From the NCBI GenBank assembly GCA_009785175.1, contig WQWV01000001.1:1-58962 (forward strand): 58,962 nucleotides of DNA, in the 5' to 3' direction. The notes below the pieces were generated by a model. The model was not told the DNA's origin. It worked only from the letters and a program-made list of their open reading frames with translations, and did not search any database. Source of the DNA: Alphaproteobacteria bacterium. GTDB lineage: Bacteria; Pseudomonadota; Alphaproteobacteria; Rs-D84; CACZYB01. Made by a program: the position numbers and the translations under genes. Positions 1 through 58,962 of the stretch are shown here, one piece after another (within the stretch, counting starts at the first letter, position 1; the number at the start of each line of letters is the position of its first letter).

Positions 1-2
1 AC

Positions 3-740
3 ATGCGTCTTGCGTTTCCCTCTAAACGTCTGGAAGTCCGCCGCCAGATGGCGACCCAGATGTGGGATATGTTGGGACGTTATGGCACCGAGCCCGAGCA
101 TTTCAAACATATATTAAAGCACCATAAAAAATACCTCTCGATCTATAACGACGATATTCTCGAGCGACTCAAAGGAAGACCGTATATTGTCATCACTTCG
201 CACTCCGGCTCGATGGGACTTCTTTCGATTCCGTTTGCTCTTCATAAAATCCCGGGACATATAGTCTATAAGTTCCCGGGCAACAACCTCACCGCCGACA
301 TTACGCGCCGCACATTCGGCCAGGACATCGGCAACCTGAAGTTCATCAACAACAACACCGCCGGCGTGCGCGAGATGATGGCGGTGCTTCGGGACAAGGG
401 CGCGCTTTGCATAATCCCCGACCACCGTCTTGGCAAGGGCATTCCCACCAAATTTTTCGGCCGAAGCGTGCTTTCCCCCGGCGGCGCTGCGAAATTGGCC
501 GGCCACTTCGACTGCCCGATTTTACCGGTGCAAATCATCCGGCACGAAGGACTTAATCACTCTATAATATTCCACGAGCCTTTCCACGCCTCGAGAGGCC
601 GCGATGGCCGCACTGACGAGACGAAGACCACGCAAAGGATCAACGATGTCATCGAGGGCTGGATACGCGAAAACCCCGAGCAATGGTTCTGGGTCCACGA
701 CCGTTTCGGGATAAAGGGCAAGGTCCGCGATGCAAGGTAA
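3..740 (+). CDS. lipid A late acyltransferase family protein (LpxL/HtrB-like), 5' end outside window
   Basis: The ORF is open to the window edge. The C-terminal ENPEQWFWVHDRF is typical of the lauroyl/myristoyl acyltransferase family. It overlaps lpxC by 11 nt. Confidence 0.6.
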   Translation: MRLAFPSKRLEVRRQMATQMWDMLGRYGTEPEHFKHILKHHKKYLSIYNDDILERLKGRPYIVITSHSGSMGLLSIPFALHKIPGHIVYKFPGNNLTADITRRTFGQDIGNLKFINNNTAGVREMMAVLRDKGALCIIPDHRLGKGIPTKFFGRSVLSPGGAAKLAGHFDCPILPVQIIRHEGLNHSIIFHEPFHASRGRDGRTDETKTTQRINDVIEGWIRENPEQWFWVHDRFGIKGKVRDAR

Positions 741-1527
741 GACGATCGCGCATGAAATAGAACTCTCCGGCATCGGCACCCACTCGGGCAAAAATTGCAA
801 AGTCGTATTGAAACCAGCGCGCGAAGGAATTACAATAAACGATAAACAGTTGGGCATAAACCTCGCCTCCGCCACTTCCGGCTCGACAACTGTCAATGGG
901 TTGCAAACCATAGAACACTTGCTTGCCGCGATTCACATGCTTGGTATTACAGCAATAGATATAGAAGGCACCGGCGAAACGCCCATTTTCGACGGCTCCG
1001 CGCAACCGATAATAGAAAAGCTCCTTGAAATCGGCACGGTCGAAATTCCTACGCCCGGCAAAATCCTCAAAGTGAAAAAAGAAGTCGTCTTTGAAAACAA
1101 GCACGGCCGCGTGTCGCTATCCCCCGCGGATAAATTGACCTTTGACATAGAAATAGATTATCCCGACATCGCCGCCATCGGCAAAATGAAAGTCTGCTCC
1201 TGCTTTGCGGACATGGATAAAATCCTTGAATCAAGAAGTTTCGCCAGACTAAGCGACATAGAACGCTGGCGCGCAGCCGGCATGGCGCTTGGCGCATCGC
1301 TTGAAACCGGCATAGGCCTTTCCGACACGGGCGAAGTCCTAAACCCCGAAGGACTTCGGGACGAGAAGGAATTCGTATACCACAAAATCCTCGACGCCGC
1401 CGGCGATTTGATGACCTGCGGCTATCCGGTCTGCGGCGCGTATAAAAGCGTGAAGGGCGGCCACGCGCACAACAACGGCCTTGTCCGCGCATTGATGGCC
1501 GATCCAAGCAATTATGAAATAATCTAG
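730..1527 (+). CDS. lpxC: UDP-3-O-acyl-N-acetylglucosamine deacetylase
   Basis: 265-aa ORF with [10 protein letters not shown] near the N-terminus and [10 protein letters not shown] and [10 protein letters not shown] motifs characteristic of LpxC. Confidence 0.85.
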
Positions 1528-1529
1528 CC

Positions 1530-1558
1530 CTTGAAAAAAGTTCAAATCAACCCTATAT
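1530..1558 (+). promoter_or_regulatory. sigma32-type heat-shock promoter candidate for dnaJ
   Basis: CCCTTGAAA (CTTGAAA at 1530-1536), 15 nt, then CCTATAT at 1552-1558, about 10 nt before the dnaJ ATG. The same boxes and spacing occur before dnaK. Confidence 0.5.
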
Positions 1559-1568
1559 AATTACCGCA

Positions 1569-2687
1569 ATGGCCAAACAGGATTATTATGACCTCTTAGG
1601 AGTAAAAAAAGGCGCCTCTGAATCAGAGCTAAAATCCGCATACCGCAAAAAGGCTATGCAGTTCCACCCCGATAAAAACCAGGGCGACAAGGCGGCCGAG
1701 GAAAAGTTCAAGCAAATAAACGAGGCCTATGAGGTCCTAAAGGACCCGCAAAAGAAATCCGCCTACGACCAGTTCGGGCACAGCGCGTTCGAGCAGGGCA
1801 TGGGCTCGAAACACGGGGGCGGAGGCTTCGGCGGCGGTGGATTTGGCTCGGGCGGCTTCGACTTCAACTTCGACGCCGGCGGTTTCGGCGATATGTTCAG
1901 CGATATATTCTCGGATTTCATGGGCGGCGGCCGGCGACAATCCAAATCCGCGGCGCGCAAGGGCGACGACCTGCGCTACGACCTTCGCATAACGCTAAAA
2001 GAAGCCTTCACCGGCCTAAACAAAACCATTTCGTTCAGGCGCAAGGGCAAATGCAAAACCTGCGACGGCAAGGGCGGCGAGGGCAAACAAACCTGCACCC
2101 GCTGCCACGGTTCGGGCGTTATAAACAAGCAAAGCGGATTTTTCATGACGCAGCAGGCCTGCCCCGAATGCAACGGCCTTGGCGCGACGTTCAAAAAGAC
2201 ATGCAACTCCTGCGGCGGCACGGGCGTGGGATTCGAGGATAAAACTATCACGGTAAAAATCCCGGCCGGCGTAGAATCCGGCTCCCGCCTGCGCGTTGCG
2301 GGCGAAGGAGAGTCTGGACTTGCGGGTGCACCTTCCGGCGACCTTTATGTTTATATCGCGGTATCTGCGAACGAGGAATTCGAGCGCGCCGGCTCCGACC
2401 TCCTCACAAACCTAAATATTTCCTTCGCAACCGCGGCGCTTGGCGGCACGGTCGAGGCGGATACCATCGACGGCAAAAAAATCGACGTGAAGATACCGCG
2501 CGGCTCACAATTCGGCTCGCGTCTCCGCATTCGCGGCTATGGCATGCCGATCATCGGCCGTACCGACCAAAGGGGCGATATGTATCTAAACCTCGAGATC
2601 GAGGTGCCCGCGAAATTGACCTCGGAACAAGAGAAGCTTTTGCGCGAATTCGACGCCGCCGGCGGCAAAAAAAAGTCCTGGTTTTAA
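1569..2687 (+). CDS. dnaJ: molecular chaperone DnaJ
   Basis: J-domain with HPDKN, a Gly/Phe-rich linker, four CxxCxGxG zinc-finger repeats and a C-terminal substrate domain. Confidence 0.95.
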
Positions 2688-2807
2688 TTAATCAAGTATG
2701 CATAAACTTTCTAGCTCGCCCGCCCTGCTCGGCGTCCTGGACTGGCTCGAAATCGCGAAGAATTTTTTCCATAGACAAGCTCCCTTCCCCAAAGTATAAT
2801 TCCCTAC

Positions 2808-3611
2808 ATGAGTATCAAAGTCCAAGATTTCGAAGTCCGTCTTGCCAAAGATGAAAGCGAACGCCGCCGCGTCCGGCAGCTTCGCTATGACGTTTATATA
2901 AGGGAAAACGATGGTATCCCTACGCCCGAGATGGCTGCGCTCAAAGAGGAGTTCGACAGCTTCGACGAACACGCGAAATATATGGTTGTGCTTCACAAGG
3001 ACGAGATCATCGGCTGCTATCGCATAATCGACCGCGAGATCGCCGCCAAGACCGGGTTCTACACCGAAACCGAATACGACATTTCCAAAATCAAGGCGGT
3101 CAAGGGCAACATAGCCGAAATGTCCCGGGCGCTCGTGCGCGAAGATTATAGGGATACGTTCGCGATGCAGATGCTCTGGCTCGGCCTTGGCGACTACATA
3201 CGCCGCGAGAAGGTCATAGTCCTCTTCGGCCTCGGCTCCTTCGGCGGCATAGACCCGAACGCGCACGCGGATCAGATTTCATACCTATACCACAAATTCC
3301 TATCGCCCGAGAATCTTCGTGCCACCGTCCGCGCTGACCTTATGGATCCAAGTGTCGACAAAGCGCTCACGAAAATGGACATGCTGCCGATGGATAAAAT
3401 CGACGAGGAAGAAGTGAAGAAAAACCTCCCTGCGCTGATCAAGGGCTACCTGCGCGTAAACGCCACCTTCGGCGATGGCGTGTTCATCGACGTTCCGTGC
3501 AACCTCTCGGATATTTTCCTGATTGTGGAATCAAGCAAGATCAGTCCGGCCTATCAGAAACGCTTCGGCGGCGCGCCCGACGCATTTGCCAACCTTAAAA
3601 CGGAGTTTTGA
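2808..3611 (+). CDS. olsB: GNAT-type N-acyltransferase, ornithine-lipid synthase OlsB-like
   Basis: 267-aa hemolysin-like/acyl-ACP N-acyltransferase-type sequence. A PlsC-type acyltransferase follows 1 nt downstream, which is the olsB-olsA arrangement. Confidence 0.55.
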   Translation: MSIKVQDFEVRLAKDESERRRVRQLRYDVYIRENDGIPTPEMAALKEEFDSFDEHAKYMVVLHKDEIIGCYRIIDREIAAKTGFYTETEYDISKIKAVKGNIAEMSRALVREDYRDTFAMQMLWLGLGDYIRREKVIVLFGLGSFGGIDPNAHADQISYLYHKFLSPENLRATVRADLMDPSVDKALTKMDMLPMDKIDEEEVKKNLPALIKGYLRVNATFGDGVFIDVPCNLSDIFLIVESSKISPAYQKRFGGAPDAFANLKTEF

Positions 3612-3612
3612 T

Positions 3613-4425
3613 ATGGATGCGCTAAGGTTGATCTCGGCCTCTATACGCTTCGTCATAGTCTGGATAGTAATACTGATTTTCGCCCTAACTCTTGTGGCGG
3701 TTCCGAAACGCAACGCCTTCGGCCCGGCATATCTTAAGTTCTTCATGAACATTATGATGTATATTACGGGAATACGTGCCAAGGTTCACGGCAAACTTAC
3801 TAACGAACGCCCGCTTTTGATAGTAAGCAACCACATGTCTATCCTTGACATCGGTATAATAGCGATGCTTTTCGGCAACGGATTTTTCGCCAAACGCGAG
3901 CTTCGCAAACTACCGCTTATCGGCTATATGATGGACAAGTTCGGCACGATCTTCGTCGACCGCCGCCCGTCCTACGCCGCCCGCTCGAATGAAAAGGTGA
4001 AGAAACAGATGAAGGTCGCCACCTGGCCCATGGTTATATTTCCCGAGGGGACGACCACGAACGGCTCGTATGTGAAACCGTTCAAATCGACGCTGTTTAA
4101 TTTCCTTGAAAAAGATGGACGGGTCGAGGGCGCGACGATCCAACCTGTGGTGCTTGCCTATCGCACGCCGGGAGGCAGGAAGATAAGCGACGCTGATTTG
4201 GCCGAGCATTACGCCTATTTCGATAACGCGAAACAGGACGAGGGCCCGCATTGCAGCAAAGAGCGCACGATCTTCGGCCTTCTTTTCCACATCATGGCTA
4301 TGGGCGGAATCCTGGCCGAAGTATATATCTTGCCGACCACGCCGCTTGATGGTTTGAAGAATAGGAAAGAGCTTGCCACGAAACTCCAAAAAATCGTTGC
4401 GGACGAATACCGCAGGGTAAAGTAA
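3613..4425 (+). CDS. olsA: lyso-ornithine lipid / 1-acyl-glycerol-3-phosphate O-acyltransferase (PlsC family)
   Basis: Internal ATG at 3613 (MDALRLI) just after the olsB stop. It has an N-terminal TM segment and the NHMSILD (NHxxxxD) and FPEGTTTNG motifs. Confidence 0.6.
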   Translation: MDALRLISASIRFVIVWIVILIFALTLVAVPKRNAFGPAYLKFFMNIMMYITGIRAKVHGKLTNERPLLIVSNHMSILDIGIIAMLFGNGFFAKRELRKLPLIGYMMDKFGTIFVDRRPSYAARSNEKVKKQMKVATWPMVIFPEGTTTNGSYVKPFKSTLFNFLEKDGRVEGATIQPVVLAYRTPGGRKISDADLAEHYAYFDNAKQDEGPHCSKERTIFGLLFHIMAMGGILAEVYILPTTPLDGLKNRKELATKLQKIVADEYRRVK

Positions 4426-4427
4426 AC

Positions 4428-5576
4428 TTAAACCATTAACTTATAAATTGCGACAACATCATCTTCACGCAAAGGCTTGAACCCTCCGATTGTCCCTTCG
4501 GGATTATACGGAACATTCTTAGCAAGATAAGCTATGTCTTCCGTCTTGCCGCCAAGCTCGGCGAAAGTGGTCGGCAAACCGACGCCGGCCCAAAACGATT
4601 TCAACGCCTCTATACCGGCCATACCGTTCGCCACACCGAAAACATTGCGGGCAAGACGCTCGAACCGCGCCGTATCGTGCGCCAAGACATACTTCATATA
4701 TGCGGGAAATACTACGGCAAGCCCCGCTCCGTGCGCGACGTCGTAAAGCGCGCTAAGCTCGTGCTCCATCATGTGGCTGGCCCAATCCTGTGCCCGTCCT
4801 ACGCCAACGATATTGTTGTGCCCGACCATTCCCGCCCACATAAGATTGGCCTGCGCCTCGTAATCCGCAGGATTGGCGACCGCACGCGGCAGAGCGATTA
4901 TAACGGCGCGCAATAATGCTTCGATAAGTTGGTCGGTAGTTTCGACGCCGCGCGTGTTGGTAAGGTAGCGCTCGAGGAGGTGCGCCATAATGTCCGCCCC
5001 TCCGCACGCGACCTGATACGGCATAAGCGTGGCGGTAAGCGCGGGGTTAAGCACGGCAAATTTCGGGCATATAAGCTCGCTGTCCGCACATCGCTTAAGC
5101 CTGCCGTTTTCGAACGATACCACCGAGTTTATGGAACCCTCGCTTCCGGCTGCGGATATGGTAAGAACTACGCCAAGCCCAAGCGCCGAAACGGGCTTCA
5201 CGCCCTTAAAGTAAAAATCGGACAAATCTCCGTTGTATGGAACGCCAAGCGCAATGCCTTTCGCGGAATCGATAACGGACCCTCCGCCCACGGCAATTAT
5301 GAAATCGCATCTTTCGCGCCGCGCAAGCTCTATGCCGGTTTGAACAAGCTCGGCACGCGGATTCGGAAGAACTCCGCCAAGCTCGGCACATGCTATTCCT
5401 GCGGATTCAAGCGAAGCCTTAATGCGCTCCAACAAACCCGACGCAATAGCCGATTCCTGCCCGTAATGGATAAGGGCTTTTTTCGCGCCGAAACGCTTTG
5501 CAAGCGCGCCTGCATTTTCCTCCTGTCCGCGACCGAACGCGAAATAGGTCGGCCTGTAAAATTCGAAATTATTCAT
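4428..5576 (-). CDS. iron-containing (group III) alcohol dehydrogenase, butanol dehydrogenase/YqhD-like
   Basis: 382 aa with the GGGSVIDSAK nucleotide-binding motif and His-rich metal site (HxxxH region HMMEHELSALYDVAHGAG). Confidence 0.85.
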   Translation of the reverse strand: MNNFEFYRPTYFAFGRGQEENAGALAKRFGAKKALIHYGQESAIASGLLERIKASLESAGIACAELGGVLPNPRAELVQTGIELARRERCDFIIAVGGGSVIDSAKGIALGVPYNGDLSDFYFKGVKPVSALGLGVVLTISAAGSEGSINSVVSFENGRLKRCADSELICPKFAVLNPALTATLMPYQVACGGADIMAHLLERYLTNTRGVETTDQLIEALLRAVIIALPRAVANPADYEAQANLMWAGMVGHNNIVGVGRAQDWASHMMEHELSALYDVAHGAGLAVVFPAYMKYVLAHDTARFERLARNVFGVANGMAGIEALKSFWAGVGLPTTFAELGGKTEDIAYLAKNVPYNPEGTIGGFKPLREDDVVAIYKLMV

Positions 5577-5585
5577 AGCGGGCTC

Positions 5586-7883
5586 CTATATAACAATATT
5601 CACGATCTTCCCCGGCACGAAAATCACCTTTTTCACAGGAGAAGTTATAAACTTCGCAACCGATTCCTCGACCATCGCCAACCGCTCCACCTCGGCCTGA
5701 TCCATATCGGCACCCACGGAAATTTCCGCGCGGCGCTTGCCGCCCACTTGAACGACATAGACGATTCCCTCGGCAGAGATATCGGCGGCATCGAATTCCA
5801 CCCACGACGCGAACGCGATCGATTCGGCATTGCCAAGCCGCTCCCAAAGCTCCTCGGCCAAATGCGGCGCGAAAGGCGAAAGCAGTTTCACGAAATCCGC
5901 GAACACGCTCTTGGCGACGCTATCCCCTTCTTCAAAAGCATTCAAAGCAATCATCAAAGCGGAAACCGCCGTGTTGAATTTCAAGGCATCGATTCTCTCC
6001 GACACGTCGCGCGCAGCCACGGCCAAAACCGAACGTTCCGCCACAGTCGCCGCCCTATCCTCCACACGCTCGGACAAAGCGGCCGCGCGTTTCAAAAAGC
6101 GGTGCACGCCGATCATGGATTCGGTGCTCCACGCCACAGCCTGATCATACGGACCTATGAACATCTCGTATACGCGCAAAGTATCCGCGCCGTATTCGGC
6201 GACGATGTCATTCGGGTTGATGACGTTGTTCTTGGATTTGCTCATCTTGACTCCGCCCTCGGCAAGAATCATTCCGTGCATTATGCGGCGCATGAACGGC
6301 TCGTCGTTCGGAATGAATCCGCCGTCGCAAAGCGCCTTGGACCAAAAGCGTGCGTAAAGTAGATGGCGCGTCGTGTGCTCCTGCCCGCCGTTATACAAAT
6401 CCACCTGGCCCCAATAGTCCATTGCCTCGCGCGAAGCGAACTCCCGATCGTTGTGCGCGTCCATATATCTAAGATAATACCAGCACGAGCCGGCCCACAT
6501 GGGCATAGTATCGGTTTCGCGTTTGGCCGCACCACCGCATGTGGGACACTTCGTGTTCACCCAATCCGCGACACGCGCAAGCGGCGACGAGCCATCATCC
6601 GTCGGCAAATAGTTGTCCACATGCGGCAATTTAAGTGGCAACTCGGATTCCGGCAACGGCACCCATCCACACATAGAGCAGTGAACCATAGGTATCGGCT
6701 CGCCCCAATAACGCTGGCGGGAAAATTGCCAGTCCTGCATCTTGTAATTTACCTTGCGCTCTCCGACCTTAAGGGCGTCATCCGGTGATAGCAGCTTTGT
6801 TTCCCCGAATTTTATTCCCATGGCGTTTGCGAATTCCCCGTCGCGCTCATCAAGGTCTGGCACAGCCATAATAGCTCCGGTGCCATAGCCGTAAAGCACA
6901 TAGTCGGCAGTATAAACCGGAATCTCCCGCCCGTTGTATGGATTTGTAGCGACAAGACCAGCAAGCGGCACGCCTGTTTTAACCTTGGTCTGCGAACGCT
7001 CGACATCTGTCCTGACCACCGCGGCGTTGACATAGCCGCACACCTCGTCCGAATTGTCAAAACCGCCACATAGGGGACCGAAACGCTCCAATACCTCTTC
7101 TGGCGATATCACCATGAACTCCACGCCGGCGATAGTGTCGGGACGGGTCGTGAAGACGCGAAGCGACCCACCTTTGCTAAGCGGGAATTCAACCTCCGCC
7201 CCCTCGCTGCGGCCAATCCAATCGATCTGCATTTTCTTTATGTTCTCAAGGAAGTCCACGCGGGACAGCCCTTCGATAAGCCTGTCGGAATAGGATTGCA
7301 TCTTAAGCGACCATATTTCTCGCGTCTTCTTTTCGACCTCGGCATCGCAGCGCTCGCACCGTCCGGCCTCAAGCTCCTCGTTGGCGATTCCGATTTTGCA
7401 TTTGGGACACCACCATACCTCGGTAGTTTCTTTATAGGCCAAACCCAGTTTGAATAACTGTATGAACTGCCATTGGGTCCAGCGGTAGTATTCCGGGCTT
7501 GACGTTATGACCTCGCGCTCCCACGCGAATGAGAAGCCAAGCGATTTCATCTGCGCCTTAAAGGTGGCGATGTTCTGTTCCGTAGCAACCTCGGGCCGGA
7601 TTCCGGTCTTGATGGCGTAATGTTCCGTAGGCAGGCCGAAGGAATCGAAGCCCATGGGATAAAGCACGTTGAACCCCTGCATTCTCTTGCGCCTGGCCAC
7701 TATGTCAAGGGCGGTATAGCCGCGCGGATGACCGACGTGAAGCCCGGCGCCGGACGGATATGGAAACTCGCACAAAGCATAGAACTTCTTCTTGCTCTTA
7801 TCGATTTTCGGGTTGAAAAGGCTCTTTTCCTCCCAATATTTCTGCCATTTTTTTTCGATTGCGTTAAAGTCGTAAGTGGTCAT
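5586..7883 (-). CDS. leuS: leucine--tRNA ligase
   Basis: 765 aa with HVGH (HIGH) and KMSKS motifs, CP1 editing motifs TTRPDT and YGTGAIMAVP, and zinc knuckle CPKC...CERC. Confidence 0.95.
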   Translation of the reverse strand: MTTYDFNAIEKKWQKYWEEKSLFNPKIDKSKKKFYALCEFPYPSGAGLHVGHPRGYTALDIVARRKRMQGFNVLYPMGFDSFGLPTEHYAIKTGIRPEVATEQNIATFKAQMKSLGFSFAWEREVITSSPEYYRWTQWQFIQLFKLGLAYKETTEVWWCPKCKIGIANEELEAGRCERCDAEVEKKTREIWSLKMQSYSDRLIEGLSRVDFLENIKKMQIDWIGRSEGAEVEFPLSKGGSLRVFTTRPDTIAGVEFMVISPEEVLERFGPLCGGFDNSDEVCGYVNAAVVRTDVERSQTKVKTGVPLAGLVATNPYNGREIPVYTADYVLYGYGTGAIMAVPDLDERDGEFANAMGIKFGETKLLSPDDALKVGERKVNYKMQDWQFSRQRYWGEPIPMVHCSMCGWVPLPESELPLKLPHVDNYLPTDDGSSPLARVADWVNTKCPTCGGAAKRETDTMPMWAGSCWYYLRYMDAHNDREFASREAMDYWGQVDLYNGGQEHTTRHLLYARFWSKALCDGGFIPNDEPFMRRIMHGMILAEGGVKMSKSKNNVINPNDIVAEYGADTLRVYEMFIGPYDQAVAWSTESMIGVHRFLKRAAALSERVEDRAATVAERSVLAVAARDVSERIDALKFNTAVSALMIALNAFEEGDSVAKSVFADFVKLLSPFAPHLAEELWERLGNAESIAFASWVEFDAADISAEGIVYVVQVGGKRRAEISVGADMDQAEVERLAMVEESVAKFITSPVKKVIFVPGKIVNIVI

Positions 7884-7906
7884 TTTTATATCCCTATTTT
7901 CTCGAC

Positions 7907-8027
7907 GAACTTGTCAAATTCAAGCGATTACGAAGGTTTGGAGTAAAAATTAAAAAGAAAGCGTATTTGGACATACGAGCTTTTTAATTTCTATGAAAAC
8001 CAAGTAGGCGCCGGATTTCACAAGTTC
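7907..8027. repeat. nested-palindrome intergenic element, copy A
   Basis: Terminal arms GAACTTGTCAAATTC / GGATTTCACAAGTTC, an inner AT stem AAATTAAAAAG / CTTTTTAATTT and an apical CGTAT..ATACG hairpin. It is related to the copies at 18883, 38251 and 45603. Confidence 0.7.
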
Positions 8028-8082
8028 CCGCAATTATATAAAAACCATTCCCGCTTTACAAGGTATTTTTGAAATGATATAA

Positions 8083-9093
8083 TTGATGCCCATGGGGAAT
8101 AAGAAATTTATCATCATCGCCGTAGTCGCGCTGCTTGTGGCGTGGTTTATCATCGGCACCCTTAGGGGACCCGCGCCCGCACCGCAAACGCGCGAACCCC
8201 GCCTTATGAACGTTCGTATCGAGCGCACGATAAACGTTCCCACTATGGCCACAGTGGTCATTTTCGGCGAAGCGCGCGCGAACGATCGGTTCGAGATAAA
8301 GTCGCGCTTGGCGGGCACGCTTGAACGCCGTCCCAAGGCCAAAGGCGCGCCGGTAAAAAAGGGCGAAGTTGTCGCCCGCATGGGGATCGAGGACCGCGAT
8401 GCCAACTTCAAACGCGCCGAGGTCGAATACGAAACCGCGAAAAAACTTTTTGCCGAAGGGTTGATTTCCCGCCTTGAACATATCACTGCCAAAGCCAACT
8501 ACGAACGCGCACGCCATGATATCGAGCACACGATTATCCGCGCTCCTTTCGATGGCGTCGTGGGTCCTATACACTTTTCAGAAGGCGCGTATGTTCCCGC
8601 CAACACCGAAATCGGCCTTGTGCTTAATCTGAACACTATCAAAGTCATAGCCGAAGTGCCCGAACGCCATATCGCCAGCTTGAAACTAGGTGCTATCGCA
8701 ACTATCGAAATCCCAGGCCGCAAGCCGTTTACCGCGCCGATAGTATACATAGCGCCGACGGCCAATCCGGCGACCCGCACCTTTCCCATCGAGCTTGCGG
8801 TAAAAAATCCAGGCGGGATACAGGACGGCATGACCGCCGAAATCAAACTACCGCTTGGCACCGTCGAAGCATCGCTTATCCCGAATACGTCAAGCCTTAC
8901 GTTCGATGAAGAGGGCAACGTCGGACTAAAGGTCGTGGTGGAAAACGACCTGGTGAAATTCTATCCCGTCGAACTTGTCAAAGAGGACGAAGACGGCCTT
9001 TGGATAACCGGCCTGCCTTCGCCTGCATACGTCATCACGCACGGCCAGGAATTTGTGCGCCAAGGCGAGCGTGTCGCGACGAAAAGGGATTGA
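8083..9093 (+). CDS. efflux RND transporter periplasmic adaptor (membrane fusion protein)
   Basis: N-terminal TM anchor and HlyD/AcrA-like lipoyl and beta-barrel segments. It ends 1 nt before the RND pump gene. The start may be the ATG at 8086 or 8092. Confidence 0.8.
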   Translation: MMPMGNKKFIIIAVVALLVAWFIIGTLRGPAPAPQTREPRLMNVRIERTINVPTMATVVIFGEARANDRFEIKSRLAGTLERRPKAKGAPVKKGEVVARMGIEDRDANFKRAEVEYETAKKLFAEGLISRLEHITAKANYERARHDIEHTIIRAPFDGVVGPIHFSEGAYVPANTEIGLVLNLNTIKVIAEVPERHIASLKLGAIATIEIPGRKPFTAPIVYIAPTANPATRTFPIELAVKNPGGIQDGMTAEIKLPLGTVEASLIPNTSSLTFDEEGNVGLKVVVENDLVKFYPVELVKEDEDGLWITGLPSPAYVITHGQEFVRQGERVATKRD

Positions 9094-9094
9094 T

Positions 9095-12000
9095 ATGAAT
9101 ATCGTCGACTGGCTCTTGGAACGCAAACGCCTTTTCTTCTTGGTGCTGTTTTTAATAGTCGTCGCCGGCGTCCGAACGTTCCTTTATATGCCCAAGGAAT
9201 CGTTCCCCGAAATCAAGATGCCGTTTATCTTTACGACCATAACGCAGCGCGGCATTTCGCCCGACGACGCCGAACGCCTTATCGCCAAGCCGCTCGAGAA
9301 GGAATTCAAGACGATACAGGGGATAAAGATCCTGAACACCCGGTGTTTCGAGGGCTGGTGCATAGTCATCGCCGAATTCCACAGCGGCCTGGACTCCGAG
9401 AAGTCCCTGCGCGAAGCAAAGGACGCCGTCGACCGCGCCCGCCCCAAGCTTCCCAAGGACGCGGACGAACCTACGGTGTTCGAACGCTCCACCGCCGACT
9501 TTCCGATCGCGATAGTAAATATTTTCGGCACTGCTCCTGAACGCGCGCTTGGCATTACGGCCGACAGGCTCCGCGACATGCTTGAAACCATTCCCGGCGT
9601 GGTCGAGGCGGACGTCGGCGGCAAACGCGAGGAGCAGATCGAGATACAAATCGATCCCGTGAAAATAGATTCGTATCGGCTTTCGGCACAGGCGGTGGCG
9701 CAGCTTATGGCCGCCACTAACGTGCTTATCCCGGCCGGCAACATCGAAACCGCTCGCGGTAGTTTTCCTATAAAAGTGCCAAGTCTGATCGAGGGGCCCG
9801 AGGATTTGCTTGCGCTACCCGTAATCACGACCGCGAACGCTGCTATCACTCTTGCCGACATCGCGGATATCCGGCGCATGTATAAGGATGCTAAGGGATT
9901 CGTGCGAATGAACGGCGTTCCGTCGCTCTCCATCGAGATAAAGAAACGCTCGGGCGCGAATACCATTGCGACGATGGAGGGCGTGCGATACGCACTTGAA
10001 CAGGCGGCCAAAGTGATCCCCGCCAACATCGCGACCTCTATCGCCAACGACGCTTCGGTTCACATAAGGAATTCGCTATCCGATCTTGGCAACTCGGTAA
10101 TTTTCGCGGTCCTCCTTGTGGTGCTTTGCATAGTCATGATGTTGGGACTTCGCGAGGGATTGCTTGTCGGAGTGTCGATTCCGCTTTCCTTCGTGCTGGG
10201 CGTTTTATTCCTCTCAAGTGCGCTGGACGCGATAAACATGATGGTGCTTTTCGGCATGATATTGTCTGTGGGACTTCTTATTGACGGAGCGATAGTCATC
10301 ACCGAATACGCCGACCAGCTTATGACCGCCGGAGCGGATAGGAAGACGGCATATTCCAAAGCGGCGAAGCGTATGTTCATGGTGATCACGCTATCTACGT
10401 TGACGACGCTTATGGCCTTCATGCCGCTTTTCAGATGGCCGGGACAAATGGGCGAGTTCATGAAATTCCTCCCGATAACAGTGTCGGCGATTCTTGCCGC
10501 GTCGCTTGTGGTCGCACTTATATTTATTCCGGTCCTCGGCGCGACCTTCGGTTCCAAAACTTCCAAGCCGAGCCCGGAAAAGAAAATGATCGTGGCCGCC
10601 TCCAACGGTCATTATGAAAAGCTCGCTGGCTATATGCGCGTCTACCTTGGCGTGCTAAGTTTCGCGCTCAAACACCCTAAAAAGATTATCGCCTCCATAG
10701 TCGGAGTGTTGATATTAACGCTCGCGCTTTATACTAAGTTGGGCGTAGGGATTCAACTTTTCCCCGACGCCGAACCGGATTTTATCAACATCAACGTCCA
10801 CGCACGCGGCAACCTCTCTACCGCGGAAAAAGATTCGTTCGTGCACTCGATCGAGGAGAAGATTTCCGAGCTGCCATATTTCAAGAACGTATACGGCCGC
10901 TCGGGCGCGCGTTCAAGAATGAGCGCAGAGGACGTCGTCGGATATGTGCAAGTCGAACTCAAAGATTGGGATCAACGTCCCAAGGCAAGCATAATCACCG
11001 GACGCATGGAAGAAGCGCTTAGGGACTCGGCTGGTTTTATACCCCAAGTCATGCGCGAACGCCGCGGCCCCGGTTCCGCAAAGCCGATTGATATCCGCGT
11101 ATCGGCGCTTGACGAAGACCCGCGTAAAATCGACGCCGGATACAAGCACCTCCGCGAGGCTATGGACATCGTCGGCGGATTCACCAATATCGACGACACG
11201 ACTTCGCTTCCCGGCATTCAATGGGAGATGAGAATTAATAAGGCTCAGGCCGCCAAACTCGGCGTATCCGTCGGCGCCATCGGCTCGGTGGTTCAAATGT
11301 TGACGCACGGCGCCAAAGTTTCAAGCTATATGCCCGGCGACCTTGACGAAGAAATCGACATCGTGATCCGCTTCCCCGAACGATTCCGCACGCTCGACCA
11401 AATCGGCAATCTTTATGTAGTCGGAGCGAACGGCCGCAACGTCCCGCTTTCAAGCTTTACGCAAATAGTCCCGACACCCAAGACACACCTTGTCCAACGC
11501 ATGGACGGCAAACGCGTGATAAGAATGCGCGCGGACGTGGCAAGCGGCCTTTATGCCGCAGATCGCCTCACTGCTCTTCAACGCCACCTGGCAAGCAATC
11601 CCCCACCGTCTGGCGTCGAGTTCCTCTATCGCGGCGAAGCGCAGGACAGCGCAGAAAATTCCGGCTTCTTGGGCCAAGCGTTCATGCTTGCCATCGGCAT
11701 GATGTTCGTGATTTTGATCGCCCAGTTCAACAGCTTCTATTCCGTGTTCATAATCCTTTTCTCGATTCTCCTTTCGACCATCGGAGTTTTCCTCGGGCTG
11801 ATGATAACGCGCGATCCGTTCAGCATAGTTATGACCGGCCTTGCGATCATATCGCTTGGCGGAGTGATTACGAACAACAATATCATCTTGATTGATACAT
11901 ATAACGATATGAAGAAGAAGACCAAGGATACAATCGACGCACTTAAACGCACAGGTCTATCGCGCCTAAGACCGATTTATCTGACCACGATAACGACGAT

Positions 12001-12229
12001 GTTGGGCATGCTGCCGATGGCGCTCAAGATGAACATGGACTTCCTTTCTGGACGCATAACGTTCGGCAACCCTTCTATGGACACCTGGGCCGCGTTTTCA
12101 AGGAGTATTATTTTCGGCCTTTCCTTCGCAACGATTCTGACGCTGATTATCACACCGTGTATGCTACTCCTTGGCGACAAGGCAAAGGCTAAAATCAAGG
12201 CTAGACTGAGAAAAAAAGCCGAAAAATAA
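9095..12229 (+). CDS. efflux RND transporter permease (AcrB/HAE family)
   Basis: About 1044 aa from the ATG at 9095 (MNIVDWLLERK), with a 12-TM/two-large-loop organisation typical of AcrB-type pumps. Confidence 0.9.
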   Translation: MNIVDWLLERKRLFFLVLFLIVVAGVRTFLYMPKESFPEIKMPFIFTTITQRGISPDDAERLIAKPLEKEFKTIQGIKILNTRCFEGWCIVIAEFHSGLDSEKSLREAKDAVDRARPKLPKDADEPTVFERSTADFPIAIVNIFGTAPERALGITADRLRDMLETIPGVVEADVGGKREEQIEIQIDPVKIDSYRLSAQAVAQLMAATNVLIPAGNIETARGSFPIKVPSLIEGPEDLLALPVITTANAAITLADIADIRRMYKDAKGFVRMNGVPSLSIEIKKRSGANTIATMEGVRYALEQAAKVIPANIATSIANDASVHIRNSLSDLGNSVIFAVLLVVLCIVMMLGLREGLLVGVSIPLSFVLGVLFLSSALDAINMMVLFGMILSVGLLIDGAIVITEYADQLMTAGADRKTAYSKAAKRMFMVITLSTLTTLMAFMPLFRWPGQMGEFMKFLPITVSAILAASLVVALIFIPVLGATFGSKTSKPSPEKKMIVAASNGHYEKLAGYMRVYLGVLSFALKHPKKIIASIVGVLILTLALYTKLGVGIQLFPDAEPDFININVHARGNLSTAEKDSFVHSIEEKISELPYFKNVYGRSGARSRMSAEDVVGYVQVELKDWDQRPKASIITGRMEEALRDSAGFIPQVMRERRGPGSAKPIDIRVSALDEDPRKIDAGYKHLREAMDIVGGFTNIDDTTSLPGIQWEMRINKAQAAKLGVSVGAIGSVVQMLTHGAKVSSYMPGDLDEEIDIVIRFPERFRTLDQIGNLYVVGANGRNVPLSSFTQIVPTPKTHLVQRMDGKRVIRMRADVASGLYAADRLTALQRHLASNPPPSGVEFLYRGEAQDSAENSGFLGQAFMLAIGMMFVILIAQFNSFYSVFIILFSILLSTIGVFLGLMITRDPFSIVMTGLAIISLGGVITNNNIILIDTYNDMKKKTKDTIDALKRTGLSRLRPIYLTTITTMLGMLPMALKMNMDFLSGRITFGNPSMDTWAAFSRSIIFGLSFATILTLIITPCMLLLGDKAKAKIKARLRKKAEK

Positions 12230-12246
12230 AAAAATCACCGCCAATA

Positions 12247-12275
12247 CTTGAAATACTCCAAAGCCATACCTATAT
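12247..12275 (+). promoter_or_regulatory. sigma32-type heat-shock promoter candidate for dnaK
   Basis: CTTGAAA at 12247-12253, 15 nt, then CCTATAT at 12269-12275. Boxes and spacing are identical to the dnaJ upstream region. Confidence 0.5.
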
Positions 12276-12350
12276 TTATCCTATAAGTTGAAAACGAACT
12301 AGCCTCGTCAGTTTGATGCTCAAAATCACGAGGCGCGAAAGGAACCTAAA

Positions 12351-14258
12351 ATGGCAAAAGTAATAGGCATCGACCTTGGAACAACAAACTCGTGCTTCGC
12401 ATACATGGACTCGGGCGAGGCAAAGGTAATCGAAAACGCCGAGGGCAAGCGCACGACCCCCTCTGTGGTAGCGTTTACCGACACGGAAACGCTTGTCGGC
12501 ACAAGCGCAAGGAACCAAGCGATTGTCAATCCCGAAAACACCATCTACGCGGTCAAGCGCCTTATCGGCCGCCGTTTTGATGACAAGATGGTCGGCAAGG
12601 ACAAAGACCTCGTCCCCTATAAAATCACCCGCGCGGACAACGGCGACGCATGGGTCGAGGTAAAGGGCAAAAAATACTCGCCGCAACAGATTTCCGCGGA
12701 TATTCTTGCAAAAATCAAAAAAGACGCCGAGGCATATTTGGGCGAAAAAGTGTCCGAGGCGGTCATCACCGTCCCCGCATACTTCAACGATTCGCAACGC
12801 CAAGCCACCAAAGACGCAGGCGCCATCGCCGGGCTTAACGTCCTTCGCATAATAAACGAACCGACCGCGGCCGCGCTTGCCTATGGCCTTGATAAAAAGA
12901 AAAACGGCACCATAGTTGTTTATGATTTGGGCGGCGGCACCTTCGACGTTTCGATTCTTGAAATCGGCGACGGCGTGTTCGAGGTCAAATCCACCAACGG
13001 CGACACGTTCCTTGGCGGCGAAGACTTCGACAACCGCGTAATATATTTCCTTGCCGACGAGTTCAAGAAAACCTCCAGCATAGATTTGAAAAACGATAAA
13101 CTCGCTCTCCAACGGCTCAAGGACGCCGCGGAAAAGGCGAAGATCGAGCTGTCTTCGGCCATGGAAACGGACATCAACCTTCCGTTTATAACCGCGGACG
13201 CTTCCGGCCCCAAACACCTTAATATCAAGCTCACGCGCGCCAAGTTGGAATCCCTTGTCGGCGACCTGATCGATAAAACGCTCGAGCCGTGCAAGAAGGC
13301 GCTCAAAGACGCCGGGCTCAAGGCCTCCGACATCGGCGAGGTTATTTTGGTCGGCGGTCAAACCCGTATGCCCAAAGTTCAAGAGGTCGTGAAAAACTTC
13401 TTTGGCAAAGAGCCGCACAAAGGCGTGAATCCCGACGAAGTCGTCGCCATCGGCGCGGCGATTCAGGGCGGCGTTTTGAAAGGAGATGTCAAGGACATTC
13501 TCCTTCTCGACGTGACCCCGCTCTCGCTTGGAATCGAAACGCTTGGCGGAGTGTTCACTCGTCTTATCGACCGCAACACCACGATTCCCACCAAAAAATC
13601 ACAAACCTTCTCGACCGCCGAAGACGGCCAGACCGCAGTGTCGATTCGAGTGTTCCAGGGCGAACGCGAGATGGCCGCGGATAACAAACTCCTCGGCGCC
13701 TTCGACCTTGTCGGCATTCCATCGGCCCCGCGCGGCATACCCCAAATCGAGGTCGTCTTCGACATCGACGCCAACGGCATCACGCACGTTTCCGCCAAGG
13801 ACAAGGGCACCGGCAAGGAGCAGATGATATCCATCAAATCCGACGGCGGCCTGTCCGACGACGAAATCGAGAAGATGAAGAAAGACGCCGAAGCCAACGC
13901 CGACGCCGATAAAAAGAAACGCGAAGTCGTCGAGGCAAGAAACTACGCCGAATCCCTTGCTCACCAAAGCGAAAAACAACTCTCGGAAAACAAAGACAAG
14001 GTCGACACGGCAACCGCCGAAGCGATCGAAACCGCGATAAAGGACGTCCGCGCAACACTTGAAAACGCCGACGCCCCGCTTGAGGACATCAAGGCGAAAA
14101 CCGAGGCTCTGTCCGCGGTCGCCATGAAACTTGGCGAGGCGATTTACAAAGCACAGCAGCCTCAGCCCGGCGCCGAAGGTCAACCCAACGGCGCGGAACA
14201 ATCCGCCGGCGAGAACGGCGAAAAAGTGGTCGACGCGGAATACGAAGAGAAAAAGTAA
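12351..14258 (+). CDS. dnaK: molecular chaperone DnaK (Hsp70)
   Basis: 635 aa with [17 protein letters not shown] and [11 protein letters not shown] signatures. Confidence 0.97.
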
Positions 14259-14260
14259 TT

Positions 14261-14287
14261 GTCATTCCGGGCCACGACCCGGAATCC
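14261..14287. repeat. GTCATTCCGG-N-CCGGAATCC hairpin motif (REP-like)
   Basis: gtcattccgggccacgacccggaatcc lies 3 nt after the dnaK stop. Related hairpins occur at 43551-43576 and 56159-56183. Confidence 0.6.
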
Positions 14288-14303
14288 AGTTGACATAAAA
14301 CCG

Positions 14304-14332
14304 AAATCCCCTGCCTAGCGGGGGATTTTTTT
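14304..14332 (+). terminator. rho-independent terminator of dnaK
   Basis: Stem AAATCCCC / GGGGATTT followed by a T-run. Confidence 0.7.
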
Positions 14333-14377
14333 CCTCTTACCGTCTCCAAATTTAAGAAGATCGACCTTGAATAAATA

Positions 14378-15022
14378 TTAAAACTCTTTGCTCTCGCCGA
14401 TATCTAAAACTAATCCTCCGGACACCTTATCGACAAACTCCTGGGGATTCGCGCTTATGACGGGAAAAGTGTTATAGTGCATTGGTATCGCAATCTTCGG
14501 CTTTAACAAACCAACCGCATAAATCGCATCTTCAATATCCATAGTAAAGTTTCCGCCAATCGGCAGCATTGCAATATCTATATTGTGCCGCCGACCCAAC
14601 AATTCCATATCGCCGAACAATCCTGTGTCGCCGGCATGATAAATCGTTTTGTTGTCAATTTCGATAATGACGCCCACGGCGCGGCCTATATCATGAATCA
14701 TGTCCACAGAACTGCCATGGGTTGCATCCGTAAGTTTTAGGCGAAATGCACCGAAATCAAAAAATCCGCCGATATTCATAGAATGCGCTTCGGCCACACC
14801 TAATGATTTAAGATAGTTGCCTAACTCGCCAGTTCCGATAAATTTGGCACCGTTTTTGCAAAGTTTCTCTGCGTGCCCAAGATGGTCGAAATGCCCGTGC
14901 GTAGCGATAACAAAATCTGGCTTCGGCCCAAACTTGGCTTCATCATAAAACGGATCTATGATTATGTTTACACCATTGCTTTCTATCAAAAAACACGAAT
15001 GCCCTAAATATGTTATTTTCAT
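14378..15022 (-). CDS. metal-dependent hydrolase, MBL fold (UPF0173 family)
   Basis: 214 aa with MKITYLGHSCFLIE and the HGHFDHLG metal-binding motif. Confidence 0.8.
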   Translation of the reverse strand: MKITYLGHSCFLIESNGVNIIIDPFYDEAKFGPKPDFVIATHGHFDHLGHAEKLCKNGAKFIGTGELGNYLKSLGVAEAHSMNIGGFFDFGAFRLKLTDATHGSSVDMIHDIGRAVGVIIEIDNKTIYHAGDTGLFGDMELLGRRHNIDIAMLPIGGNFTMDIEDAIYAVGLLKPKIAIPMHYNTFPVISANPQEFVDKVSGGLVLDIGESKEF

Positions 15023-15043
15023 TTTTCACCTCAAGTTTTAATT

Positions 15044-16249
15044 TCACAAAACGCCCATCTCGAACAAATCCATATCGGGATAGCCATCCGGGAAAATGCG
15101 GCGACCGGATTTATAATGCGTAGTCCCGCCGTCGACCAACCGCTGCTGATACGCTTTTATAGCGCGCAAAGTATCGCGGCGCAATATCCCGTCCGGCTCG
15201 ACGCCCGCACGTTTCTGCATTTCGCGAAGCTGATCTATAGAGAGCATTCGCACATCTGTTTTGGGCCGCTTGAGCGTCGCTACCGGCTCGCCGGCGATGA
15301 CATCGGAAAGCATACCTATGGAAAGCGCGTATGCCGTGCTGGCGTTCCACCGCATGATTATTCGATAGTTTGGATATACAAGGAACGCCGGACCTGTGGC
15401 GCCCTGCGGCATGATAAGCATGGCTTCCATAGTTGATTTCGGCAAAACGCCGCCGCCGTATGTGCGAATGCCGATTCGCGCCCACTCGTTGACAGTTTTA
15501 TTTTCATAAGTGTTCACGTTCCGCCAGGCAAGCACATTGTCCTCGGCGAAGCTTACCGGCCGGCCCCACCGCTGCTTGTCGTTCCAACCCATTCTGTTCA
15601 GATAGTTCGCGGCCGAGAAAATGGAATCGTGCACCGAGCCGATCAGATCGATGCGCCCGTCCCCGTCTCCGTCGATTGCAAAGGATAACACCGACGAAGG
15701 CATAAATTGGAAGTTTCCGAACGCGCCCGCCCACGACCCTTTCGCGTCGGCATTCAAATGCCCCGCTGCGACAAGACGTATCAAATTCGCAAGCTCGTCG
15801 GAAAAGAACCTCGCGCGCCGCCCGTCGAATGCCAACGTGGTCAATGCGCTGGCAAGATGATGGTTTCCGAAAAACGCGCCGTAGTTTGTCTCCATGCCCC
15901 AGAATGCGGCGATCACCGCCGGCGGCACATTGTATTTTTTATATGCGGCATCGAAAATCGCACGATGCTTTTTAAGGGCTGCGCGGCCTCCGTCGATCCT
16001 GTCTTGGCGAAGCGCGGAATCGTAATAGCGCCAGAACGAGCGCACGAACTCGGGTTGCGACCGGTCCTTCTTGATCGCCTCGGCATCGTATTCTGCGACA
16101 TTCATGACGGCAAGCGCGGCCGCAGCGTCAAGCCGGCGGGCCGGCACTTCGACCAAAAGGAAACGTTCTTTGAACTCGTCGAACCCCTCGACCGCCGACG
16201 CACCGATCGCGGCAACAAAAGCGATTACGAAAGCAAGCGCGCGTATCAA
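15044..16249 (-). CDS. lytic murein transglycosylase (MltB-like) with C-terminal peptidoglycan-binding domain
   Basis: Signal peptide, FWGMETNYG and GAFGNFQFMPSS motifs of the family, and a PG_binding-like tail (GVEPDGILRRDTLRAIKAYQ). Confidence 0.85.
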   Translation of the reverse strand: MIRALAFVIAFVAAIGASAVEGFDEFKERFLLVEVPARRLDAAAALAVMNVAEYDAEAIKKDRSQPEFVRSFWRYYDSALRQDRIDGGRAALKKHRAIFDAAYKKYNVPPAVIAAFWGMETNYGAFFGNHHLASALTTLAFDGRRARFFSDELANLIRLVAAGHLNADAKGSWAGAFGNFQFMPSSVLSFAIDGDGDGRIDLIGSVHDSIFSAANYLNRMGWNDKQRWGRPVSFAEDNVLAWRNVNTYENKTVNEWARIGIRTYGGGVLPKSTMEAMLIMPQGATGPAFLVYPNYRIIMRWNASTAYALSIGMLSDVIAGEPVATLKRPKTDVRMLSIDQLREMQKRAGVEPDGILRRDTLRAIKAYQQRLVDGGTTHYKSGRRIFPDGYPDMDLFEMGVL

Positions 16250-16785
16250 GCTCTGACTTTTATATCTTTGATTTTATCGTTAAGGTTTTTAAGCACTTCG
16301 TCGGTCAAGTCAAGCCGGTTATTGATCAATACGGTCATCGCTTCCGACAGCACCATGTCAAGCCCGTACTTGCGTCCGACCTCGCGTATTATGGGCTCAA
16401 GATGGTCTTCGTTCACGGTCTTCATAGCGTCGAACACGCCCTTCCTTATCGCGGCTTCGCGCTCTTGGGTCGAACGGTCGAAGTCCATCACAGATTTTTG
16501 AAACGCCGCGACTTCTTTTTGGAACGCATCGGGCGACAACGCTATACGCTTGGTCCTAAGGTCGCCCTCACGCGCTTCGAACTCCTTGCGTTTTTTTTCA
16601 ACCGAGGCCTTCAAGTCGTCAAGAAGCTTGTCGCGTTGAGTGTTGATCGATTTCATTACACGCGCGTTCTCGGTTATTTTCTGGCTGTTGACTACGCCGA
16701 TTCTTACGGGTTGGAAGTCCTCTGCTTTTTGTGCGGACGCGGCGAACGCGACAAGCATGGCGATAGCGAATGCGATTTTTCTCAT
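16246..16785 (-). CDS. OmpH/Skp family periplasmic chaperone
   Basis: 179 aa with a signal peptide and a charged coiled-coil body typical of Skp. It overlaps the transglycosylase start by 4 nt. Confidence 0.7.
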   Translation of the reverse strand: MRKIAFAIAMLVAFAASAQKAEDFQPVRIGVVNSQKITENARVMKSINTQRDKLLDDLKASVEKKRKEFEAREGDLRTKRIALSPDAFQKEVAAFQKSVMDFDRSTQEREAAIRKGVFDAMKTVNEDHLEPIIREVGRKYGLDMVLSEAMTVLINNRLDLTDEVLKNLNDKIKDIKVRA

Positions 16786-16851
16786 TTTTCATCTCCTTCT
16801 ATGATGTATAAATCATAGCCGACACCAGCCGGAAAGCAAGAGGAAAATAGG

Positions 16852-17900
16852 TCAAAGACGCAGTATGCTTAGAAGCATATTTTCAAGGCCGAATTCATTT
16901 ATCTTGAAATCTCGATTGATACTTTCAGTGCGTGGAAATGGAATATCTTTCTTATCAAGCATATCCCAGCGGAAGTCTTCGGTCAGCTCGAAAAAGCCCA
17001 CCCCCATGAACGCCAGCGCGTTGCACATCATTCTAAAACCCCATGTAAGCGAGAAAAGCTCGAGGAATTTTGTTCCCGGCCGCATGAAAATCGCATTGGT
17101 GGAATTCGCCCCGTGCGGAGTGATAACGAAATCGGCATTGTGGAAATAGCGTATCTGCTCGGCCACGCTGTGTTCTTCGGGCGTCATAACCTCGAAGCCG
17201 TATCTCTTTAATATTTCTATTATCCGAAGCTCGTTGCTTATCCGCCTTCTTCCGATACGCTTTACATAAAGACGCTTGGGGTATTTTTCGTCGACAAGGT
17301 TCGGGATTTTCGGAAGTATGCGGTCGCGCACGAAGGCGATATGGCTTCCATGCAAGTCCGCCGGTTTGAAATATACCGCTCCGATAACTATCAGCTCTTC
17401 CACCTGTATCGATTGGCCACAGGCGATTTCCACAATGCGCTCGGGACCAAGAAGAAGCCTATAGAACTCCTTTATGAACTCGAAACTATAGGACAAGGTT
17501 ATATACTTTCCCTTATATCCTAGATTCTCAAGCTCCATTATCGCGACCGCATGGTCGTAAATGCAATGGTGATAGTTGAACGAGCCTCCGCCGCCGCCGG
17601 GGGTTATGTATGCAGCCTGTTCCATCTGCGCTGCACAATCGATTTTTACGCTTGGGTCAAGCGACCTGGCAAGCTCTCCATTCCCCCCCCCATCACGCTT
17701 TCGCGCACTCCATATCCGTCGAGGGTATCCACGATTATATGATTGTCTTTTACGACTATCGGTAGGCCGGTCTGGTATTCCACGGTGGCGTTCTTTATCG
17801 CAAAGAATGAATGCACGCCTTTGTGGAATAGGTTGACTTCTTTGTTTACATCGGAAAACGCCGACAAATATATTGGTGATTTGTTGTCGTTCCGATTCAC
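16852..17900 (-). pseudogene. GT61/DUF563-type glycosyltransferase interrupted by a frameshift at a G9 tract (phase-OFF or sequencing error)
   Basis: The N-terminal 84-codon ORF (17900..17646, GTG start) and the C-terminal frame (NYHHC..., RRRISNELRIIEILKRYGFEV...ITPHGANSTNAIF) are offset by one base at 17683-17691. A tract of 10 or 7 G fuses them. Confidence 0.7.
17683..17691. repeat. C9 (G9 on coding strand) homopolymer
   Basis: Nine consecutive C at the junction of the two glycosyltransferase frames. Confidence 0.95.
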
Positions 17901-17902
17901 AA

Positions 17903-18475
17903 TTACTTCTTCGCTCTCTCAATATACGACATATCGTCCGTCGAGATTACAACGGCTTCACCGGCTTCGATGAACTGCGGCACCATGACGCGGATCCCCT
18001 GCTCGGTTGTGGCGGGTTTGAAGCTCGAGGTGGCTGTCTGCCCCTTTACCACGGCTTCGGTGTCGGTCAAAACTACGATTGTGTTTTTAGGAAGGCGCAC
18101 GCCGACCGGACGACCCTCGACGAACGAGATCACGACGTTCATTCCGTCGGCCAAAAGCTTCGCGCGCTCTTCGCCGATGACGTCGTTTGCGACGTTGAGT
18201 TGGTCGTATGTTTTGGAATCCATGAACACTGCGGAATCGCCCTCGGAATACAAAAACGAAAAGTCTTTATCTTCGGCAAGCAATTTTTCTACGGTATCGA
18301 CTGTGCGCCAGCGGTGGTTTGTTTTCGAGCCGGAATCAAGGTCGCGCAAATCGGCCTGTATGAACGCGCCGCCCTTGCCGGGTTTAACGATAGAGATTCC
18401 CATGACGGTATGCGGCCGTCCGTTGTATTCGATCACCCATCCCGGGCGCATAAGGTTCGCATCTGCTTTTGCCAT
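17903..18475 (-). CDS. efp: elongation factor P
   Basis: 190 aa with the loop VKPGKGGAF carrying the conserved Lys, and the three-domain EF-P pattern. Confidence 0.93.
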   Translation of the reverse strand: MAKADANLMRPGWVIEYNGRPHTVMGISIVKPGKGGAFIQADLRDLDSGSKTNHRWRTVDTVEKLLAEDKDFSFLYSEGDSAVFMDSKTYDQLNVANDVIGEERAKLLADGMNVVISFVEGRPVGVRLPKNTIVVLTDTEAVVKGQTATSSFKPATTEQGIRVMVPQFIEAGEAVVISTDDMSYIERAKK

Positions 18476-18492
18476 TTTTTACCTCTTTAAGT

Positions 18493-18783
18493 TTATTGTT
18501 TTTGATTGCCGCTTCTTCCGCCGCGACAGCCCTTAATCCCGGTCTTAGGCACCGGACGGGATCTTTCGTTCACAACGGCGATATTGTCAAACGCGGCGGC
18601 GTTTCTTTCCAGAAGCTCGGTCGATACTTTGTCCGAATCGAAATCACAACCCCTGTTGAACATGTCGAAACCGCGGCCAAAGTCGCTCGCAAAATCCTTT
18701 ACGCTCTCGCAGATTTTTTTGCATATTATGATGGCAAGCACGACACCTGCGCTCGTTGCGATAATTTTGCTATGCTTTTTCAT
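18493..18783 (-). CDS. hypothetical small membrane-anchored protein
   Basis: 96-aa ORF with one N-terminal hydrophobic helix, on the same strand as efp and 18 nt upstream of it. No recognisable family. Confidence 0.4.
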   Translation of the reverse strand: MKKHSKIIATSAGVVLAIIICKKICESVKDFASDFGRGFDMFNRGCDFDSDKVSTELLERNAAAFDNIAVVNERSRPVPKTGIKGCRGGRSGNQKQ

Positions 18784-18882
18784 TTTATTCCTTTTTGTAT
18801 TTGAATTGTTATCTTATATAGTGGGATTTAACACCTTTTCAAGCCAATAATCAAGGGTTTTGTTCAAGATGGGAAAAAGCAT

Positions 18883-19005
18883 AAGACTTGTCAAACTGAG
18901 TCGATTGCGCCGGTCTGGAGCAATAAATAAAAAGTAAACGTATTCTTTACTACGTGCTTTTTATTTTTTGTGAAGACCTAGTAGGCAGCCAGTTTCACAA
19001 GTCTT
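18883..19005. repeat. nested-palindrome intergenic element, copy B
   Basis: Arms AAGACTTGTCAAACTG / CAGTTTCACAAGTCTT. A 60-nt core is identical to copy C. It abuts the rlpA stop codon. Confidence 0.75.
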
Positions 19006-20119
19006 ATTTTATATTCCACCTAAGCTCGTTCCCGTCGCGTAGAATCACGCGCGAGCCGGATATGCCCTTTGCGTCAACGCGCGAGCGGGTGCGTTCGGCA
19101 TCGGATTGGGTTGCGAATTCGCCAAGACGGACCTTATAGAAAGTCTGTCCGCCCTGCACGGCTTTGAATATTTTTACTTGGCCAAGGTCGGTTATGCGGT
19201 TCTTCATGGCCTCGGCGCGGTCAAAACTCGAGTATGCTCCGACCTGGACATAGAAATTACCGGTCGCCGCCGAAATATCCTCCACAGGAGCAGGCATGGG
19301 AGCAGGAGCTGGTGCAGGCATGGGCTCAGGCGCCGGGACAACCGCTATAGGCCGCGGTGGCACGCGCACAGGCGCGGGCGCAGGCTCTGGCTCTGGCTCG
19401 GGCGCTCGCGGTGCGGGCGAAACCTCGACACGCTCCCTCATTCCGGGAATAAGCGTGGCGTTTCGCACATCGGGCTGGAACACATTGTCGGTATTCTCTC
19501 CGCGCATGGCAAGATTCTTAAGATGCAAACTCTGCTCGGGAAGTATTTCTACGCGAACCCTCGCCGTCCCTTCTTCCTTCATGCCAAGGACGCCTGCGGC
19601 AGCCGAGCTGACGTCTATAATTCGGTCGCGCGCGAACGGTCCTCGGTCGTTGATCTTAAGGTTAAGCGACGCTCCGGTGTCAAGGTTTGTAACACGGACA
19701 AGCGAGGGCATAGGAAGCGTTCTGTGCGCCGCAGTGAACGCGTCCATGTCGAAGATTTCTCCGTTCGAAGTGTTTTTTCCATGGAAGTCAAGACCATACC
19801 ACGAGGCCATTCCGTCCTCTACATAGTTGTAATCCTCGTGCGGGTAATATGGCACGCCGTCGATAAGATAGGGGTTTCCGATTTTATATGTTCCGACCTG
19901 GCCGAACGCCGCGCCTGCGCCTTGTGCCTCGCGCACTACGATATTCTGGGCGTTGGCAAGTTGGGCGGCTACTTCGGGCGAAGTGCCTTCGAACTCGCTT
20001 GCGTCAAACGCGGGCCGAGCGGGCTCGACACCGGGATTTGTTATCGAACGTATCGGCACCTGCTGCTGCGGGGCGCAAGCTCCTAAAATAAGGACTAACG
20101 ATATTATGCGGCTTTTCAT
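19004..20119 (-). CDS. rlpA: septal ring lytic transglycosylase RlpA family lipoprotein with SPOR domain
   Basis: Lipobox LILGAC after the ATG at 20119, a DPBB core (ASWYG...HRTLPMPSLVRVTNL...INDRGPF), a Pro/Ala-rich linker and a C-terminal SPOR domain (YVQVGAYSSFDRA). Confidence 0.85.
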   Translation of the reverse strand: MKSRIISLVLILGACAPQQQVPIRSITNPGVEPARPAFDASEFEGTSPEVAAQLANAQNIVVREAQGAGAAFGQVGTYKIGNPYLIDGVPYYPHEDYNYVEDGMASWYGLDFHGKNTSNGEIFDMDAFTAAHRTLPMPSLVRVTNLDTGASLNLKINDRGPFARDRIIDVSSAAAGVLGMKEEGTARVRVEILPEQSLHLKNLAMRGENTDNVFQPDVRNATLIPGMRERVEVSPAPRAPEPEPEPAPAPVRVPPRPIAVVPAPEPMPAPAPAPMPAPVEDISAATGNFYVQVGAYSSFDRAEAMKNRITDLGQVKIFKAVQGGQTFYKVRLGEFATQSDAERTRSRVDAKGISGSRVILRDGNELRWNIK

Positions 20120-20250
20120 GACTCCTCCGTATCTAAGAATTATAACACCTGGGATTGTTTTTTGCAAGCGCTAGTCCGGACTATCTGCCTACTGCAGTGC
20201 ATCGCCGAAAATGATACCATTTATCAATGTTTAACAAAAGGAGGAGAAAC

Positions 20251-20628
20251 ATGCACAACATAAAACCGTTCGTCGACGAGAAGATCAAACTGATGAACAA
20301 GAAGTTCAGGAACGAGCCCAAGGAAATCACGGCGTTCTGTATCCTATCCCGTCTGCAAAGCAAGCTCGGCTGCGTAAGCAAAGAGGTCTGCAAGGAGTTC
20401 GGCTATGCCAAACCGGATGTTATGGACGAGCCTATGTGCGGGGGCCGCAAGATAGCCGGCCTTATCATCAAGGCATACCTTTTGGGCGAATTTTTGGGCT
20501 TCGATATGAACAAAGAACTTGCGACCAAAGTCAAAATGGGCAAACAAAAACTGAAAATGAAGGAGGCCATGATGAAGCCAGCAGCGAACAAACCTGCCGC
20601 CAGAAAAAAAACGGCAAGAAGGAAGTAA
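20251..20628 (+). CDS. hypothetical protein with basic C-terminal tail
   Basis: ORF with the ATG at 20251 preceded by AAGGAGGA. No family recognised. Confidence 0.45.
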   Translation: MHNIKPFVDEKIKLMNKKFRNEPKEITAFCILSRLQSKLGCVSKEVCKEFGYAKPDVMDEPMCGGRKIAGLIIKAYLLGEFLGFDMNKELATKVKMGKQKLKMKEAMMKPAANKPAARKKTARRK

Positions 20629-20647
20629 TGACTTCTCTCTCGATCTG

Positions 20648-20680
20648 AAATTCCCCGTCGCACAGGCGGGGAATTTTTAT
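20648..20680 (+). terminator. rho-independent terminator
   Basis: Stem AAATTCCCCG / CGGGGAATTT followed by a T-run, directly after the 20628 stop. Confidence 0.7.
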
Positions 20681-20718
20681 TATTGAAACGCCTGGCCTTT
20701 GGGTATAAAATCATCCAA

Positions 20719-21690
20719 ATGAACAACACTACTCTCTCCGCGCTTAGGGACAAAATCCTCGCCGGTCATAAGATTACAAAGCCCGAGTCGATAGCCCTCA
20801 TCGACGCCGACCTGACAAGCCTCCGCGCTGCCGCCGACGAAATCCGCAACCACTTCTGCGGCGACAAGTTCGACATCTGCACCATAGTCAACGCCAAGTC
20901 CGGCAAATGCACCGAGAATTGCAAATGGTGCGCGCAATCCAAATTCCACAAGACAGGGGTTAAGGAATATCCACTACTAGATTCCACCGCGCTTACCAAA
21001 GAGGCGCTCTACAACCATTCCAAAGGCATATTGCGCTATTCCATAGTAAGTTCGGGCCGCAAACTAAGCGACGCCGAAATCGACCAAGTCTGCGCAAGTT
21101 TCAAGGCGATCGGCGCCGCCTGCGACATCTCGCTCTGCGCGTCTGTGGGCTTGATAAACTACGAACAATTCGTAAAGCTAAAATCCGCCGGTGTCAGCCG
21201 CTATCACAACAACCTCGAAACCTCGCGCCGGCATTTCCCGAACCTTTGCACCACGCATACCTACGACGATAAAGTTTCTGCGATAAAGGACGCCCAGCGC
21301 GCGGGCCTTGTGGTCTGCAGCGGCGGCATAATGGGCATGGGCGAAACGTGGGAGGATCGGATCGACCTAGCGCTTGATATCCGGGAACTTGGTATAAAAT
21401 CTACGCCGGTGAATTTTTTACAACCTATAACGGGCACGGCGCTTGAAAATCAAAAACCTCTAAGCGCCGACGAAGGCCTCCGCATCCTCGCCATATATAG
21501 GTTTATCCTCCCCGACTCGGCCATACGCCTTGCCGGCGGCCGGAATATCTTCGACGACAAAGGCAAAGCGGCTTTCGGCTCCGGCGCCAACGCCGCGATT
21601 TCCGGCGACATGCTGACCACGCTCGGCACGAACATAGATGATGACATGAAGTTGATATACGAACTCGGATACAAGGCCGAAAAAATATGA
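20719..21690 (+). CDS. bioB: biotin synthase
   Basis: Radical SAM motif CTENCKWC, with YHNNLETS and GGIMGMGE motifs. Start taken at ATG 20719 (MNNTTLS). Confidence 0.9.
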   Translation: MNNTTLSALRDKILAGHKITKPESIALIDADLTSLRAAADEIRNHFCGDKFDICTIVNAKSGKCTENCKWCAQSKFHKTGVKEYPLLDSTALTKEALYNHSKGILRYSIVSSGRKLSDAEIDQVCASFKAIGAACDISLCASVGLINYEQFVKLKSAGVSRYHNNLETSRRHFPNLCTTHTYDDKVSAIKDAQRAGLVVCSGGIMGMGETWEDRIDLALDIRELGIKSTPVNFLQPITGTALENQKPLSADEGLRILAIYRFILPDSAIRLAGGRNIFDDKGKAAFGSGANAAISGDMLTTLGTNIDDDMKLIYELGYKAEKI

Positions 21691-22373
21691 GCAAAGGCAT
21701 TTTCATCACCGGCACCACGACCGAAATCGGCAAGACATTCGTATCCGCGCTTGTGGTAAAAAAACTGCGCGATGCAGGCATAGACTCCGGATACTACAAG
21801 GCTGCTGCAAGCGGGAACGAGCGGGACGCAAGCGGAGCTATCATAGCGGGCGACGCCAAGCATGTCTGCGACATTTCCGGCCTGCCGGAAAAACCGGAAA
21901 ACCTCGTGAGCTACCTCTACGAAATCGCGGTTTCCCCGCACCTTGCCGCCCAAATCGAAAACCTTCCGATAGAGATGGGCAAAGTCGCCGCCGACTATGA
22001 AAACCTCGCCCGAAAATTCGATTTCATGGTTGTCGAAGGCGCCGGGGGAATCGTCTGCCCGCTCCGGCTCGACAAGCAAAAAATCATGCAGATCGACGTG
22101 ATAAAAAAACTTGGGTATGAAATTTTAATAGTCGCACCCGCAGCGCTTGGCACGATCAACGCAACGGTCTTGACCGTCGAATACGCCCGTTCGCAAGGCA
22201 TAGGGATAAAGGGCGTAATCATGAATAATTTCGAGGCCGGAAACTTTCTTCACGAGGATAATAAGGTTCAAATCGAAGCTCTGGCCGGCATACCCGTAAT
22301 AGCGACGGTAGCGCCTGACGCAACGGATTTCGATGCCGCGAAACTTATAGGTTTGCTAACGCTTCCTGCTTAA
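21687..22373 (+). CDS. bioD: dethiobiotin synthase
   Basis: P-loop GTTTEIGKT and the VVEGAGG motif, with a 4-nt overlap with bioB. Confidence 0.85.
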   Translation: MSKGIFITGTTTEIGKTFVSALVVKKLRDAGIDSGYYKAAASGNERDASGAIIAGDAKHVCDISGLPEKPENLVSYLYEIAVSPHLAAQIENLPIEMGKVAADYENLARKFDFMVVEGAGGIVCPLRLDKQKIMQIDVIKKLGYEILIVAPAALGTINATVLTVEYARSQGIGIKGVIMNNFEAGNFLHEDNKVQIEALAGIPVIATVAPDATDFDAAKLIGLLTLPA

Positions 22374-22935
22374 GATTTTTGATCTGCGCTGGCGATAAAT
22401 GCCCGGGCTTCTGCGATTCGTCATACACCTTGAACTCGGCGGCAAGCTCTTTGGCTATGCGCGTCCCTTCGACAAGCATAGCGCTTTTCCAAGTTGTGTG
22501 CGTATCGTAATCGCACCTGGCCACATCGTTTTTACAAACCGGCCCTGGCGGAGCTTTTGCTGCCTCGGCTTCATGAACCGTAAATTGCGTGGCAAGGTTT
22601 TCGACCGTCGTGGTGGTCGACACAGGCTCGGCGCGCGGCACTATTTTCTCGCCCACGGCGGCAAGCTTGCGTTCGATTTCGGCGCTAAGGGACGGTTTCT
22701 TAGCGATGACTTCGCGCACAGCCTGCGGCTTGGTCATCTCTGCGATTTCCCGATCGACTTCGGCCTTGGGTAAAAGCTCTCCGGCCATAGCGGCGATTTT
22801 ATCCTCGACCGCCGATTTAAGCGAATCCATGGGCTTTTTAACAGGGGCGGCCTCCTCTTTCACTTCCTCGACCGCAACCGCCGCGTTCGGATTGAACTCG
22901 GTCGGAATAGCGAATGTTTCGGGTATAGGCGCCAT
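22345..22935 (-). CDS. hypothetical protein
   Basis: 196-aa ORF directly downstream of the M16 peptidase on the same strand. It is Ala/Glu/Pro-rich with no recognisable domain, and its 3' end overlaps the bioD 3' end. Confidence 0.35.
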   Translation of the reverse strand: MAPIPETFAIPTEFNPNAAVAVEEVKEEAAPVKKPMDSLKSAVEDKIAAMAGELLPKAEVDREIAEMTKPQAVREVIAKKPSLSAEIERKLAAVGEKIVPRAEPVSTTTTVENLATQFTVHEAEAAKAPPGPVCKNDVARCDYDTHTTWKSAMLVEGTRIAKELAAEFKVYDESQKPGHLSPAQIKNLKQEALANL

Positions 22936-22959
22936 GCGTGTATTATATCACAAATCCAA

Positions 22960-24225
22960 CTACAAAACAAATCGTTTTTTAACACCCTCGGCGGTCAAGT
23001 TTCCTATCCTCCCAACCGCGCCGACACAAGCGCTTGATGAAAATACCCGCCGCGCAGCCGCAAGCGCTTCGTCGCCAGTCAACGCATCAACAGCCGCGAT
23101 TCGCCGCGCGAAAAAGTCGTCGCCCTCGCCTACCTGCCATCGTTTGGCAAGCGCCGCCGCGCGGTATTTAAGCGATTCCAAACCCATAAGCGCCGAAGCC
23201 CGAAGCGACACCTTCGCCCGCGACAATTCCGCATCCGTAATCCCCCCATCGCACAACCCTTGCACCACCGCGCCGCATTCGTCAAGAAGCGGAGCAAGTT
23301 TAGCTTCCTCTGTAGCGAATGAAATAGAAGCAAGCCCGCTGCGATTGAACACGTTCATTCCCGCGCCGATGTGATATGCAAGGTTTTTCTCTTCGCGCAC
23401 GCGCTGGAACAAACGCGAGCTCATCCCGCCGCCAAGCGCCAACAAGGCGACTTCTTGGGCCACCTGCTCGGCAACCGAAGAATCTGCGCCCACTCCGTCG
23501 AATCCGATGACTACGTTCGCCTGCTCAAGGTCTTTGGCGACGATTCGCGCACCAGCCTCGTAATTACAGCGCACAGCCGAACCGGCGCCCGCCGCGAACC
23601 CTCCGAAATATTTTTCCGCCATATCGAAGACGGCTTCGATGTCCACATTTCCCGACACGATTACCGCCATGTCGCCAGCCCTATAACGCGCAGCGACGTA
23701 TGCCTTCATATCCTCGGCGGTAATGGCGCGTATGGTCTCGCGCGTTCCGATAAGCGTGCGCCCAAGCGGCTGCCCCCCGTATGCCGCGCCGAAAAAATAA
23801 TCCCACACAAGCGATTCCGGGTCGTCAAGGCTAGAGAAGTATTCTTGCAATATGACCTCGCGCTCTTTTTCCACCTCGCGCGGATCGAAAAGCGAATTCA
23901 AAAGCAAATCGGAAAGCATTTCCATATTGAATTCCAAATGTTCCTTAAGCGATCGGATATAGTAATACGTCCGCTCCATGGAAGTGGCGGCGTTGATTTC
24001 CCCGCCGATATTCTCGACCTGCTCGGCGATTTGCTGATAGTCGCGTTTTGCCGTGCCCTTGAACATCATGTGCTCTACGAAATGTGATATACCGTTCAAA
24101 GGATCCGGTTCAAAGGCAAGACCCGCGCGCGTATGCACTCCGATGAACACGCTGGCGACCGAAGGCACAGCGTCAACGATGACGGTCATTCCGTTTCTAA
24201 GGGTTTTTTGTATTCCGCTAAGCAT
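22960..24225 (-). CDS. M16 family (pitrilysin-like) zinc peptidase
   Basis: 421 aa with the inverted zinc motif HFVEH followed by MFKGT. Confidence 0.85.
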   Translation of the reverse strand: MLSGIQKTLRNGMTVIVDAVPSVASVFIGVHTRAGLAFEPDPLNGISHFVEHMMFKGTAKRDYQQIAEQVENIGGEINAATSMERTYYYIRSLKEHLEFNMEMLSDLLLNSLFDPREVEKEREVILQEYFSSLDDPESLVWDYFFGAAYGGQPLGRTLIGTRETIRAITAEDMKAYVAARYRAGDMAVIVSGNVDIEAVFDMAEKYFGGFAAGAGSAVRCNYEAGARIVAKDLEQANVVIGFDGVGADSSVAEQVAQEVALLALGGGMSSRLFQRVREEKNLAYHIGAGMNVFNRSGLASISFATEEAKLAPLLDECGAVVQGLCDGGITDAELSRAKVSLRASALMGLESLKYRAAALAKRWQVGEGDDFFARRIAAVDALTGDEALAAARRVFSSSACVGAVGRIGNLTAEGVKKRFVL

Positions 24226-24298
24226 GCGTGGATTGTAAAGGAAAATTGGGGCTTGTCAACCGCTGCGCCCTACCCTACAATTCCGACAAAGGAAAAAG

Positions 24299-25264
24299 AT
24301 GGATAAATTCAAGTCTGCATATTTCAAGTCGAATAACCTGGACTCGATACGATGGGTCATGGCCGACAACCTTAAATACTGGCCGGTATCGAAACAGCTT
24401 ACCGAACACCAGCGCTTGTTTATGAAAAGCAAATGGTTCATGCCGTATCTTAAATTCATGTTCAAACTTACAGGCAAGCCCAGCATCCCGATTCTCGACA
24501 TTCCGATCACCACGCGCTGCACTTTGAAATGCAGGAATTGCTCGCATAACATGCCATATTACAAAAGCCACGCGCCGAATTTGACGTTCGAACAGTTCAA
24601 GAAGGATATCGACAAGCTCTTGGCATCATGCGATATAATATATAATCTAAGCTTTATCGGCGGCGAAACTCTGCTTAACAAAGATCTCCCGTCGATGATA
24701 GACTATTGTGAAAGGAGAAAACAGATTTTCCATATCACATTCTCGACCAATACCACAATTACCCCCCCCCACGAGTTATTGGATACATTGAAAAAGTCGA
24801 AGAAGACCATAACTCGCATATCGGATTACTCGTGCAATTCCGAGCTTGGCGGCAAAATCGATGTCGCCGGTTGGAAGAAAACGCTCGATGAAAACCACAT
24901 TCCCTATTTCATAAGCGAGGCCGAAGCTTGGCATTGCATGCCCGAAATCCGCCGCGACGATGCACGCCCACGCCATAGGGTCGAGGAGGAATTCCGCAAA
25001 TGCTATTGCTTCCGCAAGATACAGAATCTATACAACGGCCGCCTGCTCCCATGCCCGAACGCGAAGTATTTTGCCAACATTCACCCGGATTACAAATTCG
25101 CCGAACTCGAGAACATAGATATACATGCCAAAAGCAAAAAGGATTTGACCAAAGCCCTGATCGAATTCTATTCTCTTCCGTATTATCGGGTTTGCAGCTT
25201 CTGTCATTCGGGTATTGATACCTGGAGCAATAACCTACCCATAGCAGAGCAGATTAAAGATTAA
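24299..25264 (+). CDS. radical SAM protein (function unknown) containing an in-frame C9 tract
   Basis: Has a CxxxCxxC cluster (TTRCTLKCRNCSH), IGGETLLN and a Cys-rich C-terminus. The segment is AT-richer than its flanks. Confidence 0.7.
   Translation: MDKFKSAYFKSNNLDSIRWVMADNLKYWPVSKQLTEHQRLFMKSKWFMPYLKFMFKLTGKPSIPILDIPITTRCTLKCRNCSHNMPYYKSHAPNLTFEQFKKDIDKLLASCDIIYNLSFIGGETLLNKDLPSMIDYCERRKQIFHITFSTNTTITPPHELLDTLKKSKKTITRISDYSCNSELGGKIDVAGWKKTLDENHIPYFISEAEAWHCMPEIRRDDARPRHRVEEEFRKCYCFRKIQNLYNGRLLPCPNAKYFANIHPDYKFAELENIDIHAKSKKDLTKALIEFYSLPYYRVCSFCHSGIDTWSNNLPIAEQIKD
24762..24770. repeat. C9 homopolymer inside radical SAM CDS
   Basis: Read as acc ccc ccc cac (T-P-P-H), in frame as sequenced. 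Confidence 0.95.
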
Positions 25265-25322
25265 AGTTTTAATACTATCTTTAAGAACTCGTCAAGCCGT
25301 GCGAGAAGCAAGTATTTAAGAT

Positions 25323-25367
25323 AAACCCCTCGGGAGTGGACCTTATGCTTCCATGACCGAGGGGTTT
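25323..25367. terminator. bidirectional hairpin between convergent genes
   Basis: AAACCCCTCGG ... CCGAGGGGTTT, an 11-bp stem between the radical SAM gene (+) and the OMP gene (-). Confidence 0.6.
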
Positions 25368-25408
25368 GCTTGCAAAATGCGCCGCTAATCGTGCGGGTTC
25401 ACGAGTTC

Positions 25409-25915
25409 CTAGAAATATACGCGGGCTTTGACCAAAGCAGCTTTTATGTATTGAGTATCATCGCCCAAATCAAGCGGGATATAGCGTAATTCTACGCCGC
25501 CGGCTATGGGGAACATTGGTATGTTAAGATCAAGCCCGGCCATATAGGAAAGATTCTCGTGGCTTCCGGAAACCCCGCGCACCTGATAGCTTGCGATGCC
25601 CATGCCGATATATGGTTTCAATATAGGAAGCAGCGGAAGGCCGACCAGCGCGTTCACTCCGATACCCCAGGTCTGCGCACGATCGTCGAAGTTGTATTGC
25701 GCGTATTCAAGCTCGGCACGGATCGGAACCACTGGAATGGGAAGGTCTATACCGGCATACATGGACCACGCTCCGCCCTTGCCCATGTCATAGCGGTCGG
25801 TATCGTCGTGAAGCGAAGCGCGCGACGTTCCGCCCGAACCTCCTATATACTTCCCGAACGCCGACGCATCGGCCGCCGCGAAAACAAGCGCGAACGCAAA
25901 TAGGTAATTTTTCAT
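25409..25915 (-). CDS. small outer-membrane beta-barrel protein (OmpA-like barrel/OmpW-type)
   Basis: Signal peptide, alternating-hydrophobicity strands and a C-terminal aromatic residue (ARVYF). Confidence 0.7.
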   Translation of the reverse strand: MKNYLFAFALVFAAADASAFGKYIGGSGGTSRASLHDDTDRYDMGKGGAWSMYAGIDLPIPVVPIRAELEYAQYNFDDRAQTWGIGVNALVGLPLLPILKPYIGMGIASYQVRGVSGSHENLSYMAGLDLNIPMFPIAGGVELRYIPLDLGDDTQYIKAALVKARVYF

Positions 25916-26021
25916 AATCGTTCCTTTCCTTTGTTTATGATTTGATTATACTCCTTTCCGCCCGGATAAGTCAAGCTTCCTGCACACCCCTTAAATTTAT
26001 CTTTACAAACGGAAACAATAG

Positions 26022-26049
26022 TTGATATCCTAGCAATAGGAATTAAATA
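26022..26049 (+). promoter_or_regulatory. sigma70-type promoter candidate for the 26062 cassette
   Basis: TTGATA, 16 nt, TAAATA. The spacer contains the palindrome CCTAgcaaTAGG. SD AAGGAG lies before the ATG at 26062. Confidence 0.35.
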
Positions 26050-26061
26050 AAAGGAGTCGAC

Positions 26062-26508
26062 ATGCAAGAATGGATATTGGTTAACGCGTGGCTTTGTGCA
26101 GCCGGCTGGTGCGCCGCGACGCTTACGCTTTTGCTTAAAAAGAAGCTTCCCGGCCGCCTGACGGTTCTGACCTTCGGGCTTGTCGGCACGTTCGCCCTGA
26201 CGCTGGTGTGCCTTATGGCCGCGGCGGCCCAGAATACCGAGCTTGTCGCCGGCGGAGTCCTTGCGGCTCTGTCCACAAGCGCATTTGCAGTGGCCCTCGA
26301 GTTCCTAAGGAAAGTTCCCGACGCGGCGCCTGTCGTTGTCGTGGGCGCGACCGCGGACGCCAAAGAGCTTCAAAAGCTTCGCAAAGACACAGAGGCGGCG
26401 ATAAACCTTTTGGGCGAAAACATCACGGACGTGGCGGAACTGCTTGACCGCAATCACAAGAAGCTGGCCAAAAACGCCAAATCCGCCATCGAAGGCAGCG
26501 GTGAATAA
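26062..26508 (+). CDS. minimal MotA/TolQ/ExbB-like three-TM protein with charged helical tail
   Basis: 148 aa with three hydrophobic helices. Helices 2-3 read GLVGTF...AALSTSAFAVALE, resembling the proton-channel family signature. The C-terminal ~60 aa are charged and helical. Confidence 0.5.
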   Translation: MQEWILVNAWLCAAGWCAATLTLLLKKKLPGRLTVLTFGLVGTFALTLVCLMAAAAQNTELVAGGVLAALSTSAFAVALEFLRKVPDAAPVVVVGATADAKELQKLRKDTEAAINLLGENITDVAELLDRNHKKLAKNAKSAIEGSGE

Positions 26509-26509
26509 C

Positions 26510-27193
26510 ATGGTCGCGAAAAATCTTAAATTGAAAAACCTCAAGGAAAAGTTCAAATACGACAGCCTTGGATATTTCCCGGCGGTTGCGGGCATGGCGG
26601 TTGTCGCCGCCCTCGCTCTTGCATTCATATTGGCTGTTCGGCTTGGCGCCGGATGCGAACAACGGGCGGGCGAAATCGTCCGCGTGCGCGTGCAAAAAAG
26701 CCATGATAATATACTGGAGGCCTTCCGCGCGGAGTTCGCCGAAGACGCGGCGAAATGGGGCGCCGTCATCGACGACAGCAGGATTTCCATCTCGTTCGCC
26801 GCAAGCGATATGCTTTTCTGGATCGACTCTTCGGATGTGCGTGAAAACCTAAAGAAAGCGCTTGCCGACTTCTTCCCTCGCTATGTCGCCTTCGCCCGCC
26901 GCTTCCCCGACGAAGTCGATAGCATACAGGTCGAGGGACACACCGATACCACCGGCGATTACCTCTACAACATGAAGCTGTCGCAGGATAGGTCGCGAAA
27001 CGTGCTTGCCCATTGCTTCCGCATAGCGCCCGCAGGCGACCGCGCCTGGCTCGAGGAAAACTTCATGGCCACCGGCGCGTCCTATGCCCGCCCCGCCGCG
27101 AACGACGCCAAATCCCGCCGCGTAGAATTTAACCTCAAGCTCAACCCAAGCAAAATTATCGAAAAAGACACCAAAAAATCGAGGAGGAAATAA
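26510..27193 (+). CDS. MotB/OmpA-like peptidoglycan-binding membrane protein
   Basis: Start ATG is 1 nt after the upstream stop. It has a single TM preceded by Asp (KYDSLGYFPAVAG) and an OmpA-like domain VEGHTDTTGD...NMKLSQDRSRNV...SRRVEFNL. Confidence 0.75.
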   Translation: MVAKNLKLKNLKEKFKYDSLGYFPAVAGMAVVAALALAFILAVRLGAGCEQRAGEIVRVRVQKSHDNILEAFRAEFAEDAAKWGAVIDDSRISISFAASDMLFWIDSSDVRENLKKALADFFPRYVAFARRFPDEVDSIQVEGHTDTTGDYLYNMKLSQDRSRNVLAHCFRIAPAGDRAWLEENFMATGASYARPAANDAKSRRVEFNLKLNPSKIIEKDTKKSRRK

Positions 27194-27194
27194 T

Positions 27195-27713
27195 ATGAAG
27201 ATAGAATTGAACCTTACGTTCATGGATCGCCTCTTGCGCCTCAAACGCTCGCTTGACGGCAACGAAATCAAGATCGAAGCACGTGCCGCCCGCCCCGGCC
27301 TTACGCTAAAGGAAGTGCTCGAGATGCTCGACCGCCGCGAACCGGGCAAGGCGTTGCTGAAAAACGGCCGCTGCAACTTCCTTTGGATTCCCGACTTTGA
27401 TACCAACAAGGGAACCAAGAAGGACGAGGATCCCGACCAATGGAACAAGGTCCACCTGACCTTCTGCGACATACTCCAGAACATGGAGAACGCCGGCCGC
27501 GAAGACCGCTATGAATCAACCGAAAATACAAGCGGCGAGTTCAACTGTATCTATAACGACGATTCGGTTGCCAAGAAAAAGCTGCACGTCTGCAAATACT
27601 GTATCGACGCGATTGAAAACTCCGCGCGCTTCGGCTCCTTCAAACAATTCGACTTCGACGCCTTTGCGAAAGAATACAACTTCGAGGGCATAACCGAAGA
27701 AATTGTAAAATAG
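27195..27713 (+). CDS. hypothetical soluble protein with Cys/His cluster
   Basis: 172 aa, with ATG 1 nt after the upstream stop and SD GAGGAGGA. Carries C60, H87/C91, C118 and H131/C133/C136. No family recognised. Confidence 0.6.
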   Translation: MKIELNLTFMDRLLRLKRSLDGNEIKIEARAARPGLTLKEVLEMLDRREPGKALLKNGRCNFLWIPDFDTNKGTKKDEDPDQWNKVHLTFCDILQNMENAGREDRYESTENTSGEFNCIYNDDSVAKKKLHVCKYCIDAIENSARFGSFKQFDFDAFAKEYNFEGITEEIVK

Positions 27714-27832
27714 GTTTCGTAAAAAGTTTGTCAACTTTAGACAAGCCGATTCGCAAAACGCACCGCAACTCACTTCACAATCTCGACGCAAAGCATTGAG
27801 TCGCCGCGAAAATTTCTTCCTAAAAATTTTTG

Positions 27833-27860
27833 TTGAAAAAAAAATCAAACGTTTTATAGT
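27833..27860 (+). promoter_or_regulatory. sigma70-type promoter candidate upstream of HTH regulator
   Basis: TTGAAA, 16 nt (including an A9 run), TATAGT. The inverted repeat TTGTC-N7-GACAA at about 27736-27752 is a possible operator. Confidence 0.35.
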
Positions 27861-27885
27861 TGTGTTGTTAAATAAGGAGAACACC

Positions 27886-28887
27886 ATGGAAGAAATTATT
27901 TTCCCCAATAAAATACGAATCCTTCGCAAAATGGCCGGCAAATCTATGCAGGAGCTTGCGGACAAACTCGACGTATCGCTTTCTGCGATTTCGAAAATCG
28001 AGAAGGGATATCGCAAGATTAATCAAGAGCAGATGATGGTCGTCTCGGACTTCCTCGGCTGCTCGTTGAATGATATTTTCATATCCGAGGACAAGGACGA
28101 CGAAACGATCTTGAACGCCTGGAAACAGGAAATCGACCGCCGCGTCGACTTGAACGAAAACAAGGGGCTCAAGATCTTCGGCGCCGGCCTAAGGTATATC
28201 CGCTCGGGCAAAAACCTTACGCTTATGGATGTGGCCGAGGCGACCGGCCTGACGCTTTCCATCTACCACCGTATCGAAATCGGTCAGCGCGAAGTCTACG
28301 AGGACGAGCTTGCGGATATCAGCAAGGCGCTCGGCATGAGCTCAAAGGAATTGCTTGGCAAAATCTTCGACCTCAAGAAGAATGGCACGCTTGATAACAT
28401 CATCAACGCCGAAAAACCTGCGGAATCGTCGATCACGAAGCTATCCGACATCATCAAAACGACCGAGTCGGTATACACTCCCGGCGGAGTAGTCAAGTTC
28501 CACAAAGTTCTTTTGCACAGCAAGTCGCTTGAAAACGGCAATATCCTTGTCGACAAAGAAGCGCGCGATAGCTATACGATTTTCCCGATCACCGCGGACA
28601 AGCCCGAAGGTGTCTACGCCGTCGAGCTTTCAAGCCGCCGCCTTGGCACGATCTTGCCCATGCGCTCGATTCTCTTCGTCGATCCGGCACAGCAGGTGCG
28701 CTCGGGCGACCTTGCGGCTCAAATCGTGAAACAAAACGATTCGTCTATGGAAATCAAGCTTATCAGCCTCCGCGAAGACGTCGACGGCAAGTTCTATGCC
28801 GTGTCGTATAACCCGGACGAAAAAGCACCTATCTCCGACGCCGCCATAGCCAAGCTCCACAAGATTGTCCTCGTATCGATGAACTGA
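27886..28887 (+). CDS. XRE-family regulator with two HTH domains and a degenerate S24/LexA-like C-terminal domain
   Basis: ATG at 27886 after AAGGAGA. There are two HTH_3-like segments (IRILRKMAGKSMQELADKLDVS..., LRYIRSGKNLTLMDVAEATGLT...). The C-terminal beta-rich domain resembles the CI/LexA fold but lacks a clear GDSM Ser. Confidence 0.7.
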   Translation: MEEIIFPNKIRILRKMAGKSMQELADKLDVSLSAISKIEKGYRKINQEQMMVVSDFLGCSLNDIFISEDKDDETILNAWKQEIDRRVDLNENKGLKIFGAGLRYIRSGKNLTLMDVAEATGLTLSIYHRIEIGQREVYEDELADISKALGMSSKELLGKIFDLKKNGTLDNIINAEKPAESSITKLSDIIKTTESVYTPGGVVKFHKVLLHSKSLENGNILVDKEARDSYTIFPITADKPEGVYAVELSSRRLGTILPMRSILFVDPAQQVRSGDLAAQIVKQNDSSMEIKLISLREDVDGKFYAVSYNPDEKAPISDAAIAKLHKIVLVSMN

Positions 28888-28912
28888 TCGACACTGGACT
28901 AAGGAGGGGACA

Positions 28913-29689
28913 GTGAGCGACGAGCCGAAACGGAAAATAACATTTGCTGAACAGCAAAAGCACGACAACGACCTCAAGGTCGCGCGGCTTCAGCTTAACA
29001 TTTTCCGCCAGCTCCACGCGATCGACACCCCTCTTGCCGACCTTAACGCCGACTGGCGCGCGCTTGATAACGACGTGGTAGACGCGCTCAACGAGCTCCC
29101 CGGCGGCGCGAAACTATATCAGCATATAAGGAATATGCAGGAGGGCAAAACCGCTTCGGATAAAATCGACGAGGATCTCTTGGCTTTCGGCCGCGAAGTT
29201 TTTACGGATCAGAACAAGTTCAAACGCTATACCAAAACGGACGACCAAATCGAAAAGGAAAAACAGGCGGAAGAGGCGAAAAGCAAATCCGCCGATCCCC
29301 TTCCGACATTCGAGAAAAAGGCCGAAACCGACGATTCCCAATACGCGGATATCTACGCCGCGATCCGCTCGTATTCCAATACTACGAAAGGGCTGCTGGA
29401 GTTCAAGGAAAAGGCCGCCCGCTTCGGCGATAATTGGCGCAGCGAGATCGACACGATTCTTGCTCTTCGCGAAACCGACGACGCCGGCGAGCTTATCGAC
29501 ACGTTCAATAATTTGAAGACCTATGACACCGCGGTTTCCCTTTGGAACGAGGCGGCGGGAATATTGGAAAACCCGACCGCACCCGGCATTGCGGCGATAC
29601 AGGCCAAGATCAAGGAATACAAAACCTATCTCCCGATGTTCGGCGCCTCCGGACACGAGCTTTTGGAAAAACTGAAGGAGCTTAAATAA
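28913..29689 (+). CDS. hypothetical charged helical protein (paralogous C-terminal module shared with next gene)
   Basis: GTG start after AAGGAGGGG. 258 aa with no signal peptide. It ends YLPMFGASGHELLEKLKELK. Confidence 0.55.
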   Translation: MSDEPKRKITFAEQQKHDNDLKVARLQLNIFRQLHAIDTPLADLNADWRALDNDVVDALNELPGGAKLYQHIRNMQEGKTASDKIDEDLLAFGREVFTDQNKFKRYTKTDDQIEKEKQAEEAKSKSADPLPTFEKKAETDDSQYADIYAAIRSYSNTTKGLLEFKEKAARFGDNWRSEIDTILALRETDDAGELIDTFNNLKTYDTAVSLWNEAAGILENPTAPGIAAIQAKIKEYKTYLPMFGASGHELLEKLKELK

Positions 29690-30645
29690 TGAGCGGCCTC
29701 TTCTCGATATTCAAAAAAAAGAATCCCCTCGACGCGACATACGCGGCGCTACTCTCGTTCAAGGGAAACATGGCCACGCTTGGCAAATTAAAAGATGCCG
29801 CTATGCCGATGTTCGGCACCGATTGGGCGCCCGCGCTTGAAACATACATAGCGACCACCACTCCGCCCGATGCCGCCAAACTTATGGCCCAGCTTGAAAA
29901 AGCGCGCGAATACGACAAGGGCCAGACGCTATGGCGCGGTGCGCAAATGCTATTGAACGGCTCGGCACTTCCGATAAATATTGAATCTCAGATGGAGGAT
30001 TTCGAACAATACCTCCCGCTTTTCGGCCCCGACGGCGAAGTGCTGCTTGAAAAACTTAAACTCAAATTCCCGCACCCCGCATCCATAGGCGAACCCAATA
30101 TCCTAAGGAAGGTCGACCTTGCTCCAACTCCACGTCCTCAAAAATCCAACTCGAAGGAGCCTGTGTCCGAATATCCTAAAACGCTCGAGATCAACGAGGA
30201 CGTGATGACCGACTGGGACATACAAAACTTCCTCTATTTGCTCGAGTTCCTGAACCTGGCGAAGCACATCATGCCGATGATAGTCGCGAACGGCGCCGCC
30301 GACAGCCTCGAGGACTATCCCGGATACAACCTCATACTCGACACCTACGACGCGGCCATAGCCAAGGGCGAGAAGCTTTTCGACAAGCCCGAGCAATTAT
30401 TGAACCTAAACTTCGAGCATGGCGCCAAAACGCTGCGTGAAATCCTCGAAACACTTAACGCCGAGCGCGACAACGAGGTCCGCGTCATACCCAAATCTCC
30501 CGAACCGCAAGCCGCCCGCCATGTCCCCTTCCTCGACCTTGACGACGAAGGGGAAGAGGAGGCCGGACCCGCCAAAAAATCGGCCGCCCGCACCCGCAAA
30601 AATTCCTTGCCAGCCAAAAAAAGAAAGGCTAGGATTGAGGCATGA
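29689..30645 (+). CDS. hypothetical protein with repeated P-[ML]-F-G module and Lys/Arg-rich tail
   Basis: TAATG overlap with the upstream gene. Contains AMPMFGTDWAPAL and YLPLFGPDGEVLLEKLKLKF, and the C-terminus is KKSAARTRKNSLPAKKRKARIEA. Confidence 0.55.
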   Translation: MSGLFSIFKKKNPLDATYAALLSFKGNMATLGKLKDAAMPMFGTDWAPALETYIATTTPPDAAKLMAQLEKAREYDKGQTLWRGAQMLLNGSALPINIESQMEDFEQYLPLFGPDGEVLLEKLKLKFPHPASIGEPNILRKVDLAPTPRPQKSNSKEPVSEYPKTLEINEDVMTDWDIQNFLYLLEFLNLAKHIMPMIVANGAADSLEDYPGYNLILDTYDAAIAKGEKLFDKPEQLLNLNFEHGAKTLREILETLNAERDNEVRVIPKSPEPQAARHVPFLDLDDEGEEEAGPAKKSAARTRKNSLPAKKRKARIEA

Positions 30646-31943
30646 GGATTATCGCCACATTATTGATACTAGCGATCGCCGCCTGCCACGGGTCAAGACA
30701 CCCCCGGCGCGACGGCGTGATCATCGACGATACCCCGATCGAACAGACCTCGCAGGCCTTGGCCGTCCCGATAACCCCGCGTGCGGCTATGACTACGCTC
30801 AAGAACGTGCACGAATTCAGCCTCGAGTTCGACAAGCGCTGCTCGGTCGATTGGGAATCCCAAACGATCATATCGAAACAGCCGTTCGACCGCGATACGT
30901 TCAAGCTTGACCGGGTCGACCGCGGCGACCGCCTTCCCGACATCGCAGTAAGGAATTTCTCGTTCAAGGATATGAATGTTTCCGGCGCGCTTGCCAAGGT
31001 GCTTGAAAATACGGAAATCCGCACTGCCACCGACCCGTCGATTCAAAAACGCATTTCTGCGGACGACCTCTCTGGCAACCTGCACACGGTTGTCGAACTT
31101 ATCTGCACCATGGCCGAAGTTTACTGCAGCTATGATTCAAGAAACAAGGTCATAACGGTCCGCAACAACACGAAGTTCATGCTCCACGTCCCGCTTTCCG
31201 ACGATATAATTTTGGCGGTCGAGGACGCGCTTAGGGGCTCTAACATCGACGACATTATCATTGATTGGAATTCCCGCCTCCTATTGTTCACCGGCAACGC
31301 TTATACGGAATCGGTAGTGCGCGAAGTTCTTATGCGCCTTGCCGTCGAGCGCCGACTTATCGCATACGACATCAATATCCTCCGCGTCTACCCGAACGAC
31401 CGCGACGGCATCAAGTGGCAAGAGATGGTCCAGGCGTTCAATAGGAACACGGTCAAGGTTTCCAAACGCGGCGTCATAGGCCGCGCGATGGTGATGACAT
31501 CGAACTTCTCGGCCGGATCCTTGGCCGAATTCCTAAAGCCGCGCGCGAATACGTTCCTTGTAAGTGCGGGTAATTTCATCGTGCCCGAACGCTGGAACGG
31601 CGCGTTCGACATCGGCCGCTGCAACCGCGAACCGACGCTTGAAACCGAACTTAGGATAGTGGCCTCGACCAAGCTCGACTTCTCGATCAACGATCACGGC
31701 GTGTTGATGACCGACATATTCCTTATGACGTCCGACAGGCGCGACATCGCCCGCTATTTCGTATCCTCGACCATCGGGGACAACATACTTATCATCGGCA
31801 TCCCGACGAAATACTTCGGCGACGACGAAGCCGCCAAAAGGAACATTCCCGACAACGCCGAGCTTGTGATATTGATAAGCCCGCGCATTATAAACATAGT
31901 AAGCCCCGATTCCGCCAACACCAATCCCATGCGGCCTAAATGA
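30642..31943 (+). CDS. outer-membrane lipoprotein with secretin-like organisation
   Basis: ATGA overlap upstream. Has a lipobox LAIAAC, N0/STN-like FSFKDMNVSGALAKVLENTEI, the secretin-domain-like stretch IAYDINILRVYPNDRDGIKW, and a terminal ELVILISPRIIN like secretin C-termini. Confidence 0.5.
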   Translation: MRIIATLLILAIAACHGSRHPRRDGVIIDDTPIEQTSQALAVPITPRAAMTTLKNVHEFSLEFDKRCSVDWESQTIISKQPFDRDTFKLDRVDRGDRLPDIAVRNFSFKDMNVSGALAKVLENTEIRTATDPSIQKRISADDLSGNLHTVVELICTMAEVYCSYDSRNKVITVRNNTKFMLHVPLSDDIILAVEDALRGSNIDDIIIDWNSRLLLFTGNAYTESVVREVLMRLAVERRLIAYDINILRVYPNDRDGIKWQEMVQAFNRNTVKVSKRGVIGRAMVMTSNFSAGSLAEFLKPRANTFLVSAGNFIVPERWNGAFDIGRCNREPTLETELRIVASTKLDFSINDHGVLMTDIFLMTSDRRDIARYFVSSTIGDNILIIGIPTKYFGDDEAAKRNIPDNAELVILISPRIINIVSPDSANTNPMRPK

Positions 31944-33181
31944 GCTTCGAATCCCTTTTCGCGCTAAGATACCTCAGGGCCAAAAAGGCGGACGGCTTCA
32001 TCTCGATCATCACGTGGCTCTCGCTTGTCGGCATAATGTTGGGCGTGGCGACGCTTATCATAGTAATGTCGGTGATGAACGGCTTCCGCGAAGAGATGAT
32101 GGCCAAGATCATGGGCCTCAACGGCCATATCATAGTTTACCCCCGCCCCGGCGAAACCAATATAAAAAATTACGCCACCATATCCGAACAAATCAAGGCG
32201 ACGTTGAAATCCGACCTTCCCTTCGCCCCGATTCCGGTAATTGACGAACAGGTCATGATAAGCGCGAACGGCGCCAGCGCGGGAATAGTCCTTCGCGGCA
32301 TAGCGCCATACGACATGGAAAACCTGGCACCTCTGGCAAATGGCATAGTCGAGTCAAGCAAAATTTCCGAAATCCGCGGAGTTATATTGGGCATAACGCT
32401 CGCCAACCGCCTTAACGTCATGATGGGGGACGAGGTATCGATCACCTCGGCCAACGGTAATCAAACCGCATTCGGCACCGTGCCACGAATAAAGGCGTTC
32501 GATGTCGGCGCTACATTCAAGTCTGGCATGTCGATTTACGATACCACTTTCGGGTTCATAGATTTTGAAACAGCGGCGGACTTCCTTGACATGGCGGGCG
32601 CAAGCAATATCGAGATATTCATCAACAGCCCCGACGACGCCCCGCGCGCCGCCGCGAAACTAAGGAAAGCCCTCCCCGGTTATCGCATCTATACATGGCA
32701 GGACCAGAACTCAAGCTTCGTGTCGGCATTAAACGTCGAGCGCAACGTGATGTTCATAATATTGACGTTGATTATAATAGTAGCCTCGTTCAACATAATT
32801 TCTTCGCTTGTAATGTTGGTAAGCGACAAATCGCGCGACATAGCAGTGCTGCGAACCCTCGGTGCGACAAAGAAATCCATCACGCGTATATTTATCATCT
32901 CGGGCGGCATAATCGGCTTCGGCGGCACGATATTGGGCTTGATCTTGGGCCTTCTGATAAGCTTCAACATCGAATGGGTAAGGCAATTATTCCAAGTCCT
33001 GACCGGCACGCCGCTTTTCCCCGAGGAGGTCTATTTTCTCTCGGAAATGCCAAGCAAGGTGCAGTTCTCCGAAGTATTCGCAGTTGCCGCAATGTCGCTT
33101 TTGATCTCCTTCATCGCCACGATTTATCCCGCGCGCAAAGCGGCCAAGGTCGCGCCGGCCAAGGTGTTGCGCTATGAATAA
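31940..33181 (+). CDS. lipoprotein-releasing system transmembrane subunit LolC/LolE
   Basis: 413 aa with a MacB/FtsX-type 4-TM topology and a LolCE-like N-terminus (FALRYLRAKK). ATGA overlap with the upstream gene. Confidence 0.88.
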   Translation: MSFESLFALRYLRAKKADGFISIITWLSLVGIMLGVATLIIVMSVMNGFREEMMAKIMGLNGHIIVYPRPGETNIKNYATISEQIKATLKSDLPFAPIPVIDEQVMISANGASAGIVLRGIAPYDMENLAPLANGIVESSKISEIRGVILGITLANRLNVMMGDEVSITSANGNQTAFGTVPRIKAFDVGATFKSGMSIYDTTFGFIDFETAADFLDMAGASNIEIFINSPDDAPRAAAKLRKALPGYRIYTWQDQNSSFVSALNVERNVMFIILTLIIIVASFNIISSLVMLVSDKSRDIAVLRTLGATKKSITRIFIISGGIIGFGGTILGLILGLLISFNIEWVRQLFQVLTGTPLFPEEVYFLSEMPSKVQFSEVFAVAAMSLLISFIATIYPARKAAKVAPAKVLRYE

Positions 33182-33854
33182 TCTTATCCTCAAAATCGAA
33201 GGGCTCACAAAGTCGTATGGCAAAGGCGAAGGAAAATCGGTCATACTTGAAAACACGACCCTTGAAATCGCCGCCGGCGAGTCGGTAGCGTTGGTTGCAC
33301 CAAGCGGCACAGGCAAATCGACGCTCCTTCACATAGCTGGATTGCTTGACGATTACGACAAGGGCGAGATAACAATCAACGCCGCCAAATGCGCTAAACT
33401 TTCGGACGAGAAGAAATCGCAAATCCGCCGCGACAACATCGGCTTCATATACCAAAGCCACAATTTGTTCGCCGACTTCACCGCGCTTGAAAACGTAGCC
33501 ATACCGCTTATGATGAGGGGCGCCAAGCGCGAAGACGCAGAGAAACAGGCGCTTGCCTTCCTTGATAAACTAGGGCTTAAACATCGCGCGAACGGCAAAG
33601 CCGGGGAATTATCCGGCGGCGAGGCGCAAAGGACGGCCATCGCCCGCGCGCTTATAAGCAAGCCGAAATTATTGTTGGCCGACGAACCGACCGGCAACCT
33701 CGATCCGGTAAATTCCCGCGCGGTTTTCGATCTGCTATTAAAACTCATTCACGAAGAGGGCATGAGCGCGATAATCGCCACGCACAACCCCGAACTTGCG
33801 AAATTGCTCGATCGAAAAATCACCATCAACGACAAACGGATTTCCGCCGCATGA
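33174..33854 (+). CDS. lolD: lipoprotein-releasing system ATP-binding protein
   Basis: Walker A PSGTGKST, signature LSGGEAQR and Walker B LLLADEPT. Overlaps lolC/E. Confidence 0.88.
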   Translation: MNNLILKIEGLTKSYGKGEGKSVILENTTLEIAAGESVALVAPSGTGKSTLLHIAGLLDDYDKGEITINAAKCAKLSDEKKSQIRRDNIGFIYQSHNLFADFTALENVAIPLMMRGAKREDAEKQALAFLDKLGLKHRANGKAGELSGGEAQRTAIARALISKPKLLLADEPTGNLDPVNSRAVFDLLLKLIHEEGMSAIIATHNPELAKLLDRKITINDKRISAA

Positions 33855-34771
33855 CCCGCTACCTCGGCATAGATTACGGGGGAAAACGCATAGGGATCGC
33901 AATTTCGGATTTCGATAACAAACTCGCCTTCGCGCACAAACAAATCGACGCCGCCGAGGGCAAAACCAAGCTCGCCAAAATCATAAACGAAAACGAAATA
34001 ACGCACATAGTCGTCGGCCTTCCGCTTCAAATGGACGGGTCGGAGGGCGAGTCCGCCGCCGCCGCGCGCAAATTCGCAACTACCCTACCCGCCTCCGCGC
34101 AAATAATCTTCCAAGACGAACGCCTGTCCTCAAGCGCCGCCGAAAAATCCCTTATCCGCGACTTCGATTTGTCCCGCGCGAAACGCAAAGACGTGCTTGA
34201 TAAACTCGCCGCGCAATCTATATTGCAAGCTTATCTTGATAAAATCGCCCGCGCCGAATACCTCGATATCCTTGATGAAAACGGCGCACCCACGGGCGAG
34301 AAAAAACTCCGCTCCGATGTCCACCGCGACGGCGATCTGCACAAGGCGGTCATAGCCGCGATAATAAACTCGAACGGCGAAATCCTTCTGCAAAAACGCG
34401 CTCGGCACAAGGACAAGTTCGCCGACCTCTGGGACATCTCGATTTCCGGCCACGTCCAGTCCGGCGCCACACCCGAGCAAGCGTTAATCAAAGAAGCGGC
34501 CGAAGAAATCGGCATAAAGATAACGCCCCGCGACCTGCACCCCATAGCGACTTTCCTCTCGAAAATTACGATCGGAGATATGAAGGAAAACGAGTTCCAC
34601 GACCTGTTCATGATACGCCTCGACCACCCGATATCCGCATATAGCCCGAAGGACGGAGAGGTCAGCGAAATCAAATTCGTAAACATAGCCGAACTCAAAA
34701 ACCTCGGGCAAAAAGGCGAGCTCACGCCCCGCACACAGTGGATAAAGCTAATCGAAGAGTTCCTACAATAA
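33851..34771 (+). CDS. fusion ORF: RuvX/YqgF putative pre-16S rRNA nuclease domain + Nudix hydrolase domain
   Basis: The N-terminal ~140 aa (MTRYLGIDYGGKRIGIAISD...VVGLPLQMDGSEG) are YqgF. The C-terminal ~165 aa carry a Nudix box GHVQSGATPEQALIKEAAEEIGI. It is one uninterrupted frame. Confidence 0.75.
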   Translation: MTRYLGIDYGGKRIGIAISDFDNKLAFAHKQIDAAEGKTKLAKIINENEITHIVVGLPLQMDGSEGESAAAARKFATTLPASAQIIFQDERLSSSAAEKSLIRDFDLSRAKRKDVLDKLAAQSILQAYLDKIARAEYLDILDENGAPTGEKKLRSDVHRDGDLHKAVIAAIINSNGEILLQKRARHKDKFADLWDISISGHVQSGATPEQALIKEAAEEIGIKITPRDLHPIATFLSKITIGDMKENEFHDLFMIRLDHPISAYSPKDGEVSEIKFVNIAELKNLGQKGELTPRTQWIKLIEEFLQ

Positions 34772-37438
34772 CTCTCCGAACCGCCGCACAAACCGTCCCT
34801 TAACAAATTCTGCTAGTCCCATATATGCCGCAACAGCCGCAATCATGAATGCGAAATACGCCGCCGGCATTGCGACAAGGCCAAAGTCGCGCCCGAACGT
34901 GGTGAACGCCACCAGCGTGCCTATCCATATCGCAAGCACGCTTGCAAGCGAGACCTGCCACGACGCACGCGATTCCACAAACGGAATTTTTTTGGTGCGA
35001 AGGAAATGTATAATAAGCGATTGCGACCAAAGCGAGAACATAAACCATCCGCTTTGGAATATCGTGGCGAAGTGCGCCTGCCCTTCGGCGCCCAGCGCTC
35101 CGTATGCCCCGCCGACCAATCCCGGCGCGACCCAAAAAAACAGCGCTCCGAACGCTATTATGTCAAAGATCGAGCTCATCGGCCCGAACCAAATCATGAA
35201 GTGCTTGATCGACCGCGCGTCCCAGTTCCTTGGCTTCTGCACATACTCTTCGTCTACATTGTCCCAAGGCACGGACGTCGACGACGCATCCGAAATCAAA
35301 TTCAAAAGCAGTATCTGGATCGGCAGCATCGGCAAAAACGGCAACATGGCGGAAGCGAATAATACAGAGAACATGTTTCCGAAATTGCTGCTTGCTGTAA
35401 GCTTTATGTATTTTATTATGTTTGCATACGTCCGTCGTCCCATCAATACGCCGTCGTTAAGCACCAGCAAACTTTTCTCAAGCAATATTATACTCGCTGA
35501 ATCTTTGGCGATATCGACCGCGGTATCGACCGAGATCGCGACGTCCGCTATGCGCATGGCGGTGGCGTCGTTGATCCCGTCGCCCATGAATCCTACGACA
35601 TGTCCGTTTGCGCGAAGAGCGGCTACTATGCGCGCCTTTTGGTTCGGCGACAGCCGCGCGAAGATATTGCATTTTTCCACTTCAAGGCGCAGTCGCCCGT
35701 CATCCATCGCCTCGATATCCGCGCCTACCAACACTTTGGCCGATGCTATGCCGACCTTCTTGCACACGAACCGCGCGACCTTGTCCGAATCTCCCGTCAA
35801 GATTTTTACATTCACTCCGTGCGAAGCCAACGCGCGCAAAGCCTCTGGCGCCGTGGCTTTCGGCGGATCCAAAAATGTAAGGAGGCCCACGAACACCATG
35901 CCTACCTCGTCTGCGGCAGCAAACGCGCCGCTCGCTCCGCACGCCACGCATTCGTTTTTCCGCGCCACAGCTATGACGCGCATTCCGTCCGCGCTATAGG
36001 TGTCGGCAAGCTTCACGATCGACTTTTTTATCGCCTCGTCAAGCGGCACTTCCCGCCCGTCGACTTCTACCGTCGAGCATATCGTCAACATCTCTCGCAG
36101 CGCGCCCTTTGTTATAAGCATCGCCTTGCCGCCGCTTGCGTCCTCGACAACAACGCTCATTCGCCGCCGCTCGAAATCGAATGGAATCTCGTCGATCTTT
36201 CGCCAACCTGCAAAGCTTGCCGCAACGCCCTTCTCGCCCGCCCTGCCCACAATCGCGTTGTCGATAAGATTTTTCAAACCGGTCTGATGGAAGCTGTTCA
36301 GATATGCCATGCCAAGCACGCCGTCGCTTGCCTTGCCGTTTATATCAAGCGAGTATTGAAGCACGACGTTGTCCTCGGTGATCGTGCCGGTTTTATCAGA
36401 ACAAAGCACATCCATCGAGCCCAGGTTCTGTATCGCGCTAAGATCTTTTACGACAACCTTGTGTTTTGACATCTGTATAGCACCCTTGGCCAAGTTGACG
36501 GACACCACCATAGGGAGCATTTCCGGGGTCAGGCCGATCGCGACTGATATGGCGAACAAGAACGCCTGCATCCAATCGCCTTTCATGAATCCGTTGACGG
36601 CGAATACGACCGGCACCATAAGGATCATGAAGCGGATCAAAAGCCACGATACCGAGCTTACTCCTTTTTCAAAACTGGTAGGAGGACGTTTCGCCGCGGC
36701 CTGCTTCGCTATTTCTCCGAATACCGTGCGCGCTCCCACCGATACTACGACCATAGTCGCGCTGCCGGAAACTACGTTGCTTCCCATGAATACCAAATTG
36801 TCTGAGGCAAGCAAGGACGACGAAGCCTCGGTGGCGGCGGTTGCGAATTTTTCCACCGGTTCTGATTCCCCGGTCAACGCCGATTGCGAGATGAATAAAT
36901 CCTTGGCGGAAATAACTCGCCCGTCCGCGGGAATCATGTCTCCGGCCGAAAGCAGCACTATATCCCCGACGACGACCTGGCTTATGGGAACGTCAAGTGT
37001 CTTGCCGGCACGGCGCACGGTGGCCATAGTCCGCACCATGGATTTAAGACGTTCCGCCGCGCGCGTTGATTTGAACTCCTGCTCGAACCGCAAAGCGCCG
37101 GACATAAGAACCATAGCGACGATCATTCCTACGCCCATATAGCTGCGTTCTCCGGGCGCAGCCATCCATACGTCGGTGATGAACGATACCACGGCCAAGA
37201 TGACAAGCACTACGGTGAAAGGATTTATGAAGGCGGCGACAAGCTGCGATAGCACGGAAATTTTTTCGCCGGTCGATATTTCGTTCGGCCCGTGCTTTGC
37301 GAACGATCGCTTGACCCGTCGGCGATCAAGCCCGGTATCTTTCTCTACTCCGAGTTTCGAAAGGATCTCGTCGACACCAAGCGCTCCCGAGGCCTTAAGC
37401 CTCGCATCCTGGCCCATCGAGGCGAAGCCGCCCTTCAT
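34763..37438 (-). CDS. mgtA: magnesium-translocating P-type ATPase
   Basis: 891 aa with CSDKTGTIT phosphorylation, TGES actuator and MGDGINDA hinge motifs, and MgtA/B-type termini. Confidence 0.85.
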   Translation of the reverse strand: MKGGFASMGQDARLKASGALGVDEILSKLGVEKDTGLDRRRVKRSFAKHGPNEISTGEKISVLSQLVAAFINPFTVVLVILAVVSFITDVWMAAPGERSYMGVGMIVAMVLMSGALRFEQEFKSTRAAERLKSMVRTMATVRRAGKTLDVPISQVVVGDIVLLSAGDMIPADGRVISAKDLFISQSALTGESEPVEKFATAATEASSSLLASDNLVFMGSNVVSGSATMVVVSVGARTVFGEIAKQAAAKRPPTSFEKGVSSVSWLLIRFMILMVPVVFAVNGFMKGDWMQAFLFAISVAIGLTPEMLPMVVSVNLAKGAIQMSKHKVVVKDLSAIQNLGSMDVLCSDKTGTITEDNVVLQYSLDINGKASDGVLGMAYLNSFHQTGLKNLIDNAIVGRAGEKGVAASFAGWRKIDEIPFDFERRRMSVVVEDASGGKAMLITKGALREMLTICSTVEVDGREVPLDEAIKKSIVKLADTYSADGMRVIAVARKNECVACGASGAFAAADEVGMVFVGLLTFLDPPKATAPEALRALASHGVNVKILTGDSDKVARFVCKKVGIASAKVLVGADIEAMDDGRLRLEVEKCNIFARLSPNQKARIVAALRANGHVVGFMGDGINDATAMRIADVAISVDTAVDIAKDSASIILLEKSLLVLNDGVLMGRRTYANIIKYIKLTASSNFGNMFSVLFASAMLPFLPMLPIQILLLNLISDASSTSVPWDNVDEEYVQKPRNWDARSIKHFMIWFGPMSSIFDIIAFGALFFWVAPGLVGGAYGALGAEGQAHFATIFQSGWFMFSLWSQSLIIHFLRTKKIPFVESRASWQVSLASVLAIWIGTLVAFTTFGRDFGLVAMPAAYFAFMIAAVAAYMGLAEFVKGRFVRRFGELL

Positions 37439-37620
37439 CGCTTCTTCTTGCGTTTGGGTTTGTCTTTGATTTCTGTTATATCGTGAAGGTATTCGACGAC
37501 GTTGTGGAACATTTGAAAGAATCCGCGGCGGTGAGCGGCGAAAATTCCGCTAAGCGCGACGATTGAAAGCACGACTGTAAGCAATGCTGCTATAACCTCA
37601 ATTATTTCCTTGAAAGTCAT
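37435..37620 (-). CDS. small single-TM protein translationally coupled to mgtA
   Basis: 61 codons from ATG 37620 (SD GGAGGAGAG). Has the TM segment IIEVIAALLTVVLSIVALSGIFAA and a basic tail KPKRKKKR. Its stop overlaps the mgtA ATG (ATGA). Confidence 0.5.
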   Translation of the reverse strand: MTFKEIIEVIAALLTVVLSIVALSGIFAAHRRGFFQMFHNVVEYLHDITEIKDKPKRKKKR

Positions 37621-37723
37621 CTCTCCTCCTTGTGTGATTATAGGCGAAACCACCGGCCATGACCATAGGAAGAAAAATCCAGTCGCACTTGAATACACCA
37701 CGCATGTATGGTATTATACGGCC

Positions 37724-38236
37724 ATGGAAATTATGATCCTTGTCGACGAACACGACAATCCCATCGGCACCATGGAAAAGATGGAGGCGCATAGGCGGGG
37801 CCTGCTCCACCGCGCGTTCTCGTGTTTCGTTTTCAACGATAGGCGCGAAACGCTGATACAGCGGCGGGCGGCAAACAAATATCACAACCCCGGGATTTGG
37901 GCGAACACCTGCTGCTCCCACCCTCGCCCCGGAGAAAATATAATCGAGGCGGTGAAACGCCGCATGCCCGAAGAGCTGGGATTCGCCATAGCAAACCCGC
38001 GCGAGCTTATGTGGTTCATATACAAGGCGGAATTTCCGAACGGCCTTACCGAGCATGAACTCGACCACGTTGTTATCGCCGAATATAACGGAGAGTCGAT
38101 TAAGCAGAACCCCGACGAAGTGGCGGAAATACGCTGGATCTCGCGCAAAGATCTTGAGGCCGAAGTCGCCGCCAATCCGGAAAATTTCAGCTTCTGGCTC
38201 AAACGTATATTGGAGCTGAACGTCCTTCCGTGGTAA
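37724..38236 (+). CDS. idi: isopentenyl-diphosphate delta-isomerase, type 1
   Basis: 170 aa from ATG 37724 with GLLHRAFSCFVFN and NTCCSHP catalytic Cys/Glu regions like E. coli Idi. Confidence 0.85.
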   Translation: MEIMILVDEHDNPIGTMEKMEAHRRGLLHRAFSCFVFNDRRETLIQRRAANKYHNPGIWANTCCSHPRPGENIIEAVKRRMPEELGFAIANPRELMWFIYKAEFPNGLTEHELDHVVIAEYNGESIKQNPDEVAEIRWISRKDLEAEVAANPENFSFWLKRILELNVLPW

Positions 38237-38250
38237 GAAGCAAGGTTTCA

Positions 38251-38373
38251 AAAACTCCTCAAATCCAGGCGATTGCGACGGTTCGGAATAAAAAATAAAA
38301 AGTAAACGTATTCTTTACTACGTGCTTTTTATTTTTTGTGAAGACCTAGTAGGCGGCCGATTTCAGGAGTTTT
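38251..38373. repeat. nested-palindrome intergenic element, copy C
   Basis: Arms AAAACTCCTCAAATC / GATTTCAGGAGTTTT. The core is identical to copy B over 60 nt. It lies between idi and tRNA-Lys. Confidence 0.75.
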
Positions 38374-38378
38374 ATTCT

Positions 38379-38454
38379 TGGTGGGCGAACGGGGACTCGA
38401 ACCCTGGACCTACTGATTAAGAGTCAGCTGCTCTACCAACTGAGCTATTCGCCC
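38379..38454 (-). tRNA. tRNA-Lys (anticodon CTT)
   Basis: 76-nt cloverleaf read by hand: acceptor GGGCGAA/TTCGCCC, anticodon loop CT-CTT-AA, T-loop GGTTCGAGTCC, and an encoded CCA. Confidence 0.9.
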
Positions 38455-38550
38455 CAACCGGCGGTCATTATAATACTCTCGAAATATTTTGCAATAATAA
38501 AAATATTGACTTTTTCGCCCTCGCGGACATACCCTCCTGAAGAGGTAAAA

Positions 38551-39345
38551 ATGAAACTTATAATCCAAGAAAATTATGACGATATGTCGGTTTATGTTGC
38601 AAACTACATAGCCGAGAAAATCAACTCTTACAAACCCTTAAACAGAAGGCCGTTCACGCTCGGCCTTCCGACCGGCTCGAGCCCTATCGGCACCTACGCC
38701 GCACTTGTGAAATTGAACCGAACAGGCAAGGTTTCGTTCGCGAACGTCAAGACATTCAACATGGACGAATACGTAGGCCTTGCGCCCGAGCACCCGGAAT
38801 CTTACCATTATTTCATGCACAAAAACTTCTTCGACCATATAGATATACAGAAAGAAAATATCAACATCCTTGACGGCGTGGCGCAAAACCTGGATACAGA
38901 ATGCGATAATTATGAAGAAAAAATAAAGTCCGCCGGCGGCATAGACCTTTTCCTTGCGGGCATAGGACACAATGGCCATATAGCGTTCAACGAGCCGCTA
39001 TCGTCCCTTAATTCTTGCACTCGCGTAAAAACGCTTACCGAAGATACGCGCGAAGCCAACTCCCGTTTCTTCGATAACGATATTCAAAAGGTCCCGCTCT
39101 TGGCGTTAACGGTCGGAATAAAAACTATCATGGCCGCCGGCGAAGTTGTTGTAATAGCAAGCGGCAAACTCAAAGCCCCGGCTGTTCGCCTTACTATCGA
39201 GGGTGGGGTCAGCCCTATGTGTCCGGCAAGCAAATTGCACGAACACCGGCATTTTACTATGGTATGCGACAAAGCCGCGACAAATGAGCTATCGCAAAAA
39301 ACAATGGATTACTGCAAAATCATCTCGCACGATAACCAGCGCTAA
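38551..39345 (+). CDS. nagB: glucosamine-6-phosphate deaminase
   Basis: 264 aa from ATG 38551, with LGLPTGSSP, FNMDEY and GIGHNGHIAFNEP motifs. Confidence 0.9.
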   Translation: MKLIIQENYDDMSVYVANYIAEKINSYKPLNRRPFTLGLPTGSSPIGTYAALVKLNRTGKVSFANVKTFNMDEYVGLAPEHPESYHYFMHKNFFDHIDIQKENINILDGVAQNLDTECDNYEEKIKSAGGIDLFLAGIGHNGHIAFNEPLSSLNSCTRVKTLTEDTREANSRFFDNDIQKVPLLALTVGIKTIMAAGEVVVIASGKLKAPAVRLTIEGGVSPMCPASKLHEHRHFTMVCDKAATNELSQKTMDYCKIISHDNQR

Positions 39346-39352
39346 ACCACGA

Positions 39353-39748
39353 TCACTTCGGCAAAATCGCCGTGATTTCGATTTCGACCTTGGCGCCCTG
39401 ACGGGTGAATTGACACCCTCCGACAAGGGTTGAAACCGGTTTGGATTCGGAAAAATATTCTGCGCGTATAGTGGAAACGACCGAGAAATCGTTGATGTCG
39501 GCAAGATAGATTACGGCCTTTACCACATGGTCGAACGTCGCGCCGGCCAATTCCAAACTCTGTTTGATCTCCTCGTAAACTTGGCGCGTCTGCTCGGCCA
39601 CGTCCGACGTGTAGACTACTTTATCAGGACCCGCAGGCGTTTGAATCCCGGACACCAGGATCATATAGCAGTTTCCAAGGTCGATTTTCTTGGCCTGAGT
39701 AATCGGGGCGCGGGTATTCCAACCGGCGGGCGAAAGGTTCTCTATCAT
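39353..39748 (-). CDS. ridA: RidA/YjgF/TdcF family reactive-intermediate deaminase
   Basis: 131 aa with the family pattern (VKAVIYLADINDF..., C-terminal VEIEITAI). Confidence 0.8.
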   Translation of the reverse strand: MIENLSPAGWNTRAPITQAKKIDLGNCYMILVSGIQTPAGPDKVVYTSDVAEQTRQVYEEIKQSLELAGATFDHVVKAVIYLADINDFSVVSTIRAEYFSESKPVSTLVGGCQFTRQGAKVEIEITAILPK

Positions 39749-39754
39749 CGTTTT

Positions 39755-39785
39755 ATTATAGCTGGCGGGGGGGGGGGGTAGTCAA
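39755..39785 (-). promoter_or_regulatory. promoter of ridA with a C12 tract in the spacer (minus-strand reading TTGACT-19 nt-TATAAT)
   Basis: On the minus strand: TTGACT (39785-39780), spacer a-C12-gccagc (19 nt), TATAAT (39760-39755), then aaaacg and the ATG at 39748. No SD is present. Confidence 0.6.
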
Positions 39786-39786
39786 G

Positions 39787-39814
39787 AAAAAAGCCGCCGG
39801 GTTTAATCGGCGGC
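39787..39814 (-). terminator. rho-independent terminator of the 34-codon gene
   Basis: Minus-strand GCCGCCG-attaaacc-CGGCGGC followed by TTTTTT. The T-run abuts the ridA -35 box. Confidence 0.7.
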
Positions 39815-39836
39815 GAGGCAGTAAAGGAGAGTCGGT

Positions 39837-39941
39837 CTATATGCGAACCCTGACCTGTCGTATAAGCGCAGGCCTTGCAAACGCAAGGGCTAGGTTGATG
39901 ACATAGCGCACGATTTTTTGAATTTTGGTTTTCTTTCTCAT
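39837..39941 (-). CDS. 34-aa basic/hydrophobic small protein (unannotated by the ORF track)
   Basis: MRKKTKIQKIVRYVINLALAFARPALIRQVRVRI. SD GGAGGG lies 6 nt upstream. It has its own TTGACT-17-TATAAA promoter and its own terminator. Confidence 0.45.
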   Translation of the reverse strand: MRKKTKIQKIVRYVINLALAFARPALIRQVRVRI

Positions 39942-39971
39942 TATTTCCCTCCGGTTTTGTTCACTTTATGT

Positions 39972-40000
39972 TTTATAGCACAAAGATAGAACGAAGTCAA
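39972..40000 (-). promoter_or_regulatory. sigma70-type promoter of the 34-codon gene
   Basis: Minus-strand TTGACT (40000-39995), 17 nt, TATAAA (39977-39972). Confidence 0.5.
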
Positions 40001-40011
40001 GTGAAAAGTGA

Positions 40012-40040
40012 TTGACAAATATGCGAGCTCCGTCTAGTAT
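40012..40040 (+). promoter_or_regulatory. sigma70-type promoter of the GNAT gene
   Basis: TTGACA (40012-40017), 17 nt, TAGTAT (40035-40040). The first downstream in-frame ATG is at 40051. Confidence 0.5.
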
Positions 40041-40050
40041 GGTGCATGTT

Positions 40051-40680
40051 ATGGAATATGATTTCGATAGGTGTTTTCAGAATCTTGGGACCAGGCTTTT
40101 CAAGAGTCTTGGCGAGGCCCATAAATTGATCGCCAAGCTTCCGCTTGACCTTGATATGGGATTTGCGGGATTTCGCATTGTCCAGATTAACAAAAGTTTT
40201 TACAAATACAATCTGCTTGCCGATATGTTCGATAGAAATGCGGATTTCAAAAAATATTTTTCGGATATTGCCGAGATGGTCGAATGCCCGAAAATGCTTG
40301 AAATGCATCTTTACAAAAGCGTCCTATACCTTATTATGGACCGGGAAAAAGCGTGCGGCTTCATGTCGCTGCAAATCGACAACGCATCGGACGGAAAGGT
40401 CAGCGTGGAGCTTGGCTATGGAGTGGACAAGGATTTCCGCGGGCGGGGGATTGCGATGGCCTCGCGGCAAGCTATGGATAGATTCATATTCAAAAATATA
40501 CCCGAGGTCGATGTCGTCCTGCATTCCGTGTCGTTGAAAAACGAACGCTCGATTAGGGCATCGAAGAAGCTTCCGGACTATTATGATTACAAATGCGAGC
40601 CGAACATCATGGGCAGGACGGTCGGGAAATACTCCCTTACGCGCGAGGCTTTCGCCAGGATAAAGTCTAAGCAATATTGA
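40051..40680 (+). CDS. GNAT family N-acetyltransferase (RimJ/RimL-like)
   Basis: Acetyl-CoA motif DKDFRGRGIAMASRQAM. The start is set at ATG 40051 because the ORF-track start (40012, TTG) coincides with a -35 box. The start is uncertain. Confidence 0.65.
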   Translation: MEYDFDRCFQNLGTRLFKSLGEAHKLIAKLPLDLDMGFAGFRIVQINKSFYKYNLLADMFDRNADFKKYFSDIAEMVECPKMLEMHLYKSVLYLIMDREKACGFMSLQIDNASDGKVSVELGYGVDKDFRGRGIAMASRQAMDRFIFKNIPEVDVVLHSVSLKNERSIRASKKLPDYYDYKCEPNIMGRTVGKYSLTREAFARIKSKQY

Positions 40681-41314
40681 AAATTTTTAGCTGGCAGGCT
40701 TTCCAAAGAACTACGTCGAGATACCCACGAGGCAAACCCGTAGCCCGCTCCAAATCGGAAAACATCTTATCGCACGCGGCTTTGAAATCCTGCTTCGCAT
40801 CGCCGCCGCAAAGCGCCATGCCAAACCGTCTTATATGCACATCGTATTTTACTTCGTTGAATCCTAAATTGCGGGCAAGGTGATTGGCTGTGATCGGCCC
40901 TATATGCGGAAGTCCGGCCAAATACTCAAGCTTGTCCCCCGCCGCATAAAACCCACTTGCATAATCGTCGCGCCCCGCCCAAATCCGGGCGATTGCCGAA
41001 GTTTTGTTTTTGTTTTTGAATATTTTGAAAAGGTCGTCGCCGGTCGCGCCCTTTCGCGCCGCTTTCATAATCAGTGGATATAACCGTTTCGCTGTCTTCT
41101 GCGAGAAGCCGCCGGCAAGCACGACATAAATCGCTTCGGCCGCAAAGTCGTCGCCGTTCATGACGGGAGGGTTGGCAAGGCGTGCTTTGATTGTATCGAA
41201 CGAATCCTTGTCGGACGCGTCGCCCGCCGAGCGCAAATAAGATTCGACCGCCCCGAACGTTTTTGCGTCAAGGCGGTCGATTGTCTTATCTGTTATGGTG
41301 CAGAAAACACCCAT
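40667..41314 (-). CDS. hypothetical helix-hairpin-helix protein (HhH-GPD-like fold suspected)
   Basis: 215 aa with the HhH-like LPHIGPITANHLARNLG. It starts 7 nt after the rplI stop. Confidence 0.45.
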   Translation of the reverse strand: MGVFCTITDKTIDRLDAKTFGAVESYLRSAGDASDKDSFDTIKARLANPPVMNGDDFAAEAIYVVLAGGFSQKTAKRLYPLIMKAARKGATGDDLFKIFKNKNKTSAIARIWAGRDDYASGFYAAGDKLEYLAGLPHIGPITANHLARNLGFNEVKYDVHIRRFGMALCGGDAKQDFKAACDKMFSDLERATGLPRGYLDVVLWKACQLKIFNIA

Positions 41315-41321
41315 TGCAAGC

Positions 41322-41918
41322 CTACTTTATCTCGTCGACCTCTTCGGCCGCAACTTCTTCGATAGCAGCCTCCTCGGCGGCGGGGGCTTCGACCTCTTCG
41401 GTTTTCGAAGAAGCCTTCTTCGCGGCTTCGGCTGCCTTCTTGGCGGCAACCTCTTCGGCGACGGCGGCCTCTTCCTCGGAACGCGCGACAATGACCTTTA
41501 CGGTAAGCACGATTTCGGGGTGAAGCGCAACGCGCACTTTATAGATCCCAAGCTCCTTGATAGGAGTGTCTATAACGACCTTGCCGTGTTCGATCACGAC
41601 GCCCGTAGAGGCGATCGAAGCGGCCACGTCGCGGGCGGCCACCGAACCGTAAAGGTGTCCGGTATCGCCGGCTTGGCGGATTACGACGAACGACTTGCCG
41701 TCAAGTTTCGCGGCGTCGCCCTCGGCCTTCTTCAAAGCAGCGTCTGAGGCGGCAACAAGCGTAGCCCTCTGCGATTCAAAGAACTCGATGTTCGATTTCG
41801 TGGCGCGCAGAGCCTTCTTCTGGGGGATAAGGAAATTGCGGGCATAGCCGTCCTTGACGGACACTTTGTCGCCCATGCGGCCGATTTTTCCGATTTTTTC
41901 AAGCAAAATTACTTCCAT
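41322..41918 (-). CDS. rplI: 50S ribosomal protein L9 with Ala/Glu-rich C-terminal extension
   Basis: From ATG 41918: MEVILLEKIGKIGRMGDKVSVKDGYARNFLIP. Confidence 0.9.
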   Translation of the reverse strand: MEVILLEKIGKIGRMGDKVSVKDGYARNFLIPQKKALRATKSNIEFFESQRATLVAASDAALKKAEGDAAKLDGKSFVVIRQAGDTGHLYGSVAARDVAASIASTGVVIEHGKVVIDTPIKELGIYKVRVALHPEIVLTVKVIVARSEEEAAVAEEVAAKKAAEAAKKASSKTEEVEAPAAEEAAIEEVAAEEVDEIK

Positions 41919-41928
41919 CTCGCACCTC

Positions 41929-42153
41929 TTATTCGTTGTTCGCGACATAGGGGACAAGGGCAATGTATCGCGCGCGCTTGATTTCTGTGGCAAGCTTGCG
42001 TTGACCCTCGGCGTTTGTGCCGCTAAGGCGCGACGGTATGATCTTGCCGCGCTCGGTTATGAACTTCTTAAGAAGTCCGGGATTTTTATAGTCGACGACA
42101 CTAAGGTCGGCTATGGGGTTGCTCCGTTTACGGATAGTTTTTTCGAATGGCAT
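41929..42153 (-). CDS. rpsR: 30S ribosomal protein S18
   Basis: 74 aa with [25 protein letters not shown]. Confidence 0.92.
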
Positions 42154-42524
42154 TATGCACCTCTCCTTTCGAACTTGTCGTCGCGGTATTTCTCGTCGCG
42201 TTCTTTGGCGGTCAAGATTATCGAAGGAGCCTTGGACGGCGCCTCGCGCTTGACGGACATATAGCGAAGCACGGATTCGTTAAGCGAGAGTTTGCGCTCG
42301 AGCTCCTTGATCCCGGAGCTTCCGATGGACGTTTCAAGAAGGATATAGTGCCCCTTCTTGTTCTTTTTGATTTTATAGGCAAGCGAACGCAGGCCCCAGT
42401 TTTCTTCCTTAAGCACTTTGCCCTTCTCGGAATCGATGACGCCCTTTAACGCGGCGACGTTCTCGTCGACCTGCGCTGGGGTCAGATCCTGGCGAAGGAT
42501 AAGCACGGTTTCATATACTGCCAT
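42153..42524 (-). CDS. rpsF: 30S ribosomal protein S6
   Basis: 123 aa with [16 protein letters not shown]...[12 protein letters not shown]. Confidence 0.92.
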
Positions 42525-42674
42525 GAGTATTAGCTCCTTATGGTTAGTTCAAGCGGTTGTATTTTGAAAGCCTTGGCTCTTGCCCGGCTCCGCTTGAAAA
42601 TCCGGCGCTTTTGAGCACGCGCCAGAAAGTTGAGCCAAATCTATACCGTGATATGAAAAAAGTCAAGTCTTTTA

Positions 42675-42703
42675 TTGACAAAACGCACGGGGGGGGGTAA
42701 ATT
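42675..42703 (+). promoter_or_regulatory. promoter with a G9 tract in the spacer (TTGACA-17 nt-TAAATT)
   Basis: TTGACA at 42675-42680, a 17-nt spacer ending in G9 (42689-42697), TAAATT at 42698-42703, then 7 nt to the ATG at 42711. No SD is present. Confidence 0.55.
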
Positions 42704-42710
42704 TTTCGAC

Positions 42711-43205
42711 ATGAAGATGTCGGATAAAAAATCTATGGGTCGCAGCGCCAACCTTAGGAACGCAAAGGCCTTGGGTGCGTTCGCCGAAAACTGGCTCAAG
42801 GAGCACAACTCGATACGACCAAGCGGACTTATACAAATCGAGGAGAAGGTCGTGCGCGAAAACCGTCCCATGACCCCGGACGAAAAGAAACTTGATAAGC
42901 TCGAGCACGAAGTCGCACGGCTCAAAGGCAGGCTTGATTCCGCCAGGCGTCGGGAGAATATCGCCAAACTTCAACTTGAAAACGCACGCACCCAAATCGC
43001 CAAAACCAAAGCCGACACAGCCCTTACCATAGCCGAAAGGGAAGTGCGCGCCATCGATTCGGAAGTCCGCAATGCACAAAACGCCGTGTGGGATTTCAAA
43101 TACGGGCTCGAGGAAAAAAGGCGCAATGAAATCGAGGAAACGAAAAAGAAGCTTGCCGCCGAAACAACCAAAGCTCCTACCGTCAAAACCGCCAAGGTGA
43201 AATAG
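42711..43205 (+). CDS. hypothetical coiled-coil protein
   Basis: 164 aa from ATG 42711, highly charged with heptad-like repeats. No family recognised. The ORF-track TTG start at 42675 is the -35 box. Confidence 0.5.
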   Translation: MKMSDKKSMGRSANLRNAKALGAFAENWLKEHNSIRPSGLIQIEEKVVRENRPMTPDEKKLDKLEHEVARLKGRLDSARRRENIAKLQLENARTQIAKTKADTALTIAEREVRAIDSEVRNAQNAVWDFKYGLEEKRRNEIEETKKKLAAETTKAPTVKTAKVK

Positions 43206-43457
43206 TCCTCCACCTCTCCCCCCTCATTCCCCGACTCGACCGGGAACTCCCTCGCGAGCCCTTGCGCGAGCTCGCCCACACAAACGCCAACTGCTCTTGG
43301 CGTTTTGGGGCAAGATTCTTATATATAGTTTTAAGGGGGGAGGGAGCGCTTTGCGCTTAGCTACAAATCTATTCCCATGGAACCTCGCTCTCGTTGCCTC
43401 GAGCTGTCCATAGGTATAGATTTGGGGTTATGCTTGATCGGATACCGCTCTCTCTCC

Positions 43458-43576
43458 GCCATACCGCGCCCCCTCTCATGTCATACCGCGCCCCATTTCT
43501 TTCGTCATACCGCGCCCCATTTCTTTCGTCATACCATTCCCCCTTCCTTCGTCATACCGGGCTTGACCCGGTATCC
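43458..43576. repeat. tandem array of five 22-26-nt units based on GTCATACCG
   Basis: Units: gccataccgcgccccctctcat, then gtcataccgcgccccatttctttc twice, then gtcataccattcccccttccttc, then gtcataccgggcttgacccggtatcc. Confidence 0.85.
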
Positions 43577-43613
43577 AGTATAGTATATAATTGAATAGAC
43601 TTTGGAGGGTATC

Positions 43614-44339
43614 ATGAAACGCATACTTATTCTTTTGACGGCGATAAGCCTTGGCGCCTGCCAAATGCCGGAACGCGGGGCCGAGATGGGCACAGGCACG
43701 GGCACGGGCGACCTGCCGCACACCTTCGCGGAATTCCAAGATATTCCGATACCCGAACGCGCGCGCATGCTCCTCGACCACACGGCGATTTACGGCCGCT
43801 CGAACGAGTGGGTCGGCAAGATCACCTATACCGTCCCCTTCGGCGTGTCCGGCGTGTATGATTTTTACATAAGCGAGATGCCCCGTTTCGGTTGGGACGA
43901 AATAACGTCCATCCGCGGCTCGCACTCCGCCATGACGTTCATACAGGGCCGCCGCGTCGCGATGATTCAAATTTCGGCGTCAAGCGCAAGCGGCACGATC
44001 GTCGTAATAAACATGTCGCCTCTTCCGCCCAAGGTCAGTGTGATCACCACGCCCGGTCAGTCCCGCGCACCGAACCAGCCGATGTCCGCCGTCCCTACGA
44101 CCCTTGCCCCGGCAAGCGCAACCTTTCCGACCGTAGGCTCGGCTCCGGCATCGCGACTTTCGCCGACTCCTGACGAAGCGACCGCCGCTATGGGAGTGGG
44201 CCCCGGCACAGTATACGGCAATGTGAACACGGACGCGGACGCACATAGGGTCGCGCCCGGAGCGCTTGGCCTTGGCGACGCAAGCAACATGAACTTCCCC
44301 TCGGCCTCGCGCGGAGTCGGCGCCCCGCCCGTATTTTAA
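43614..44339 (+). CDS. hypothetical lipoprotein
   Basis: ATG 43614 after GGAGGG, with lipobox ISLGAC and a Pro/Ala/Ser-rich C-terminal half. Confidence 0.6.
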   Translation: MKRILILLTAISLGACQMPERGAEMGTGTGTGDLPHTFAEFQDIPIPERARMLLDHTAIYGRSNEWVGKITYTVPFGVSGVYDFYISEMPRFGWDEITSIRGSHSAMTFIQGRRVAMIQISASSASGTIVVINMSPLPPKVSVITTPGQSRAPNQPMSAVPTTLAPASATFPTVGSAPASRLSPTPDEATAAMGVGPGTVYGNVNTDADAHRVAPGALGLGDASNMNFPSASRGVGAPPVF

Positions 44340-44710
44340 TGCAGAACAACTATAGCCTTGGCGAACGCTGCGAACGACCTTGGGGAACCTGGGCCGTAAT
44401 AGACAAGGGCCAGGGATTCATAGTAAAACGTTTCGAGGTCAATCCCGGTCAAAGGCTTTCCCTTCAATATCACAATCATCGGCAAGAGGTCTGGGCGGTT
44501 GCAAGCGGCGTGGGCGAGGTCCAAGTCGGCAACGACACGCGGACCGTCGGCTCGGGCGATACCATAATGATCCCGATGAAATCCCTTCACAGAATAACCA
44601 ATATAGGCAAGGAAGTTTTGACCATCGTTGAAACCCAGATCGGCGACAATCTTGACGAGGCGGACATCGTGCGGCTCGAGGACGACTACGCCCGCGCGGA
44701 GGCTAAATGA
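44339..44710 (+). CDS. cupin-domain protein, type II mannose-6-phosphate isomerase-like
   Basis: 123 aa with RPWGTW...V.PGQRLSLQYHNHRQEVW...H.I.N...L..VE.Q.G, as in the PMI cupin domain. Confidence 0.7.
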   Translation: MQNNYSLGERCERPWGTWAVIDKGQGFIVKRFEVNPGQRLSLQYHNHRQEVWAVASGVGEVQVGNDTRTVGSGDTIMIPMKSLHRITNIGKEVLTIVETQIGDNLDEADIVRLEDDYARAEAK

Positions 44711-45594
44711 CCTGGGCGTATGTAGCCGCTATACTTGCTCCGTTGGTATACGGTTTCGGAAACATAGTCGATGAAAAGATCTCCCGTTCGATCGCGCGCG
44801 GCTCGACGATCACGTTTTATGTCACCATTACGAATTTGGTTTTCACCCCTGTGCTTTTCATATTCTATCCGTTCCAGGTTCCGCCGATGGATATATTACT
44901 GCTTTGCGCGGCGGCGGGTATTTCGTTCACTCTTATGGTGTTCCCGTATTTTTTGGCGTTCAAGTATTTGGATACTTCTGTGATAGCGGCGCTGGGCTCT
45001 CTCTCTTTAATCTTCGCTCCGATACTTGCGTTTTTTGTAATCGGCGAAGTCATGGCACCGACGCAGTATTTGGGTCTTGCGGTAATACTTGTCGCAACAG
45101 TTTTGTTGAATTTGAAAAAAGGCGTGAATTTTGGTATCAACGCCGGCCTGTGGCTGATGGCGCTTGTGCATCTTTTGTGGACGATAAGCGAAGTGGGCAA
45201 AAAGGCGGCCCTGGCCGAAGTCAATCTTGCGTCCGTATACTTCTTCGCTATGCTTGCGTCCGTGATTTTTATAAGCCTTATTCTTTTCTCCAAACGCGAG
45301 CGGGTCGAGATAAGGGCGGCCTGGCCTACATTTTATTCCAAGATGTCCCTCTTCGCGCTTGGCGAGGTTTTACAGATGGTCTCGATGGCGCTTGGCATGT
45401 TCGCGATGATATACCTCCAGCTAAGCGTTGTCGTGGGACTTCACCGGCTCCAGCCGTTCTTCACGCTCCTGATCGGCGCGATTGTGCTTTGGGCGACGGG
45501 AAAAACCGCGAACGAAGCGCTTGATCGCAACTCGGTCGCAAAGAAGCTCGCCTGCTTCGCGCTGATGGTCCTGGGCGCTGTGATGTTGACATAG
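44707..45594 (+). CDS. EamA/DMT superfamily transporter
   Basis: 295 aa with about 10 TM helices in two repeated halves. 4-nt overlap with the cupin gene. Confidence 0.7.
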   Translation: MTWAYVAAILAPLVYGFGNIVDEKISRSIARGSTITFYVTITNLVFTPVLFIFYPFQVPPMDILLLCAAAGISFTLMVFPYFLAFKYLDTSVIAALGSLSLIFAPILAFFVIGEVMAPTQYLGLAVILVATVLLNLKKGVNFGINAGLWLMALVHLLWTISEVGKKAALAEVNLASVYFFAMLASVIFISLILFSKRERVEIRAAWPTFYSKMSLFALGEVLQMVSMALGMFAMIYLQLSVVVGLHRLQPFFTLLIGAIVLWATGKTANEALDRNSVAKKLACFALMVLGAVMLT

Positions 45595-45602
45595 ATTAAA
45601 CC

Positions 45603-45727
45603 AAACCTCGTCAAATTCGATCGATTACGAAAGTTTGGAGAATAAAATAAAAAGCAGAATGGACTTTATGATCCATGCTTTTTAATTTTATTTGAAAACT
45701 GAGTAGGCGCCGAATTTGACGAGGTTT
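45603..45727. repeat. nested-palindrome intergenic element, copy D
   Basis: Perfect 17-nt arms AAACCTCGTCAAATTCG / CGAATTTGACGAGGTTT with inner stem AAAATAAAAAGCA / TGCTTTTTAATTTT. It abuts the stop of the 45726 gene. Confidence 0.75.
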
Positions 45728-46106
45728 ACTTCTTATCGCTACATTTGGTATAAGGCGCGGCCAGCTTCGGCACGATCCAGGGATTTTTCAATAAAAACTC
45801 GGTAGTGCTCACCTCGCGCCGCGTGTCGAACATGTATTTGTTGACAGTTTTCCACTGCTCGGGCGTAAGGTTTGCGACGACAGCGTTTGCGACGCACTCG
45901 CAAATTCCGTCGGTGGTGGGCGTGGTGCATTTATCGATAAGCCGCCTTACCTGCTCCTCGGGACTGACTGCTGCGACAACTTTACTGGCCGCCGCGCTTG
46001 CAGCTTCGCGCGCCTTGTCGTTCTGAAGTATTCCCGAAAGGGATATCGCCCCGGCCGAAACGCCGAATCCGCAAAATGCCGCGGCTATTAAAATTTTAAT
46101 TTTCAT
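45726..46106 (-). CDS. hypothetical secreted protein
   Basis: 126 aa from ATG 46106 (SD AAGGAGG) with signal peptide [20 protein letters not shown]. Confidence 0.5.
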
Positions 46107-46215
46107 GAACGCCTCCTTGGATTTAATCTCCATCTTTTTTATACTCAAGTCAACAAATTTTATAATAGACAACTGCAAAATCTCCGTGTTATATTTTTCC
46201 CAAAGGAAAACTGAT

Positions 46216-47331
46216 ATGATAATAGGCATCCCCAAAGAGGTAAAGAACAACGAAAACCGCGTCGCGATCACGCCTGCGGGAACGTCCATGCTTGTATCGG
46301 CGGGGCACGCGGTTTATATCGAAACCGATGCCGGAGCCAACAGCGGTTTCTTAAACGACGATTACATTTCCGCCGGCGCCGAGATACTGGACACCGCCAA
46401 AGAAGTCTGGGAAAAATCGGAACTGATCATGAAGGTGAAAGAGCCCGTCGATTCCGAATACAAATTCTTCCGCCGCGACCTGACGCTTTTCACATATCTT
46501 CACCTTGCCTCGGCGCCAGAACTTACCAAAACGCTGAAGGATTCCGGCATGACGGCCATAGCCTATGAAACGGTTCAATCCGGCGCCACGCTTCCGCTTC
46601 TAACTCCGATGAGCGAGGTCGCTGGCCGCATGTCGGTGCAAATCGGCGCGCACTTTTTGGAAAAGCACTGTGGCGGCAAAGGCGTTCTGCTAAGCGGCGT
46701 TCCCGGAGTGAAAAAGGCCAAGGTGCTTATCATCGGCGGCGGAGTCGTGGGCAAGAACGCGGCCAAGATCGCTGCGGGCCAGGGCGCGGACGTCGTTATC
46801 GTCGACATCAGTATGGATAGGCTCCGCGACCTTGACGACATATTCGGACATAGGGTTAAAACGGTGATCTCCAATCCATATAACATCGCCGATAATATAA
46901 AGAACGCCGACCTTGTCATCGGAGCGGTGTTGATCCCCGGGGCCAAGGCTCCCAAACTCGTCAGCCGCGAGATGGTAAAGACTATGCAGCCCGGCTCGGT
47001 CATAGTCGATGTTGCGATCGACCAGGGCGGGTGTATCGAAACAAGCGACCATACGACCACGCACGACAACCCGATATACCTTGTCGACCAAGTGCTGCAT
47101 TACGCGGTCGCCAATATGCCCGGCGCGGTCGCGAAAACATCTACGCTTGCGCTCACCAACGCCACTCTTCCCTATGCGCTCGAGATCGCGAACAAGGGCG
47201 TGAGAAAAGCGATACTGGAAAATCCGGCGTTAAAACTCGGTGTGAATACGGCGTGCGGAAAAATCACTTACAAAGCCGTCGCCAAAGATCACGGCTACGA
47301 ATATACCACCGTCGAAGAAGCGCTGGCCTAG
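46216..47331 (+). CDS. ald: alanine dehydrogenase
   Basis: 371 aa from ATG 46216 with [22 protein letters not shown] and the Rossmann motif IIGGGVVG. Confidence 0.92.
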
Positions 47332-47401
47332 CCCGGTCGGAATACGTACCTATATCCTAAAACCGCCCTCTCGTGCATAATATATGCACATGGAGGGGAC
47401 A

Positions 47402-49633
47402 ATGAAATTCACCAAAATAAGTTTGGCGGCCTCCGCGCTTGCCTTGATCGCCACGTCTGCAAATGCCGATAGCAGGATATTGGTGGAATACGGCAATACC
47501 GAAACTGTGTCCTCGGGCATTTCCGGTATCGATTGGTCTGGGCCATATCCGAACGGCAACACCGGCGGCGCCATAGAGAATTACGGAACCGTAAATATTG
47601 CAAACGGCCTTACGTTCTCTGGCAACAAAGCGGGTTCCGGCGGCGCTGTTTACAGCAGTTCCGATAGCACCCAGGGTTATCCGCCTTCAACTACGTCTAT
47701 CGGCGATAATGTAATTTTTTCCCATAATGCCGCGACCGGGGATCCTAACGGCGGAGGGGGCGCGATATATATCATGGGCGTGAACACTCCGTCGTCTTTG
47801 ACCGTCGGCGCCAACGCCGAATTCACAGGCAACAGTTCCGACGAATGGGGCGGAGCATTTTATCTTCAGGACGTGATCGCCACCATCGGCGACGGAGCGA
47901 TATTTAATAATAACTCGGCCGGAAGACACGGCGGCGCGATATTCGCCTATAATTATTCCACCACAAGCGGCTCTGTGGCGATAGGAAGCAACGCTTCGTT
48001 CACGAACAATTCCGCATCTTCAAACGGCGGCGCGATCGCGAATTATTACAGCGAGTTTAATTTCTCTTCCGGCGCATCGTTTTCGGGCAACGGTGCGACG
48101 CTTAACGGCGGAGCCATATTTAACGCCTCGGGCTCGAGCATGACGTTCAACGGCGACGCGACGTTTTCGAACAATATGGCCGGCGGAGTATTGAACGATA
48201 TTTATAATGCCGGAACGCTGAACTTTTTGGGCGGCGGCACGATAACTCTTGACGGAGGCATCGCGGGCGCAAGCGGGAGTTCTATAACATTCGGCGATAA
48301 TACCACATTGAAAGCAAAGCTTATGATGACGCCAAGCATTTCCGCGGACACAATCACCATAGGCAGCGGCAGCACCATAAGCAACCTTGTCATAGGCGCG
48401 CACGTCAGCGGCAATAACCTAGAGCTATGGGAAATAGCTAACGCCACCGGAACATTCACCTACACCGGACCCGAAAGCAACCTACTTTATAATATAGCGC
48501 AAAACCCGGACGGCACGTTCAATGTGTCCCAAACGTCGTTGGATATTCCGGGCGCCACTTCGAACCAGCTTGCGGCGCTTACCGGCTTGATGAGCGGGAC
48601 CTCGGCGAACTCCGACTTCAATACTATCGCGCATAATATTTCCGCGCTTATACAATCCGACAATCAGCTTGAAGTTGCGGCCGGCCTTGCCGCGGCACAG
48701 GCGCTTGCCCCGCCGTCTGCTCCCCAGGCGCAGTCCGTGTCCACGCAAACCTCGGCCCAGGTGTTCGACGCCGTGGGAGCTCGCTTCTCTGGCGGAAGCG
48801 TTTCTGCTATGGGACAGTCTTCGGGCGATTTGGATGTCGGCGGCGGAGCCTTTTGGGCACAGGGCTTGACGAACAAAGCGAAACTTACCGGCGACGACGG
48901 ATTCACATCCGACTCGAACGGCTTCGCGTTGGGTATAGAAACGAACATGACCTCTTCTACGAAGCTAGGTATAGGATATGCGTATACGCATTCTAAAGTA
49001 AAACCTTATACAGATTCCAAGGCTGTCCCGCACATAGGCGAAACCAAGATACAATCGAACACAGCGCTGCTCTATGGCGAATACAGACCTACGGATTGGT
49101 TCTTGAATGTTGTGGCCAGCTATACCTTCGGCGATTATTCCAGCAGGAAGAACATAGCCGGCGTGCATGTATCAGGCGATTATAATACTAATACTTTGGC
49201 CGCTCAGGCTTTGACAGGTTATGAATTCCGCGGCCGCAATTTAAGCACGACTCCACAGGCGGGATTGCGCTATATAAATGTCCAGCAAGAGGGATACACC
49301 GATTCCACCGGCTCGTATACGAATGAAATGAATTCCGATTACCTGACCGGCATAGCGGGCCTTAAGCTATCATACGGTTCAAGAATCATGCCCGAGCTTT
49401 ATCTTGGCGCGACATACGACATGATAACAAGCGATGCGAACGCAAGCATGGTAATGGCTAACGGAGCGGTGGTGAATGTCGCCGGAAGCGCTCTGCCACG
49501 CGCTGCGGTCGAGGCTGGCGCCGGGATCACCCTATCTTACGACGTTGTTGATTTGACGATAGGATACATGGGCCGTTTCCGCGAAAACTATACGGACAAC
49601 ACGGGCTTGCTTTCGTTCAAGTATAAATTTTGA
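47402..49633 (+). CDS. autotransporter outer-membrane protein with Pmp-type GGA[IVF] passenger repeats
   Basis: Signal peptide, at least seven GGAI/GGAV/GGAF repeats spaced through the passenger, and a C-terminal beta-barrel ending LSFKYKF. Confidence 0.8.
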   Translation: MKFTKISLAASALALIATSANADSRILVEYGNTETVSSGISGIDWSGPYPNGNTGGAIENYGTVNIANGLTFSGNKAGSGGAVYSSSDSTQGYPPSTTSIGDNVIFSHNAATGDPNGGGGAIYIMGVNTPSSLTVGANAEFTGNSSDEWGGAFYLQDVIATIGDGAIFNNNSAGRHGGAIFAYNYSTTSGSVAIGSNASFTNNSASSNGGAIANYYSEFNFSSGASFSGNGATLNGGAIFNASGSSMTFNGDATFSNNMAGGVLNDIYNAGTLNFLGGGTITLDGGIAGASGSSITFGDNTTLKAKLMMTPSISADTITIGSGSTISNLVIGAHVSGNNLELWEIANATGTFTYTGPESNLLYNIAQNPDGTFNVSQTSLDIPGATSNQLAALTGLMSGTSANSDFNTIAHNISALIQSDNQLEVAAGLAAAQALAPPSAPQAQSVSTQTSAQVFDAVGARFSGGSVSAMGQSSGDLDVGGGAFWAQGLTNKAKLTGDDGFTSDSNGFALGIETNMTSSTKLGIGYAYTHSKVKPYTDSKAVPHIGETKIQSNTALLYGEYRPTDWFLNVVASYTFGDYSSRKNIAGVHVSGDYNTNTLAAQALTGYEFRGRNLSTTPQAGLRYINVQQEGYTDSTGSYTNEMNSDYLTGIAGLKLSYGSRIMPELYLGATYDMITSDANASMVMANGAVVNVAGSALPRAAVEAGAGITLSYDVVDLTIGYMGRFRENYTDNTGLLSFKYKF

Positions 49634-50379
49634 GAAGAATATTATATTTGATTTTCCTGGCCTCGTGCGCGGGTATGGTCGAACCCCCGGATTCCTATAC
49701 GCGGCATGATGTCAAGACGACTGCGTTCACCCTTATGACGTATCAGAAAATAACCGACCGGCAAGGCGCGGTCAAAGTTTATATCGAAGGCGACGGCCGC
49801 GCTTTCGACGGGCGTGGGCGACCTACCGACGATCCCACACCAAGAAATGATTTTATGCGGATGCTAGCTTTTAAGGACACATCTAAAAACGTGGTCTATC
49901 TTGGGCGGCCCTGTCAGTATGTGAACGATGAAATGTGCAGGCAAAGCGATTGGACGACTGCGCGGTTCTCGGACGGGGCTGTGCGCGACTCGGCAGAGGC
50001 CATAATGCGTATTGCCGAGGGGAGAGAGGTGATACTGGTCGGCTTTTCCGGCGGCGCGCAAATAGCTGGATTGGTGGCCGTGCGCCATCCCGAAACCAAC
50101 GTGAAAAAATTGATTACGATTTCGGGCAATCTTGATCACGCCGGATGGACGAGTGGAAAAAATTTCGCCCCTCTGAATGAATCCCTGGATTTGAGTTCGT
50201 ATAGAAAAGAATATCTTGAAATTCCACAAATACATTACGTCGGGGGAAAGGATACGGTTATTCCGATAAACTTGACGGCCGGGTTCCTTGGCGCCGTTGC
50301 GCCGATCGTGATAATCCCTAACGCCGGCCACGGCACGGGATTCGAGGACATATATCACGATATATGGGATGAAATATAG
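49630..50379 (+). CDS. alpha/beta-hydrolase fold lipoprotein
   Basis: TTG start overlapping the autotransporter stop. Has lipobox FLASC, nucleophile elbow GFSGG and a late NAGHG. Confidence 0.6.
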   Translation: MRRILYLIFLASCAGMVEPPDSYTRHDVKTTAFTLMTYQKITDRQGAVKVYIEGDGRAFDGRGRPTDDPTPRNDFMRMLAFKDTSKNVVYLGRPCQYVNDEMCRQSDWTTARFSDGAVRDSAEAIMRIAEGREVILVGFSGGAQIAGLVAVRHPETNVKKLITISGNLDHAGWTSGKNFAPLNESLDLSSYRKEYLEIPQIHYVGGKDTVIPINLTAGFLGAVAPIVIIPNAGHGTGFEDIYHDIWDEI

Positions 50380-50410
50380 CCTGGGTTTTTCTATGACCCG
50401 CGCTGTATTT

Positions 50411-52057
50411 CTATACCGTGAATATTTCTGCGGCTATCTTCGCCAGCTTTTTCGACCGCGCATTCACGGCGTCTTCGTCCCACTTTGCGGCGTTTATGTT
50501 CTTGACGATTTTCCTAGGATGCTTACTGTAAAACTTCAATTTTTCCTGATACGTTTTTTTTGACAGTTCCTTATTGTCATTAGCAGTTAAAAGCGTTTGA
50601 TTTCCGATTCTGTTGACAAAGTTCTCTTTCAAAGACTTGTCGCTTATATGCTCTACTGTTTCCCTATCATAATCCACATTTGTGCGCGGCGATATACGCT
50701 CTTCTATTTTTGCAAGTATATAGCGATCTATTGGCTCGGCTGTAAAGTTTTTCGAAATAAACTTTGCTATGAACTCATCGTCTGATACATAAAGCCCGTC
50801 CCTTTTAAGATCAGCCACGATGGCTTTTACATCTTTATATTTGCTTTTGAAAATTTTATTAGCAACATCGTTGTATATAGCTTCCTGGCGGTTTGCCTGC
50901 CCCTGGCTGATATAGTTATAACGTATAGCTATTACCAGAAGCGCTCTGAGTATTTTTTTAATCGGATACTTCGATTTTTGTCGCATCGCGGACAAAAGCA
51001 CCATGTAATACTGCTTTATCCGGGGAATATATGTCAACAGCTTCAAAAGCTCTTGCGTTTCCTTGTCTTCCTTCCACTCGTGGTTTTTTATTATTTTATA
51101 AAATTCCGATGATGTTTTGAGCTCTGCCACATACTTGAAAGCGCTTCTTACATCGTTTGTTTTCGAAGCGATTTCCCGATACGCCCTCTTTTCGGATATT
51201 TTCGGATTTCGGCTGTTCCAATCCAAGGATATGAAGGAAGCCATCCTTTCACCTTCTATGTTTTGAACTATTTTGCCAAGATCGGAAAGCATGCTTTCCT
51301 CGTTTTTAACCCCTGCCTTCGACAAAAGATGGTTCTTCAAAAGATCGTATGCTGTCAACTCCACCGACCGTGAATTCAGGGTTTCGAACAGAAGATACGC
51401 GTTTTCTCCCTCGTTGACCATTATCACGGTAAAGATCAGCTTGTCCGCGATATTCTTGTTGATAAAGTCTATTATTTTTTTATTGTCCGCGTTTGCGATA
51501 TGACCCTTGATCTTTTCATAAAAATACTTCAACGCTTTTTGCATAATGCGATTCGTAGCCAATCCGTCCGCAGGCGATTTTATTGCGGATAATTTCTTGT
51601 GCGCGTCTATGTTGCACATACTGGAAAAGTATTCTTTGTTGTTTATGTTCAGCACCAGTTTGTTGTAATACTTAAGGTCGTCCCCTTCGGTTCCGATATA
51701 TTTGTTCAACAGTTTCTCAAGTTGTTTCTCGGCATCGTTCTTTGGCTGCCCTGCCGACATAGAATCTATGTATTCCTTCATAATATACAATGCGGCAAGT
51801 ATTATAATTGTAAGGGTGGTCATCCTCTGCTGTCCGTCGATGATACTTACATCTTTGCCATATTCCTGTAGGACCAGGATTCCTACATAATGGTTTTCTT
51901 GTTGTGAAACTATATCCTCCCACAATAGATCCCACTCGCCTATTTCTGTATTATCCCACGAGTAGTCGCGCTGATACTTGGGAACGAAATACTTTTTGCT
52001 GTTGTCTATGATGTCCATGAACGACGAAGTCGACGGACTAAAACTATCTTTTCTCAT
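50411..52057 (-). CDS. DUF262 + DUF1524 protein (GmrSD-like type IV restriction / ParB-nuclease + HNH-like)
   Basis: N-terminal YQRDYSW and DGQQR motifs of DUF262, and a C-terminal VEHISDKS...NRIGNQTLL...N of DUF1524. The coding sequence is AT-rich. Confidence 0.75.
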   Translation of the reverse strand: MRKDSFSPSTSSFMDIIDNSKKYFVPKYQRDYSWDNTEIGEWDLLWEDIVSQQENHYVGILVLQEYGKDVSIIDGQQRMTTLTIIILAALYIMKEYIDSMSAGQPKNDAEKQLEKLLNKYIGTEGDDLKYYNKLVLNINNKEYFSSMCNIDAHKKLSAIKSPADGLATNRIMQKALKYFYEKIKGHIANADNKKIIDFINKNIADKLIFTVIMVNEGENAYLLFETLNSRSVELTAYDLLKNHLLSKAGVKNEESMLSDLGKIVQNIEGERMASFISLDWNSRNPKISEKRAYREIASKTNDVRSAFKYVAELKTSSEFYKIIKNHEWKEDKETQELLKLLTYIPRIKQYYMVLLSAMRQKSKYPIKKILRALLVIAIRYNYISQGQANRQEAIYNDVANKIFKSKYKDVKAIVADLKRDGLYVSDDEFIAKFISKNFTAEPIDRYILAKIEERISPRTNVDYDRETVEHISDKSLKENFVNRIGNQTLLTANDNKELSKKTYQEKLKFYSKHPRKIVKNINAAKWDEDAVNARSKKLAKIAAEIFTV

Positions 52058-52080
52058 GATGCTTGCCTTTATTCCAATCG

Positions 52081-52593
52081 TTATTCTATGGGTTTTATGA
52101 TCCCTTCTCTTAATAGTGCGTCCTCAAGATATTCTCCTGGTTCGAGTATGATTTTTTTATTCGGCTCGGCCAGCATTTCCCGCGCGTCCTTCTCAAGGTT
52201 TTCCTCTATTCGTTTAAGGAAGGCGTCGTTGTTTCCACGCAGCAAGGCGCGCCGCTTGTATTCCTCTTTGGACGCCGGATTTGGAACGGCAAGGATGCAA
52301 TCTATGCCACGCTCGCGCAACAGGTCGTAAATGATTTTGCCTGGCGCCACCAACACAACCGGATATTGTTCCCCAGCTGCAATAACTGCATCTGCATAGT
52401 TTCCTGGCCACGCCGGGTTGATTTCCCGAACCGTTGATTTAAGGGATTCCGAGGACATATTCTTTTGCTCGTCGGTCAGAAGGTATTTGTAATCTCCGCT
52501 AAGCACTTCGACTACATCGGGATATTTTTTTACGATATGCGTCTTACCGGCGCAAATCCAGGCACTGATAACGTATGGTTTCTTCTGGGTCAT
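52081..52593 (-). CDS. small P-loop NTPase/kinase-like protein
   Basis: 170 aa with Walker A AWICAGKT near the N-terminus. No further family assignment. Confidence 0.5.
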   Translation of the reverse strand: MTQKKPYVISAWICAGKTHIVKKYPDVVEVLSGDYKYLLTDEQKNMSSESLKSTVREINPAWPGNYADAVIAAGEQYPVVLVAPGKIIYDLLRERGIDCILAVPNPASKEEYKRRALLRGNNDAFLKRIEENLEKDAREMLAEPNKKIILEPGEYLEDALLREGIIKPIE

Positions 52594-52720
52594 AATTCGA
52601 TCCTTTCGTTTGTAGTCCGCAACTGCTTATAAATCCATATTTTTCATAAATTCTAGCTTCGAACTCGACCGGAGTCAAGGCTGCCTTGCCTTCGGTGGCA
52701 TTTTTCCAAGATGTATCTTG

Positions 52721-52808
52721 TGGCGGAAGGGGGGGGATTCGAACCCCCGGTAGGTTGCCCTACGCACGCTTTCCAAGCGTGTGCATTCGACCACTCTGCC
52801 ACCCTTCC
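52721..52808 (-). tRNA. tRNA-Ser (anticodon GGA)
   Basis: 88 nt: acceptor GGAAGGG/CCCTTCC, anticodon loop TT-GGA-AA, a long variable arm, T-loop TTCGAAT and an encoded CCA. Confidence 0.9.
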
Positions 52809-52911
52809 GCGGCAATAAAAAGTCCGTCATTATCGGCGGACAGCCCGTCCTCCGCCAAGGCTTCGGAGGACACTCAATTTTCCGGCCCCGTTTCATTTCG
52901 GGGAAAATTGG

Positions 52912-52985
52912 TGGTGCCTCCAGACAGAATCGAACTATCACCTAAGGTTTACAAAACCCTTGCACGACCCTCATGCTATGGAGGC
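52912..52985 (-). tRNA. tRNA-Thr (anticodon TGT)
   Basis: 74 nt: acceptor GCCTCCA/TGGAGGC, anticodon loop TT-TGT-AA, T-loop TTCGATT and an encoded CCA. Confidence 0.8.
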
Positions 52986-53084
52986 ATGACGCGAAGTTTA
53001 CCAAACCCCGCACAAAATGCAAGCTAGTTTTGCTATATTTTTACATTCGTGCTATAATCGGTCGGTATTTGAAAAGGATAAAAT

Positions 53085-53831
53085 ATGAGAAAAGATTACC
53101 TTGACATAGCCAAGGAATTGCTTGCCGAACGATTTCCGAATGCAAAGTGCGCCTTTGTCGCCGGCTCGATTACGCGGGGCGAGGGAACGGCGACTTCGGA
53201 CATCGACCTTGTCGTCGTTCACGATGTAGACATCTTGCCAAGGGCGTATCGCGATAGCATTATTTATCAGGACTGGCCGGTGGAAATGTTCGTGCAAAAT
53301 ACTAATTCGCTTGCCTATTTTTGTAAAAAAGACGCGGATTCCGGCGCTCCGATGCTTGTAAATATGATAGCGGAAGGTCATATAATTCCCGAAGGCGACC
53401 AATATGCGACATCGCTGCAAAACGAAGCGCGCAAGGCCATAGGGGCTGGACCGGCCGCGCTTGATGAAGAGAAAATTAAACAACGCCGCTATATGATAAC
53501 GGATATGCTTGACGATATTGGCGATTATAGGAATATGGCGGAGCTTTACGGCATGCTGGGCTGGCTTTATCAGGAGCTTGCGGATTTTTACCTTAGGGCA
53601 AATCGCAAATGGTCGGGCAAGGGAAAATCGATTGCGCGCGCTATGAAAAAATACTATCCCGAAATTTTGCCGGAATACGAGGCTGCTTTCAAAGAAGGCT
53701 CTAGCGGTAATGTAAAACCTGTCCTCGAACTGGCGGATAAATTACTTGCCCCGTTCGGCGGAAGGTATTGGGCTGGCTTGCGTTCATACGCGCCCGACGA
53801 AGCAAACCTTGGTAAGCCCTCCGAAAACTAA
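53085..53831 (+). CDS. nucleotidyltransferase-domain protein (ANT/KNTase-like fold)
   Basis: GSITRGEGTATSDIDLVVV (the G-S...D-x-D NTase motif) plus a helical C-terminal domain. Confidence 0.6.
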   Translation: MRKDYLDIAKELLAERFPNAKCAFVAGSITRGEGTATSDIDLVVVHDVDILPRAYRDSIIYQDWPVEMFVQNTNSLAYFCKKDADSGAPMLVNMIAEGHIIPEGDQYATSLQNEARKAIGAGPAALDEEKIKQRRYMITDMLDDIGDYRNMAELYGMLGWLYQELADFYLRANRKWSGKGKSIARAMKKYYPEILPEYEAAFKEGSSGNVKPVLELADKLLAPFGGRYWAGLRSYAPDEANLGKPSEN

Positions 53832-53868
53832 GCCTCGTCGGTTTCGGGCGGATATGCTACTTCTGCGC

Positions 53869-54696
53869 TTATCGCGCCTTTATAAATCTATCGGCGTCAA
53901 GCTGATACATCTTGAGCATATAGTTGACCCGCTGCTGCTCCATGATATTCAAAGCGTTCTTGCCATGGTTGGGCATGGCCTCCTCGATTTCACGAACAAT
54001 GCGCTCGATAGCCTCAAGCGGATTTTCGGCCTTGGTGATCGCGCGTCCTATGACCATATAGGTGGTGCCGTCGATTATTGCTTGCGCAGGCGTCATCTTG
54101 CGCTTCTGGTCTTTGTTATCCGCCGCCCATTCCGGAACGATTCCAGGAGTTATAAGCGCGGCTTCGGGCCACATATAGCGCAAATCGCGCAATTCCTTGG
54201 GCGAACAGACAAGTCCGTCAAGCCCGGCAAGCCTTGCAAGGTTGCCCATGCGAACCACTCGTGCGCCCGCGGAATCCATATTGCCCATGACGTTCATGTC
54301 CCTGTCGTTAAGCGAGGTAAGGACGGTAACGCCGACGACCTTTGGCGGATTGTCGGGATTGCCCGCTTTCGCGCCACTTACGGCAGCTTCCATCATCTCG
54401 AATCCGCCTTCGGCATGAAGGTTGAAAAGGTCGACGCCAAGCTTGGCCGCAGCCTTTGCCGCGCCCCCGACAGTATTCGGAATATCGTGATATTTCAAAT
54501 CCAAAAAGACATAGCCGCCCGCGTCCTGTATCCGTTTGACTATATCGGGCCCCGCGATGGTGAAAAGCTCTTTGCCCACTTTCCATTTAAGGCCGGAACC
54601 GCTACAGGCATTTACAAGCGCCATAGCCTTTTCAGGGTCGGAATAATCAAGCGCTACGATAATTCTTGAATTCGGGTTGTCGCTTACGTTTTTCAT
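53869..54696 (-). CDS. pyrF: orotidine 5'-phosphate decarboxylase
   Basis: IVALDY, KVGKELF and DLKYHDIPNT motifs. It has a ~40-aa C-terminal tail beyond the usual domain. Confidence 0.88.
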   Translation of the reverse strand: MKNVSDNPNSRIIVALDYSDPEKAMALVNACSGSGLKWKVGKELFTIAGPDIVKRIQDAGGYVFLDLKYHDIPNTVGGAAKAAAKLGVDLFNLHAEGGFEMMEAAVSGAKAGNPDNPPKVVGVTVLTSLNDRDMNVMGNMDSAGARVVRMGNLARLAGLDGLVCSPKELRDLRYMWPEAALITPGIVPEWAADNKDQKRKMTPAQAIIDGTTYMVIGRAITKAENPLEAIERIVREIEEAMPNHGKNALNIMEQQRVNYMLKMYQLDADRFIKAR

Positions 54697-54820
54697 GGCT
54701 GGCTCCTTTTGTGATACTTTTTACACGATAACTAGACTACCCCTCCCCATAGACAAAAGTCAAGCTATTTTGACAACTACTTGGTTTGCTTTCGCCTCGG
54801 ATTTATGATACAATTCCCAA

Positions 54821-55357
54821 ATGGACAAGAAGACTTTCAAGAATACGTTATATAAGGTCGCGAAGATGCTCGACGCCGCGAAAATCGATTATATGCTTTC
54901 GGGTTCCGGCGCCGGCCAGTTCTATGGCTTAACGCGCAATCCCAACGACCTCGATATCTATTTCCGCAAAAAGGATCTGGCCAAGGTCGAGCGCGTGTTC
55001 AAACCGTATGTTAAACGCAAACTGCGTTGGTATAAGGACAAGTTCTTCAACGAGTATATCATGTTCTGTGTCATGGATGGGATCGAGATGGACATCTGTA
55101 TGGCCGACGAAGGCTTTTACAATTCCTATATCACCGCGAAAAAGGAATCTACGGTCAAGTATTATTACAAGCCTGTGCCGATAAAGCTACGCGATATCGA
55201 AGTTCGCGTGCAATCGCTCGAGGCGCTGATTCGCTATAAGGATTCGAACCGCGTTGAATTCGCCGTGCATCAAGGAGCGGATGTTCAGGAGCTCCGCCGC
55301 GCCGCCGCCAAGAAAATCCTAAAGGAAATAGACAAGCTGTTCAAGACGCTGTTTTAG
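54821..55357 (+). CDS. small nucleotidyltransferase-fold protein (Lnu/MJ0435-like pattern)
   Basis: 178 aa. IDYMLSGSGAGQFYGLTRNPNDLDIYF resembles the G-[SG]...D-x-D minimal NTase motif. Confidence 0.4.
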   Translation: MDKKTFKNTLYKVAKMLDAAKIDYMLSGSGAGQFYGLTRNPNDLDIYFRKKDLAKVERVFKPYVKRKLRWYKDKFFNEYIMFCVMDGIEMDICMADEGFYNSYITAKKESTVKYYYKPVPIKLRDIEVRVQSLEALIRYKDSNRVEFAVHQGADVQELRRAAAKKILKEIDKLFKTLF

Positions 55358-55414
55358 TTAATAGCGTATACAGTATCAGCGCTCCGTAGCGGCCGTATGG
55401 CCTGTATCAAGTTC

Positions 55415-56086
55415 CTACTTCTTGTTAAACCCATAAAACCTATGAATGATACCAGCCGCAAGACCTGCAACGGTAGGTATCACAAGGAAGACCCAAAGCT
55501 GCGCCAGCGCGTGGCCTCCGACCAAAACCGCCGGACCGAAACTGCGCGCAGGGTTTAATGAACCGCCGGTTATATTCATTCCGACCATCAAAAGCGCGGC
55601 CAATACTAACCCTATGGCAAGGCCGGCGTGGTGGGATTTCGCCTCGGTCAGCTCAAGGATTAGGCGGACAAATATGAACGTGGCGAAAAGCTCGAAGATT
55701 ATTGCCGAGGATTTCGAATACTCCCCTGCATACCCCATTCCCCAACCGTTCTGACCAAGACCGTGCGCAACCGTCCATCCCGGCTCTCCGCTTGCGATAT
55801 AGCATACAAGTAGCGCGGCGATCGTCGCTCCGGCGAATTGCACGACAGCATACTTGGCGAACGTCGCTGTCGAGATACGACCGGCGCTCCACATCGCAGC
55901 CGATACTGCCGGATTGAAATTGGCGCCCGACACGTCGCCGAATGTATATATAAGCGCGACTAATGTAAGGCCGAAGACAAGCGCCACGCCAAGGTTTCCT
56001 ATTTGCGATCCGGCCAACACCGCGGCGCCTACGCCCGCGAATACAAGCACGAATGTTCCGACAAATTCAGCAAGATATTTTTTCAT
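55415..56086 (-). CDS. aqpZ: aquaporin Z / MIP family channel
   Basis: 223 aa with two NPA boxes (NFNPAVS, LNPARS) and six TM helices. Confidence 0.88.
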   Translation of the reverse strand: MKKYLAEFVGTFVLVFAGVGAAVLAGSQIGNLGVALVFGLTLVALIYTFGDVSGANFNPAVSAAMWSAGRISTATFAKYAVVQFAGATIAALLVCYIASGEPGWTVAHGLGQNGWGMGYAGEYSKSSAIIFELFATFIFVRLILELTEAKSHHAGLAIGLVLAALLMVGMNITGGSLNPARSFGPAVLVGGHALAQLWVFLVIPTVAGLAAGIIHRFYGFNKK

Positions 56087-56158
56087 TATTTCCTCCTTTT
56101 GATAGGAGGATTCTGCAACGTTTCGACCGCTATGGCAATAAGGGGATATTCCTCCCTC

Positions 56159-56183
56159 GTCATTCCGGCCCCGAGCCGGGAAC
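56159..56183. repeat. GTCATTCCGG-N-CCGGGAAC hairpin motif (REP-like)
   Basis: gtcattccggccccgagccgggaac lies in the purK-aqpZ intergenic region. It is the same motif as at 14261 and 43551. Confidence 0.55.
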
Positions 56184-56264
56184 GAAGTGAACGCGTAGCG
56201 GACAATCTAGTCGGGGATACAGAAGCTCCCCAGCGCGATTACATCGCTTTCGCCGGGCGAGTTC

Positions 56265-57461
56265 TTATTTTATCCGTGCGCGGACGTTGGTCGCGGCAAG
56301 TGCGGCCATAACCTTGGCCTTATTGCCATAGTAATTCACATGGCCAAGTTTGCGTCCGGGCTTTATGTCTTTTTTATAATCGTAAAGCACGCCGCCGCAC
56401 TTGGTCAAGACGTCCGTGTTTTCCCAACCGTCGCGCGCGCCGCTTCGTCCGCCGCGTTCGACTATGTTCCACATTCCCGCACATTCTTCGACAAGATAGG
56501 GTTGCACCAACGGTAGGCCGACCATAGCGCGTATATGGTTTTCGAACTGGCTTGCGCCGAAGCCCTCGAAACTTACCGCTCCGTCAAGGCTCCAGTGGCC
56601 CGAGTTGTGGACGCGTGGCGCGATCTCGTTCATGAAGATTTCGCCGGTTTTTTCGTTTACCAAAAACTCGAAACATATCGTGCCGACGTAATCTGGGAAG
56701 CAGCGGGCAAGCGTGTTTGCAGCCATAATCTTTGCAGCATTGTCGATGACCGGAGTATCGGACGCTGCGTGCACGATGGTTGTGTGCAGTATGCTGTCCT
56801 TGTGCACGTTTTGGGCAATCGGATACATTACCGTCTGACCGTCTTGACCACGCGTCATAATGACCGAAATTTCCTTGAGGTTTTCGACAAGCTTTTCGGC
56901 GATAACGTCGACCTTGCCGTTCTTGTTAAGCTGCGCAAAACCTTCGCGCACGTCGTCAAGCGTGTTGCACATGCGGTTGGTCTTGCCGTCATAACCGCCG
57001 GTGCAACCCTTCATAAGGAACAGCTTTTCGCCGTTGCGTTTCCAATATGCGACGGCTTCGGCCTCTGTTTTTACATATTCGAACGGAGATACGGGAATAC
57101 CGTGTTCAAGCATTTTTTGCTTTTGCCGACCCTTGTGCTGAATCGTCCAAAGTATTTCTGGGTTCGGGAAAACCTTTACGCCCATTTCGACAAGTCGCTT
57201 AAGGTGTTCGACGTTCACATGCTCGAACTCAAGCCCTATTACTTTGCATAGCTTGGCCATCTTTGCATAGCCGTTCCAATCGTCAAAACCGTATTTAAGA
57301 TAATAGTTCGCCGCATCGCTACAGGTGCAAGTGTCGGAAGGGTCGAGAATAACGGATTTATAATCGAACTTTTCTATGAACGGCAACATCATGCCGGCAA
57401 GCTGCCCACCGCCGGGAAATCCAATTTTGCTACCTTTTTTAAGGGGTTTGATAGTTTTCAT
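56265..57461 (-). CDS. purK: ATP-grasp enzyme, N5-carboxyaminoimidazole ribonucleotide synthase (PurK)-like
   Basis: 398 aa with an N-terminal GGGQLAGMM, an ATP-grasp core and a C-terminal GRKLGHVNYYG like PurK. Confidence 0.55.
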   Translation of the reverse strand: MKTIKPLKKGSKIGFPGGGQLAGMMLPFIEKFDYKSVILDPSDTCTCSDAANYYLKYGFDDWNGYAKMAKLCKVIGLEFEHVNVEHLKRLVEMGVKVFPNPEILWTIQHKGRQKQKMLEHGIPVSPFEYVKTEAEAVAYWKRNGEKLFLMKGCTGGYDGKTNRMCNTLDDVREGFAQLNKNGKVDVIAEKLVENLKEISVIMTRGQDGQTVMYPIAQNVHKDSILHTTIVHAASDTPVIDNAAKIMAANTLARCFPDYVGTICFEFLVNEKTGEIFMNEIAPRVHNSGHWSLDGAVSFEGFGASQFENHIRAMVGLPLVQPYLVEECAGMWNIVERGGRSGARDGWENTDVLTKCGGVLYDYKKDIKPGRKLGHVNYYGNKAKVMAALAATNVRARIK

Positions 57462-57520
57462 AATAAACCTTTTGTTATGGACAAAATAATAACGCAGGCC
57501 AACGAAATGTCAACATTTTA

Positions 57521-58962
57521 TTACTGCTTCAATACGGTCTTCAAATACTGCCCCGTATACGACGCCTTGACCTTAGAAACTGCCTCCGGCGTGCCGGTCG
57601 CGATCACGGTTCCTCCGCCCGCGCCCCCCTCGGGCCCAAGGTCGATCACATAATCCGCAACCTTTATAACATCAAGGTTATGCTCGATAATTACAACCGT
57701 ATTCCCAAGACCGACAAGATTTTGCAAAATGTTCAACAGATTTTGTATGTCCGCGAAGTGCAGACCTGTCGTCGGCTCGTCCAATAAATACAACGTATTT
57801 CCGGTTTGCAATTTCGACAACTCGCGCGAAAGTTTTATGCGCTGCGCCTCGCCCCCGGACAAAGTGGTCGCCGGCTGGCCGAGTTTTATATAGCCAAGAC
57901 CCACCTGCTGCAACGTTTCGATTTTCTTCCTGATCGAGGGAACGTTCGTGAAGAACTCCAACGCCTCTTCGACGCTCATGTTCAAAACGTCCGCTATGTT
58001 TTTTCCTTTGTTGCGGACTTCCAAAGTTTCGCGGTTATAGCGGCTGGCCTTGCACTCGTCGCATTCTACGAACACGTCGGCCATGAAGTTCATGTTGATA
58101 CGAATCATGCCCTCGCCCTCGCACGCTTCGCACCGCCCGCCCTTGGTGTTGAAGCTGAATCGGCCGGGACCATACCCGCGGATTTTTGAATCCGGCAATT
58201 TTGAAAACCAATCGCGGATCAGGTCGAAAACGCCGGTATAGGTAGCGGGATTTGATCGCGGCGTTCGGCCGATCGGCGCCTGGTCTATGTGGATAACTTT
58301 ATCGAAGTTGTCGAAACCGCTAAACGATTTCAATTTTCCGGCGGACAGTCCGGAACCGTTGATAGCTCGCATCGCCAACGGATAAAGCGTATCCAGAATC
58401 AAAGATGATTTTCCCGAACCGCTTACACCTGTGATACAGGTCAGAGTATTGACCGGAATGTCCACATTTATATTCTTCAAATTATGATGCGCGCAACCTT
58501 TCAAAGAGATAAATTCCCCGGAACCAGCGCGGCGACGTTTCGGCACTTCTATTTTCCGCGCGCCGGTCAAATAGGCCGCGGTCAAGGAGTCCTTGGACTT
58601 TTTCACATCGTTCGGCGTGCCGTGTGCGACAAGATATCCGCCCGCCATTCCCGCGCCCGGCCCCATGTCGATCAAGTAATCCGCAGTTTGCATGATCTCC
58701 TCGTCATGCTCGACGACGATGACCGAGTTGCCCTTGTCGCGCAGTTTTTTCAATGTGCCGATAAGGCGCGTGTTGTCCCGCTGATGCAAACCGATTGATG
58801 GCTCGTCAAGCACATATAATACACCGGTAAGGCCAGTGCCTATTTGCGACGCCAAACGTATACGTTGAGATTCTCCGCCCGACAACGTTCCGCTTGCGCG
58901 CGAGAGGCTTAAATAGTTCAATCCTACGTCTAGAAGAAAACTCAGCCTGTCGGTGATTTCGC
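57521..58962 (-). CDS. uvrA: excinuclease ABC subunit A, N-terminal part outside window
   Basis: The frame is open to the window edge. It has two ABC signatures ([16 protein letters not shown]), the zinc module CEACEGEG...CDEC and a C-terminal YTGQYLK. Confidence 0.93.

Follow-up and report, generated by a model that had tools for sequence, protein, structure and literature searches.

The closest described systems to the locus considered here are type II Zorya systems, such as those of E. coli ATCC 8739, plasmid NZ_CP127005.1 and S. kujiense (ZorAB, PDB 8VVI). The type II ZorA core has only ~100 residues, and ZorAB brings ZorE to the membrane upon infection (PMC11890865). A long ZorA tail has been stated for all Zorya subtypes, and in type I Zorya ZorB and the effector ZorD co-localise less during infection once the tail tip has been deleted (PMC11946911). 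Current models of Zorya count the ZorB Asp, the long ZorA tail and the nuclease effector as essential, and loss of any one abolishes defence (PMC11946911, PMC11890865, PMC13192584), and a T147A/S184A double mutant of ZorA is dead (PMC11946911). For the DUF8245 domain, an AF3 model sets it beside DNA and the zinc-site mutant H90A abolishes defence (PMC13192584). Here we describe three adjacent genes, within a 58,962-nucleotide stretch of alphaproteobacterial DNA (the window), that are very likely a drastically reduced derivative of a type II zorA-zorB-zorE system. Taken as a whole, the reading that we prefer is of a Zorya II derivative which has been reduced, has lost its motor coupling and has nonetheless been kept by selection, and we give it a probability of roughly 0.6.

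The features of the locus are collected in Table 1. The gene order is zorA-zorB-zorE, on one strand and with tight linkage, as in the annotated E. coli zorA2-zorB2-zorE locus and with minimal spacers like those of type II Zorya. An earlier reading of the DNA made without database searches (the sequence-only reading) had described three open reading frames with single-nucleotide junctions, and the coordinates and both junctions (TAA-c-ATG at 26506-26512 between ORF1 and ORF2, TAA-t-ATG at 27191-27197 between ORF2 and ORF3) are exactly as it gave them, with the qualification that other gene callers place the ORF2 start at a GTG at 26501, giving 230 aa. It had also credited the genes with their own promoter-like boxes and Shine-Dalgarno sequences. 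Shine-Dalgarno-like sequences do precede ORF1 (AAGGAG, ~26051-26056) and ORF3 (GAGGAGG), but the sole promoter-like match upstream of ORF1 is weak, agreeing at 9 of 12 positions in a scanned region where five sites were found against 2.5 expected. The triad is not an assembly artefact, since the same ORF1 protein (100% identical) occurs with the same gene arrangement in three independent assemblies.

Table 1. Coordinates of the three genes and associated features in the window
Feature	Position	Strand	Description
ORF1	26062-26508	+	148 aa, mini ZorA2-like subunit
ORF2	26510-27193	+	227 aa, ATG at 26510, ZorB2-like subunit
ORF3	27195-27713	+	172 aa, standalone DUF8245 protein
ORF1 tail-tip helix	26359-26496	+	ORF1 residues ~100-145, cytoplasmic
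Sigma-70-like promoter match, weak	26002-26031	+	TTTACA-18-TATCCT, upstream of ORF1

Profile searches show ORF2 to be a ZorB homologue of the ZorB2 type. It matches the PADLOC ZorB2 model (PDLC00641) at 1.3e-39, its top match in the PDB is a type II ZorB (8vvi_A, 1.9e-16), and hhalign against 79 ZorBs gives E=1e-60, with homology to ZorB2 running over nearly all of the protein, the OmpA-like peptidoglycan-binding domain included. ORF2 also matches ZorB1 models (7e-34) and is ~40% identical to a type I ZorB (P0005, from the zorABCD locus L005). The single transmembrane segment and OmpA domain proposed at first reading are both present: a Lys-rich N-terminus is followed by one transmembrane helix (~22-43), in which an FPAVAG motif is conserved, and by the periplasmic domain (~103-207), which matches Pfam OmpA PF00691 at 2.7e-8 (34.5 bits, gathering threshold 27.2). 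The peptidoglycan-binding residues are intact, as EGHTD (the GHTD motif) and NMKLSQDRS (the LSxxR motif), and no MotB_plug match was found in ORF2. Against the NCBIfam ZorB2 model ORF2 scores 92 bits, under the 400-bit equivalog cut-off; like the NCBIfam score of ORF3, this falls far below what the type II models demand.

The relationship of ORF1 to ZorA is more distant. Its three transmembrane helices (~2-26, 32-56 and 59-83), short linker and single cytoplasmic helix (100-145) are seen in AF2 secondary structure at low confidence, which agrees with the three hydrophobic helices and C-terminal helix reported previously, and the three-helix, N-out topology is shared with the ~100-residue ZorA2 core. 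The AF2 model itself is poor (pLDDT 53, from a shallow alignment) and Foldseek returned no PDB match for it at E≤0.001. No Pfam family, PF01618 included, matches ORF1 at E≤1, and nothing meaningful was found in PADLOC, NCBIfam or PHROGs, with no match to any ZorA model; a ZorA2 N-terminal HMM built for this analysis failed to retrieve it, and the ORF1-family profile gave chance matches only in the PDB. Pairwise BLASTP against E. coli ZorA2 is non-significant (E=0.3), yet the alignment is collinear. The membership of the MotA/ExbB channel family that had been suggested for ORF1 thus finds no PF01618 or ZorA HMM match, but a relation to ZorA2 does emerge in profile-profile comparison. With hhalign, ORF1 aligns to the ZorA2 core at P=3.9e-5 (at a probability of only 70-80%, from a three-sequence ORF1 family) and to the core plus proximal tail at P=1.5e-5, with a score of 40.6 against a maximum of 28 in 200 segment-preserving shuffles. 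The ORF1 tail by itself aligns to the ZorA2 tail tip at P=1.3e-5, with a score of 37.4 where 200 shuffles average 11.7 and reach at most 19.2. The equivalent of the tip helix is residues 497-538 of the 550 in E. coli ZorA2, and all three mini-A proteins align to the tip in one register; a ZorA2-tip HMM detects the L001 orthologue at E=6.4e-4 and the window's own ORF1 at only E=3.9. The motifs G-x-x-G-T-F in TM2 and A-x-x-T-S in TM3 are common to ORF1 and ZorA2, as is the C-terminal tip motif. Profile-profile comparison therefore points to ORF1 as a probable membrane core of type II ZorA on which the ZorA2 tail tip follows with hardly a gap, a homology carried by scores from a three-sequence family and with no HMM link to ZorA or MotA/ExbB.

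ORF1 differs from ZorA in length, and the remark that it is several-fold shorter than ZorA was well founded and holds for any ZorA. The surveyed ZorA2 proteins have 324-877 aa (550 in E. coli, 378 in S. kujiense), whereas ORF1, with no coiled-coil tail of roughly 200-450 residues to separate core from tip, has 148 aa. Only ~65 residues follow TM3, compared with at least ~200 in every complete ZorA surveyed, and these include a core-to-tip linker of ~15 residues and a tip helix of ~45.

The soluble partner, ORF3, had been thought to match no family and to be unlike any known Zor partner. It does belong to a family: database and profile matches show it to be the zinc-binding DUF8245 domain from the N-terminus of ZorE, without the HNH nuclease. 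ORF3 matches PADLOC ZorE2 at 4.2e-19 and NCBIfam ZorE at 4e-9 (covering model positions 52-146 of 358), it carries a precomputed PF26739 annotation, and BLASTP aligns it with residues 42-171 of E. coli ZorE at 1e-8. The DUF8245 core spans residues ~46-162, and overall ORF3 is collinear with ZorE residues 1-175. The Cys/His cluster is made up of C60, H87, C91, C118, H131, C133 and C136, the positions listed in the sequence-only reading; among these the putative zinc ligands H87, C91, C133 and C136 (H-x3-C...C-x2-C) are invariant across 33 DUF8245 sequences, and the zinc-site residues are identical to those of type II ZorE. While E. coli ZorE has 367 aa with an HNH nuclease (nickase) domain and a C-terminal region, ORF3 lacks both, its C-terminus falling where the HNH domain of ZorE starts, and no HNH profile matched ORF3 or its orthologues. 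The AF2 model is again poor (pLDDT 39, shallow alignment), and PDB profile searches with the ORF3 family and with a 21-sequence DUF8245 alignment gave chance matches only. The best ORF3 match outside its own clade is a protein of locus L021 (6e-14). In one ORF3 orthologue there is an insert rich in Lys, Pro and Ala that resembles histone H1 and suggests DNA binding. The description of the locus as a Zorya-like pair of A and B subunits linked to a soluble Cys/His protein is accordingly upheld, and its classification as an unrecognised type is not, given that ORF2 and ORF3 match the type II ZorB2 and ZorE models. The notion of a stripped-down stator with an effector survives as that of a reduced known system; the "effector" has no nuclease domain, and stator function is the least supported part of it.

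Type I Zorya (ZorABCD) has a ZorA core of ~230 residues with a cytoplasmic domain and a tail-tip sequence unlike that of ORF1, and the triad has neither ZorC nor ZorD. With the 5:2 stators MotAB, ExbBD, TolQR and PomAB it shares the architecture of a polytopic A subunit and a single-transmembrane B subunit, and with MotB in particular an OmpA-like peptidoglycan-binding domain in B, but it gives no PF01618 or MotB_plug match and lacks the conserved Asp and a cytoplasmic loop domain. There are also Zorya II-like metagenome loci (L085/L079/L087, L069, L074/L052 and L021) in which the E protein is also a DUF8245 protein without HNH, of 191-263 aa in most. These loci differ in keeping a ZorA of 389-877 aa and the ZorB Asp, and in adding a downstream gene (DUF4846, AAA_13, a BrxL-like ATPase or a UvrD helicase) that is absent from the window and from L001. 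The presence of candidate effector genes after a standalone DUF8245 gene, beside full-length ZorAB, supports an adaptor role for the domain.

The triad is rare, but it recurs as a unit elsewhere, so the co-conservation asked of it at the outset was found. A full HMMER search of 1.84 billion representative proteins with ORF1 recovered two clusters of orthologues and one spurious match, and a word-indexed protein search with ORF1 returned only ORF1 itself. Overall the mini-clade was found in 3-4 lineages among ~15 billion proteins, including a termite-gut alphaproteobacterial MAG. With one genome scanned per species, the ORF3 alignment yielded one Alphaproteobacteria MAG only, and a viral scan found nothing. 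In the Alphaproteobacteria MAG the A, B and E proteins have 159, 285 and 172 aa, and the triad is also present on fragments from another lineage or two, with flanking genes that differ from lineage to lineage. Between orthologues ORF3 is 59-68% identical and the ORF1 family, the fastest evolving of the three, 36-49%. Synonymous sites are saturated (pS 0.63-0.75) and all three genes are still intact; for those pairs with a computable dS, apparent dN/dS rises from E (0.12-0.16) through B (0.16-0.26) to A (0.30-0.48). Judged by these substitution patterns, selection is keeping the triad intact. Several further candidates were considered and set aside. An outer-membrane beta-barrel gene adjoins the triad in the window and in L001, but the two are only 28% identical, lie on opposite sides and have no counterpart in L007, and it was rejected as a fourth component. 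A downstream dual-HTH gene has its own promoter-like site and is missing from L001, and ~265-aa "short ZorA" genes in L024, L053, L064 and L070 proved to be zorE-like genes upstream of zorB rather than further mini-A genes.

What selection is keeping the triad for is a separate question, and its surroundings bear on it. In the window the triad is flanked by housekeeping genes, and its GC content is native, with no anomaly that would point to recent horizontal transfer. No defence or mobile-element genes adjoin the triad, and no flagellar, Ton or Tol partners are nearby, as the sequence-only reading had observed in noting the absence of a Tol, Exb or flagellar locus. This housekeeping context is at least as compatible with a non-defence role as with defence. 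The triad could thus be a domesticated Zorya remnant, for example a sensor of envelope stress or peptidoglycan state that sequesters a zinc-finger DNA-binding regulator and then releases it, much as an anti-sigma factor would. The loss of all features for killing or cutting would fit such a role, as would the fact that the strongest constraint of the three falls on ORF3, and the histone H1-like insert in one of its orthologues. However, a core envelope function would not be expected to show so sparse a spread or lineage-specific flanking genes, which are typical of accessory or defence cassettes, and neither target genes nor operators have been identified. We regard this account as unlikely.

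Taken to its full extent, the sequence-only reading would make the triad a fully functional minimal ion-driven stator, a 5:2 rotor in which ORF2 Asp18 and the ORF1 Thr/Ser residues drive or activate an effector ORF3, and thereby a self-sufficient new defence system. In the window sequence itself there is something to be said for this. The Thr/Ser signature is present (T43, T72 and S73, in register with the GTF and TS motifs of ZorA2), D18 of ORF2 lies at the cytoplasmic membrane edge of the transmembrane helix, the peptidoglycan-binding residues are intact and the operon is built like Zorya II. These same residues would make a displaced ion pathway possible in the window lineage, which counts against the reading that we prefer. 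The signature is not conserved in orthologues, however, with both filter residues gone in P0123, matching the dead T147A/S184A double mutant (PMC11946911), and partly gone in P0122. Likewise, D18 sits 6-10 residues N-terminal of the canonical Asp column, which ORF2 fills with P24 to G28, and is replaced by Asn in P0004 and by Gly in the L006 protein. Of the surveyed ZorBs, 79/79 carry the canonical motif with the essential transmembrane Asp (D21/D24/D26), against 0/3 B proteins of the mini-clade. Additionally, the periplasmic TM2-TM3 loop, the collar in ZorA, is down from ~15-20 residues in ZorA2 to ~4 in ORF1, and ORF3 has no nuclease domain with which to act as effector. A working minimal stator is therefore quite improbable. 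A Zorya II locus in decay, now a non-functional relic, would also be expected to lose tail, Asp and nuclease together (a loss that counts against our own reading too), and the fast-evolving ORF1 family could be taken as a symptom. Such a relic is very improbable indeed, considering that the ORFs are intact and tightly coupled despite saturated synonymous sites, that dN/dS stays <0.5, that the tail-tip helix, all of ORF3 and the FP motif in the transmembrane helix of ORF2 are strongly conserved, and that the same architecture with similar lengths occurs in independent contexts.

We therefore return to a reduced type II Zorya derivative that has been kept by selection. ORF1 and ORF2 would form an inner-membrane complex anchored to peptidoglycan in the manner of ZorAB, with the short cytoplasmic tip bundle docking the DUF8245 protein right under the membrane. 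Canonical motor coupling has probably been lost: without conserved ion-relay residues the complex is unlikely to be a canonical ion-driven rotor, and it more likely senses the envelope as a static or conformational device. No nuclease is encoded in the module itself, so its output would come from what the DUF8245 protein binds, probably DNA, either at the membrane or after release. We tentatively favour a defence-related output dependent on host factors in trans, with envelope-to-DNA signalling as the alternative output. A further version, about which we are more doubtful, is that of a functional "motor-less, nuclease-less" Zorya, a complex anchored to peptidoglycan that needs neither ion-driven rotation nor a long tail. 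In it the tip would dock DUF8245 directly at the membrane, and DUF8245 would in turn bind DNA, blocking or flagging it, or signal envelope damage on release.

The triad appears to be a natural and selectively kept relative of Zorya that lacks the Asp, the long tail and the nuclease, and that has retained DUF8245 together with the membrane core, the anchor to peptidoglycan and the tail tip. The tail tip and DUF8245 are as such a candidate for the recognition interface between ZorAB and ZorE, and at 148, 227 and 172 aa the three proteins offer a small construct suited to structural and binding studies. Defence finders that work with HMMs and insist on a ZorA match would probably overlook such loci, given that ORF1 matches no PADLOC, NCBIfam or Pfam model. 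More generally, the triad raises the question of what role a Zorya scaffold can have without rotation or cutting. If the motor-less, nuclease-less reading were true, the minimal interface for Zorya coupling would consist of DUF8245 and the ZorA tail tip, some lineages could do without the "universal" Asp and the long tail, and the parts of Zorya would be open to repurposing beyond nuclease-based immunity.

The three genes ORF1, ORF2 and ORF3 had been proposed in the sequence-only reading as a candidate module of unrecognised type, however, their matches to ZorB2, ZorE and ZorA2 place them as a strongly reduced variant of type II Zorya. We put the probability that the triad is such a new reduced form, and not a categorically new system, at about 85%. 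Just one nucleotide lies between successive ORFs, as described (TAA-c-ATG and TAA-t-ATG). Good Shine-Dalgarno sequences precede ORF1 and ORF3. Of the promoter-like boxes ascribed to the unit, an upstream match is present but weak. As the ORF1 protein is identical and the gene arrangement unchanged in three independent assemblies, the triad is not an assembly artefact.

Coordinates of the triad, its neighbours and features of surveyed or relative loci (L numbers); E, ZorE-position gene; for L085 to L070 the location is the stretch of the locus that shows the named arrangement, not the E gene alone
Feature	Location	Strand	Size
Radical-SAM protein gene	window 24299-25264		321 aa
OMP_b-brl gene	window 25409-25915	-	
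OMP_b-brl gene	L001:7490-8233	-	
Promoter-like match, triad	window 26002-26031		
ORF1	window 26062-26508	+	148 aa
ORF1 Glu80 codon	window 26299-26301		
ORF2	window 26510-27193	+	227 aa
ORF3	window 27195-27713	+	172 aa
Promoter-like site, XRE-type regulator	window 27833-27860		
XRE-type regulator region	window 27886-31943		
tRNA gene	window 38382-38454	-	
tRNA gene	window 52724-52808	-	
tRNA gene	window 52915-52985	-	
E: DUF8245 without HNH	L085:3327-4732		
E: DUF8245 without HNH	L079:2920-4328		
E: DUF8245 without HNH	L087:4751-6159		
E: DUF8245 without HNH	L069:5660-8816		
E: DUF8245 without HNH	L074:5616-7807		
E: DUF8245 without HNH	L052:1578-4405		
E: DUF8245 without HNH	L021:5636-8879		
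zorE-like gene upstream of zorB	L024:1551-3052		
zorE-like gene upstream of zorB	L053:1557-3034		
zorE-like gene upstream of zorB	L064:1757-3249		
zorE-like gene upstream of zorB	L070:1344-2818		
ZorA C-terminal fragment	L081:2043-2480		145 aa

ORF2 is, judged by its profile matches, a ZorB homologue. The proposed single transmembrane segment and OmpA domain were both recovered, the latter by Pfam, and the protein matched the PADLOC ZorB2 model at 1.3e-39 over nearly its full length (ZorB1, 7e-34) and 79 ZorBs at E=1e-60 in profile-profile comparison. Among solved structures, S. kujiense type II ZorB comes first (8vvi_A, 1.9e-16), with E. coli ZorB (8qyd_F) lower in the list. ZorB2 is also its top NCBIfam model, yet the 92 bits scored fall far short of the 400-bit cut-off.

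The Cys/His positions described for ORF3 are correct, however, the protein is neither family-less nor unlike known Zor partners: five ZorE models matched (PADLOC, best 4.2e-19) and its precomputed annotation is PF26739 (DUF8245). A 2026 preprint (PMC13192584) gives ZorE two parts, DUF8245 and HNHc, to which some members add a C-terminal extension. Against the annotated E. coli type II locus NZ_CP127005.1 (ZorA2 550 aa, ZorB2 235 aa, ZorE 367 aa), the alignment is limited to ZorE residues 42-171, upstream of the HNH motif (CNDC...HVHHKNG...LCKDCH) at ~208-250, and iterated domain profiles found the N-domain but no HNH domain in ORF3 or its orthologues. ORF3 is the ZorE N-terminal domain. Across 33 DUF8245 sequences I65, H87, C91, F116, L130, C133 and C136 (ORF3 numbering) are invariant and Y106 is kept in 32. 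H87 is the equivalent of ZorE H90, which lies in a zinc site beside DNA in an AF3 model and whose mutation (H90A) abolishes defence (PMC13192584). One ORF3 orthologue (P0128, on a 739-nt ENA contig) has a histone H1-like insert of ~45 residues after its N-terminal helix and ahead of the DUF8245 core; this insert abounds in Lys, Pro and Ala and is consistent with DNA binding.

DUF8245 is the sole part common to all surveyed E proteins, and canonical E proteins carry it fused to HNH. At the Zorya II-like loci where HNH is missing (table), ZorA is full-length and ZorB canonical, and the following gene differs by group: DUF4846 (273 aa), AAA_13 (780 aa), a BrxL-like Lon ATPase (465-467 aa) or a UvrD helicase (692 aa). 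The E protein of L021 combines DUF8245 with ankyrin repeats. These loci point to effectors being exchanged as modules around DUF8245 and, since the domain is common to all E proteins, whether fused or standing alone beside varied genes, to its being an adaptor for coupling to ZorAB. No description of such HNH-less, swapped-partner variants was found in the literature examined. At four further loci a complete zorE-like gene with HNH (262-270 aa) lies immediately upstream of zorB, a departure from the canonical zorA-zorB-zorE order.

ORF1 had no meaningful match in Pfam (PF01618 included), PADLOC or NCBIfam and was not retrieved by an HMM built from 27 type II ZorA N-termini. The three hydrophobic helices noted earlier are predicted, together with a 46-residue C-terminal helix, at low confidence. 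The type II ZorA membrane core comprises only ~100 residues, with the tail spanning residues 100-378 in S. kujiense and 106-550 in E. coli (PMC11890865), therefore it is normal for type II that the core has three helices and lacks a cytoplasmic loop domain. The three-member ORF1 family was compared, profile against profile, with ZorA2 alignments drawn from 80 surveyed metagenomic ZorB loci. It was collinear with the ZorA2 core and proximal tail at a score of 40.6 (P=1.5e-5), where 200 segment-preserving column shuffles averaged 14.9 and peaked at 28, and the core itself (12-87 against ZorA2 18-104) gave P=3.9e-5, pairing GLVGTF with GILGTF and ALSTS with AFITS. For the tail helix alone, compared with full-length ZorA2, the best match fell on the tip at the very C-terminus (residues 497-538 of the 550 in E. 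coli), with a score of 37.4 and P=1.3e-5; shuffles averaged 11.7 and peaked at 19.2, and the reversed sequence reached 17.8. A ZorA2-tip HMM placed all three mini-A proteins (ORF1 and its orthologues) in one register and ranked the L001 orthologue (E=6.4e-4) next after all true ZorA2 proteins, with ORF1 itself at just E=3.9. The type II tip motif is AI-x-x-(M/L)G-x-x-L-x-x-(L/I)S-x-x-FV-x-DY-x-PL and that of mini-A A(I/M)N-x-(L/M)GEN(I/F)TDV-x-E-x-L-x-RNHKKL; the type I tip differs from both. As core and tail helix each match ZorA2, the best reading of ORF1 is a ZorA2 core and tip that lack the coiled-coil spacer. Among the complete ZorA proteins surveyed, the shortest have 324-390 aa. In the otherwise canonical Zorya II locus L081 (B 234 aa, E 283 aa) the only open part of ZorA is a C-terminal fragment, likely a frameshift or pseudogene; ZorA has 701-729 aa in the related L083, L090 and L093.

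Stator function is the weakest part of the sequence-only reading. The ZorB aspartate has been called universally conserved and essential in two structural studies, and a ZorB D-to-N mutant is dead, as is a ZorA T147A/S184A double mutant (PMC11946911, PMC11890865). The motif D-[LMIVF]-[MLFIV]-[ASTG] occurs in 79/79 surveyed ZorBs, whereas it occurs in 0/3 B proteins of the mini clade (the triad and its orthologues), the transmembrane helix of which could not be placed on the canonical ZorB profile by hmmalign. By both MAFFT and hhalign, the canonical Asp column falls on P24 to G28 in ORF2, within the clade-specific motif FP(A/P)(V/I)A(G/C). Asp18, the proposed ion-relay residue, lies 6-10 residues N-terminal of that column and is replaced by Asn in the orthologue P0004 and by Gly in the L006 protein. 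The MotA-like Thr/Ser signature fares no better, with T43, T72 and S73 of ORF1 being T, I and S in P0122 and A, L and G in P0123. With the motif absent and these residues variable, the canonical ion path is not conserved across the mini clade. ORF1 Glu80, near the cytoplasmic end of TM3, is invariant in 3/3 mini-A proteins and has no counterpart in ZorA2, where the column holds Ile or Leu. A pairing with the Lys/Arg-rich ORF2 N-terminus is conceivable, as is a role in place of the missing ZorB charge.

The whole triad recurs in the termite-gut Alphaproteobacteria MAG Lab288P3bin38, with A, B and E of 159, 285 and 172 aa that are 44%, 46% and 68% identical to ORF1, ORF2 and ORF3, respectively; Lab288P3 is a bin label in use for termite-gut MAGs (PMC7886697). 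Other short contigs hold A and the start of B (L006) or B and E (L007), and P0128 is a fourth E protein. No further relatives were found among 1.84 billion representative proteins, a 5.8-billion-cluster protein database, 185,579 species genomes and IMG/VR. The ORFs are all intact despite saturated synonymous sites (pS 0.63-0.75) and apparent dN/dS stays below 0.5 for pairs with computable dS (E ~0.13, B 0.16-0.26, A 0.30-0.48), which indicates, from these comparisons, purifying selection that is strongest on ORF3. The flanks are housekeeping genes that differ in each lineage, GC content is in line with the surrounding sequence, and neither defence nor mobile-element genes adjoin the triad.

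An OMP_b-brl outer-membrane protein gene adjoins the triad in both the window (upstream, divergent) and L001 (downstream, convergent), probably by coincidence as the proteins are just 28% identical over 114 residues. Downstream in the window lie a dual-HTH XRE-type regulator (333 aa) with its own promoter-like site, three ORFs without family matches (258, 318 and 433 aa), two of which share YLP(M/L)FG-x-x-G-x-x-LLEKLK, and directly after this block a MacB/FtsX-type ABC transporter; all are absent beside the triad in L001. Two genes upstream, a radical-SAM protein weakly matched prokaryotic viperin models (PADLOC pVip 6.5e-7, 27 bits), probably through generic radical-SAM similarity. Above gathering score, Rfam matches in the window are limited to three tRNA genes.

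On infection, the ZorAB of Zorya II brings ZorE to the membrane and ZorE nicks DNA (PMC11890865), and in type I tail-tip deletion lowers ZorB co-localisation with the effector ZorD during infection (PMC11946911). ORF1 and ORF2 may form a complex anchored to peptidoglycan, with assembly and stoichiometry presumed. As the mini system retains exactly the adaptor and the tip, the short ORF1 tip bundle could dock ORF3 under the membrane through a putative tip-DUF8245 contact. Rotation of the canonical ZorAB style would probably not occur, given the unconserved Asp and filter residues. With no nuclease, the output would have to be ORF3 binding, probably to DNA, or ORF3 release, serving either defence via host factors or envelope signalling. 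The triad breaks, in nature, three features held essential for Zorya and isolates a candidate minimal coupling interface.
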